Assembly: GCA_010405405.1 (NCBI GenBank)
Contig: MU004235.1
Span: 2,038,506 to 2,102,505, forward strand
DNA: 64,000 nt
Direction: 5' to 3'
Source: Microthyrium microscopicum
Taxonomy: Eukaryota
In this document: piece by piece, positions 1 to 64,000 of the stretch
Layout of the letters: every line of letters starts with the position of its first letter
How positions within the stretch are numbered: the first letter of the stretch is position 1
Notes under the pieces: model-generated
The model's input: the letters and a program-made list of their open reading frames with translations, nothing else
What the model was told of the DNA's origin: nothing
Database searches by the model: none
Program-made: the position numbers and the translations under genes

Positions 1-456
1 TATTAATATAATAAAGAGTAGTACTAAAATATTAAGAAAGCTAAAGAAACATTTTATTAGGCTAAAGAAAACTATAAAAATATTAAAGAAAAGATATAAG
101 AAAAGACTAAGAAGATACTTAGCTACCTTTATTAGCATATTTAGCGCCTTAAGTATAAAGATACTATTTATAAAAGATAAGTCTTACTAGTATACTTATA
201 TACTATCTATATTTTACTAGCCTTTATTATACTAGTAGTATAGCTATAAGATATTAAAAAGAAAGATCCTATTATTAAATTATAATAAACTACTATTAGC
301 TTAATATTTATACTATAGCGTTTAATCTATTCTAATACTAGTGTTTTAATTAATACTAGTAGTAGTATAATAGGAATTATTAACCCTTATTATCTTTAAT
401 AATATAGTATTCCTACTTTTTAACTTATATATCTATACTTAGTAATACTTACTAAT

Positions 457-682
457 TGTGATGATTCCTCTTTATAGGCTTTATAGCAGTGTTGTAAGAG
501 AGATCTTGTTATAAGATTACGCGCTAGACCTAAGGAGGTTAGCGCGCCTAAGGATCTACTAAGTAGACTTACTTTCCTTATAGATTTATAGCTCTTCTAG
601 ATCTTCTTTTCTCTCTTTCTTGTTTATAGATTCTAGAATGTAATTTGATTATTTACTTACTTAAGTTCTATAGCTTATTATA
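457..682 (+). repeat. 5' LTR of element A
   Basis: Direct repeat of 7463-7688; begins TGTGATGA. Confidence 0.95.
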
Positions 683-3600
683 TAATCTATGAACTATTTA
701 AATATTTATGCGCTTATACTATATATTCTAGAATTTACTTTTAAAGAAGTGCCTATATGGATTAATATCTTGCGTATATAGTTTTAGACTTTATTAAAGA
801 TCTTTTATAGATTTACTAAATTTGTTAGCTTTACTAACTTCTTATTTAATTAGAGCGTTAGGATTCTTTAATACTCTTTAACTTATTAATAGTCTAAGCA
901 TTAATTGCCTTTTATTCTTAGTTCTATAGAATACTAAAGTTTATCTTCTATATTACTACTAAATATTTATAATTATACTTAATATACTTACTATTAAAAC
1001 GTACTAAATAAATAAGCGTTCCCTCCTAGTACCCTTCTTTATTATTTATGACTATAGCTAATAAGGCTCCTTTTTAACCTAATAATAATACTAAACTTTC
1101 TCCTAGAATGTATAAATAGCTAATAGAACTATGCTAATAAGCTAAAGGCCTTAGAGTACTACTTATATTAATATTTTACTACTCTATAGTAGTAGACCTT
1201 AATTAATTAGTTACTTTAATTGTTAATAAGAACCCTTTAATCTTCTAAGCTACTTAAGTATAAAAGATACTAGGTAAAGAAGGTAATAAGCTAAAGGATA
1301 TAGAAGTATATCTTTATTATAAAGAAAAGTAATTAGACTTTTATTACTACTTTTACTACCTAATTAAATTAGGAGTAGACTTAGAACGTTTATTAAAAAG
1401 AAAGCTTATGCTAGATAACTTAATTATATAGCTTTATGCCTCCTTATTAGCTTCTTAAACTATAGTCTATTTCTTTAAAATTAAGCAAAATATAAATACT
1501 TATAATATAGACTTAATCTATACTCTCTAAGAAGAAGCTCTAGAAGCTTAAAGAAAGATATAAAACTTAGCTAAAACTAATAATAAACGTATAAAGTAGA
1601 TTACTTATTTTAAAGCGTAAATCTAAGATAATGCTATTATCTTTAAGGAAGTAGTGACTACTTACTAGAAGGTATAGGAATTATAATATAATAATAATCT
1701 ATTTAAAGAAGTACTTACTACTTATGTTAATAAGATTAGTAAATACTATAAGGCTTTATAGGAGAAGGTAAATAAAGCTACTATTCTTTAAGTTTAGGTT
1801 AATGCTTTTTAAAAGAAACTTTTAGTTATTAAGGTAACTAATTTCTATCTTAATTATAATAAGTTAGTAAATAATAATCTATTTTGCTAGACCTCCTTAA
1901 CTTAAGATATAGACTAACTTAACTTAAATATGCCTCTAGGAGTACTAAACTTATATTAAACTACTCTTTTTTTTAATCTTAACTTAGTTAGTAGTACCTC
2001 TCTTTTTAAGGTATAGGGTAATAAGCCTTTACTCTTCTTAGAAAAGAATAAGTAAAAGTACTATGCTTAGAAAGATAAAGTATTAGATTATCTTAATAAT
2101 AATGTATAAGTCTATTTTATAGAAGCTTTTAAAATCTAAGTTATTTAAGAAGTAATAAAAGATTAGGCGTTTAGTACTATTAATAAATAAAGTAACTATA
2201 AGTTAACTAATCTATATTTATCTATAGTAGAGATATAGTCTAATCTAGACTATAAGTATAGTATTAAAAATAGCTATATTACTACTAAGACTTAGCTTAA
2301 AAGTTAAGAAGCTATAATAAAGCTTACTAAGAAGCTTAAATAATTCTTAGTTTACTTCTTAGAGAACTTATAAGAAGCTAAGCTTAGTAATTAAGATAAG
2401 ATTATTAAAATACGTCTTTTTCTACTTCTAAAGTTTGTAAAGAAAGTACTCTTTATAGAATTAAAAATATTTACTAACTTTCTTAAGAACTTATATATTA
2501 TAGCTTATTATATTAAATATGTTTCCTTTACTAATTTATGAAGCTATAATAATAATAATTATCTAGTAGCTAAGGATAGTAGATAGAAACTAAAGTTTAA
2601 CTATCTTTTAGATATCTATAATACTTTAAAGGCTAATAATTATTATATAAAGTATAAAGAAAAGGGCTATAGTTATTAGTATAACTTAGTACTATATAAA
2701 GATAGAGATGCTCTTTTAGATACTAAAATTTAACTAAAGGTTATTATTATTATTATAAAGTTTACTACTATTTATAATTAAATTGCTACTTAATTTTCTT
2801 AGTTTCTAACTATAGAGGATAATTATAATAAGTATAATTATAGTAATAATATAGAAAATTAAAAGCTTCTCTATAAAGATGTATAAAGGAGCTAAATAAG
2901 TAAGAAGTATATAATTAGTAATAAAAGAAGAAAAAACTTAACCCTAAGTTAGTTCTCTTTAAAGAATAAATCTAATATAAGGTTAATAAGACTATCTAGT
3001 GCTTAGAAGATAATCTTTAATAAGTATTATCCTTAAAGCTTATTATATTTAATAATACTAAACTAGCTATTATTAAGATATTCCTTACTTTTATAGTATA
3101 TAATTTTTATTCCTAAGAAGTAGCTACTATACTTATAATAAGTAACTAATAGACTACTTCTAATATTATATTTTCTCTAAGATAAGGCTATTACTTAAAA
3201 ATTAATATTCTTATAGATACTAGTAGTAAAGTAATAGAAATTATTTACCCTAACTTTATTAAATAATATAGAATCTCTACTATTAATCTCTTTGCTCTCT
3301 AAATTATATAATTAGCTAATAGTAAGGTTATTATAAAAGTTAATAAAGCTACTATAGTTAACGTTTATTTAGAAGAGTATATTAAATAAATTTACTACTT
3401 TATTATAAATATTACTAGCTATAACCTTATTCTTAGCAACCCTTAGATTAACCTTTATAAGGTTATTCTTAAAGGAAGTAAGAAGTAAATCTACTTTAAC
3501 TTAGACTATTGCTTTATATACTACTTACTAGTAGGTTACTTAATCTTAGTAGATTATAAGGACTACTTAGTTAATCTAATAGACTCTTACTTTAAAAATA

Positions 3601-6600
3601 TTACTATAGTTAGCGCTACTACCTTTATTAACTTATTAGAATAAGGCTAATAATTTAGTAAAATCTAGCCTAATGACTTTAATAATAAAAAGAAAAAGAA
3701 ACCTTTAGATCTAGATTTTATATTAAAGAAAGACGTTATTATTAACTTAAGTAAAATCTTATCTAAGGATTTTAAAAAATAGTAAAAGAAGTATAATAAG
3801 CCTTCCTTCTTATAAAAAGAGATTCTTAAATGCCTACTAAAGGAATATTATTATTATATAGACGTCTTTAATCTAAAATTAGGTAATAAACTTATACTAT
3901 ACTATAATAAATAGAATTACTCTATTAATATTATTCTAGATATTATAATCCTTAAACGCTACTATAATAGCCTAGGTTACTAGGAATCTCTTATTATTAA
4001 ATAATATATTAATTAAATGCTTAGTTAAGATTAAGTTTAAGCTAGTAAGTTATATTACGCTATATTAATATTATATATATATAAGCTAGAAGGAGGAATT
4101 TAAGTTTATATTAATTATTATAGACTTAATAAGATTATATAAAAGAATTATAACGTCTCTTTATAGTTACTAGAAATACTTACTTATATTTATTATATAA
4201 AATACTTCTCTAAATTTAATATTATTACTACCTTTATATATATTCGTATTAAACCTAGTAATAAGTATAAAACTATATTTCTAACTTATTATAAGTTATA
4301 TAAATTTAAAGTTATGCCCTTTAGCTTTATTAGAGCCTTAAGGACTTTCTAAGCTTATCTTAACTATATCTTAATTAATTACTTAGATAATTTTATTATA
4401 AGCTATATAGATAATTTATTAGTCTTTAATAATACTAAAGCTAGCTATACTATCTATACTTACCTAGTCCTAAAAGTAATAAATAAAGTAGAATTATACT
4501 TAAATATCTAGAAGTATAAATTTAATACTTAATAAGTTAAATATCTTAGCCTAATTATTATTACTAAAAATATTAAGATAAACTTAGAAAAAGTTTAAAA
4601 CGTAGTTAACTAGTAATGTTCCTCTTTAGTAAAAGACGTTTAAGCTTTCCTTAGCTTTATTAACTTCTACTACTAATTTATTCTTAAATATTTAAAAACT
4701 ATAGTACTACTAATAGTATTTATAAAGAAGAATACTATAGTAATTTTTTCTTAGGACCCTAATAGGCTAAAGGAATATATATTTAAGAAGCTAAAGTAAG
4801 ACTTTACGTTTGCTAAGATATTACGTTACTTTAACTATATAAAAGAAATATAGCTAGAGATAAATACCTTAGATTAGGTTTATGCTATAGTTCTTTCTTA
4901 AAAAGGTAATAATAAAAAGCTTTATCTAGTTGCGTACTTCTTAAAGAAGATAACTCTAATAGAATATAATTACGATATTTATAATAAAGAGCTTTTAACT
5001 ATTGTTTATATATTTAAAAAGTAGAAACTAGAGCTATTTAGCTCTATTAACCTTATTTAAGTATTCTTTAATTACTATAACTTTTAAACGTTTATAATAA
5101 TAAAACGTCTTTCTTAATAATAAGCTAGATAGGCTAAGTTTCTCTTCTAGTTTTACTTTAAGATAAAGTATTATTTAGGTATAGCTAATAGAAAGATAAA
5201 TACCTTTACTTATTAGTTATAAGATATTTTGTAAAGTAATAATAATTCTTACGTCTCTTAATAGGTTTAACCTTTACTATTCCTATACTAATTTAATATA
5301 GAATACGTAATAAAGCTAGCTATATTACTTATTAAACTTACTTATCTTTCTATACTATACTTAGCTATTATTACTTAAAATAAGTTAGATATTTTTAATT
5401 CTATAAGTAAGCTACTTAATCCTATAGGAGAGTCTCTTAGTAATAATAAGATACTTAAGAATAAGCTACTTAATTCCTTAAGAAATAACCTATTTCTAAA
5501 TTTTAATAGTAACTAATTCCTATAGAATATTATAAACGTAGTGAAGTATAATAAAATAATAATTGCTATTTATTACGCTAAGACTAACTACTAGCTCTTT
5601 TTACCTTTTAATACTCTAAAGTAAGAGTAAATTAAGCTTAGAGACTATATAGTAGCTATTAATAAAATAATTCTTTATTATAACTAGATCTTTATTTCTT
5701 AAGATAAGCTTTAACGTTACGTTATATAGAGTGCATATAGTTATAAAGCTATAAGCTATAGCGGAGTAGTAATAACTTACTACTATCTATAAGAAGATTA
5801 TTAATAGCCTAAGATATTATAGGACGTTAAGAGCTTTATTAAAGGCTATAAATATGTATTTACTAAACCTATTTACTAAAAGAAGTAAGGCTTTCTACGT
5901 TAATTTCCTCTTCTTAAGTAAGTATAATTAGATATCTCTATTAACTTTGCTATCTTATTATCTTACTATTTATACTAAGGTATAATCTATTAATATATTA
6001 TAGTAGTTATTAACTAATATATATAAACCTAGTATTTTATTTTGCTACTAAACTTATCTATAGACTTAATAGTACTAGCTTTTATTAACTATATATAGAA
6101 GCTTATTAGCTAGCTATTAATAATTCTTTTAAATTGTAGTAGCTAATTTATCTTTATATTTTAGAAGTACTTATATAAATATATAGGCATAATACTTTAT
6201 CTTAATATAGTATTTTATCCTAAGACTAATAGTATAATAGAAATCTTAGTTGCTATACTTAAGTAATTTTTATATACGTTTATTAACTAGGATTAAGATA
6301 ACTAAGTAGCTTTTTTATCCTTTACTAAATTTATAGTTAATTTTGTTATAAATACTACTATAGAAGTTATACTCTTTAAAGCTTAAAATAGATTTAACCC
6401 TTAATTAAGTCTTAAGTTCTTATATTACTTCTTAAAACCTATAAACGCCTTTATAGTTACTAATAAGGAAGCTATTAATATAGATATAATATAAATAGAT
6501 TATACTAAGATATATAATTACTTAATAAAGTAATTAATCTAGGCATAAGCTTAATAGATAGAATATGCTAACTACTATTACTATATAGCTTTAAATCTAG

Positions 6601-7462
6601 TACTAAGTAACTAAGTTTGCTTAGATATATAGAACTATTTTACTTTATGTCCTTTAAAGACTCTAAATAATAAGAATATAAGCCCCTTCTATATAATTAA
6701 GAAAATTAATACTATTATCTATAAACTTAATCTCTCCTCTTTTATAAAGATATATAATATTTTCTATACCTAGGTTCTTTATTATATTATAAATAACGTT
6801 AAGCTACTTAAGTATGCTAATTTACTATTAGTAGTTATTAGAGAAACTATAGATAATAATAAATAGTTTATTAACGCTATTATTAATAGCTACTTTGCTA
6901 GTTAATATAAGAAGCTATAATATAAGATTAAGTATACTAGTTATAATAAAGCTAAATAGTATAATTAAATAGCTATTAAGAATGCGCTAGAGCTTATTAC
7001 TAAGTTTTACGCTTAGTACCTTAGTAAGCTAAGCCTATATTTTACTTAGATACTACTAATACTAGAGCTTATTAGTAATAGTATTAATTATAACTCTAAT
7101 AGTATTCCTACTAATTAAGAGGAGTAAATAATTATACTATTAATTTCTTTATATTAATAGGACTACTAACTACTAAACTACTAGAACTTAAGAACTAGAG
7201 TATTCTAAGGATATCTTAAGGTTTATTAATACTTCTTAATAGTTGTCTTAGTAAGCTAAAGGTTAAGATACTCTAAATAACTAGTAAGGTTAATATTATA
7301 CTATAGAAGGATTAAAATATTATTTATTACTAAAAGTTTATTAGACTAGACTAGACTAGACTAGATTAGATTAGACTAGATTAGATTAGGATAGAATAGA
7401 TTAGGAAAGTAGATATAATTAGTAGTCTATAGCTTAGAGAGCTATACTAAAGGGGGAGGTTA

Positions 7463-7688
7463 TATAATAATTCCTCTTTATAGGCTTTATAGTAGTATTA
7501 TAAGAAAGATTTTATTATAAGATTATGTGCTAGACCTAAGGAGGTTAGCGCGCCTAAGGATCTACTAAGTAAACTTACTTCCTTCGTAGATTTGTAGCTT
7601 TTCTAGATCTTCTTTTCTCTCTCTCTTATTCGTAGATTCTAGAATGTAATCTAATTATCTGCTTGCCTGAGTTCTGTAGCTTGTTACA
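7463..7688 (+). repeat. 3' LTR of element A
   Basis: Direct repeat of 457-682; ends TGTTACA; preceded by PPT. Confidence 0.95.
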
Positions 7689-10600
7689 CTAATAGTAAGT
7701 TAGTATTTATAGTTAATAAAGCTACTATCCTTAACCTATGTATTAGATACTATGTTAAGTAGATTAGCTATTTTATTATAAAAGTAGCTTCTTATAATCT
7801 AATCTTAGAAGTATTCTAGCTAGATTAATATAAAGTTAACTTATATAAAGGTTTAAGAACATTAATCTTTTATAGTATAAAATATATTATAAATTATATT
7901 ATATTATAACGCTTAATTATTATAGACCTAAAAGGATAATTTATAAACTTAGAATTACTTAAAGAATTAGATATTACTTTTATATTTATAGTAGCGTTTA
8001 AGAAACTAATAAAGTATAAAGACGCTATAGTTAATATATTCTAGCCTAAAGATTTTAATAATAATAAAAAAAAGAAACCTCTTAATAGTAATAAAGATAA
8101 TAATAACAAATTTACTATAAACCTTACTATATATGCTATATTAGAGGAAGATTATCTTAAATAGTAAAATAAGTAAAATTACCTTTACCTATTAAAAGAG
8201 AAGATCTTAAAACTTATTCTAGAATATTTTTACTAATATTTTAAAGTCTTTAATTTAAAGTATTTAAATATCTTTACGCCTTATTATAATAAATATAACT
8301 ACGTTATTAACTTTATTCTTAATACTAAAATTCTAAAATACTAACCTATATTAATATTACTAAAATAAGCCTTAGTTATTAAATAATATATTAAGAGTCT
8401 ACTCTAGTATAGTTTTACTATAAGTTTAAAATCTTAATATACTATACTTATGCTTTATATAAGTAAGCTAAAAGAAGGTATTTACGTCTATATTAATTAT
8501 TATAAGTTAAATAATATTACTATTAAAAATAGTAACGTCCTACTACTTATTAGTAAGATACTTATATATCTTATAAAAGTAAAGTATTACTCTAAGTTTA
8601 ACGTTATTACTACCTTTAAACGTATCTATATTAAACCTAAAAATAAATATAAGATAGCATTCTTAATACGCTATAGCCTATTTAAGTTTAAAGTACTACC
8701 CTTTAGCCTTATAAGAGGACTAAGGATATTCTAAGTATATATTAATTATACGCTAATATAGTTTTTAGATAATTTTATAACTATTTATTTAGATAATATT
8801 TTAATATTTAGTAAAATACTAGAAGAATATAATGCCTATATATATTTAGTACTAGACGTATTAGAATATATAGGCTTATTTCTTAATATTAAGAAGTTAG
8901 AGTTTATTATTTAAGAAGTAAAATACCTTAGTCTAATTATTACTATAAAAGGTATTAAGATAAACCCTTTAAAGGTTAATATAGTAATTAACTAGGAACG
9001 ACTAAGCTATCTTAATAATATTTAGACATTCCTTAGATTTGCTAACTTTTACTAATAGTTTATCTTTAATTACTCTACTATAGTAGCACCCTTAACAAAT
9101 CTTACTTAGAAAGATGCTTTAGCTATATTCCTTTAAGATCTTAATAGGCCTAAAGAATAAGCTTTTAAGAAGCTAAAAGTAGACTTTACTAACACGCTAA
9201 TACTTTAATACTTTAACTATACTAAGGAAACTTAGATAGAGATAGACGTATTAGATTAAGCTTACGCTACTATATTATTATAAAAAGATATAAATAATAA
9301 TCTAAGACTAGTTACCTTCCTCTCTAAAAAGATATTACTAGTAGAATATAATTATAATATTTATAATAAGGAACTACTTACTATTATCTATGCTTTTAAG
9401 GAATAGGAGCCTAAGTTATTTAGTACTAAAGATATTATAAAAGTATTCTTAGATTATTAAAATCTTTAAACCTTTATAAAGATTAAGAAGCTTATATACT
9501 ATTAAATGCGCTAGGCTAAATTCCTATTATAATTTTACTTCTTAATTAAGTATTACTTTAGTAAAGATAATAGCAAAGCTAATACTTTAACCTAAAGATT
9601 ATAAGACGTACTCTAAAATAATAAAGACTTATAAGTTAAGTAATAGTATTAATTACTCCTATTCTTATATTAATTTAGTACTAAACGAGCTATTAAACTA
9701 GCTATAATACTTATTAATCCTATTACTTTATCCTTTATATAGATAGCTACGCTTATATTAGATAAGCTAGATATTACTATAATAAGGAAGTCTAATTTAG
9801 AACCTATTATAAAAAGCTCTTAGAATAGAGCTCTAGCTAATTTAGATAATTTACTACTAGTTAATACTAAATCCTTAGATTTTAACTTAGAGTAGTTTAT
9901 ATAAGAAATAATAAAGATAAGTAAAGAAGATAAGTTACTTATTATAATCTAACTAGTAAAGGCATAGAAAAACTACTTCTTACTCTTTAGTATACTAGAT
10001 TAGGATTAAATTAAATTAATAGATTATAAGGCTCTACTAAATAGTACTATCCTTTATTAATAAAAGTTATTTATACTAATAATATATTTATAAAATAAAG
10101 TAATAAAATAAGCATATTAATACAAAGTTATAGGTTATAAAGGAACTATAATAACCTACTACTACCTCTAATAAGATTATTAGTAGCTAAGAATGTTAGA
10201 ATATATTAAAAAATATATTAAAGGTTATTACTATATCTTTATAAAATTAGTATACTAAAAGAAGTAAGAGCTTCTTTATTTATTCTCTTTACTAGATTAG
10301 GCTTAATCTAATATCTTTATAAACTTTACTATTTTACTACTATATTATATATACTAAGGTATAGTTTACTAATATATTATAGTTATTATTAATTATTTAA
10401 CGTAATTATAATAGTTTATTACTCTCCTAAGTCTTTTAGTAGAAATAATAATTATAGTATTTATTAATTAAGTATAAAAGTTATATAGTTAGCTAAACTT
10501 AATCCTCTTAGATTAAAGAACTTAGTTTATATCTACCTTTTAGGGTTACCTATATAAATATATAAGCATTATATTAAGATTAAGTACTATATAGTATCTA

Positions 10601-11823
10601 GAATCTAATAGTATTACTAAAATAACTATTACTACTTTAAAATAGTATCTTAGATTCTTTATTAATTAGAATTAAAATAATTAGGTAGCCCTATTACTAT
10701 TTACTAAGTTTATAGTAAATTCCGTTATAAATATTACTACTAAGTTTATACCTTTTAAGGCATAAAATAGTTTCCTACCTAAATTAGGACTTAAATCTAC
10801 TTATTACTTACTACTAAAAGCGTCCTATACTTTTATTATAATATACAAAGAAGTTATTACTACTAATTAAGTTTAAGATAGTTATAAGAAGCTTTATAAG
10901 TTCTTAAAGGAGTAATTAGTTTAGGCTTAAGCTTAATAAAAGCTTTATACTAATAAATATTAACGTCTAGCACTAGATCTCTATTTAGAAAACTAGGTAT
11001 AACTTAACGTTCAAAATTATAATATAACTTATCCTTTAAAGATACTTAATAGTAAAAGCGCTAGTCCTTTTAAGGTATTATATAAGATTAATAAAGTAAT
11101 ATATAAATTAGATCTTCCTAAATTAATAAAGATATACCTAGTATTTTATACCTAGTTATTATATCTAATTAATAATAATATATACTTATTATAAGAGTTA
11201 AATCCTCTCCTAGCAATCGTTAGTAAGAAAGAGAGTAAAGAAAAATAGCTAGTTAATACTATTATTAATAGCAAATAGGATAGTAAAGGTAAGAATAAGG
11301 TACTTAAATATAAAATTAAATAGATAGGATTTTATAATAAAACTTAGTAGCCTTAGAAGGATACTATTAATATACCTAACGCTATATTAGAATTTTATAG
11401 GCTTTATCCTTAGAAGCTTAGTTTGTATTTATCTTAGTCCCTATTAGCAAATTAAATTAAAGAAGAAGATTATAATACTAATAGACTACCTATAAATTAG
11501 GATTACATAGCATAAAAAAAGCGTTGTATTTATTTATTTTACTAATAGCATTATACCCCTAGTTTAGTTATTAATTTATACTACTAAAGAAATTATAGAA
11601 TATTACGAACTAGCTCAAATAGACATCCTCCTCTTTATTAAATAGATTTAGATAGTACTAAGGTAAGTAGATAGTATATTACTATATCTCTTAGTAGTAA
11701 TATATATAAAGGAGTTTGTATTTATATAGACTAGCCTAGCCTAGCCTAGACTAGACTAGACTAGACTAAAATAGATTAGATTGAGATATAGCCTATAAGG
11801 TCTATTTTTAAGGGAAGGAGTTA

Positions 11824-12046
11824 TATAAGGAATCCTTATAGATTTAGTATTATAGTATTTAGATGCTAAGATTTAATTCTATAGATAAGATCTCTTTATC
11901 CTGTTTAAGGTTAGTATATCTAAGGATATCCTAGGCTCCTACTTCTTCGTATTCGTAGCTATATCTCTAGATCTCTTCTCTTTGTACTTAGATCCTATAA
12001 TACTAGCTACTTTCTGCTCGCCTGTTATGCCTATTAGCTCCTTATA
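11824..12046 (+). repeat. 3' LTR of element B
   Basis: Follows PPT; terminal inverted TATAAGGA...TCCTTATA (RIPed TGTAAGGA...TCCTTACA); ~223 bp. Confidence 0.75.
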
Positions 12047-12709
12047 TATATTATAAATTCTAAGATAAATCTTAGAAAAATATAGTATAAAGTATCTAGT
12101 ACTATATATTAAATAATATAATACTATTATAGCTATAAATNNNNNNNNNNACTAGAAAATTTCTAGTAAAATACTAAAATTATAAATAATTCTAGTAATA
12201 ATAGCTATAAAGCTAATAGATAATAGTAATTATATAAAGATAAATCAATATATTATTAATAAGATCTATATATTATTAGTATTTCTATAGAAATACTAAT
12301 AAATAATAAGATTTTTAAAAATAAAGTTAGTTAATTTACTAAGTAAATTAAGTAGAAAACAACTTACCTATAACTATAAAAGGCTAGTATAACTATAAAA
12401 TATAGTAGATATAATAGAAATAAAGAACTAGTAGTACTACTAATAGTATTACTAATATAATAGAAAGTAGAAGAGTATAAGATAGAATAAGATAGAATAG
12501 AATAAAATAAGATAGAATATAATTATTTCTAGAGGAGAACTACTACTACTTATATACAATTTAAAGAGCTAGTTTACTACGCTAACGTTCTTCTTATCTT
12601 ACTACCCTTACTACTATTTTAAGGAATAGTTATTACTAATCTAACTATTTAATAAGCAAGTGTTTCTAGACTATTTAATCTACGTTTAAATACGAGCTAA
12701 ATATAAGAT

Positions 12710-13495
12710 ATTTATAAGGGTTAGATTACAAGTAAGTATAAAAACCCTATAAGATAAGTATAGATTAAGGGCTAGATTATGCGTAATTACTAAGAATAGA
12801 TAAATAAGTAAGCAAGTATAGATCTAGAGCTAGGATAATACGTAAGTAAAGTAAGATTTACGTTCTAGATCTACGTTATCTATTTAGAATTATAAGGGTA
12901 GATTATAAGTAATTATAAGAACCTTATAAGATAAGTATAGATTAAGAACTAGATTACGCATAATTACTAAGAATAGATAAATAAGTAAGCAAGTATAGAT
13001 CTAAAGCTAGGATAATACGTAAGTTAAGTAAAATCTATAATATAGATCTTACTTAATTACTTATAATAATAAGGGCTAGATTACAAGTAATAATAAGTAT
13101 CCTAGTAAATAAGCATAGATCTAGGTCTAGATCTATTTACTTATAATCTAGCCTTTATAATTACAAATAGATAACGCAAATCTAGAACGTAGATCTTACT
13201 TAACTTATTTATTATCCTAGCTTTAAATCTATACTCACTTACTTATTTATCTATTCCTAGTAATTACATATAATCTAGCCCTTAATCTATACTTATTTTA
13301 TAAAGTTCTTATAATTACTCATAATTTAGCTTTTATAATTATAAATAGATACGCGTAGACTCTAGTATTTAATCTATATTAACTTACTTAACAACCTAGA
13401 TAGTAATATAACTATACTAATCTAATTTATAATATACGTAATTATATTAAGGGCTAATAGATAATAAGGGCCTTAGCATAGTAATCTAGCCCTTT
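12710..13495. repeat. Foldback-like array: ~180-bp units, direct then inverted, built from motif AAGGGCTAGATTAC...TAA
   Basis: Units at ~12715 and ~12893; reverse-complement copy ~13137-13355; palindrome ATAGATCTAG-GT-CTAGATCTAT at 13115-13136. Confidence 0.8.
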
Positions 13496-13499
13496 AGGT

Positions 13500-16045
13500 T
13501 ATCTACTTATACGCCTATTTCTACCCTAATAACTATTTTCTAACTTAATATATTTACTTCTACTTTTCTAGTACTTCACCTATTAGTATTTAATTATATA
13601 ATATACTTTTCTACTTAGTTGTTTTTACTCTTTTTAGCTATAGTATTAACTTTCCTTAAGTCGTACTTTTAAGTAAGTTATACCTTATTTTCTAATATTA
13701 TTTTTTTTTTACTTTTTTTTTAATTAACTAATTATTTTTAAAATAGTTAATATACAAGCTATACTAAGAGAAAGCATACTATGCTATAAGTAATAAATAC
13801 TTTTTTTAGTTATTTCTAATAAGTCTAGCAGTCCCTTAAACTTAAGATTAGCTTAGTAAAGCTTAGAAATTTATTAGTAAGTTTTTAGATTATACTATTA
13901 CTTTTATTTCTTTAAAAAGAATACACTCTAGTAAAACCTTCCTCTTAAAGAAGAATAGCTTACCTACTAGCTATACTTATAGCTATATAATCTTCTTTAA
14001 AGATAAAAGTAAGCTTCTTTATTATTAAAGCTTTCTAAAACGAAAGATCTAACTAAATAGTATTAAACTAGATATATTCTATATTTTTTATATTCTACAA
14101 CAAAAGGAACTAAACTACAAATATACCTTTTAGCTTAATTAGTAAGATACTACTATTCTAATTGTATTTAAAACACTAGTAATTTAGTCTAGTATTAAAA
14201 AACATTAATATATTTTACTACTAAAATTAGAAAGAAATCTTTACAATTTATAGCCAAAATAGTTTAGTTTTATTTCTAGCTATAATAATTAAATATAAGT
14301 AATAAATAACTACTATTTATTAATTATTAAGCTAATATCTAATAGGATTCTATAAGGTATTAATAATTAGCCTAAAGAATTTTAAAATATACCTAAAAAT
14401 TAACCACCTAAATAGGCTAATTCTACTACTAAATTTCCTTTTAAAAAAATACTTTCTTAGCCAAAAATACCTTATAGTTCTAAAGCTAAAACTAATAAAA
14501 ATAATATACTAGAATTACACCATTTAGAATAAATAATTTAGTAAAAAAAAGATAAAAAAAAGTAACAAAAAGAAACCATAGAAAGATATATAGTTACTAT
14601 AGTAAGTAATGACTATATTAATTAATATTTATACTAATTATATTTAGGCTAATAGAAGAAGAGTAGCAGCTAAAAAGGGAATTAATCTAGAAAGAACTAG
14701 ACCTACTAACTATTATTCTCCTAACCCTTTTTATAGTCTACAAACTACTCCTACTATTATAGAAGAAAAAGCTATAATATAAAATAATAGTATAGTAGAT
14801 ACTATAAAAGTAGAAAATATAGTAGATTTTAATAATTATAATCTAGATATTTATAGAGACTAGAAATATAATTTTTATTCTCTTATTTAAATTCTAAAAT
14901 TTATTAGTATAGCTTATATAAGTAAACTAATTATANNNNNNNNNNNNNNNNNNNNNNNNNNNNNNNNNNNNNNNNNNNNNNNNNNNNNNNNNNNNNNNNN
15001 NNNNNNNNNNNNNNNNNNNNNNNNNNNNNNNNNNNNNNNNNNNNNNNNNNNNNNNNNNNNNNNNNNNNNNNNNNNNNNNNNNNNNNNNNNNNNNNNNNNN
15101 NNNNNNNNNNNNNNNNNNNNNNNNNNNNNNNNNNNNNNNNNNNNNNNNNNNNNNNNNNNNNNNNNNNNNNNNNNNNNNNNNNNNNNNNNNNNNNNNNNNN
15201 NNNNNNNNNNNNNNNNNNNNNNNNNNNNNNNNNNNNNNNNNNNNNNNNNNNNNNNNNNNNNNNNNNNNNNNNNNNNNNNNNNNNNNNNNNNNNNNNNNNN
15301 NNNNNNNNNNNNNNNNNNNNNNNNNNNNNNNNNNNNNNNNNNNNNNNNNNNNNNNNNNNNNNNNNNNNNNNNNNNNNNNNNNNNNNNNNNNNNNNNNNNN
15401 NNNNNNNNNNNNNNNNNNNNNNNNNNNNNNNNNNNNNNNNNNNNNNNNNNNNNNNNNNNNNNNNNNNNNNNNNNNNNNNNNNNNNNNNNNNNNNNNNNNN
15501 NNNNNNNNNNNNNNNNNNNNNNNNNNNNNNNNNNNNNNNNNNNNNNNNNNNNNNNNNNNNNNNNNNNNNNNNNNNNNNNNNNNNNNNNNNNNNNNNNNNN
15601 NNNNNNNNNNNNNNNNNNNNNNNNNNNNNNNNNNNNNNNNNNNNNNNNNNNNNNNNNNNNNNNNNNNNNNNNNNNNNNNNNNNNNNNNNNNNNNNNNNNN
15701 NNNNNNNNNNNNNNNNNNNNNNNNNNNNNNNNNNNNNNNNNNNNNNNNNNNNNNNNNNNNNNNNNNNNNNNNNNNNNNNNNNNNNNNNNNNNNNNNNNNN
15801 NNNNNNNNNNNNNNNNNNNNNNNNNNNNNNNNNNNNNNNNNNNNNNNNNNNNNNNNNNNNNNNNNNNNNNNNNNNNNNNNNNNNNNNNNNNNNNNNNNNN
15901 NNNNNNNNNNNNNNNNNNNNAATTAATTTAATTAGTACAGACCCCAAATTAATACTAAGTTAATTTGAAAATCAAGAATTAAAATTAATTTAATTAGTAT
16001 TAATTCGAAATTAATTAAAAAGTACTAAATTAAATCACAACCCTG
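13500..16045 (+). mobile_element. Possible RIPed hAT DNA transposon remnant with right terminus at 16045
   Basis: De-RIPed W..LD..H(S)GE-like stretch ~13865-13940 and SQKYP(T)-like ~14459; right end reads CAGGGTTGTGAT on the minus strand, similar to the MITE TIR CAGTGTTGTAAT; spans a gap and no left TIR found. Confidence 0.3.
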
Positions 16046-16670
16046 CCCCTGGCAGGTGTGGAACTTTTTTGATTTTCCAGATCACATGCGCCGGGATCGC
16101 GCATGCATTAAGTCTCCACCATCCACATCAAACTGTTTGCTCATCCTCTCTGCTCTTCTCTATTCTTCTCCACGTTTGGCTTTAGTATCGCTTATTATTG
16201 TTCTACAAGTCAAGCTTTTGTCTGATTCTTTTTTGTCTATCTTCATTGCTATTGCTATTGACGCCAAATCCGTACGACCAACTGAGCAATCCATTGCGCG
16301 GTTCCCCACTCCATCTGAAAACCTCTTCCCAGTCTTCCCCGGAATATTCTCACAATCTCTTGCCAACTTGCAACCCGTGCAATCCGCCCTTCAGTACGGA
16401 AGTTAACCTTACCTACATACACTCGCAACATTATTGGCCTGAATACCTGTCAGATTTTGGCATACCAGAACCCTGAGAGAGATCATCCCTCTTTCTTACA
16501 TTGACCTTCTTGGACCCTCTCTAGTCTTCCTCCACCCCGGCTTTGACTTCGTCATACCGCAGCTTCACATGCGACGCTCATAATACTTCTCGTAACCCCT
16601 CTCTTCTTCTCGTATAAGGCTACGTCTCACCCTCATTTGCTTTCTAGAGCAAGTTCCTGCACTCATCACA

Positions 16671-17878
16671 ATGGCCATACACGCAAGCGACCTTCCCCTA
16701 CTTCGCCCTCTTCCGAGAAGACCCTTTGCCAACGGACTCGAGTCTCCATCAACTCCTCAACCACAATTTGAAGCACAAGAATCACAAGAATTGTCCGACA
16801 TAGTGTCGCCCGCGAACGATGACTATTTAGCACCAGATTCGCAAAATGGCAGTTCTGACAAAGTCCCGCGATCACGCTCCATTCTTAATTTGACGAGCTC
16901 GACGCTCTTCGGAATATACTCCCCAACATCGCTAAATGAAAGCACTTCTACACCCGCAACACCATGGGGTACTGGTGCAGAAACACCTGCACGGAATGAG
17001 AGCATTGAAGGTCTTGGAGCAGCGCTGGCCAATTTGAACAATAGACGTGGTTTACCGGATGGTAAAGAGATTGCAAACAGACTGCTCGATGGTCAAGATC
17101 ACCGCAATGGAAGACCCATTACGCAACGAAGGAGGACACCTCCCATTTCAAAACCATCACTACTCAAACTCGTTTTCCGAAACCTCTTGCTCTTCGTACT
17201 GGGAGTTGGTTATGGAGCACTGGTTGCACAACTAAACTCCAGTCGGTCCTTTTCGCCAATACAAATTCCCAAGGCTCAAACTCCTATTCTAGATGGATCC
17301 AATCTATTATACTTGGCAACATGGGGTCTTGCTGGTCTTGCCATGGGCAATCTTCTACCTTGGGTTGATGGAACCGGGGTCGCGAATCGGATGGAAACTT
17401 CACGGACCAAGAGCACAGTAGGTTGGAACGATGTTATTCGCAGCGTCGGGACTTTCGTAGGAATCGCTTTTGCAATAGTAAGTACTTACATTCTCCTAGT
17501 CAGTCACCATCTAATTTATCAACCTAGCGTCGGCTACCGTGGGAAACCACCCTGCAGCTCTCCGTCACCCTCTCACTTGCAAATCCAGTTCTATGGTATC
17601 TCCTCGACCGTACATCCGCCGGTTTCATGCTTTCTGCTTTCGTAAGCTTCATCGGCACGCTGGCCATATTCTTCACCAATCCAACACTCATACCCGCCCC
17701 CACACTGCAATTTGCAGCACGTCAATACCAACATTTTCACACGAATGCCACAGATTCTGGCGCTTTACCAGCTTTCGATGGCAGACACGAGACGATAGCA
17801 ACAGCTACCTGGATTGCGAGCGTACTGTTCTGCAGTTGCGTCACATTTGGAAATATAGGGCGCCTACTATCAAGCTGA
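16671..17878 (+). CDS. INSIG-domain ER membrane protein (Nsg1/Nsg2-like); intron 17478-17527
   Basis: Spliced product has VRSVGTFVGIAFAI-RRLPWETTLQLSVTLSLANPVLWYLLDRT and WIASVLFCSCVTFGNIGR, typical of fungal INSIG. Confidence 0.9.
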
Positions 17879-18377
17879 ATTCCGAGCTTAAAGAGCTGTT
17901 GATATGTGTTTAATAGGTACAAAATGTCTATAACAACAATACCCAGGCGTTTGCATATCCAAATTTCAATCCGCAAAATTCTTCTTTCGGCGTCACGTAA
18001 CAGCGTGAGTACGATTTAGCTTAGTTTTAATGAGAAAGCCTTCTCCTTCCAAGCTCACATTTTTCACAGTCAAATGGATGCTTCTCCTGGAGGTTGTTAC
18101 TGACTCGAGACTTGAATTACTCGGGAATTCGGCATCCATCCTCCCATCTCTTAAACCCCATCCAGTCAAAAGTCGTCTGCTCATGGCTCCCTACCAGTTT
18201 AGACACCCTTAGCACCCAAACTCTCCCCTTCTCCTATTATTTACATTTCTCCCCTATCAAACCCAACATCAAGATTTTGATAAATGCCCCAAATGCTTGA
18301 ACAACCGCAATCCCAATTGCTACCCATTTCTTACCACCCCCAATCCAAGAATCATTGTTCCGGAACCGTAGACCGCC

Positions 18378-19562
18378 ATGGCGAGCAACGACACCACACC
18401 ACATTCCAATTTAGTCCTCCCCCTCTCCCTTAAAGAAGGCTGCCTCACCAGCGCCTTTCTGTCCATGGGCTTTATTCTCTGGCTCGAAGTCGCCCTCCTA
18501 CTCCTGTTAACCGTCAAGCGCAACAAGAGCCTATACTACCGTGCCCTCATCTCCGCGAACATAGGACTATTATTCTGGATACTGGGTATCATGCTTTCGA
18601 ATTTATTGCAGTTGAATCCATGGATTGGGATGAGTTTTGCGGTTCCAGGATATTTGATATTTGTGCCGAGTGGTAATTCTTGCGCCGAGCCTGTAAACCA
18701 CAAACAGGGAAATGTGGCGATGACCTTGGCTAACATGCGAAATAGAGTTGGCAATTCTCTACTCCCGTCTCCATGTCGTTGGCGCCTCCTCGCGCCTCCT
18801 TCTCTACGTGCGGATTGTTTGTACGCTCGAAGTCATCTTCATCACTATTCCAACCGCTGTCATTGGCTTTGGCGTGCGCGTGGCTACCTATACTGTGCCT
18901 GCCTTTATACCTGCTGCGGATACGATGTATAAGATTGAGTGCTGCATTTGGTCGTTTGTAAACACACTCATTGCTGGTATATACTTGGTGCTGTTGCTCA
19001 AGAATTGGAGTAGGGATTCTAAGGAGCCGGGGGTAAGGAGGTTGTTTGCGCATTTGGTGGCGAGTACGGTTGTTCTTGCGTTGGTTATGGCAAGCTGGAT
19101 TGCGATCAGCTTTAGTGGGGCGCTGGAGACGTTGGAGCCGATTATGGTGAGTGATGTGTTTCTGTTTCTAGGACTAGGAATGATGCTGATGATGAGCAGT
19201 GTTTGGTGTTTGGTTTGAGTCTGGCGGTGGAGTTTACTATGGTACAGATGTTGAGGGAGCTTGTGCGGTCGAAGCGGAAGAAGTACGTGTTATCCCGTGC
19301 CAATGACAGGATCCGTGGGCTAATGTGTTCTAGTGATGGGAGGAGTGCTGCATACTTGTCAGGGGCGTCGGGCTTTTCTGTCCACCAGACGAGGCCGCTG
19401 GAACCGGAGTCGGGGCAAGAAAAGCATCGCAAGACAATGTCTTCTGATATGGAGTTGAGAGATATATTGAACGAGCCTGGGCTAGAGGCAGGCATGGAAG
19501 ATGTCTATGTAAGTCCGTCTGGACAAATTCTTGCCAGATCTGGCCGGCGAAGTAGTCGTTGA
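18378..19562 (+). CDS. Multi-pass integral membrane protein (fungal DUF7703-like); introns 18673-18745 and 19147-19199
   Basis: Several hydrophobic helices, ILYSRLHVV motif, canonical GT-AG introns join three ORFs in frame. Confidence 0.75.
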
Positions 19563-19865
19563 TTATGCCAAGTTCCTCGAGGTACGAATTATAACATTGA
19601 GCTATCATAACACAATCGTAAAACAGTGGAAAGATTATGGCGAGGAATGAAGAAGCTGCTGCTTGATGATGAGCGTTTTCGAGCGATGCGCTTACTCGGC
19701 GCGAGCTTCTAAAGTGCCAGCGCAGCTCGCTCTAACGACGCCTTCGAGGTAATAGATATTCCGTACTGATTTGGCGCCTCACAGTCCGTTGTTCAACCAT
19801 CAAGATCGTTGATATATGATGCAGATATCATGAACTGGAGGAGACTGGGAATAGAAGCCCAAGGC

Positions 19866-22800
19866 CTAAGCAGCCCAAGTCTCTCCTTCAACAAATCCAG
19901 GACCGCCATCGGCAACCTTAACAACCTTCGATACAGGAGCATAGATATCATCTCGGTATATCTGACCAGACCATCCCTCCTCCTGGTCCTTCCATTGGCT
20001 TACAACCGCTTCATCCATCCAGAATGATCCTGTGTGCTTGGCAGGGTCCCATTTCCAGCTTTGGACTACACACATTCCAGTCTCCCTCATTTTCACGACT
20101 TTAGGGTCTGAGCTGCCCTTTTCGTCGTCCAGGAGGATGCTGTGGAGTCCAGCCTCTTGGATCTTCAGCATCGAAAGAAGCCTGGTGTTGAAGAAAACAA
20201 GGATGAAATTTGGGTTCTTTCCGTTTGGCACTCCTGAAGGATTATCGATTCCTGGCATTGTGATGGTATAGTTGCGGATCTGGCTCCACTGGGGAGTATA
20301 TATCGACTCGAATGCAAAGGGAAGCTCTTGCTTCCAGAGAGAGGCTAGTGTTCTGAATTCCGCCATAAAGGGAGCCAAATTCAACTTCCTGAGCGGAAAC
20401 TTCTTCTTTGGCTCTGAAGTCTTGAGCGGGCAAGATCTCGGAGGTCTGGCTGTAGTTTGGACTTCATTCGACAAAACACTTGCGAGTATTGGTTTCAACC
20501 AATGCGCGGGATAGCCCACGCTGTGCAGATGTCTAAGGATTCGAAAGAAAACTGAACCATTCAGCGGAGAATAGACAAACACATGAACGGGGTAGAGTTT
20601 TCGCGGATATGGGAGCACGATTTTGAGAAATTGTCTTATAAGCCATGTTTCTAGCTCGGGTTGACTGAGCAAGAATTCATAGCGATATGGGTGGTCGAAT
20701 AGTCTTCTCCAATAATAGTGATCCATTAGGTCAGATATACCATTGGTAAGCCGCGTATCTGGGAACTCTGATCTGCCGTGCACTGGAAACACCTGCACTA
20801 GTTTTGCCTTCTCGGAAATACCAATATATTCGTTGTTGAAATCTTCGATTGTCGGGAAATTTGGTGGGTTTCGCACGCAAGTTGACATGAACTCTGCGGT
20901 GGAGTTGACTTTCAGAATCGGAATTCCGAAGAGGAAGGAGCTGAGGCTGCCTCCAATATAATCACTGCAGATTTATGTGAGATGGCCATCAGCAATCGGC
21001 AGGCTTATAACTTACGGTATGTTGCTGAGGTGAATGCCATCATACCGGACAGGAAAGTCCTTATCTCGGTCTGGCATCTTCGACCAGCGAATATCCTCTA
21101 GAAACTCTGTGGTCTCTCCAAGAACAACTTCCACAGTAAACCTGCCTTTCAAAAGTCTAATTGAATGAGCAGCGAGCTGAAAGTAGATCTTTGTAAAGTC
21201 ATATAATGACATTTTGGAAGGCTCATCATATTGTCGTGGATCCACTAGGTTTTTCGCCACAAAGAAAGGATTATTCCCAAGATCTGTGATCTCCCCGTTT
21301 GCTTCATTAGCGACGTGTATCAGGGTCCGATTGGTCTTCCAGTTCTCTCTGAGATACGTCTTGATTTCTTGACGACGACCTGACGAGGGAGGATTTTTGA
21401 TGAGTTTGGATAGCTCTGGCTCCTTTATTTTGCCAGTGACTTCAGGCGGATATATAAGGAGCATATCAGAAAAGTCTTTCTCGTCCAACAGCCTCGCGCC
21501 CATTGAATCGTCAGCGCCAGGGTTGATTGCCTCCCATTTTGCCTTTGCGAGAGCTAGCTCTGTGGATAACATGGTAGACGCTACTCCAATTGAGGCAGTT
21601 TGCCATGCCTTCAATGCTTGGATGATAGCCGGTCGATACTTGTTGTCAAAGCATATCCAGGTGGGAAGAGCCGTATAACCTTCAAGAACGCTGATTGCCT
21701 TCTCAAGTATCCGATCAAGCTCCATGTCAACCCAGGCAGGAACTATTTGAGCTACATAGAGCGCAGTCATAGAGAATTGGAGGACCTCTCTTCGTAATAC
21801 CTTTTCCTTACTTTTGGAAGAAAGTTCAAACAAGCTCAACTCATCCAGAAGTAACCAGAAGATCATATCTCGAGCGAGAATTTCTGGTGATATATCGTTG
21901 ACCGTAAAGTGGAAGTTTTGCTCGATGGTTTTGATTTCAGCTAGGTAAAAGTACATCAGCCATGTACCCAGGTTCAACATTGCAGTATGATCAAATAACT
22001 CAAAAGTAGGTGTGTATAAGGTAGTAAAGCCACGACAAGACATTATGATCTTTGACTGGCGTTTTTCTTCGCCTCAGGAACCTCTTCATTCTTATCAAAT
22101 GACAGGAGAGCAGAGATGACTCACATGATGCGGCCAAGTGTCCGAGAGTTTCGTAAAGATGGCGAGCGTCCCCAATGCCTCCAAGGAATACGGCGTATAT
22201 TTTGTCGGTTTTGCTTGTTTGGTTGCTTTCCTGCTCAGCCGGTTTGAACAGATTCAGTGGCTGGTCGTGACCGGTAGGGAAATAGTTCATGTTTGGGTCT
22301 CTAATTAGTCGTTAGATAATTGAGAGCCTCAGCAACTGATCATATTACAGACAATGAAACCTTGTATCGAGGAAGGTGCATAACCGATTTGGTTCCTCGC
22401 TGAAGAGGACTGTCCTGATCAAACTTCAAACCCAACTCAGCACTGGCTCGAATTACCGACGTTTCGGCGTTGCTTGCAGTGATCGAGCCCATAGTTTGGA
22501 GCGCTTCAGCATATTTGCCTAAATGGATCTGTGCTTGTGCAATTCGCAGGAGCAGACGTGTTCTTGATGGACTATCTGGAGCCTCATCCTTCATGTTCAT
22601 GAGCAGCAATGTCTTTTGACCTACGAGTACTGCCATTGTGTAGTTTCCACTTTCGTAAAATACAGCGGCCATATTGGAGGGAGGCCTAAAATCATTCATA
22701 TCTGCCTCGCAAGCATTCTTGTAGGACAACAAGGCTATGAAAGGTTACTTTTTATGCTACGCTCACAACAACGCTGTTCAGTGTTTGGTACTAACCTTCG

Positions 22801-22886
22801 CTAAAATTCTTTGCTTTGTATAAGGCATTTCCAGCTTCCCTGAACTCAGAAGAAGCTTTGGGATTAGCAATTCTTGGAGCCGCCAT
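19866..22886 (-). CDS. TPR + DUF4470 domain protein (multi-exon)
   Basis: N-terminal REAGNALYK / SNMAAVFYESGNY TPR; VFLGGIGDARHLYETL, HFTVNDISPEILARD and YDGIHLSNIP motifs. Confidence 0.8.
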
Positions 22887-23645
22887 ATTTAATCACTTCT
22901 TGATAAGCAGGGTACAATAAAGCGGAGCGAAGAAGAAAATGTCAGATTGCCACGACGTATCATGAAATGAAGTTGAATTAAAATCATTTTGGAGTTTGCT
23001 AGTGGGCGTGCGTCACGCTATTAAATTAACTTCCATGCATAAGACATGCGGCCTTTGGAACCTTGGAAGCTTCATGTACCAGCGGAAAATAATAGACGGT
23101 GTGCAACCAGGACCAAACTATCATCTCAGACGCATGGTTCAGAGATAGTACAAGAGACCCCTCATATTGTCTACTACGTAGAACGGTAGGAGCAATCAAA
23201 TGACAATACGCTGCTTGATATTTGAAGCTTATTTCATTTTGCAAGATCACCGGTGAGATCTTCAGATGAAAAGCATTGATTTGGTCTTTAATGTTAGCGT
23301 TGTTGTATTTAAAAAAAAATGAGAAACTTCTTCAATACTCTTCCCATTTCTAAAAAGGTTTACGTCGATTTAGTCGTTGGCCAAAATAGAAAGAGTCACT
23401 TTGAATCCTTCTCCCACCATGATTTCGAAGAGAAGAAGTATTCTCTAAAACTTATAGGGGGCTTACTTGGACATATGATCTGATTAGTTTTCAAGTATGA
23501 AGAGATTGCAGCTAATCTTCATGGTGAAATGGTTACTTTTTCAATAGGAGGCTATTCAAATCTCAGGCCAGGACTAAATCAGCATAGAGAACAGGAAGTA
23601 AACCAGTCATACGTTGGACCAAGATATGCATAGAATCCTCAATCC

Positions 23646-24674
23646 TCACTCCCCAGAGACCTGGATTACCAACTTCCCGCGCGTTCGTCCAGTTTTCATT
23701 CGTTCAAAAGCATCTCCTGCTTGGTCAAGACTATACACCTTCTCGATGAAAGGTTTCAGCTTGCCATCTTTGATCCAGCCGGCAAGCTTCACGAGTTCCT
23801 CACTATCAGCCTTGCGTCCAACAAAAGCAGCTTTTCTTTGACCCCCTCCGAGCCAAGTTGGTTGGGCCATCATCTTTGCGATACCGATGAGACTGGATGT
23901 ATCCGGCCCACCAGCAATGGTGACATATTTTCCAGTCGTTTCGAGGTAATGATGCGAATTGCTGTAAATGGGTCCTGCCATGGTGACATTATCAACAATT
24001 AAGTCGTACTGCAGCCCGTCCTTCTTCAGCTCTTCGATGACATCAGTAGACTTGTAGTCAATGACATTGTCCGCCCCTAGACTCTTGCAAAGCTCGACGT
24101 TAGGACCAGAGCATATAGCAGTGACAGTGCAACCCAGAATCCTGGCGAGTTGAATGCCAAAGGTTCCTGTTCCACCACTCGCGCCGTTGATGATGATCTT
24201 AGAGCCGCTGTTCACGTAGGGTGCGATGCATTGCATGGCTGTCTGAGCAGCCACTCCCAAAGTCGCGGCGTCTTTGAGATCCACGCCATCTGGAAGTTTA
24301 GCAACATTCTCAGCTCCCTCGATTACTGCATACTCGGCAAGTGTGCCGAATTTGGGCGCGGCAGTGCAACCGGCCACCTTGTCGCCAGGCTTAAGATGAG
24401 GCAGATTTGTGGTGACAACCGTCCCGGCGTAATCGCTTGCTGGGATCCATGGTCCTTTGCCCATTGCCGCGAATCGAGCAGGGCCAAACTCGGGAAGCTT
24501 GTAGTCTACTGGATTGAGGCTTGCGAAAGATATTCTGACTAACGCCGAATCTTTCGGAAGTGAACGAGCATCTTTTGGTAGCGGAGTGGTAGGATTGACT
24601 TTGAGACTGGATTCAATTGGCGCTGTCGTCCACTGCGCAGAGCGCATCTGATCCGGGATGTTTGATTCTGACAT
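23646..24674 (-). CDS. Zinc-independent MDR-family NADPH oxidoreductase (RTN4IP1/quinone reductase-like)
   Basis: ASLNPVDYK, INGASGGTGTFGIQLA, LGADNVIDY, GRTRGKLVI. Confidence 0.92.
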   Translation of the reverse strand: MSESNIPDQMRSAQWTTAPIESSLKVNPTTPLPKDARSLPKDSALVRISFASLNPVDYKLPEFGPARFAAMGKGPWIPASDYAGTVVTTNLPHLKPGDKVAGCTAAPKFGTLAEYAVIEGAENVAKLPDGVDLKDAATLGVAAQTAMQCIAPYVNSGSKIIINGASGGTGTFGIQLARILGCTVTAICSGPNVELCKSLGADNVIDYKSTDVIEELKKDGLQYDLIVDNVTMAGPIYSNSHHYLETTGKYVTIAGGPDTSSLIGIAKMMAQPTWLGGGQRKAAFVGRKADSEELVKLAGWIKDGKLKPFIEKVYSLDQAGDAFERMKTGRTRGKLVIQVSGE

Positions 24675-25245
24675 GCTCACGAATGCAAGAGGTGAAATTC
24701 TTGAAGGTGAAGATCTTGAAGGCAGGCGTGGATTTGATCTACAGTGAATTAAGAGACTCGTTGATACGGTAAGACCTTACCGTCTGTACCATTTTGATGG
24801 AAATACGTCTTGGAAGAGAAGGAGGTGGTGGTGAAGTCATCATAGACCTTCCCGGTCGCACGAGGGGACCCATCTCCAAGCTCTCAAGCTATACCCCTCT
24901 GTTACAGTCGACCCTCAACATTTCAAACCTGAAGCTGTCAATTACCGACATCTCCAAATTCGTATTTCCTTGTTTCTCTGTATTTTTAATAAGATTGTGC
25001 TCGATATGCTAGGCAGGGCATTGACACAGATATTGCTCATGCCCAACTCAGGACGAGCCTATGTGTCGCGAGATATGGCTGCGGAAACTGCAGACCAAAT
25101 TTGCGAAGAAGCAATCACGATGAATTTGACCTTACACTCGGTTCAAGTCGAAGCTTTGATGACATGACATGTTTACATTCCAAAGTACGACCTTCGAGAC
25201 CAATAAGAGTACAGTGTCTCGTATGGAGATGCTTTCAGTATCGTG

Positions 25246-26199
25246 CTATATCGCAATAGCGACAAATAGGATGAGAATCAGTCCTATATAAGGTCCCATG
25301 AAGCGTGGCGCGGAAGACTGTTCTGGACCTTGGACCCAAAGGCAATTTGGTGAATCATCCCGACTGTTGACGAGCCAAGTTCTGTCCACGGCTTTCCAAG
25401 TCTCATTTTGTGACATACCAGGAATACATTCGTGATGAACCATAGTGTAGTTGAGGCACTTCCTGTAAGCCTTCGAATCATCCTCTGGCTGCCGTTCGGA
25501 ACAGCACCGATAGTCGAAGCCTCTCACGATAAGATCTTGATCAGTCCGTCGATTTGAGCGTGAGCTGGGGGGATGTTCACCCATCTTAGGATTTTGCAAG
25601 ATCTGGATTGTTTGCCAGTCTGTCTGCCAAGATTCCACGGAAGGATAAAGATCAGCCTGAAATTCTAAAGGCGCTTTATCGTTGATTTTGGTGATGTTGA
25701 CGTAGAAGCCATCGACCAAGCTGTGGGTACTGCCATCGAACCAGTTGGTCAAAGATGTTGTAAGGCCCATTATGATCGTGAGCCAAGTGCCCGATTCAGT
25801 GCCAAATGGATGATACCCGTAGGAAAGGTACCCAGTGAAGCAAGGCAAGTCCATTTCATTGGGGTACCTCGCATCCGTCCATTTCAACTGGGACAACTGG
25901 TTTGTGCTGTTGTAACAGACTCTTCCATAATTCCACATAGTCTGTTGTGAATGTCTCGCTTCCGCCAAAGTGTCGTCAACTAGGTCTTGATGCTCCTTCT
26001 TGAACCAGAATGGCTCTGTACTTTTCTCTGAAATCGTCTCGTTGAGTCTGCATCTCTTCCTGTGATCGCACGAATTTTTTGGCGGAAGGCAAATCGACCA
26101 TGCATTGACGCCCATGTTATCCTCCCAAAAGGAGGTCACGCCTTGGAGCTGTAGCATGGTGAGCAGGACGGCAACCTGGATTGACCTTCGGAATAACAT
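25246..26199 (-). CDS. Putative secreted / GPI-anchored Cys-rich protein of unknown function
   Basis: 317-aa ORF with N-terminal signal-like segment, many Cys, hydrophobic C-terminal tail YIGLILILFVAIAI. Confidence 0.65.
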   Translation of the reverse strand: MLFRRSIQVAVLLTMLQLQGVTSFWEDNMGVNAWSICLPPKNSCDHRKRCRLNETISEKSTEPFWFKKEHQDLVDDTLAEARHSQQTMWNYGRVCYNSTNQLSQLKWTDARYPNEMDLPCFTGYLSYGYHPFGTESGTWLTIIMGLTTSLTNWFDGSTHSLVDGFYVNITKINDKAPLEFQADLYPSVESWQTDWQTIQILQNPKMGEHPPSSRSNRRTDQDLIVRGFDYRCCSERQPEDDSKAYRKCLNYTMVHHECIPGMSQNETWKAVDRTWLVNSRDDSPNCLWVQGPEQSSAPRFMGPYIGLILILFVAIAI

Positions 26200-26691
26200 T
26201 TGTATTGATAAGGAGATTCGGTTGATAATGATGATTTCGCAATGATCCGGGCGATAGTAGTACTGTTCTTTGTCTCAAGCAGCAGAAAGCAACAAATGTA
26301 AACATCATGGATGTCAATAGCTGACCACGCTGTTGGGCAAGAACCACTCGGAAAAAGCAGTCGCGACGGTAGAGCTAGACCATTTGAAGTTACGCAGAGC
26401 ATGGCTTCTTGCGAACGAAAACACACCGCGACTGTACTGTACGACATCCTTTGCTTGAAGAACCTCGTGAGTCGTGTTGGTATTAGTAAAAGAAGAGTAC
26501 AATTGTCTCACGTGGCAAAGTTCGGGACAAGCAACAGGGTCCTTCATTGAAGTGATCAAAGTTGATCGGTAGCAGATGCCCTTGGTCCTTTGTATGGCCC
26601 GGGGCATTAGCACCAGTGCCGATTGCGAAGCTATAAGGCTGGGGCATTTCCGGTCCAACCGAATGGATGCACATGATCCACAGTCTCTTGC

Positions 26692-28183
26692 TCATATACC
26701 AGAAGTCGTAAAGTCATTATTCCACAGCATCGTGTGCAAATTATTCTCGGAGACATCGACCACTTTCGGCGTTTCTGATAGACTCGCCATTGACACAGGG
26801 TACTGTAGACTCCTAGGAATGGCGTTGTAAATTGGAACCACTCCAATCAACTGAGGAAAGTGAACGAAGAAATCAACCGAAAGAGCCCACGAATGAGCAT
26901 CCTGAAATCTGTCGTTGAACATAGCAGAGAACTGATATTGTCCAGTGTTGTGGTCCATGGTCCAGATATCATTTAGTGAATCCGACCATAAAAATCGGAC
27001 ACTTTTCGAGAAAAACTTTGCGAATTTGTTGGGAGAGTACGTTGAGGGTGATAAGAGCATATGATCCCGGAGGTCAGGCCTCGGGTGATAATTAGTTCTA
27101 AAATGTCTCGTCTCCTGGCTGTTGGGTAACTTACCATACTAGGAAGTCTACGAGTACGGGGTGTTCTACCATGTTTACGGCTGGTCTACAGAATATTAGT
27201 CTTGACTTTTGGTTGCAGTATTGACAAACGTACCGAGCTTCCATATAAGTCGGTATTACATCGCGGAGTTTATCGATATGCGTTTTGCGCTTTGGTTTGT
27301 TAGCATAAATCCAAGGCATTTCTGTCTCGTAACTCACAATCAGCTCGTTTCGGAGCGAGCGAAGGATGGCAAGCCTCGCAACAGGTCCGCATTGAAAGAA
27401 GAGATACTGATCAATCTGCTGAAAAAACTTCCAGCCAACATCTAGTGTATACATGGCTTCTACCTCTGACCAGCCATACAGGACCGCACGATTGACAATA
27501 TCGGCGTCAAAGTGCGTGTCAAACGTGTCGTCTTTTCTAATCATCTCCAAAACTTGAAACATGGCTGCCTCCACGACTTCCCATGCCTTGAGACGTACGT
27601 GGGGCTTTTGGACGGCATTCTTCCGTGTATCTTTTGGTGTTGGAAGTATTGGTTCGGGGTCATTAGAATGGTGAATCTCAGCTACGCAGTGTATTTTTGG
27701 TACTGTAGACTCTGGGGGATCTGGGTCTGAAGCATTGGTTGGAAGGATGACGGTTTCCGCTAAAGTACTTCCACTTTGACTCCGTATTTTTTCTGCTTCG
27801 TGTAAATGTTCAAAATTCCTAGGCCATTGTTGTCCCTCAGGCGATGGCTCCGCTAGGTATGTTCGACCAGGCTGTTCGTCGCTGCCAGAAAGATTTGGAG
27901 ATGATGGGGCTTCAGTTGGGAACGTATGGCTAACGATTTTCTGTATGTTTCCTAGACTGGCCATCAATTCCTTATTGATCTGACGTTGCTGTTCCAGCTG
28001 ATCCGACAATGATTTGACGCGATCATCTGCTTGTCCAACCAGTAGGGATTCGATAGTACTTTCGAGTTCTTCAATTCTTTTCTTGGTTCGAGCTCGAGAA
28101 GCGCGTTGAGCCTCTCTATCCGTTGTTCTCCGCCTTTCCTTACGGCTGTCCGGAGCCTGCTCCCGTGCAGCTTTTCCTTTCAT
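26692..28183 (-). CDS. bZIP transcription factor with C-terminal DUF3425-like domain (multi-exon)
   Basis: RKERRRTTDREAQRASRARTKKRIEELE basic region and zipper; HPVLVDFLVW|PGLRD and ..W.LS.DFF..FP C-terminal motifs. Confidence 0.85.
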
Positions 28184-29039
28184 CGTGAAAGTGGAAGTTA
28201 TTAGGATATATATTGTAGGCCCGAGATACTCTATAATACAGCTAGATTCGTATGACCTTGTACCAAGACTCGTCACTGGTAGTTCCACCTAGGAGTTGAA
28301 GAAGAGGATTGTAGTCAATTCAATCATCACATGGGAGGGACAAGCTTGACAGGGTACATATATTGGAAGAGACCAAGCTCATTTTCATGCACGAAACAAT
28401 GCGGAGTAAGCTAGCCAGAATTGTGGTAAGTTAACCGTTCGCTATGCTCGGCTCGGCTAGAATATCTCCACTTTTTGTGCCTTTTATATACATAATTTCT
28501 GGCTCTCAATCTACATATCTTAAGATTAATGCCAGAGTTGTGACTGGATTTGGACTGCTTATGCTTCAAAATCAGCCATAGAGCGCCATCCTTACTTTCA
28601 CATACCATTGCGATCTTTTGGTCTATAACCACGATTTTCATTAGTAGCTGAAATCAATGGATGGGTGATGACCAAAACTTCCAGTGTCTTAGTAGCCGAA
28701 ATTGGCTTTTTCTGTTGCGATAGAGCCCTTGCTATCGGCCCGTCTTCCGCGCTTGGGAACATTCGCTAGCGCTCAAGGCATTTGAAAGCAGTTCAGTGTC
28801 TGATCGACTGTGTCCTATGAGATGTTTATCACGTCGTATTGGAGCATATTCGGTGCTAAAGATTTTGACACCTTTCGAAGTGCTGTGAAGTGCTAACACA
28901 TCGAAGACGGTCATGAACTCTGTCATGACGAGTTCCATCAATAGGCTTTCGCAGCCTAAAGTACTCTAGAGTCAGAGTAGCTCTGATACTTTAACTTTCT
29001 GTCCATACTAGCTCTCCATCAAAGTCGAATGGACAACCA

Positions 29040-29976
29040 CCTGCTTTTGCCTCAGATGCATATGCACCCATGGCTTCCACATGGGCCAAAACACCCTTCG
29101 CAGACATATCAGCGAACTCTGTGGACCAACTTCTTCTGAGACATAACCGCGACTACCGAACTCTTCCCCAGCACTTAGTTTTCCGGACGAACCAGCGCAG
29201 GTGAAGCCGAGTCCACCAGTCTTGCTTCATATACCACGGTTCCAGTAGATAATCATCGCGATAGATCCGCCCATCTTTAGCAGGCTCCGTCAACGTCCGT
29301 CGATACCATCTAAGCAAACACAAATATCCGATCGTCAACGCCCTCATCTTGAATCCAACGTCTACACTTACCCTCACCGCCGGTGGCGCAGATTCCCTCT
29401 AATCCCCATCCTCAACCCAACCTCCTCCAAAACACCCACCTCGCCACCTTCTCCATCCTCGTCAGCTTCCGCCATCCCCAAACCTCAATGAACCGAATCG
29501 GCTCCAGCACAAAGACACCCAACGTGAACACCATCAGTTCACTTTCGCCACACAATCCGCCAGCGCTCGCTCTCCATATCGCCGGCGAGGATCTCGGAGG
29601 GGAAGAAGGCAGTGTCTTCGGTGCGGCGGCCGACGCGCGTGGGCGAGGAGAGTTGGGCGGTAGCGCAGAGAGAGGCGTGCCGCCGGCTATAGCGAAGGTG
29701 CGGATCAAGGCCCTTTAGGTGGAGAAGCCGGTTGGTAGGGGTGTTCGTCGATCATGTGGAGTTTGGCGATGGCATGGGCGGTTTGGGGGGTCATGGTGGG
29801 GGCCGGCGAGGTAGGTGATGTGTTTGGATTCGAGGGCGTGGAGACGACGGAAGCGGAGAGGTAGAGGATGAAGGAGATGGCGAAGAATTTGGGCAGGGAG
29901 AGAGGTTGGTGAGCGTCTGGCGAGAGATATTGGTAGCGCCATGATGTTTGTGGTGAGATGGGAAGTAGGTCGACAT
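29040..29976 (-). pseudogene. Decayed mpaB/DUF2236-like ER-bound oxygenase
   Basis: Motif fragments FRRLHALE, ALIRTFAI, FTLGVFVLEPIRFIEVWGWRKLTRMEKVARWVFWRRLG, DGRIYRDDYLLEPWYMK and EVGP, spread over different frames with stops and apparent deletions. Confidence 0.7.
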
Positions 29977-31205
29977 TCTTTTAGCTACATTATGATTGAG
30001 GAATCATGTTGGGAGTATATGCTGCCGCGTATTATGTTGTGAAATCATGGTCTGTCATTGTTGGTGACTGCGTTGTGGTTGCGATGTCGTGAGGTTGACA
30101 TCGGATGCGGCTTGTCATCCAAGCTGACAATCCATGTTATTTGGAGTTGAGCTTGGTGCATACTGTATCAAGACATTATATCATCGATCTCCAGCTTGAA
30201 GATGAAATATATTAGAGCTGGATTTGTAAGAATGTATAGCTTTGGTTTGCCAGAACTTGATGGTATCAAGATCAACTTCTGGGGTGAAGCCAGACACAAT
30301 GTATAATGATGCACCGTAATAAGAGCGTGCCAGTGTAATGGAATCAACTATATTCTTGACAGCTTCGGCCTCTATGAAACGATATTGATAGAGTAGGAGT
30401 ATACTCTGATAGTAGGGGTACCTTGAGTATGATGGCCAAGAATGCCTCCAGCTCACCTGGCTATCTTCAAAGAAGATACACAAACATCTGACTCTGTAGA
30501 CGGCATTTCGTTCAGACGCATGGTCAAGGAGTTGCAGTATGATTTGGAATATGAACCTGACATGCGTTGCTGCTGTTTACTCCACTGCGCCGTGCTCTGC
30601 TTTGACGTGGTAAATCAGCGGTCACTGCTGTGGAATGCCACCAAGGACCTCAAGCTGGCAGTAAAGTCGACTGGTTTGTGACTTGAAACAGGGTGCTAGA
30701 ATTTTTAAGCCATTAGACATTGCAAGGGAGCCTCTTTGACCGCAACAGGACCTGTGTTTTCTGTGTTGACGAGGACTGTTGTCACAGCCTCCAGCAGCGT
30801 GCAAGTCAAGATGACCATGGCTAGAGACACGGCTTTAACACAAAGAAAAATTCAAATGATGCAGGCTGCGTCAGCATGCCTTTAAGCTGTATGAGATGCA
30901 TAATAATGAGCAGGGGAAAACAACCTTGGAAGAGCTTGTGATGGAGATTGAGAAGGTTGGCACATGGAGACTGGAGTCAAAAAGCACTGAGGTCAAGCTG
31001 CAGTTGCCGGCCTCGACCCCTCAGCCTCAACACCAACAAATCCTGATCTACAAAGCCTCCTTTCCTCTCCTACATACTCGTATATATATCTTATCCTTTC
31101 TTACTCATCTTTCCGGAGCATTGTTCTTTTCATTACGACTGATATATTGCCATATTCACCCAACAATCTCAGTTGGCGCAATAGCCGAGCCAAATCACCG
31201 CCAAC

Positions 31206-31733
31206 ATGTGCCTCATCAAGGTCAAGAAGGAAGAAGAAGAATACGACATTCCCTACCGTCGACGCGAACGCTATACACACCGCGAACGAGTTTCCGTCCA
31301 CTCCCCAAGACACTCAGTCCAAATAATCCAGCCCGCACCACCACCTCCTCCACCTCCACCGCCTGCGCTCCCTCAACCGCAACCAGCCCCGGTCTTTGTC
31401 GAACCAAAGCCCAAGCCAAAGCCACCTCCTCCACCACCGGATGCGCAATACGTCCAAGTCAGTCCGCGAAGCAGTAGCGAGTCTGACCGACCACCGCCTC
31501 GCGATGATTACAGATACGAGCGACGCGAAGTGCGGTATGAGCGCGATTATAGTCCAGAACCAGACCGCTTCCACGAATTTCGCTACGTGAATGCGCCAGA
31601 GCCCATAGAGCCACCTCCACGCAGACAGCGAAGCGTGTCAAGACAGCGGCGACGAAGTCGCAGTCGGTCAAGACAGCCGGATTACTATGAGGATGATATC
31701 AAGGTCAAGGTGACAAGGCGACCTGAATATTAG
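31206..31733 (+). CDS. Small Pro/Arg-rich protein of unknown function
   Basis: 175-aa ORF, good start context (CCAACATG), upstream TATA run ~31081, poly-Pro and RS-rich tail. Confidence 0.75.
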   Translation: MCLIKVKKEEEEYDIPYRRRERYTHRERVSVHSPRHSVQIIQPAPPPPPPPPPALPQPQPAPVFVEPKPKPKPPPPPPDAQYVQVSPRSSSESDRPPPRDDYRYERREVRYERDYSPEPDRFHEFRYVNAPEPIEPPPRRQRSVSRQRRRSRSRSRQPDYYEDDIKVKVTRRPEY

Positions 31734-32342
31734 ATCCTGTGGATACGAGCAGCATTCATATGGCGATGGATTATGTGTAATGATGAAGATATGACTGAGT
31801 GGATATATGATTTATACATGCAGCGCTGAAATGTATATTTCTCTCTTACAATAAATGGGGTGTGCCTGAAGTCTTGAAGATCATCTCAAATCCTTGCGGT
31901 GAAGATCTGCTTACATCGCATAACAGGTACATAGTAGCCTTGGAAAGCAAAAGGAGCCTCAACAGTACACAGTGAAGCTTTTGAAATTCTGTTGTATCAA
32001 CACTTGCTTCAGGGAGAAATCGAGACTTTGGATATGGTAAAATGATGCTTAGAGGCCTCCAATGTGTTGTCCAATTAGGCAGTGGTAGAATCAAATGCTC
32101 GTGCCTGACATTTTTCAGCTGCCAGTCCAGTCCAACATTTTGATCTCAGATCCAACTGCAAGTTCCCCCACCAGTAACCTCACACCACTTCCTTTGCTCC
32201 CAGCTACTCTACCTATACAATACCATATCCTTCACTAGTACCTTTGTTGGTATAGAATGTCTCTTCTTCAATCTAGTGATACTGACCAGCCTAAACTCCT
32301 CCTCTCCCTCCATCCACCGACAACATCGTCACCGCCGACGTC

Positions 32343-35300
32343 ATGGCTACACCAGGCGTGAGAGTACTCATACGAGAGTCTCCCCGTTCCATTGCGCTCG
32401 CCTCTTCCTCACACGCACTCGTCCTCAAAAATAGTGGCGGCAGTCCACCCCATAATGGCGGCTTCTCTTCAGGCAACACAAGTGCTGGAGATCTGGGCAG
32501 CGCCCCATTAGCTACTTCACCACGATGCATTGCTGAGTTTGGGCCAGCAGAAGACTTCGACTTGGATTATTGGCGACAGCTAGGCTTCAAGCAAGTCTAT
32601 GGCACACTTGGACTCGTTACGATCAACAATGAAGTTTTTCTGTGTGTAGTCGACTCCGCCGTACGAGCAGCTGAAGTGCGCCCAGGCGAAACTGTCCAGA
32701 AAATCAACAGCGTCGAATTTCACTGCCTGACGAGTGCCAAATATGACCACCTTCTCAATGACACGGTCAATCCATGGCCAACCGACGATGTTGACGAAGC
32801 AGGCTACGATATCGCGCACCCACGTTCCGAAACCGAACCTGAACATCCGTGTCTTGCGCTCAAGAAACTGCTTAGCAGTGGAACCTTCTTCTACTCTGCC
32901 GACTTTGACCTTACAAGGCGTTTGCAAAAGCGCGTTACCGATGACGAACCCTCAATCGCAATCGACAGTCTCGACGCAGGCTTTCTCTGGAATTCATACA
33001 TGATCCAACCACTAGTAGACTTTCGCGCTCGATTGTCTAGGCACGAAAAGGATGCGCTCGATGGGTCTAGAATACTCACATCCGCCATTCGAGGCTTCTG
33101 TACCACTATGACAGTGCCTTGGTCATCTTCTCCCTTTCAAACCGGTCGATCGGGAATGCCTTCAGCGCTTACAATCATATCAAGACTATCATGTCGCAGA
33201 GCCGGAACCAGATTCAATGCACGTGGGATTGATGATGATGGCAATGTCGCAAATTTTGTCGAATCAGAAACCGTATTTTGGAGCGCTTCTGGCTTGTGTT
33301 TTTCCTATGCCCAAATCCGTGGCAGTGTACCAATATTCTGGGAGCAAGCGACGGGACTTTTACCAGGCCAACAAAAGATTACGATATCGCGATCACCTCA
33401 AGCCACACAGCCAGCTTTTGACAAACATTTTGAACAATTGGAAAGATCATATGGTGCCGTTCACGTAGTCAATCTATTGAGTGCTGAAAAATCATCTGAA
33501 ATACAAATTAGCAACCTTTATCGCCAACATATTGAAAACAGTCCCTTGAATACTGTCTCTAAAGGAGATCAATATGATCACAAACTTTTACGAGAAACCG
33601 AATATGATTTCCATGCCGAAACAAGAGGACCGAGTGGTTACGAAGCAGCCAGTGGGATTCAGCAATACATTCAACAGTCTGCAGATGGTTTTGTTTTCTT
33701 TTTATCAGATGAGAAGGAGGCTGTTGATAATGCTGGCCACATTACATGGAAAAGCACCCCAATTTTACAACAAGATGGAATCTTCAGAACCAACTGTCTG
33801 GACTGTCTGGACCGGACCAATCTCATTCAAACAATACTCAGTCAAATGGCTTTGAAATCATTCTTTGTTCAAAGGCGAGAAACCGGTACTGCCGATTTCT
33901 GGTCTAGACATCGAACTATCTGGGCAGATAATGGAGATACCCTATCAAGAATCTATGCAGGTACTGGAGCATTAAAGTCGTCATTTACAAGACACGGAAA
34001 GATGTCTTTAGGCGGCGTGTTATCAGATGCACGAAAGAGTGCTACAAGATTATACATCAACAACTTTGCCGATAAAGGCCGACAAAATACCATTGATTTA
34101 CTACTTGGTAGACTCATGGGTCAACAACCAGTCCATCTTCATGATCCAGTCAATGATTGGGTACAGGCCGAGCTTCGACGTCGTGCATCAGAATATACTT
34201 CAAGCAAAGAAATCCACATCATGGTAGCTACTTTCAATCTGAATGGTAAGAATCGTCCTACGAAAGAGGATCTGTCCGCTTGGCTATGCCCTCCGGTAGA
34301 CTCGTCTCAACGAAACCCAGAGATCATTGCAGTTGGATTCCAAGAGATTGTTGAGCTTAGTCCTCAACAAATCATGTCAACTGATCCATATCCACGACAG
34401 GCTTGGGAGAATGCTGTAAAGGATACTCTAAATCAAAATGCGGCACAATTTCAAGAAGAAGAATATGTATTGCTGAGAGGAGGTCAACTAGTGGGAGCAT
34501 CTCTCTCCCTCTTTGTCCGAGTCAGTGTTCTGCCTTATATTAAGAATGTTGAAGGCAGCATCAAAAAGGTAAAGTCTATGTCTCGAGCTCGTACGCAGCC
34601 ACTAATATGAATAGACTGGTCTCTCCGGCATGGCTGGAAATAAAGGTGCCGTTGCTATCCGTATAGATTATGCCAGTACTTCACTCTGCTTTGTCACGGC
34701 TCATCTGGCGGCTGGCTTTGCAAATTACGATGAACGTAATCGAGACTACAAAACCATCTCTCAAGGACTTCGTTTCCAACGAAACCGAACAATTGACGAT
34801 CACGAGAACGTTATATGGCTTGGAGACTTCAACTATCGCATCGGACTACCCAATGATCGTGTCCGCCAACTGATCAACGAAGGAGACCTAGAAACTCTCT
34901 ATGCCAACGACCAACTGAATATCCAGATGACACATGGCAACGTCTTCCGCCATTACGACGAGGCTAGAATCGCCTTCAACCCAACTTACAAATTCGACAA
35001 TGGCACCGATACCTACGACACCAGCGACAAGTCTCGCGTGCCTGCTTGGACGGATCGCGTCCTTCGCAAAGGCGACAATCTCAAACAAATCAACTACAAC
35101 ATTGCACCCCTTCGCTTCTCTGACCATCGACCAGTTTACGCTACCTTCAGCTGCACCATCAGCGTCATCAACGAATCCATCCGCGACACACTCATGGGCG
35201 ACCTCTTCCGCCGCCGTCGCCTGTCTACCCACCCCACATCCTCCTTTGCCGAAGAAGATCTTCTCTCCGACATCACTACCGACTCAGCACCCAACGCCAA

Positions 35301-35961
35301 GCCCATAGACTCATCCCTTCCACCACCCTCTTCCAACCGTCGTAAATGGTGGCTCGACAATGGCGTCCCCGCCCGCGTTGACCTCAAAGCTTTAAACATC
35401 AACCCACAAACCAATAGCGGATCGAATCCTTTCCCTGATGAATCCGAATGGGTCAAAATAGACCGCGACATTCCAGAACCCCCTCCACCCCGCCGCGGCG
35501 GTCAATCAACACCCTCCGTTCGCCGCAAAGAAATCCCACCCGTCAAGCTCCCACCAATCAACCTTCCACCAAATCTACCCCGCCGCCTATCAACAGCATC
35601 AACTTCCTCGACGCGTGAAAAGCCTCCGGTTCGTGCGAAACCTAAGAGTTTGAGCTCAGGACCGGTGTCACCGATATCAAACTCAAGGCCGGGGAGCATG
35701 GCTTCGTTCACGCCTACTGGTACCCCTAATGGGCCTCCCAGTGTGCCGCCACCACGACGATCGCGCGCTAGTGTGATAGACTCGATGACACCAAGTCCGA
35801 GTCCCCCGGTGTCAATCCCAGCAGGATCAAAGCCACCGGTTCCACAAAAGAAGCCTAGTTTGATTGCGGCGCGGTCGCCGAGTTATGCGAATCTGATGGA
35901 GGAGCATGACGGAGAGATGGATGGGTTGAAGGATTGGGAGGTTTTGAGGCCGATGCGGTAA
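32343..35961 (+). CDS. Synaptojanin-like phosphoinositide phosphatase (Sac1 + inositol 5-phosphatase + Pro-rich tail; Inp52/Inp53/Syj1-like); intron ~34569-34614
   Basis: RAGTRFNARGIDDDGNVANFVESE, RTNCLDCLDRTN (Sac1 CX5R), WLGDFNYRI, PAWTDRVL, SDHRPV. Confidence 0.96.
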
Positions 35962-36111
35962 ACTTTGTGAGAAGAGTAGGGCGCGTGGTTACTCGTAAGA
36001 TTATGGTGTCCTCGTCTGTAGGTGGTTGTGGTGACTGTAGAAAATGTAGATTACGGTATGTTGGATACTCCAAATCAAGACGTTATGAGCCATACTGATT
36101 TGTTTGACTTG

Positions 36112-36478
36112 TCAACCAGCACGATGTCGATCTGATAGAGCTATAGGTGATGCATCAAGAGCGTGCTCCAATGTTGCTTCCGTCTCAGCCTCCGTTTTCT
36201 GTGCTTCACCTGATGCTCTCTGGGCCTTACTTTTTTTGTATAGATATACGTCCAAAGGAAGAGTCAGTATGTAGATCTGTACGAATAATTTGAAGGTTAC
36301 TCCGTGAAAGAAGCCTTTTGTTGGACCTGATTGTGCATGGCGGAGTTTTACCTTGGGGCCTTGGGCTGGTTGATTCACACGGCGATTGCTGTTGCGAGTG
36401 GTTTGAACCAGGTGTCATTCTTGGCACGGGGATTTTTTGCCGGAAAGATCTTGGTATTGAAAATCTGAGCATCTTCAT
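36112..36478 (-). other. Possible small single-TM (mitochondrial?) protein gene split by a frameshift
   Basis: Presequence-like MKMLRFSIPRSFRQK in one frame; TM-like FKLFVQIYILTLPLDVYLY in the +1 frame; divergent from RPB6. Confidence 0.35.
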
Positions 36479-36627
36479 TGAAATGACGAATGAGGTGAAT
36501 GTAAGGTTGATGCAGCTGGCGAGGAAATAAGTTGGAAGCTACGGGAATCGCGACCTGGCATCCTCAATACATAAAAACCGGCGCTTAGCGCGCTTAAAGA
36601 ATAAACCTTAAGTGACTCTACGCGTCT

Positions 36628-36674
36628 AAATTTTTGATGGTGTTTATGAGCACCACCTCCAAAGCTCTCATCGC
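36628..36674. promoter_or_regulatory. PAC box (CTCATCGC = reverse complement of GCGATGAG) and RRPE-like AAATTTTTGA upstream of RPB6
   Basis: Exact PAC at 36667-36674, ~150 bp before the ATG of a subunit shared by Pol I/II/III. Confidence 0.5.
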
Positions 36675-36824
36675 ATTCTTTCCTCACCACTTCTTCCTAC
36701 AACCACCATCCTCCACCTAACTGCGCATTTCACACCATACTTTTACCCCCGCAACGCTCAAACACACTGGTCGCAAACACAAACACATAACACTTAAACC
36801 ACCTACACTCCCTTCATCCACAAG

Positions 36825-37467
36825 ATGTCCGACTATGGCGACGACGGTAATGAGCGATAGTAAGTTCTCCTCATCATTCCACTCACCATAGCACCCAGCG
36901 CAATCTCCAGCATCATGCCCTCCTTCATCGTCACCAAACCTCTCATGCGCAAGCAATATAAAACCACTGACACACCTACTAGCGATGAGCCCATGGACGA
37001 CGTGCTCGAAGACGAAGATGACGATCTCCAAGAACTCGACGACGGCTACGGCGTAGACGATGCCGAAGACGGCGATGTCGCAGATGACCTAGGCGACCAA
37101 GTCGAAGGCGACAATGTCGTCAACATTGGTGACAAGCCAACCGGTGGCGCAAAGGGTCCCAAAAGCCAAAGAATTCCAAAAGAAAAGCGGACGACTACAC
37201 CGTTCATGACGAAATATGAGAAGGCTCGGGTGCTGGGTACGCGCGCGCTGCAGATTAGTATGAATGCGCCGATTATGGTGGATACGGAGACTGAGACGGA
37301 TCCGTTGATGATTGCGATCAAGGAGCTCAAGGCGAATAAGATTCCGTTGGTGGTGCGGCGGTATTTGCCAGATGGATGGTGAGTTTGCATATTCTACACG
37401 TTGTGACTGTTTTGCTGACGGTGGGTTTAGCTACGAGGATTGGACTTGTGAAGAGCTTCTGCAGTAG
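36825..37467 (+). CDS. RPB6: RNA polymerase I/II/III shared subunit RPABC2; exons 36825-36859, 36983-37378, 37431-37467
   Basis: [28 protein letters not shown]...[32 protein letters not shown]. Confidence 0.97.
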
Positions 37468-39354
37468 GATTAAGGTGCTCTCACTTATTTCTATCGGAAT
37501 AGTATTGCCTAGGGAAGATCATGATTATGAGCATTTGTCGGCGTTTGAAGTTTGTAATGGATTACATGGAAAAAGCGATGGGATTTTGATATTGGTTCCC
37601 ATAGCTTTTGATTCGGACATCATGAGATCCTGACTTGGTCGATAGAAACCAAGGCTTTCAAACCATCAACAACCACATTTGACCTCGCTTCCCTCGCAAG
37701 GCTGTGAACTCATATCATAGGTCCATCTACCAACCCATAAAATAAATCCACCCCACGTGCAAAAGCAGCTTCTTTCTCAAAGATGACATCAGACGCCACA
37801 AAGTACAAGCGAAGTATCAGCTGTCGGGCGCTACATAACAAACCTCACCGTCACGATAAGACGAGCAACCAAACAAGCTCCCTATATAATTTAATCAAAC
37901 AGTGTACTGAATAATTACAGTAACAGACGGTGAAATTAGCGGTAGTAGCTTCAAGTTCCCAAAGCACACCGAGGTTGTCTCCTCCAAAGCATAGCAGTTG
38001 TCCAGCCAATGCAACATACAAGTGGCGGTCAACACGCAACAGACACACCACTCGCAAAGAAAAAGCTCCTATGCAGGGTCCTTGATCTTTCACCGCGAAC
38101 TACCTGGGTGGTACTAGGTGTATGGAAAGAAAAAACCATTCGTTGCATAAGTTAGTGTGTTGAGGCTGTGCATGAAGAACTTGAACCCCAGATGTGGATC
38201 ATTGGATGATTGGCAGGGCTTGCAGGCGGGTTTGAACTTTGCAGGCTTCGTGGGCTGCTTCTGGCCCAGACAGAGGAGTGAAGTTGGCCCACGTTGACTG
38301 ATTTATTTCAGCCTCTTTGCCTTTGCAGAAGAGCTGGCTGCATGGACTGCATGGTGAGTTGGTGATAGCTTTTGAGTTGCATGTAGACTTCATAAGCTTT
38401 GAGGAAAATTGCGATCTTGCTTGCCAAATGTGACACCAGAAACATTGGAAATGAAGTCTTTTGACTGGAAAGAATATCAATTTATTGACCACCGAAGTTG
38501 CGACCATGGTGTTTCGACAAGACTATTGGACAGTGTAAAGATATTTTTGGATCTTGTGGTTGGATTTGATGTGTGAAGTAGGTTAATTTACCCGACCAAC
38601 GATCACTATAGCTTGTATGGCGGTGGCTCAGTTGATGTCAATGCTTGATCTATCATTTTGATGTGGTAGAAGCAAGGAATGATTGAGTTGCACCTGGGAT
38701 CAAGCCGTGGAAGGAAGGATGTGGCAGATTGGTATGAGATCATTCAGAAAACGTCCTCGTGCCTGGAGTCTTGGAAATTGTTGCTTCTTTACCAAGTACA
38801 AGAGAGGTCCTCACGGCCTGGTCCTTTAGAATTTCCGTAAAGAGATTTAGTTGGACCAGAACAAGTGATGAAACAGGGACAAGTATGAATTGGGTAGTGA
38901 TGAACTTTGCAGTTGAGCATATCCTCGTCTCCCAAACACCCTAGCACATTCTGGGCCATTGACGAGGCTGTAAGCCCAATGATTAAGCTCCTTGAGTCCA
39001 TTTGATTCGTAAAGGGCCCCTGAAATACTCGTATCGATAGTAATTAGAGAGCTTATGAGCAAAGAGATAGACCCACCTGGGCACTCGGTCAAAAAAACAG
39101 CTCTTCAAAGTTCAGCTCCTGCTCACGGCCATCACAACCGTTGCCTTCAATTGCTCCACCACCACTTACTTCACTTCAACCTCTTCCTCTTCGTCTCCTT
39201 CTCTTTTCTGTGCAACTTTTGACAATCCGACTTCAGCCCCAACTGCCAATTGCTATAAAACTACCTCGTTCCCACCTTACTCGCTTGTCATCTGCTCATT
39301 CTGCTTCTCCTGATCCCTCTCTGTTGCTGACCGCCCCACCTTACACAACACACA

Positions 39355-41892
<2,538 letters not shown>

Positions 41893-42277
41893 GTGCTGTC
41901 ACAACTTGATAGATGAATAGTATGCTTGCTAGTGGATGGTGTGAGTGGAACCCTAGCAGCTGTCATGTAGCTGTCAAGATGATGATAGGATACGGTATGA
42001 ATAAAATAGTTTTGTCCTTTTCCATGATATGCTCCATTCAATAAAGCTCAAGGAATCTATCATGTCTTGTGCTCGATATTTGATAGATAGTTCATCGAGA
42101 CTGGAGGTACACGTATGATGTGTAAGCGATTTACTGAATGCATTATATATTCTTTCAACGTCAATACCAAGTAGTTGAGTAATACCTCTGTCTACAAACC
42201 ACAGACCAAAGCCGCTGAACGCCAATAAACCCTTCAAATGTCCGGACCATTCAAATCCCCAAGTCTCTCGCACATCA

Positions 42278-43314
42278 TCACTGCACCTTCTTCTGCGCTG
42301 CCGGCCCCATTTCCTTGCTGAAAGCAAAATAGCTCACCTTCAAGCTCAGTAGCGCTGATAGGCCCGTGTAGAAAATCATGAACAGCAAAAACGACGCAAA
42401 CAGTCCCATGAAGATTCCTGGTCCTAGAAATACATAGTGATCGAATACACCGCCTGTCGAGTTGGCAGCAAGTGGCTCAATGGCGCGCTTGAATTCGTTG
42501 TGCAGTACGTTTTCGTATGGATCGGCCATTTCGTAGGCGGGCGTGGCGATGGCGTCGAGGAGGGGAGTAGTGTGGTAGATTACGGTGAAGGCGTGGCCAC
42601 CGGCGGTCGAGAGGACAGCGTGGAGGAAGGAGTCTGTGAGTCTTTGTTAGCTGATAGATGCAAAGGGAGGGTAGTGAGGAAATGGGATAGTGAGCTTACC
42701 GTGGTCGCTGAGTTTGGCGGCGCGGTCGGTGATAGCGGTTGGAAGGGGAGGGAAGTCAACCTTGATAATGCGTGGGTGCGCAGTGCCGCTGGGGATTTCG
42801 CCCGCTGTTATCGTCGTTAGTATTCATCGCTGGAGTAAGAGGGGCAAGACGTACTGCCAGCGTCGGCGCTTAACATGCGAGCACCACAGGTCGATTCGAG
42901 CAGTGCCGTTACTTTGGCCATGTCGATACTGCCGACGACTTCTGGGACTGTGACTGCATGTCGAGCGGGACCGGCGGTGCCGTTCATGGCATTGCGGAGA
43001 TGTGGGATGCCCGCGCCGTGGGCGAAATCGGCACTGGCAACGGCGGGTTGGCTGACGAGGATGTAGGCATCTGAAGGACAGGAGGAGAGAGTTGAGAGAA
43101 GGCTGGATGTGATTGAGGCGGCGTGGGCTATATTAGGCGAGGGGAAGGTGGAGAAAGAGCTGGTGGTCAGTTAGTTTGATGGAAGCTCGCTTTGAATGAA
43201 GCCTGGAATTGGGACGTACGGTGATGTAGAGAAGAGGAAAAAGGGCGAGGTGTCTTTGAAAGCGGCGGCACAAGAGGCCAGGAGGGCCAGCGAGGTTGAA
43301 TGTATTATCCTCAT
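42278..43314 (-). CDS. BIG1/VOA1 (Ac45-like V-ATPase assembly) ER membrane protein, multi-exon
   Basis: Signal peptide then FKDTSPFFLFST; C-terminal GGVFDHYVFLGPGIFMGL...LSALLSLKVSYFAFSKEMGPAAQKKVQ with dilysine ER motif. Confidence 0.85.
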
Positions 43315-45016
43315 GACTGGAAGTATGAGAGATGATCTGGCGACTTATCTTGGAGCTCTGGTGATGGTGTTGAGGTCGGAGTTGAACAAGCTCAGAATCG
43401 TGTTTGCCTTACTGCCTTCGAAATTCGAGGGCTTCAAGATTTGATGCCTGGGGTTGGCCGGATTGTTGTGGCATCAATATATGCTTAGTCATGGAGACAT
43501 GGATCTTCAATTCAGCCAATGAAATTAGCTTCCAAAATCAATCACATTTCCACACCCTTCCAACTTCATCTCATCTTAAGTTTGGTACCATTCTACATGT
43601 GAACCACGGTTGATAGTGCTCCAAATTCGTGAGAACCCCCATCCTACATTCTCAAGTCACATTTCGAAGAGAGCGTACCTCAGAGAGGATTTCGATATCT
43701 GGCAACGGCTTGGCAAATTAAATGGCGTACTCCAGCGGCCCTGAATCATCACGGCTTCTATCAACGCTGTCAAACAAAAGGTGTTATATATCTTATCATG
43801 TTCAATAAATCTTTCAGGTGTGAACCACACTTATGGCAAATATTTCACTCAATGGTATAGTGCAGCGTTTGGAATTTAACGAGTTCATACGAGCACAGCA
43901 TTTATTTCGTCGACACGTTTTCTAGTCTGCTACCAAATGATACTGGTTTTCAGCGCATCACTTCAAATTCTGAGTACGCTAGCGGTACTTCTTACCCAAG
44001 AACACAACTGTACAAAGACAAACCCTGTAATGTACCTTGAAGAGGCATTTTGAACGTGGGACGCTATGAACCTGCACTGTTGATGCTCCGTCACATTCAT
44101 ATCATCAACCAATTCACGTATCAGTAGAAGACAGAGCGGTAAGAGCGAGAAGATTCATTGATGTAAGACTCGCTGAAGCGTTTTGTATGCAATAGGCCAA
44201 CAAGTGAAGATACTTGCAGAATCTGTTTAAAAGAACCCAATCCTAAGTCTTCAATACATGAAAAGTCACAACAAAGTTCTCCATGGTTCGTCCCAAAGCT
44301 CTGTAAGGTTGTTCTCAACCTTAGCCTTGAACCGAGAGTTGGCCTTACTTTTGATTATCCATCACTACTCCATCAGAAATGGCTTAGGATTTTCTAGGAA
44401 CAGTTCAGTGAGGTTCAAGAAGGACCCACTTCTCGTTCTCGAGGCATTTCCTGTTGGCAGCGAGGAGCACAACAAAATGTCTCATGAAAATGTGCTTGTA
44501 ATTGGTCTGACACCCACTCGTAGTGTAGACATGGCGCTATGTTCTGTAAGAACAGGTCGTTGCGCCTTTGTGCCATTTCGCCGATTGGTGCTCTTCGTTG
44601 AGCCATACGGCGTCCGCAGTTTTTGGAGCGATGCACTAAAAGACGAATATCATTCTTTAGCTTACCATACATTGAATCCCCCATAAAGGTACAATACTCG
44701 GCTTGCGTTTTCAGTTTATGACGGTACTGATACTGCAGATGACGGCGACTTAAACAGTGGCAGGGCAAAGAACATCCATAGAAGTCAAACTAATGTCACG
44801 AAGAGTCATTGAAAAAACAATTGAAGCCTAGGTGATATCCAAATTCCCTTCTGAGGTACAATAAATATGTGCTCTGGAAATATGATGGAACTGTATGGAA
44901 CTGGTGGTGCCGATTATATTCAGTGCTAAGACATAAAACATTCGGAGAAGTTAGACTGATAGTCAAAAGACATTAAAAATGGTATAACGTCCTGGCCTGC
45001 CACAACTGCAATTTTC

Positions 45017-45252
45017 CTTGGAAGTATAATCACGATAGCGTCGTTGTAATTCGTGGTACCCATTCATCGTTCATAGAAGTTGTGATGTCGACAGTATATA
45101 ACGATAGCCTACCACCATTGCAAGCCCCCTTGGAGGTACAGTCACGATAGCGTTGTTGTAGTTCGTGGTACCCATTCATCGTTCATAGAAGTTGTGATGT
45201 CGACAGAATATTCCGTTAGCCTACCACCATTGAAAACCCCCTTGGCGGTACT
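45017..45252. repeat. Tandem direct duplication, 112-bp period
   Basis: TCACGATAGCGT...GTGGTACCCATTCATCGTTCATAGAAGTTGTGATGTCGACAG starts at 45030 and 45142. Confidence 0.9.
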
Positions 45253-45687
45253 GCCCCATCAACTGTTCACGATGTTGGGCATAAGTACCCTTGGACCCCC
45301 CAAACCTTTCTCTTTCTTTTTTGATCCGGGTCGTTAGTCCACAGATTTTGCCAACACCGATATAACAACCAAACTGCTACCCAAAAACTTCAGCTCAAAA
45401 ACTTCGCTTCGCAGCGTTAAAGCCCAACTGCTTTTGAACTTCTGTTCTTCACTGTCAACTTACATCCTTACCATCGAAACAATTCGTCATCATCATTTCT
45501 TCTTATCGCCAACAACTTTTATCATCACCACCAACCATCATCATCACCGCCATCAACTGTCATCATCACAATCAACTATCATCACCACCAACAACTTCTC
45601 TCTTCACCATCGATTCACTTTATCGCCATCGATTCTTATCTTCACCAAGAACTATTCACTTTACCATCAACTCTCATCACCATCAAG

Positions 45688-46074
45688 ATGGGTTGCTGTA
45701 TGAGCAAAAACAACAAACAGTGGGCAGACCTCGAGCTGCCCACTCCTCCCAGAAGAGAGGGTTCGCCATTTGATCCCATGGCTCAACCCAAAGGCTTGGT
45801 CGGGCAAAAAATCCCTGTTCGACAAAACCTGTTCAACACAGAAGTACGTGGTCTTCTGCCAAGAACGACTGCTGTCTCCGATTTTCAAGAAGCATTGTTC
45901 GAGTCAAGCAAGCAGTACTTGAGGAGCAAAAAGGGCCAAGACTACCTTGTTAGCTTGATCCATGAGAAGGATCCCAAGAAAAACAAGCAGCACCACAAGC
46001 TTGTGCAAAAGATTGTCAAGGATTGGATCTCGGGCATGAGTACTTGCAGGCTGGATATATTATGGAAGGATTGA
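45688..46074 (+). CDS. Orphan 128-aa protein with predicted N-myristoylation/palmitoylation (MGCCMS)
   Basis: Start context CAAGATGG, long CAT/CAC-rich leader 45434-45687, T-rich 3' region with AATAAA ~46194. Confidence 0.6.
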   Translation: MGCCMSKNNKQWADLELPTPPRREGSPFDPMAQPKGLVGQKIPVRQNLFNTEVRGLLPRTTAVSDFQEALFESSKQYLRSKKGQDYLVSLIHEKDPKKNKQHHKLVQKIVKDWISGMSTCRLDILWKD

Positions 46075-48059
46075 TGCTTTACTCTTTTCGAATTTTTGCT
46101 TTTTGTTGCGTTTTCTTGTTTATCGACGTTTCATTCTCATTGTGTCTCTATACTCATGGCGTTTTCGTATCAACGACTTTGCTTTTTCATCTGAATAAAA
46201 ATTCATTCCATCCAAATACTTTCTCTTCTGCTGCCTGTGATAAGTGACTTAGGTAGTAAGACTGCCCCATGCCAGAGCACATTTCTCAAACACCATCCAA
46301 TCAAACCAATGATAGTACATGTGCCATCGCACTCGATGACGACCACACAATACGCTCGCTTATGGAATGCTGTGAATCCTACTGACTGCCATGTATGTTG
46401 CACGATTTTACTGCACGATTTTATCACGAAAGGTCGTGGGTCTTTTCGAGGCATATGAGCTCTGGTTGTAATCTTGTGTTGGCGAGTTCTGGATTGAATG
46501 AGCTATGGACCAATTACAGCGCCTACGATGTTCTCTCCCATCAAAAGTTCGCTTCGACGCCCATAGGGATGGAGCTTTCGGACTCTAACCAATGCCACGG
46601 GAGTGTATTTTCTCCTTTCAACGAGTATTAGATGCCAATATGTGATGACTCTATAGCGGCAAATAGAGGGGGTCATTTGCAAGATACTCCCATCTTAAGC
46701 GATGTCTGCCGCGACACTTCCTGAACAACGACTGTTTTATTTCCCGTCGCGTTGGACCTCTTCAAATGCAAATCAAAGCATTTAAGTACGACATATTGTC
46801 GTGGCAGACGTCACTTCATTGAGATTATTTCGTAAATAGCTCCCCTACTCTGTTGTTATCGGGAATTTATAACTCGGCGCAAAAGAGCAAAGAGAAACTG
46901 AAGCGATCCACCAGCGCCGGTTCAAAAATGTAATAAACATAAACTGGAATTGATTGCTGACATCATTCTATCCCATGGTATACTCATTCGGTACACCAGT
47001 ACACCATTCTGGCAGGCATGACTTGTATCGCTTTGCCTCCCTGTCTCATGACAGCAGACTCTGGAAGTTTGCTGTCCACTGCTCTCCGGAATATAAAATT
47101 CCACGTTTTGCCTACAACGCCAATCCGGAATATTTAACCTGCTATGAACCCACAAAGAAGTTGACTTGCTAGGCATGGAATAAAATGGAAATATTGGTGA
47201 GAGCATTGTGAAGCTGCGCGGATTCTTGCAGACCAAATATTGTATTTCAATCGATCTTGCCTTCTGACAAAACCTTGACTATGTCAGCATAACTCAGTGC
47301 AATCGACTGGAGAATAGCCGTCATTACTGTCATTAATTTTCCTTGTCTCTCTACTCTATGTAGTATCCTTTACCAGCTCGCACGCCAAAGCAGAAAACAT
47401 GAGAAATGGGCAAAAAAACAAGATATGTGCGTCTCTCTACTTGACATTTAGAGTAAAAGCAAATTATTTCATAAAGCATTCATAGATAAATCATAAAGAA
47501 AACACAAAACATAGGAGGTAGGTACTAGATCTTCAACCCATGACACCACTCGAAACCAGCAACCATAAGGTGGTTCGTCGAGAGCAAGATGACTATGAAA
47601 TCCTCGGGTCGAGCCGCTGACCGCCCCGAATATGCGATCGACCACATTAAATCGGAAGCCTTGGTTATGCAAGTAGTGGCTGGCGGGGCAGACTTTTCAG
47701 AAGGAACGATTGCCCAAGCTCGACTACGATCTTCATGCAGTATGCAAGCTGCCAGCCTTTCTCCCGTCTAAATCCCCACTACTTTCACTGAATTGGGACA
47801 AATCCTTGTTTTTATCCACGGAGGGATGGGGCGGCCCGTGAAGGATCCTGATCCGCAGGCTAGTGTCTAGGTCTCATTTGCACATCAGTGGTAGAGTCTG
47901 ACAATATCCCGCGTTTGTGGTCTGGTCTTTGCATTAGAACATGCCTGAAGTGCATAGGGCGGATTGGGGTGTTGATGTTGGTCTTTGTTCGATGCTATCT
48001 TGTATCTCTGTCTTTCACGAATTTCTACTATCACAGTTCATTGTAGAACAAATCACCAG

Positions 48060-48339
48060 CAGTGTTGTAATGAATACGTGAATAATTCAATTCTGAATAC
48101 GCCACTATTCCGAATATATCCATGAATAATCTGTAACTAGTGTTATTTATTCAGAAAAAGGAAATAGGAAACATAGAAAACACGCGAACGTGATCTAGCC
48201 TTTTCCTTCACTAAATTAGTGAGGCTGAGATAGTATTGCCACTAACCGTTAGTGGCCCCAAAACCTAGATATTATTCTGAATATGAATTGAATATGACTA
48301 ATTCATATTCAGAATATTATTCAATTCATTACAACACTG
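48060..48339. mobile_element. Intact hAT-family MITE (280 bp)
   Basis: Perfect 16-bp TIR CAGTGTTGTAATGAAT/ATTCATTACAACACTG; 8-bp TSD ATCACCAG (48052-48059, 48340-48347); subterminal GAATA/TATTC repeats. Confidence 0.95.
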
Positions 48340-48874
48340 ATCACCAGCTTCATCAGTAGAAGAGAAATCTGGCCTCAGACATTTGAGCTGACAAACGAGA
48401 TGTCGCATTCGATCGTCAGTGTGACATGACGCTTAATGCATAAACTATCAACGGCACGCGAGCGGCATTAGCGTATACTCAAGCTGCAAAGAAGGTCGAT
48501 GTTTTAGCAGACTTGAGCGAAATTGAATGACTTGTATGGAGCCAGCTAGGACTGGGTCCGTCCACGATGAATCCCGAGTCTGTCATTTTGCTCATTATGT
48601 GATGAAAATAGGCTTGTGAAGAAGCTAAGACGCCTGAAAAGCCGCTGTATGTGATCGCCTCGTCACAGCCGTAAACTTATTTCTAACTCATGGTGCTTCC
48701 AGTTAGATAAGTGGCTCGTTCCTCTTCTCTCGTTAGTCCTACTCTTCTTAGTCTTCATACACAAGGATCATTTTTCGTGTACAAGCTTGCAAGTCACTCA
48801 GAGGGTAGTTGCTGATAGTTTGATTCTGTCTCCCGAGTGTACTTTTGTCGTTACTGAGTTGTTATAATATCAAG

Positions 48875-50949
48875 ATGGCAACAGAATACGGGGAGAACTT
48901 CCCGATTATCAACAACCCACCTCACCATCGACGAAAGTTTGTTCTATGCTTTGATGGGACAGGTAACAAGTTCTCTGGAACTGATGTGGATTCCAATATA
49001 TTGAAGATCTACCGCATGCTAGATCGTACCGATCACACACAGTTTCATTATTATCAACCAGGAATTGGAACCTACGTTACTGGACATTCGCTATCTCACT
49101 CCGGAAAATTTGCTCGATTCAAGAGTTGGTATTTGAAAACAAAGGACTCAGCGATGGGCACATCACTGGACCAGCATGTCATGGGCGGGTACAAGTGCGT
49201 ATTCCAATCCGAATAGGGTACTTTCTACTTCGAACACTAAACTAATGATAGGTTTCTTATGAGGTACTACCGTCCTGATGATGAGATTTTCTTATTCGGA
49301 TTTTCTCGAGGAGCATATACCGCCAGATTTTTGGCAGAAATGATAGATCACATCGGACTATTGTCTCAGGGTAATGAGGAACTGATCCGATTCGGTAATT
49401 CTTGCTGTGTTAGTTCACTGTAATTATCTCTAACATGACTTAGCTTGGAAAACATTTCAAAAATGGCAGACACGTACCGGGGAATCAGAGAAGGATTCCG
49501 GAAAGAAGAAATATCTTCTAGACTTCATGTGCGCCTTTCGAGAGACTTTTTCACGTCCAGTTCGACCCATCCAATTCCTTGGTCTATTCGATACAGTCAA
49601 CAGTGTTCCTAGGTTCGAAAACGCACTCATGTCAAGAACAAAATTTCCTTACACCGCTCGAACCACGGCTCGATACATTCGTCATGCAGTCTCTATTAGT
49701 GAGCGTCGAGCAAAGTTCCGCCAGGATCTCATCGGAGAAAAGCCAAAAGGCCAGAACCCAAGAACTCAAGCAGTAGTACAGCGTTATCGAGCTCGGCCAT
49801 CTATAGATGAAGGAGTGACTGGAATAGAACGGGCAGACCGTGGAAGGCAACCAACTTTGCATGTCCCTGAGAGATATCGCGATGGCTCTGAAATTTCAGG
49901 CTTGCGAGCTTTGAGCCCGGGTTACGATCCACGGAGATCACGATCTGCTTCAAGAGGACGCCGTGAAACCCTTGCAGCAGTTCAAGCAAACCAAGCAGCC
50001 CAGGTTGAGGCAGAAGCCAAAGAGGAGAAGGAGCAGGATATACAAGAGGTTTGGTTCTTGGGAGACCATGCAGTAGGTGCACAGTACCAAGATGTCATTC
50101 AAAGATTCTAATTTAAAATAGGATATCGGCGGTGGCTGGACTCTGGAGGGTGAAGACGAAGTCGCCCTATCGCATGTACCACTGGTTTGGATGACCCGGG
50201 AAGCTCAACGGGCCGGTCTTCATTTCGATCCGGTCAAATTACGTGCGCTCCACTGTGCCCCCGAAGAGCATGATGCGGGAATAATCTGTAATACTGCTAA
50301 AGCATATCAAGCTGTCCCCCAAATTATTGAACCAAATCCTTCGGATGAAGACCTAGCTCCAAATGAGAAGCCCGCACACGAAATCATACCAGAGGCACCG
50401 AACAGCACTAACGATAAATCGGAGGACTCCCAACACGATGGTATAATCGTCGATGATCTGCCCGAGTTTCATCGAAAATTACATCTCGCAACCACCAAAG
50501 GTAAGATACATGACACGCTATGCTTTGGCAATATTGGCATTTCCGCCAGCTCCGTAATAGCCTGGAACTTTATGGAGTACCTGCCTTTTCGCCGAATGGA
50601 TCTTCAAGACGATGGATCATGGAAACCAATCGTTTGGCCACTTCCTAAGGGCGAAGTACGCGATATCCCAGATGATGTGGTGGTGCATAATAGTGTGATT
50701 AAAAGGATGCGATATGACGAAAAATGCCGACCAGGTAATCTCATTTTGGGTGGAGGTGGACGTGGGATCAGAATAGCCCCAAAAGAGTTTGGAACAGGAG
50801 AATGGAAGGTCTTAAGGGAGGAAGGTGATTTCGTTGGTGAGGTCTGGGTTCGAGTTGGAAAGCCTGTGGGCTCAAGGCAAAACTCAGGCATGAATGGGAT
50901 TAAGAGGGCCTTGACGGAGAAGAAAAACGGAATAATACATAATCATTGA
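48875..50949 (+). CDS. DUF2235 (Tle1-like alpha/beta-hydrolase) protein, multi-exon
   Basis: [77 protein letters not shown]. Confidence 0.92.
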
Positions 50950-51578
50950 GCTTGTGATCGTCAATATCACTCTTCTTATGCTTTGAATCGCTTCCACTTG
51001 AGTCAATTCAACGCTTCGTCGAATCATTAACGTCATCAGAAGCTACTCCAGGACGTAGTGATGATAGGCACTGTGCGCAAGGCTGTTGGCGATCAAACAC
51101 TGCGCGATGGCGCCTTCTGCAACAGGTACTCAGTAGTGATATACATTCCTGGTATGTGCGGACACTTATGAACCATTTTTCTTTTAACATGAAGCAAAAG
51201 CATCTGGCGACTGGCATCAGCTGGAACATACAAGCTCTGACCGTTTAGCAGCCACGTGAGAGCGCGTTGTACTTGTGGTTTTGACGCGACTGTGGCGTTC
51301 ACATGGATGGCGCGTTTGGCTCGAGAAAGGCTGAAAATTGGCGTGCTTATACACTGGGCCTCTTCCTGTCTGAAGACTTCTTGCGCGTCTTCTCTCCAGA
51401 GATTTATCTCACTTTCAGCGTCGCGGTGCTCCCGAGAACCGACCAGTCGACAATACCATATATCGCTGTCCCATTTCTGTGAAATCCCATGTAACGACCA
51501 ATAATTCAAGAAAGTAAGCCGATGACAGCTGTGCTAACGATCACGAATTCTGATACTGGGTAAAGGCAAGCTGACACA

Positions 51579-54500
51579 ATGCAACACTTTCAAAGCAACT
51601 CAGACGAGTCTTCTCGTCAAGAAGAGGATGATCATAATGGGAACTCTGCTGGGAAAGAGTCAGAAGAAGAGCAGGATGGAGACATTTATGACATCAAATC
51701 TTCCTTACTTGAGTCGTTCGATGCAATTCAGTCTAGTGGAAGTTTTGCTTCATCTGCGCCCCTCGCCCCGTTCGTCGATCCTGGTCTGGTTGTTGGAGGA
51801 ATAGGGGCGATTCCTCTTCCCTTGAACAAGGACGACGCCGACAACTTGATTGCACAGTGCCACCAAGCACCATTCGGTAAGGGCGAGCAAACCATAGTCG
51901 ACAAAGCTGTTCGTAACACGTGGGAGTTGAGTCCAGAGAACTTCGCACTTCAAAGCCCGCAGTGGAACTCATTTATTAGTAAAACCGTCACTTCGGCTTT
52001 GAATGACCTAGGAGTTATGGAGCACGAGTTTGGTAGCATCTCATATGCGCTGCACAAACTACTACTATATGAAGAAGGAGCCATGTTCAAACCCCATAAA
52101 GAGTTAGTACTTCCGCTCTCCCTAGGCATACGCTAACACTGAGAAGTTCTGAGAAAGCACCGGGGATGTTCGGGACACTGGTCATCTGCCTTCCGTCTGT
52201 ACATCAGGGCGGTGATGTAATCACCAGACACGCGAAAATGACCAAAACATTTACTTCATCAGGCACTGCTTCAGCTTCATATATCTGCCGGTACTCTGAC
52301 GTATTGCACGAGGTTACCAAGGTCACATCTGGATATCGTCTTGTTTTGACCTACAATCTGATCAGCAAGAATTTCGATTTTCGGCCATCGGCGGCTGTCA
52401 ATTGCGAAGAGCTACGTCGGGTTCGACGGGTCCTAGATGCTTGGAAAATCTCAGGAGGCGACACTAGACTCATTCATCAGCTTGAACATGAGTATACCGA
52501 GTCCGGTATGAAATTGAACGCTCTCAAAGGGAGAGATGCGGAAGTTGTTAGTGTGCTAGAAGAAGCTTGCCACAAAACCGGATTCGTTTTCTTTCTAGCG
52601 AGCTGTGAGCGCGAGGTCTGGGGTGGCTGCGACGACGGGTATGGATATGGTCGCTCACGTTACCAAGGATTTCAAAGCTACCATGAAATTATCGATACAG
52701 TCGAGGACACCCTGACATTGAAGCGTGTTGTAGACACTCATGGGAACTTGGTCGGACAGAACATGGACACTCATAAAGATATGTTCCTTAAAGATTGCCC
52801 ATTTGATGAACGGGAACCAGATGATGAAGACTTTTCCGGCTTCACAGGAAACGAAGGTGCAAACGCCACGCAGTGGTACCGAGATACAGTAAGGTTGAGA
52901 AAACGTTGATGAGGCAGAGCCTAACAAAACTACAGGTTCTCGTTATAATGCCAGTCTTTCGAGTGGCAAATTTTCTGTTAGAGCAGTTTGCTGCGAAGAA
53001 GAAGCGTTATTTCAATCCATGGAAGACCACGCAACCTTCCCGACAATCCCAGCTTCGTATCCAAGACATTCTTCAGTACTACATTGCGCAGAGTTCTCAA
53101 ATGCCATTGGATGAAAGACTATCTCACATAGTTCTCAACCTTAGTCGCGTACTGATTCGTCCAGATGGAAGCAAATTGCCTGACTCTGTCCTGACCAAAG
53201 TCGCCGAAATTGCAGCTGCGAGGAACGATCCGCAGCTTTTTTTGAAGGCGACTATCGCTTGTAGTTGTAGGCAAGAGTTTCCATCGGGACATTATCAGAG
53301 GCTATCGCCGTTTCCAGGCGACATCTCCTTTGAACCCTTCAAGAAAGTGTAGGTTGACAGTAACAAATCGATACTTTGTGCTGTGTTCGGTCTGACTGTC
53401 CTAGATTGACCCTGATGTTCGAAAGCTTGAACTCCATATCCCAACGGTATCGCGTAATAACAGACATCACACTAGGTCTGGAAAAACGAGATGGCTCAGC
53501 AACGCAGGAAAAGATTGATTGGCTAAGGAAATCATTGTGCATGTATCTACAAGATGCGCAGCCGCAGTCTGCACCAGATGGAGCTACTATTGCTGAAATG
53601 TTCGGTCAAGAATCTTATCGATTATTTCAGATTTCTCAAGCCTGGTAAGCAGCATCCTCCCCCACTTAGTATCGGAGCTTTGTACTAAAACCTTTAGCAT
53701 GGAATCGCGTATTCGAAACCACATATCGAGAACCTCTGTTGTAATTGGTTTCCTAGTAAAGTTGGCGGACGATGGAATGAAAGATGGTCCCCTAGACGAT
53801 GCAAGGCGCCGCATATTCCTTTCTCTATTTCCTCTGTTTATCAACATCTTCACCATACAGAAGCGCGACCTGGCCAAAGTTGAGCAGGCGTCAAGCTCCA
53901 GTCATCTTACTTTGTCACCAACGCTTGAGGAAGTCGCAAAGAGAGACAACAGCTCTTCCATAGGACCACTTGTGTCTCGGCTTGTCGACCATGTTTACCG
54001 ATTATATCCAGAAACTCAGTCGTTTCCGCATGTGAGGAAGATTCTGAGAAAGACTATGATAGCAGCAACCGAGCAGCCACTTGAATACTTGCAACGATAT
54101 GTCTTGCCTCTACTTAGAACGCTGATACCGGTCTGGAAAAAACACAACGTGGACTTGAGCACTCCACTATTTCAAGTCACATTCCAACGCATGTTACTCT
54201 TGTACAAGAAAATGTTCCTTGGGGACAAACCTCAGCTAAATGATTGGGCTCGGTCACCAGTATCATGCTATATACGCGGTTGCAACGACTGCGAAATGCT
54301 GAATTCGTTCATCACGGACAATGACAGACAGGTTGCTCACTTCCCAGCAATTAGCAGCCGCCGAGCTCATCTGCACCAGCAAGTTGAGTCAGCGCATGGC
54401 TCCTACACTCATATCACAGGTGCGAACGGCGTTCTTGTGATCACCAATCTGCCAGGAGCCCAGGCTCAGATATTTCAAGACTGGGCTGTTCATCATGACG

Positions 54501-54658
54501 AATTTAAGACTGAAATGGGAAAGTTTGATGAGGACAGTCTTCACAAACTTCTCGGTGGCGAGAAATTCCAGGAGGTTCTTGAACGAAATAAAAGACCTAA
54601 CAACAGCCATAACGTCAACTCAGGGGAACCGTCCAGCAAGAGGCATAGGACAAGATGA
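51579..54658 (+). CDS. Large protein with N-terminal 2OG-Fe(II) oxygenase (prolyl-hydroxylase-like) domain, multi-exon
   Basis: APFGKGEQTIVDKAVRNTWEL, KLLLYEEGAMFKPHK|DSEKAPGMFGTLVICLPSVHQGG, HEVTKVTSGYRLVLTYNL, GFTGNEGA. Confidence 0.85.
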
Positions 54659-55242
54659 TATTTGGCTCTCTTTGAACCACTTCAATACCAAACCCGTTCG
54701 GTTGATCTGAAAGTTTGGAAACATTTCTAGTCACATATCAACTAGAATTATTGCTCATCTGTAATTTACGTATATACGGAAATTCCTCACGTTCCATTAT
54801 GTCTCGAGCATAGATTTCGATCAATTGTCAATGTTGGCTACAGGTAATGACCGTGGCTCTTTGATTGTCTCGAAATAGGTAGCTCAAGACATGAGACGGT
54901 CTAATAGGCCATTTCTTTTCGCACGTTCCTCTGACGTTCATAACACATCCGTAAAATGGTAGTAGGTGTTGCATGGGGCTTAGGTCGGCGCCATCTAATT
55001 CGATTTGTCCTCGCCGCAAGGCTGAAAAAAGCGGCTTCGCCAACCAATCAGAGGCCTTCTAAGTTCATATCCAACATACTCTCAGACAGTGGCACTGTTC
55101 GACATGATTTACTGCGGCGAGGTTCGTACATAACAGATACATGTTTGCGTGACTTCTTGTACGTCTGTCATTTGAGGATTATTTGTGCGGTTGCAACTAA
55201 GAACTGATCTTACCCATATTTTCCATAGCACAGCACATCACA

Positions 55243-55884
55243 ATGTCAGTGTACTCCAAACCAGCTTCCGGCCATGGAAATGTCTTCCAAGACGAAATCA
55301 GAGCCATCCAGCAAGATGAGCAGCAACCCGCAACTTTCAACCCCTTATACTCGTCTCCTGCTGCCACAAAAGACCGGCTCTGCCCAACCATGAGAAGTTG
55401 TTTGCCAACAACGTTTACATTCAGTCAATTCAATCCTACCACCGCCGGAGGAGATACCAGTCTCATGCTTCGCCGCGTCTATTCACTTGGCGTCATTGTC
55501 CTCCGCACCGCCAGCTCGGTATTACTTTCCTTTAACCTCCTCCGATACCACATGCTCGTCTCATTCATACTGGAGATAATTTTTGGAGTCATTGGCTTTA
55601 TTTGCATCATATGGATCCTACACCTTCTCGTCAATGTACAGGGCCACCGAAAAGTCATTGGTGCGAGGATCGGACAAAAGCAAATGGACGTTTTCCTGTT
55701 GGGGATGTTTGTCATTCATATTGGCTTGGTTGTGCTGTCCGTCTTTTCAGTGGGAAGAATTGCTGGATCTTCCACGTGGTATCTCCTGTGGATTATTATG
55801 TGGATAACAGCCTGGATTTCTACCTGGCCAGAGGAGGTTTATCTTGAGAATGGTTACATCCAGCGACCTGGAAATATGGTCTGA
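55243..55884 (+). CDS. Small multi-TM membrane protein of unknown function
   Basis: 213-aa ORF with ~4 hydrophobic segments. Confidence 0.6.
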   Translation: MSVYSKPASGHGNVFQDEIRAIQQDEQQPATFNPLYSSPAATKDRLCPTMRSCLPTTFTFSQFNPTTAGGDTSLMLRRVYSLGVIVLRTASSVLLSFNLLRYHMLVSFILEIIFGVIGFICIIWILHLLVNVQGHRKVIGARIGQKQMDVFLLGMFVIHIGLVVLSVFSVGRIAGSSTWYLLWIIMWITAWISTWPEEVYLENGYIQRPGNMV

Positions 55885-56225
55885 AGTCCAGTTCCATAAG
55901 AACAGATCGAAGCTGTCTCATTGAAGACTTCGACCGAGCTTTACTTACGCCGGGGCCTTGTTTTCAACTGAATGATGACACAAGTTCACAGTGCTACATG
56001 GATTGAAACGTAACGTCGAGACTATGTGTTTGCTAAAGGCACACATGAGCACACAAATATAGTTGGATTGTTACGTGGAAAGGGTTCAGCTAGATAACAT
56101 ACCTAAGTAAGGTAGCTATATCATAAATTCAGCACCCACGAGGGTCCGCATCCATCAAGTTGCCTTGGTTACCTACACATGCTATCAATGTCTCCTCGCT
56201 TCACTTTCTGTCTCTCTTTAAGCTC

Positions 56226-57460
56226 ATGAAGGCGTTGAGCCTCTCCGTCGTCGAATGATAAATATGATGTACAAATTTGAGACCGAACTGTACAGAGCTA
56301 CTCAATCTGATGCTAAAGAGCCATTGGGAGCTATCGATATTGTGGTCGACCGAAATGGTACACACTCTAGCACTACCACCGTGTCCTCTACTAATCCGTG
56401 AAGGTAGAACATTGTATCATCATGCAGAAGGGCGTCAATGTCTAGCAGAAACTTCACCACCAATCTACAATGACAGTACTTTCCAGATGAGATCGGCGGG
56501 AAAGACCATGATCCACGTAGCAGCTTTACAATGTGTTGAGCGAGGATTGTCACGTTGAATGAGCTAATTCATGAACATCTTCCAGAGCTTGGAAGACTGG
56601 AGATCATATCGAACGGAGCTTCACCTGGTAAATTTTCACTCTTGCGACCAGAAAAGAAGATCAGCCTACGTCAACTTCTGACACATTCCAGTGGTGTTGG
56701 CTACTCGGGTCATGCTCTGCTGGAGGAATGGAAGAATCTGACAGGAGGATATCCCTCTATCAATGACGCATCTGGAATCAAGCCTTTTACAGCCCCGCTA
56801 CTGTTTGGACCTGGCGAGGGTTGGTCATATGGAGCCAGTATTGAATGGACAGTTATATTGCTTGCTCGATTGACTAAGAAACCATTGCCTCAGTATATCG
56901 ATGAGAACATATTTGGCCCACTCGACATGAATTCCTCGACATTTGCACCTCAGGGTCGCAAAGACATCAGCTCCAATATGCTCCAAATGGTGAGAGGACA
57001 AGGTACAGAGCTCTTGTCTGTGGAGGGCATGATATCCGCGCCAGTATGCAGTATATCAGATGTCACAAGGCTACTTTCAGATCTCATCTCCCAAGATCTT
57101 GGAGAAAGATACTGCGAGGCTGTTATTCGCGCCTCAATTTTCTGTTTCCAGCAAAGCGCGATATAGCCTGCGCCACGATACCGAAAACTACGCAGCACCC
57201 GCTAGGCTATAAGCAATATCAACGAAGTTCCTGTCAGCTACTGCATGGCTGGACTAGTGATCGATAAGAAGCTGCCGCTCTCACATTCGCCCGCAGGAAC
57301 TGTAACTTGCAATGGTATGCCAAACGTCGTTTGGGCAGTGAATGAAATGGAGGGCCTTGTTATGCTTTTCATGGCTCAGCTTCTACCAGTAGATGATGAA
57401 AGAGCGGTGGATTAGCCATGTCGTTCTTCGCTGGAGCGTGCAAAAGGTTTGAACGAACAG
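56226..57460 (+). pseudogene. Beta-lactamase/LovD-like serine hydrolase pseudogene
   Basis: SAGK (SxxK), AALQCVERGL, LRQLLTHSSGVGY, PLLFGPGEGWSYG; frameshifts near 56555 and 57100 and in-frame stops. Confidence 0.8.
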
Positions 57461-59345
57461 GCAATAAAACAAATTATGTGACTGGTTTTATTGAAAGTTC
57501 TTAGGTTTATAAGCCCATCAACCAGCTTTCGAAAAGTTGACCGAAGCTAAATATGTAATGAAGATACATATACTGTGAAAACATACTGTCCTATCAAGCA
57601 TAAAAGTAGAAAATCAAGTTGGTGGCATGCAGATGAAACGATGATTGGGCGCTTAAGGATTTTGCAGCTAATAGCAAATTAGCATTGGGCGGCGAAGGTT
57701 TCAAGACTGCGCCTCCCAGCCTCCTAGATGGCTTAACTGGTTTCAACTAGGAGTACAGTATGGAGGTTCCGGGAAAACCTTAAGTAATGGTATTGTCCTG
57801 ATTTTGTTATTGTTGCTTCAAGCTTTGTGCTCATCCTCACATTATCACTCTCGGAAGTCGTTGACAGCATGCTAGAGACTTGGCGTATAGTGCTGCTAGT
57901 CTTGGCGATTATCGTATTCATTGGGTCGATATTCGTATACATAAGAAAAAAGGCGCAAAGAGGTTGGTTTACTGATTGTTTATTTTACGGAAGCTAATAT
58001 TGAAAAGACCTAGACCGGTCGGAGCGCCAGGCCCAATGGTACGGCGCAGTTTGAGTTGATGATCGGCCGCGATACTAAGGGTACGCATCTCTTGAGGAAG
58101 AAAGAAGCAGAATGTAAGCAAAATTGTTTCAACAGGCTATTTTGAACTGACCATTATATCAGAGGTACATGTAGCGTGTTTGGCCAAACATAAGGAAAGT
58201 TGTACGGAGACAACGAACTCGCTGAATAGCTTGAAAACAAGCTCTAAACTTCAACACAAATGATGTGTCTATAATTATAATGGATTCGAACTTCTGGCGC
58301 CATAGACATATCTTTGCATCTGTGCCTTGAGAAGTTACATTGCATGTCTAAATCTTTCTAAGCCTTTGATTTTTTGAGAGTCTCAAATTGCTTAAACAAT
58401 GCGTTCAACCACTGGTCCCCATTGGTTTTTGACTGCCAAAGAAACTCAATCAAGCGTGGAGTTGTAGCTCAACTAAAAGTGTCCATGCGTGGTTGGAGTC
58501 ATGCTCTCCTGCAAAGCTCACTATCGTGACTTCCACGTTGGACACCACTTGCCGCGCCTTCGCCAGTTGCTTCCGTCTCTCCCTAAGTATTTCCTTCCTC
58601 GATTTCGCCTGGTTGTCCTTGCTACTTTACGAAGGAGGTACTAGCCTGGGCATACACACAAGAGCCCCAGACTTTATAAATTCCACAAGCATATGCATGC
58701 AGCATGTTTGAACAATCCTTCTCCCACATCTACTATTGGACTTCAAGTTAATCTTAGTAGAATGAAGTTGAGCTAGAAGAGAAAAACTCTCATGATGAAG
58801 TGAAGTCAGGTAGTGTTAGACTGGTCAAAAGGAAATTGCATTAATTATGATTGTGGCAGAACTAAGAATCTCTCTATACAAATATACCCAAAACAACCGA
58901 CCATGAGGATATCGCAGGCCTTAGATTCCCGTTAACATGTTCCCATCACATCTTGACCCAGCATCAAGATTGCTGTAGGCACGCTCCCATGTATTCCCGG
59001 TTATATCATCTCACGCAGTACCATCCAATACGCACGGGCAAGGAGCTTTAGTGCTGACATGTAGCGGCAACCTAATTACCACTGAAGGCAATTATGGACT
59101 GAACAATTTAGACCAAACGATCTTTCAGTTTGGTGAGAAATTCTTACCGAGTTTTGAGAGGTATGTAAGCTGAAGTCTCCCAACATTATCCTTTCATCCC
59201 GCTGCAGGAGGCATTCAGTTACTTAGTAAATAATCTCTTCCAAAATCAATTACCTGCATTCCACCCAACCTCCTGGATTTACTCCTAGCGATCTTCGACC
59301 CGATTCTGTATCTCTGCCGTCGTCCACAGGCGTACTTCCTACACG

Positions 59346-60185
59346 ATGTCACTCAACTCTTTCGCGCACTTGTACGAGGAGGCCACAATTGACGCCGCTC
59401 GAGTTCCAATCTTAGTAATTATAAAGGAACATCTTCCTCCTCTCCTTCCAGACCTCCATATTTTGGATCTCGCATGTGGCTCTGGATCGGTAACCCGAGT
59501 CATCTACGAGCACTGCGAAGCAGAGCACATCCAGCCTCCACAGATCACAGCAGTTGACGTTGGACCTAATTTCATCGAAGCTTTCAACGAGAATAAGAAG
59601 GCCAGGAACTGGCACACAGCGGAAGGTCTCGTTGGCGATGCTTCAGACTTATCAATGCTACAAGATAACACATTTGATGTTGTTATCATGAGTTTTGGTC
59701 TTTTTGTGGTCAAGGACGCTGTCGCCAGCAAGGCTGCTGGGGAAATACTTCGCGTCCTGAAACCAAAAGGAATACTGGCTACTACGGCCTGGAAAGAGTC
59801 TTGGGTTGAGCGAATGCTTACTGGACTTAGCAAGGCTGTCGGCCGTCCTGAAGATGAGGCTCCACGATTCAATATAGGAAAGTGGTTGAAGATGGAAACC
59901 ACTAGAGACACTCTTGTCGCTGGAGGATTCGAGGTTGATAAAATTCAGCCATTGACGGTTGACTACTACTTCACTTTCAAAACAGTGGATGAGTTTCAAG
60001 GCCAATTCAGCACTCCGTTCTGGCTTGGAATAGGTGCTCAGAACTGGACTACAGAACAAAAGGAGCAATGGAGACCTGCGATTGCAGGGCTTTTAACAGA
60101 GAACGAAAAAGAGACTGGAAGAGTCCCGTCACATATGTGGCTCTTCGTTGCCAAAAAAATGATAGCGAGAAATGTCGTTGTCTAG
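59346..60185 (+). CDS. Class I SAM-dependent methyltransferase
   Basis: ILDLACGSG motif I, FDVVIMSFGLF, EILRVLKPKG. Confidence 0.9.
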   Translation: MSLNSFAHLYEEATIDAARVPILVIIKEHLPPLLPDLHILDLACGSGSVTRVIYEHCEAEHIQPPQITAVDVGPNFIEAFNENKKARNWHTAEGLVGDASDLSMLQDNTFDVVIMSFGLFVVKDAVASKAAGEILRVLKPKGILATTAWKESWVERMLTGLSKAVGRPEDEAPRFNIGKWLKMETTRDTLVAGGFEVDKIQPLTVDYYFTFKTVDEFQGQFSTPFWLGIGAQNWTTEQKEQWRPAIAGLLTENEKETGRVPSHMWLFVAKKMIARNVVV

Positions 60186-60683
60186 GATTACATGTTTCCG
60201 TTCTCAACCAAACTACAATGAGTATGAAAACCCATGATCATTAAGGTTTATGTCCTAGTGTTTCGCAGGTGATTGGGAGGTGCTAATTCAGGGTTTCGCA
60301 AATTTTCTGATGTGTAACTAGGTTGTTGGTAGGCTGAGCATGTTTATATGTGGAAATAATGTGCTGCCTACTGGCGGACTCATTGTACAGTATACCTTCC
60401 CTAAAGGGTTCCGTCCATTCTCGTACTCCTCCTCGTTACGCGAGTAAGCACTAAGCCATTCAGATTGCGTAGTACTGGGCTTCCCTTGGCAGCCTTGACT
60501 AGATCTCAGATGACCTCTCTCTTTTGCTTACCTTATTGTTTGTATGAAGGCTCCGCACCTACGTATCGACTAATAAATCGTGTAAAGGTAACTTCTCTCG
60601 CGACGGCGTACCTGAACTGGTTTCTGTGTAGGTAAGACTCTTCATAGTTCAGCCAACTGACCTAATGAACGAATTTAGAAGCT

Positions 60684-62177
60684 ATGACCGCCGAAAATAC
60701 CCCTATCGACTCCGGATTAGAAGTTGTACGTCGGTCAACAGATCTGCCAGAGGTGGTTAACCATCCACCAGCGCCCGAATTTCAAATTGGAGAGCGCTAT
60801 GAGAAGGGTCAAAGTGGTGCATTACCGCCTGAATATACCGATCAACATCCAGGAGCCCCTACCAAACCGCGTCGCAAAAGAACTCTCTGGATCGTCTTCG
60901 CGGTACTATTCATAATCGTTGCTATTGTTGCTATTGTGGTAGGCGTCGTATTAGGAACAAGGGAAAGTAAAGATACTACCAAGAGTGGGAGTACCGCAGG
61001 TTCATCAAGTGGCGATATAAATACAACTCTACTACGAAAAAACTCGCCGCTAGCAGTGACAGGATGGAGAAACGGTTCCAGTTTGAATGTAAGGCTATTC
61101 TACCAAGGCGACGATGGGAATATACGGATGAATGGATACGAGTCTGGAAGTAAAAAGTGGACTGCTTCACCACCAATAGACACCGCAAAGGCAGGCACAG
61201 CTCTTGCCGCTTCATGTTTCAATGCAAGCAATTTCTTCGCGGCTCCGAATGCCACGGGTTCTAGTTCGCTCCTTGTCAGTTCATCTAGGTTGGTCCTCTT
61301 CAACAACAATGAGCTGACTCTTTACTAGTATTTTCAGATAGAGCTATTTTACACAAATAACGCCAGTTTAATAAAAGAGTGGAACTTTAACGAAAGCTCT
61401 GACACCGGAGCGAGTGGTAGCATCTCTAGTCTTACTTTTCGAACTGGCGCTTCATCCCGAATGTCCTCATACTGGCCAAGTCTCGTCTTTCAGGATGACT
61501 CTGGAACATTGACTGAGATATTTTACAACTCGTCCGTCTCGCAGCAAGCATGGAATCAGCGAGGACTAGGACTTGTTGGCAGAAACAATTCCGGATTAGC
61601 AGAGGTTCCATTAACAACCAATTTGGCGCAAAATACAAACACACCAGTGGACTTCGGGATGGGGATCTTCTACCAGAGAGATGATTTCAAACCTTTTGAT
61701 GCCACAAGAGGAACCAATTTAGGCGCATGGTCAGCAAGTGAGTAATTCTTTATGCATGGAACACAATTCCTCCTAGACACACAAGAAAAAACCAGTTCTG
61801 ATACTCATGCAGATAATTTAAATGTTTCAATTCCTCAGAACTCTTCGATAGGCTCCTTTTCTGTCCCTCGAGCTGGGGACTCAGCGAAGAGGACAAATCT
61901 TTACGTTCTATGGCAGGATGCGTCAGGCAACATTCAATATAACTGGCAAGATGACAACTCAGGGTGGAAAGGCCCGGCTACTTCAGACGCTTTGAAAGGA
62001 GCAGACCTTGGCACCTCAATTGCATGCCTCACGCCTACAATCTGGCCAGTCACAGATCTACAGCCCAAATTTGACTTGAGCAGGTGTTACTATCAGGTTG
62101 GCGGAAGCCTACGCGAAGTTCAATTCGACGGATCTAACTGGAACGTATTGGGATTTGTGCCGTTGACAGGATCGTGA
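60684..62177 (+). CDS. Type II membrane protein with fucose-specific-lectin-like beta-propeller; introns ~61275-61329 and ~61739-61813
   Basis: TM LWIVFAVLFIIVAIVAIVVGVVLG; repeats SPLAVTGW...RLFYQGDDGNIR, GTALAA, LYVLWQDASGNIQ, GTSIAC, YYQVGGSLREV. Confidence 0.75.
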
Positions 62178-62299
62178 GACGAAATGAAGGGCTTGCAATT
62201 CTAACATCCTGCATTAGCGGGCGCGTTGGTCAATCTTTGAAGAATTATAATACTAGATGAAAGATATTTATGCCCAAAACCGGAATCCCGAACGCTGTC

Positions 62300-63140
62300 A
62301 TGTTCAAGCTGCTCTGAATTGCACATCGATTTTGCTCAATGCCAAAACTATGCGCACTTATCCAGCTCACAAAAGCCTTTTAGCTATCCAGCCCCAAATG
62401 TTTACCCGATCCATTGTTTCTAGCAATATCTGTGCAGCGGCAATCCCCCGTCTATTACCCAGATTAACCGAGTGGATAAACGGGGGACTTACAAGCTTCA
62501 AAAGAAGCAATGCCCCGCCGAACGATATATCAAGAGTCGCCCTATCACAGATTAGCGGCGTGGTTTGCAAAGCCTCCAGTGGACACATAAGTGCCCACAG
62601 CGGAAACATTCATTGCTCAAGTTGTTCGTTCAACATTGTACCTCATCCAACACCCTACCGCCCTTAAACCTTGCGTCAGATTGAACTGGTGTCGCAAGTC
62701 CATTGTTGGATTAATCACAAAGATTTGACTTTGTATCAGTTCGAAAGAACCGAGTGTCTCTAATCAGGTATCTAGTTAAAGAACCTGAAAAGATAGTCAC
62801 CGCCGCCCTCTTGAGACCGCACGACAACGTTATACTCGTAGCAGAACCGCAAGTACCCAACCCGCTTCGAGAGCAGGGATTTGTCAATGACACGAATGTC
62901 TGACGCGACCCTCGAAAGGACCGGCAGCCCTCGAAAGGACCGGCGGCCCTCGAAAGGGCCGCAAGGAGGGAGGAGGAGGATTGCAGTCAGTTGCAAGCTA
63001 AGCTAATCTACGGAGGCTCGTCACGTAGATGAAAATTTGTTGTTGATTGTTGTGGAGTGGTAAAGGAAAGCAGCGGGGAAGGTTTTTGTTTTGAGGCGAC
63101 GAGACGACGAAGGCAAATTTCTCTGTGGGAGGGGCAAATA
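62300..63140 (-). ncRNA. Candidate structured non-coding RNA (unassigned)
   Basis: About ten hairpins read by eye on the minus strand, four with UUCG loops, many G.U pairs; upstream TATA-like and pyrimidine/CA-rich leader; no convincing ATG ORF. Confidence 0.45.
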
Positions 63141-63707
63141 TAGCTTGGACCTTTTTATTGTGATAGTTGAAGGAACAATTGCCAATACTGGCATTTGAGG
63201 AAGGAGCTCACGAGCTGTTGTTGGTCTTAGGCAAGAGCAGCTCAGATGTGGCAGCCGCGACACACAGGTTATGGCAAGCACCAAGGACTTAGCAAATTGC
63301 AAGGCAACTTCTTATTACCAACAGAGAAGCCACCCCATTTCCAACAGTCTAGAGAGCATGCTGTTGCATTTTTCAAGCCTTGCATTGATGTACGAACCTT
63401 TCATAAGGCTAGGAATTTCAGCCTTGTGCTATTTCATCACTGGGCTCTGATTGGACAACCAATATCACAGGGGTTTTATTCCCGATAAGGTTACTATTTC
63501 AGACAGTGTAAGGAAGTAGTCAAAGTCTTGGAATTTAGATTGTCTATAAAGTTAGCTAATCAGTAGGCAGCTTATCTCCCATGGTGGAGAACGGCGAACT
63601 CCGCCTCTTGTGCTCCAGTACTTCTTCTTATTCTTTACCCATCTCGACATCATAACAAGGCTTGCTTCAAGTACATCAGATAATATTGAGGTCGTTGCAA
63701 AAGCAAA

Positions 63708-64000
63708 ATGGGTTCCCAGCCGGTTCAATTCAGCATCCCAACAGTCGATTTATCTACATATCTCCGCGACCCTGAAGCAGAGCAAGCGAATGAAATCGTG
63801 TCAGCCATTAGAGACGCTTGTATCACAAGCGGATTCTTCCAAATAACCGGACATGGCATATCTACAGAGCTGCAGGACGCAGTGTTCAAGAGCGCGGAAG
63901 TCGTATTCAAGCTCCCAGTAGAAGAGAAGATCAAGCTCCAATCGGCCACAGATGGCCGAGGCTACGAAGTAATCGGAGCACAAACACTGGAGGTCGGGAT
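63708..64000 (+). CDS. 2OG-Fe(II) dioxygenase (IPNS/DIOX_N family), runs off the window
   Basis: IPTVDLSTYL...AIRDACITSGFFQITGHGIS...FKLPVEEK...RGYEVIGAQTLE. Confidence 0.9.
   Translation, partial: MGSQPVQFSIPTVDLSTYLRDPEAEQANEIVSAIRDACITSGFFQITGHGISTELQDAVFKSAEVVFKLPVEEKIKLQSATDGRGYEVIGAQTLEVG

Follow-up and report, generated by a model that had tools for sequence, protein, structure and literature searches.

A transcribed, hairpin-dense intergenic segment of fungal DNA as a credible candidate for a new structured RNA

RNAs that present one loop repeatedly on an array of hairpins and that act as scaffolds or decoys include the Xist A-repeat, the roX stem-loops and the bacterial CsrB and RsmZ RNAs. 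Among fungal RNAs, the telomerase RNA of filamentous ascomycetes is a highly structured Pol II transcript of 1.2–2 kb. Fungal lncRNAs of the CUT/XUT kind, which arise as convergent antisense or as divergent promoter-upstream transcripts, are usually not notably structured. Large, densely structured non-coding RNAs are rare outside the classical RNPs. The structured RNAs that comparative genomics has found in fungi are mostly short motifs (Li and Breaker 2017, PMC5640933). Two of them, the SART-1 and ies6 motifs, are described there as single hairpin motifs of tens of nucleotides that are tied to a gene and show covariation in 11–20 species (PMC5640933). Their strand was taken to be antisense to the adjacent mRNA by weighing G·U pairs against A-C and UNCG loops against CGNA, and GNRA loops, like UNCG, would also be lost on the other strand of the fungal antisense motifs (PMC5640933).

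Here we describe an intergenic region of about 0.8 kb that is an extended, strand-specific folding outlier within the window, the 64-kb stretch of DNA that was analysed. The region is best regarded as a non-coding, transcribed segment whose minus strand is predicted to form about a dozen well-defined stem-loops. No known family accommodates it, and it is a credible, though unproven, new structured RNA. Our preferred reading, to which we give a probability of roughly 0.4 and which is thus tentative, is an independent lncRNA that Pol II would transcribe from the minus strand, in convergence with a lectin-like gene, and that would present UUCG-capped hairpins. The strand of such a transcript, its ends, its polymerase and any function are points that we infer.

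The locus and the predicted fold of its minus strand

The window resembles the nuclear DNA of filamentous fungi: its GT..AG introns are short, at 51–75 nt, and its genes include those for INSIG, synaptojanin, a GFAT-like protein and a zinc ADH, together with a DUF2235/Tle1-like protein, a beta-lactamase-fold protein and a methyltransferase. The candidate sits within a 1.5-kb spacer between two genes that both lie on the plus strand. The upstream neighbour, a lectin-like gene, matches Fungal_lectin weakly and has its stop codon at 62175–62177; the downstream neighbour is a DIOX_N dioxygenase gene, with its ATG at 63708, whose contig in sequencing run X1 begins at 63673. The features of the region are as follows; P values are those of the partition-function fold.

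61813–63314, strand unreadable from contigs: last piece of a run-X1 contig (2603 nt), matching throughout (0 differences) and free of joints
62225–62270, no strand assigned: AT-rich palindromic stretch, 50–95 nt past the lectin-like stop, read from the sequence (palindrome I8 at 62241–62254)
62287–62356, minus: hairpins on the 3′ side, less certain (P 0.68–0.80)
62300–63100, minus: candidate structured-RNA core, a continuous run of stem-loops, delimited by folding z of the whole region and of 200-nt windows
62426–62528, minus: three-way domain with two closing stems, a GCUUC-UUUU-GAAGC hairpin and a long stem (P 0.96–1.00)
62444–62502, no strand assigned: piece that recurs in diverged form at another genomic locus, with 8 of its 59 letters differing (runs X1, X2, X4 and X6)
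62572–62607, minus: extended hairpin with GUGGGCAC-UUAU-GUGUCCAC and 4 G·U pairs (P 0.92–1.00)
62670–62698, minus: hairpin CUUGCG/CGCAAG (P 0.96)
62716–62753, minus: two adjoining hairpins, 62753–62736 and 62735–62716 (P 0.97 and 0.93)
62764–62788, minus: hairpin UCAGGU/ACCUGA (P 0.99), symmetric between strands (z -3.46 minus, -3.61 plus)
62861–62877, minus: hairpin CCUGCU-CUCGA-AGCGGG (P 0.87)
62883–62904, minus: hairpin GUCA-GACA-UUCG-UGUC-UGAC (P 0.91–0.94)
62905–62962, minus: three tandem 19-nt units (TRF, 19-nt x 2.8 at 62909–62961; repeat family D1, three copies)
63006–63030, minus: hairpin AUCUACG/CGUAGAU, 63030–63024 with 63012–63006, 7 bp (P 0.97)
63036–63110, minus: pyrimidine/CA-rich stretch with little structure (windows starting at 63000–63200, minus z -0.45 to +1.88)
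63134–63145, minus: TATA-like element GCTATATTTGCC, with AATAAAAAG just upstream; a sequence reading, its promoter role being putative

A preliminary description of this DNA had proposed a strand-specific run of hairpins on the minus strand, and RNA folding against shuffles shows that this strand folds beyond chance and the plus strand does not. Over 62300–63140 the minus strand reached an MFE of -295.5 kcal/mol as against -252.3 ± 6.4 for its shuffles (z -6.77; 0 of 20 equalled it), whereas 3 of 20 shuffles of the plus strand folded equally well or better (z -1.04). With 55 shuffles for each strand, z came to -5.63 for minus and -1.18 for plus. The controls for the whole region were dinucleotide shuffles, 20 or 55 in number, and separate domains were compared with 200 shuffles. 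Every stem named in the same description is present in the sequence, its position agreeing to within a few bases, and most of the stems recur as helices with P 0.87–1.00.

The signal is spread along the region. In the 200-nt windows starting from 62300 to 62900, minus-strand z was -2.75, -4.29, -1.16, -1.88, -2.89, -2.81 and -2.06, and in 7 of these 7 windows, which together span 62300 to 63099, it lay below the plus-strand value; the remaining 24 of the 31 sliding 200-nt windows gave z from -1.88 to +1.88. When seven domains were folded singly against 200 shuffles, four clearly favoured the minus strand, three were symmetric and none favoured plus. Since all seven windows and four of the seven domains favour the minus strand, the signal does not come from a single hairpin.

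How unusual is this within the window? Elsewhere in the 64 kb, 91 windows folded on both strands, a sparse sampling of 200 nt per 650, gave a mean z of 0.00 with a standard deviation of 1.43, and z fell below -2.75 in 2.7% of the 182 values. The two strongest other loci, at about 12700–13300 and 48100–48400, folded with equal strength on both strands. Such symmetry is what DNA palindromes are expected to give, and the candidate locus therefore differs from these loci in kind.

The partition-function fold of the minus strand over 62225–63200 gave 31 helices of 4 bp or longer with P ≥ 0.6; 61% of the nucleotides were well determined. G·U pairs made up 40 of 271 pairs on the minus strand, about the level of the shuffles (36.4 of 260.5). 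Four domains show the asymmetry clearly. The tandem array (62903–62966) gave z -4.62 on minus as against -0.66 on plus, the two adjoining hairpins (62713–62756) -3.88 as against -1.55, and the extended hairpin (62569–62610), whose core stem 62598–62579 has P 1.00, -5.12 as against -2.51. The three-way domain (62424–62530) gave -5.46 as against -3.82; its long stem, 62442–62489, consists of 14 bp and an inner 6-bp stem with one small interruption (P 0.97–0.99). The hairpin at 63006–63030 is equally stable on either strand (z -2.65 minus, -2.77 plus).

Two details of the architecture had been drawn differently at the outset. Three UUCG hairpins had been read in the tandem array, and these are a possible fold, each 19-nt unit being able to make a UUCG-capped hairpin; alternatively all three units make one nested hairpin, and it is this structure, of 24 bp, that the MFE fold gives. 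The multibranch domain that CCTTGCG/CGCAAGG had been thought to close is not used in the fold, where CGCAAG pairs locally with CUUGCG at 62698–62693 (P 0.96). Long-range pairing of the 5′ and 3′ parts was no better than in shuffles (z -1.09, 78 of 500), and an 11-bp domain-closing helix was marginal (z -2.35, 7 of 500 shuffles).

A loop module recurs among the hairpins. The module CGGUYCUUUCGA (repeat family D2) occurs four times, three times in tandem and once 171 nt off, in the hairpin at 62736–62753. Its TTTCGA core is found four times where 0.33 are expected, a count that 0 of 1000 shuffles reach, and TTCG alone shows no enrichment (7 as against 4.63 expected; 162 of 1000 shuffles). UUCG loops cap four minus-strand hairpins, and the plus strand reads CGAA at these places. 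The tandem units differ from one another solely by C/U changes that convert G-C to G·U pairs on the minus strand. Among the four module copies, three pairs showed a one-sided change and none a two-sided change, and 370 of 500 shuffles scored as high for covariation.

Known RNA families and relatives of the region

A search of the whole 64-kb window with Rfam 15 (4227 models) returned no match at gathering score. The models include U snRNAs, RNase P/MRP, SRP, snoRNAs, telomerase RNA, riboswitches and ribozymes; the earlier description, too, had recognised no U-snRNA, RNase P/MRP, SRP, TPP riboswitch or telomerase-template motif. When 61800–64000 was scanned to E 10, four weak matches appeared at chance level (E 3.4–7), of which the sole one inside the region was Atu_C3, a 20-nt hairpin scoring 13.7 bits where the family's gathering score is 100. 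A match to sR7 at 63416–63472, outside the region, was set aside as chance (E 6.1; score 13.5 bits, gathering score 37). The sequence UAAGUCCCCCG presumably resembles the CR-I element of RNase MRP/P; it was rejected as such, its partner strand being just 20 nt away and the P/MRP models giving no match.

On the assumption that the telomere repeat of the host is TTAGGG, and with a template requiring a permutation of at least 8 nt, the minus strand of 62178–63700 held none of the six 6-nt permutations of CCCTAA. The lone permutation in this interval, ACCCTA at 62652, lies on the plus strand, and the CCCTAA nearest to the region is at 60399. ARAGORN found no tRNA gene in the whole window, and hence no tRNA-like head. 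By eye, no box C/D pair of the form UGAUGA...CUGA occurs within 62300–63140. The neighbours of the candidate, a fungal-lectin-like protein and a DIOX_N dioxygenase, place it outside the SART-1 and ies6 motifs.

Relatives were sought in other sequence collections by pattern. The C-terminal exon of the lectin-like gene gave 143 pattern matches in metagenome contigs, none of them confirmed. The two-arm pattern of the long stem matched 12 metagenome loci with a G+C content of 0.36–0.71, which we attribute to chance, as they shared no likeness beyond the pattern and belonged to no Rfam family; one exception, locus L009, had 17 nt of identity, 9 nt of which are forced by the stem pattern. In viral contigs neither the long-stem pattern nor a pattern of two units of the tandem array had any match.

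Transcription of the region and competing explanations

Six sequencing runs from three studies cover all or part of the stretch, and none of them is recorded as RNA. Run X1 is labelled 'RNA?' by guess, and the RNA origin of its contig was read from splice joints. This contig, of 2603 nt, carries the lectin-like gene and has three GT..AG joints, at 60627/60679, 61274/61329 and 61737/61813; because these joints are missing from the DNA runs, we take the contig to derive from spliced RNA. Its last piece spans the candidate region without a joint, so that the region lies on RNA-derived sequence. The region is thus transcribed and carries no coding signal; as a lncRNA, a kind defined by transcription, a length above 200 nt and the lack of coding capacity, it is a candidate only. 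The X1 cover is blank over about 63315–63672, to which we give no evidential weight. Run X6, from another study, covers only 62333–62625 and 60705–61012, both identical to the window.

From which strand is the region transcribed? Contigs are strandless, and the X1 contig fits equally well a long plus-strand 3′-UTR and a minus-strand RNA with a 3′ overlap; a contig that crosses two genes does not by itself demonstrate a single transcript. The TATA-like element reported near 63140 is present, but the RNA-derived contig extends about 170 nt upstream of it. As the contig reaches 63314, the element need not mark the sole start.

The region might therefore be a 3′-UTR, or a read-through tail, of about 1.1 kb belonging to the plus-strand lectin-like mRNA, with the foldability of the antisense strand devoid of function. 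From the spliced exons of the lectin-like gene, the X1 contig continues past 62177 to 63314 without a break, and no joint, adapter or poly(A) in it marks a second transcript, just as a long 3′-UTR would have it. However, the RNA in this case would be the plus strand, which folds like its shuffles, and the minus-strand signal is thereby left unexplained. The AT-rich palindromic stretch that follows the stop codon, which we read as a typical fungal 3′-end region, also speaks against so long a tail, as does the length itself, since a 3′-UTR of 1.1 kb is long for filamentous fungi. We consider this explanation doubtful, although a serious contender. If the transcript were plus-strand only, the lesson would be that single-genome folding scores, even strand-asymmetric ones, do not prove RNA function.

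A different possibility is that the signal belongs to the DNA. The CGG..CCG-type palindromes would then be sites for dimeric factors (e.g. Zn2Cys6) acting on the dioxygenase promoter about 750 bp away, and transcription would be incidental. Each of the three 19-bp units is indeed an inverted repeat between CGG and CCG, an arrangement that we take to resemble Zn2Cys6 sites, three of the seven domains fold equally on either strand, and the array lies upstream of the dioxygenase gene and of the start of its contig. Palindromes should nevertheless be strand-symmetric, and here the whole region and four of its seven domains favour the minus strand; moreover, the tandem units occupy only 57 of about 800 bp. 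Control at the DNA level is in our view decidedly unlikely.

Part of the region has a second copy within the same genome. The 59 nt at 62444–62502, which hold the 14+6-bp rod and part of the adjoining hairpin, recur at a second locus with 51 of 59 letters identical, and this second copy also lies on an X1 contig, of 1183 nt. A comparison by eye of the 30-letter loose ends showed that on one side the two loci become alike again (14 of 16 letters) beyond a 5-nt indel, and that on the opposite side the likeness is weak. No further copy of 62444–62502 exists inside the 64-kb window. In the DNA runs X2 and X4, which span the whole stretch, this one other locus is the only match to 60500–64000 at 80% identity or more, apart from two 18-nt bits.

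Such a copy, together with the internal duplications (a 19-nt unit in three copies and a fourth module 171 nt off), would suit a relic: a duplicated or mobile element, present in two copies and with parts that fold back, would have decayed here, its hairpins being inherited and not kept for an RNA function. The single other matching locus in X2 and X4 means that there is no multi-copy family. Nor does the region carry a tRNA head, an ORF for a transposase or RT, a Pfam domain, or terminal inverted repeats that reach significance. A possible terminal repeat or closing stem, 62294–62315 with 63234–63255, was discarded: its 22 nt are 73% complementary, and by our estimate a 9-bp perfect core would occur about 2.7 times by chance in 1.2 kb. 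One other locus of 59 nt, strand-asymmetric folding and the lack of significant terminal inverted repeats likewise differ from what a multi-copy TE or MITE would show. We regard the relic as improbable.

Could the rod itself be the product? In that case the 20-bp rod at 62442–62489 and its paralogue would be milRNA hairpins cut by Dicer, and the remainder a small-RNA precursor. Like milRNA precursors, the candidate has a hairpin of about 20 bp that is duplicated in the genome and sits on a non-coding transcript; the 14+6-bp stem has only one small interruption (P 0.97–0.99) and is the sole part kept in the second transcribed copy. Unlike in such precursors, this hairpin makes up just 48 nt of about 800, and the rest of the region consists of hairpins of 6–9 bp, too short for Dicer. 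A milRNA precursor would yield a discrete, Dicer-dependent small RNA of 19–25 nt from one arm of a hairpin; a precursor of this kind is in our view very improbable.

Finally, coding capacity is slight. None of the six frames is free of stops; ATG ORFs reach at most 136 aa on the plus strand and 80 aa on the minus strand, the latter at 62609–62367. None of the six ORFs of at least 40 aa had a Pfam match below E 0.1, and homologues of the 136-aa and 80-aa ORFs were absent from about 5.8 billion clusters. The 5-nt indel of the second copy falls inside both overlapping ORFs and is not a multiple of three, which argues against coding conservation and fits non-coding sequence. On the minus strand, a 491-nt stretch upstream of 62703 is free of ATG, a property matched by 7 of 2000 shuffles; AUG depletion was dropped as support, since 57 of 382 genomic windows do as well. 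A small coding gene on the minus strand, or an mRNA whose leader is long and structured, for which the 80-aa ORF and the AUG-free stretch could be cited, is barely credible given that the ORFs match no Pfam family or homologue, that the contig offers no splice joint to connect them, that the paralogue, compared by eye, carries an indel in both, and that so long an AUG-free stretch is ordinary in genomic sequence.

A possible minus-strand RNA and its relation to known systems

The independent minus-strand lncRNA that we prefer would be an RNA of about 0.8–1.1 kb, starting between about 63314 and 63050 and ending in the AT-rich stretch at about 62230–62300. It would run divergently from the dioxygenase gene and convergently with the lectin-like gene, the 3′ ends of the two convergent transcripts overlapping. 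A minus-strand RNA that overlaps the lectin-like 3′ end is made plausible by the AT-rich palindromic stretch past the stop codon, a point taken from the letters themselves; of 62225–62270 we infer only that it is a candidate common 3′-end region for convergent transcripts. Dense local structure would make such an RNA compact and nuclease-resistant, and the hairpins on display, with four UUUCGA loop modules, four UUCG loops and one 20-bp rod, might serve RNA-binding proteins as a platform. Through its 3′ overlap with the lectin-like mRNA, the RNA could in addition regulate in cis as an antisense transcript.

A bolder form of this proposal, which we hold to be unlikely as it stands, is that the locus encodes an undescribed structured nuclear RNA of fungi, of about 0.8–1.1 kb, that forms a small family (at least two transcribed loci with a conserved 20-bp rod), and whose UUCG/UUUCGA hairpins would be a multivalent docking platform for proteins, a eukaryotic counterpart of the hairpin-array scaffold and decoy RNAs. 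Already under the preferred reading, an RNA of about 1 kb that stands alone, with z near -6 on one strand, a repeated hairpin module and a paralogue that is also transcribed, would lend itself well to structure probing and protein pull-down, and could reveal how lncRNAs in convergent or divergent positions influence the genes beside them.

How does the candidate compare with the systems described at the outset? The arguments from G·U pairs and UNCG loops that were used for the SART-1 and ies6 motifs apply to it as well; unlike these motifs (Li and Breaker 2017, PMC5640933), it extends over about 0.8 kb with about a dozen hairpins, has unrelated neighbours and is known from one genome alone. 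It shares with the Xist A-repeat, roX and CsrB/RsmZ the repeated presentation of one element, in this case four copies of the UUUCGA module, and differs from them in having three tandem copies and a dispersed one, no predicted binding protein and no sequence relation. Like the telomerase RNA of ascomycetes it would be a large, structured, intergenic Pol II ncRNA, whereas its minus strand holds no template permutation, it has no Rfam telomerase match, and it possesses a diverged second copy. In its setting it comes close to the CUT/XUT-type lncRNAs, lying divergent from an active promoter (contig start 63673) and convergent with the 3′ end of a neighbour; unlike those transcripts, it combines this setting with a folding z of about -6 on one strand.

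Genes on either side of the candidate RNA

For the lectin-like gene (60556-62177), a gene model was obtained from X1, a sequencing run that yields a spliced (GT..AG), hence RNA-derived, contig over this gene; contigs carry no strand. Its exons are:

60556-60627, first exon
60679-61274, second exon
61329-61737, third exon
61813 onward, fourth exon

The ATG lies at 60684, downstream of the first intron, and by our own arithmetic the coding sequence comprises 454 codons. The first exon starts at 60556, and this position is adjoined by a sequencing-adapter tail, a sign of a sharp 5′ end there. On the other side of the candidate RNA, a second, distinct X1 contig begins at 63673, that is, 35 nt 5′ of the dioxygenase ATG (63708). 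Two elements were picked out by eye 5′ of this ATG:

near 63540, plus strand, CTATAAAG
near 63451-63455, CCAAT

Likenesses to the long-stem region outside the window

The 59-nt piece at 62444-62502, which holds the long stem of the candidate RNA (a 14+6-bp hairpin), has a paralogue elsewhere in the genome, outside the window, with 51 of 59 letters alike. This paralogue sits on a DNA contig of single-copy depth and also on an X1 contig of 1183 nt. The two-arm pattern search for the long stem also returned a metagenome contig, L009 (G+C 0.65), in which positions 306-322 match exactly the 3′ arm and the bases after it, 9 of these 17 nt being imposed by the search pattern. Since no further likeness was found beyond this stretch, we rejected it as a relative and take the match as chance.

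Strand-symmetric folding and N runs

Elsewhere in the window, 12700-13300 folds very strongly on both strands, with z (folding energy against dinucleotide shuffles; lower is better folding) down to -8.0 on the minus and -7.2 on the plus strand at 13000-13199, pointing to an inverted repeat or a foldback element at the DNA level. One of the two N runs, of 10 bases (12141-12150), lies ~0.6-1 kb away; the other spans 985 bases (14936-15920) and accounts for the six long but artefactual 'ORFs' at 14891-15963. A second strongly folding, strand-symmetric spot, at 48100-48400 (z -4.3 to -5.2, both strands), lies ~500 bp upstream of an ORF starting at 48875, itself part of a DUF2235/Tle1-like gene (Pfam match over 49434-50111).
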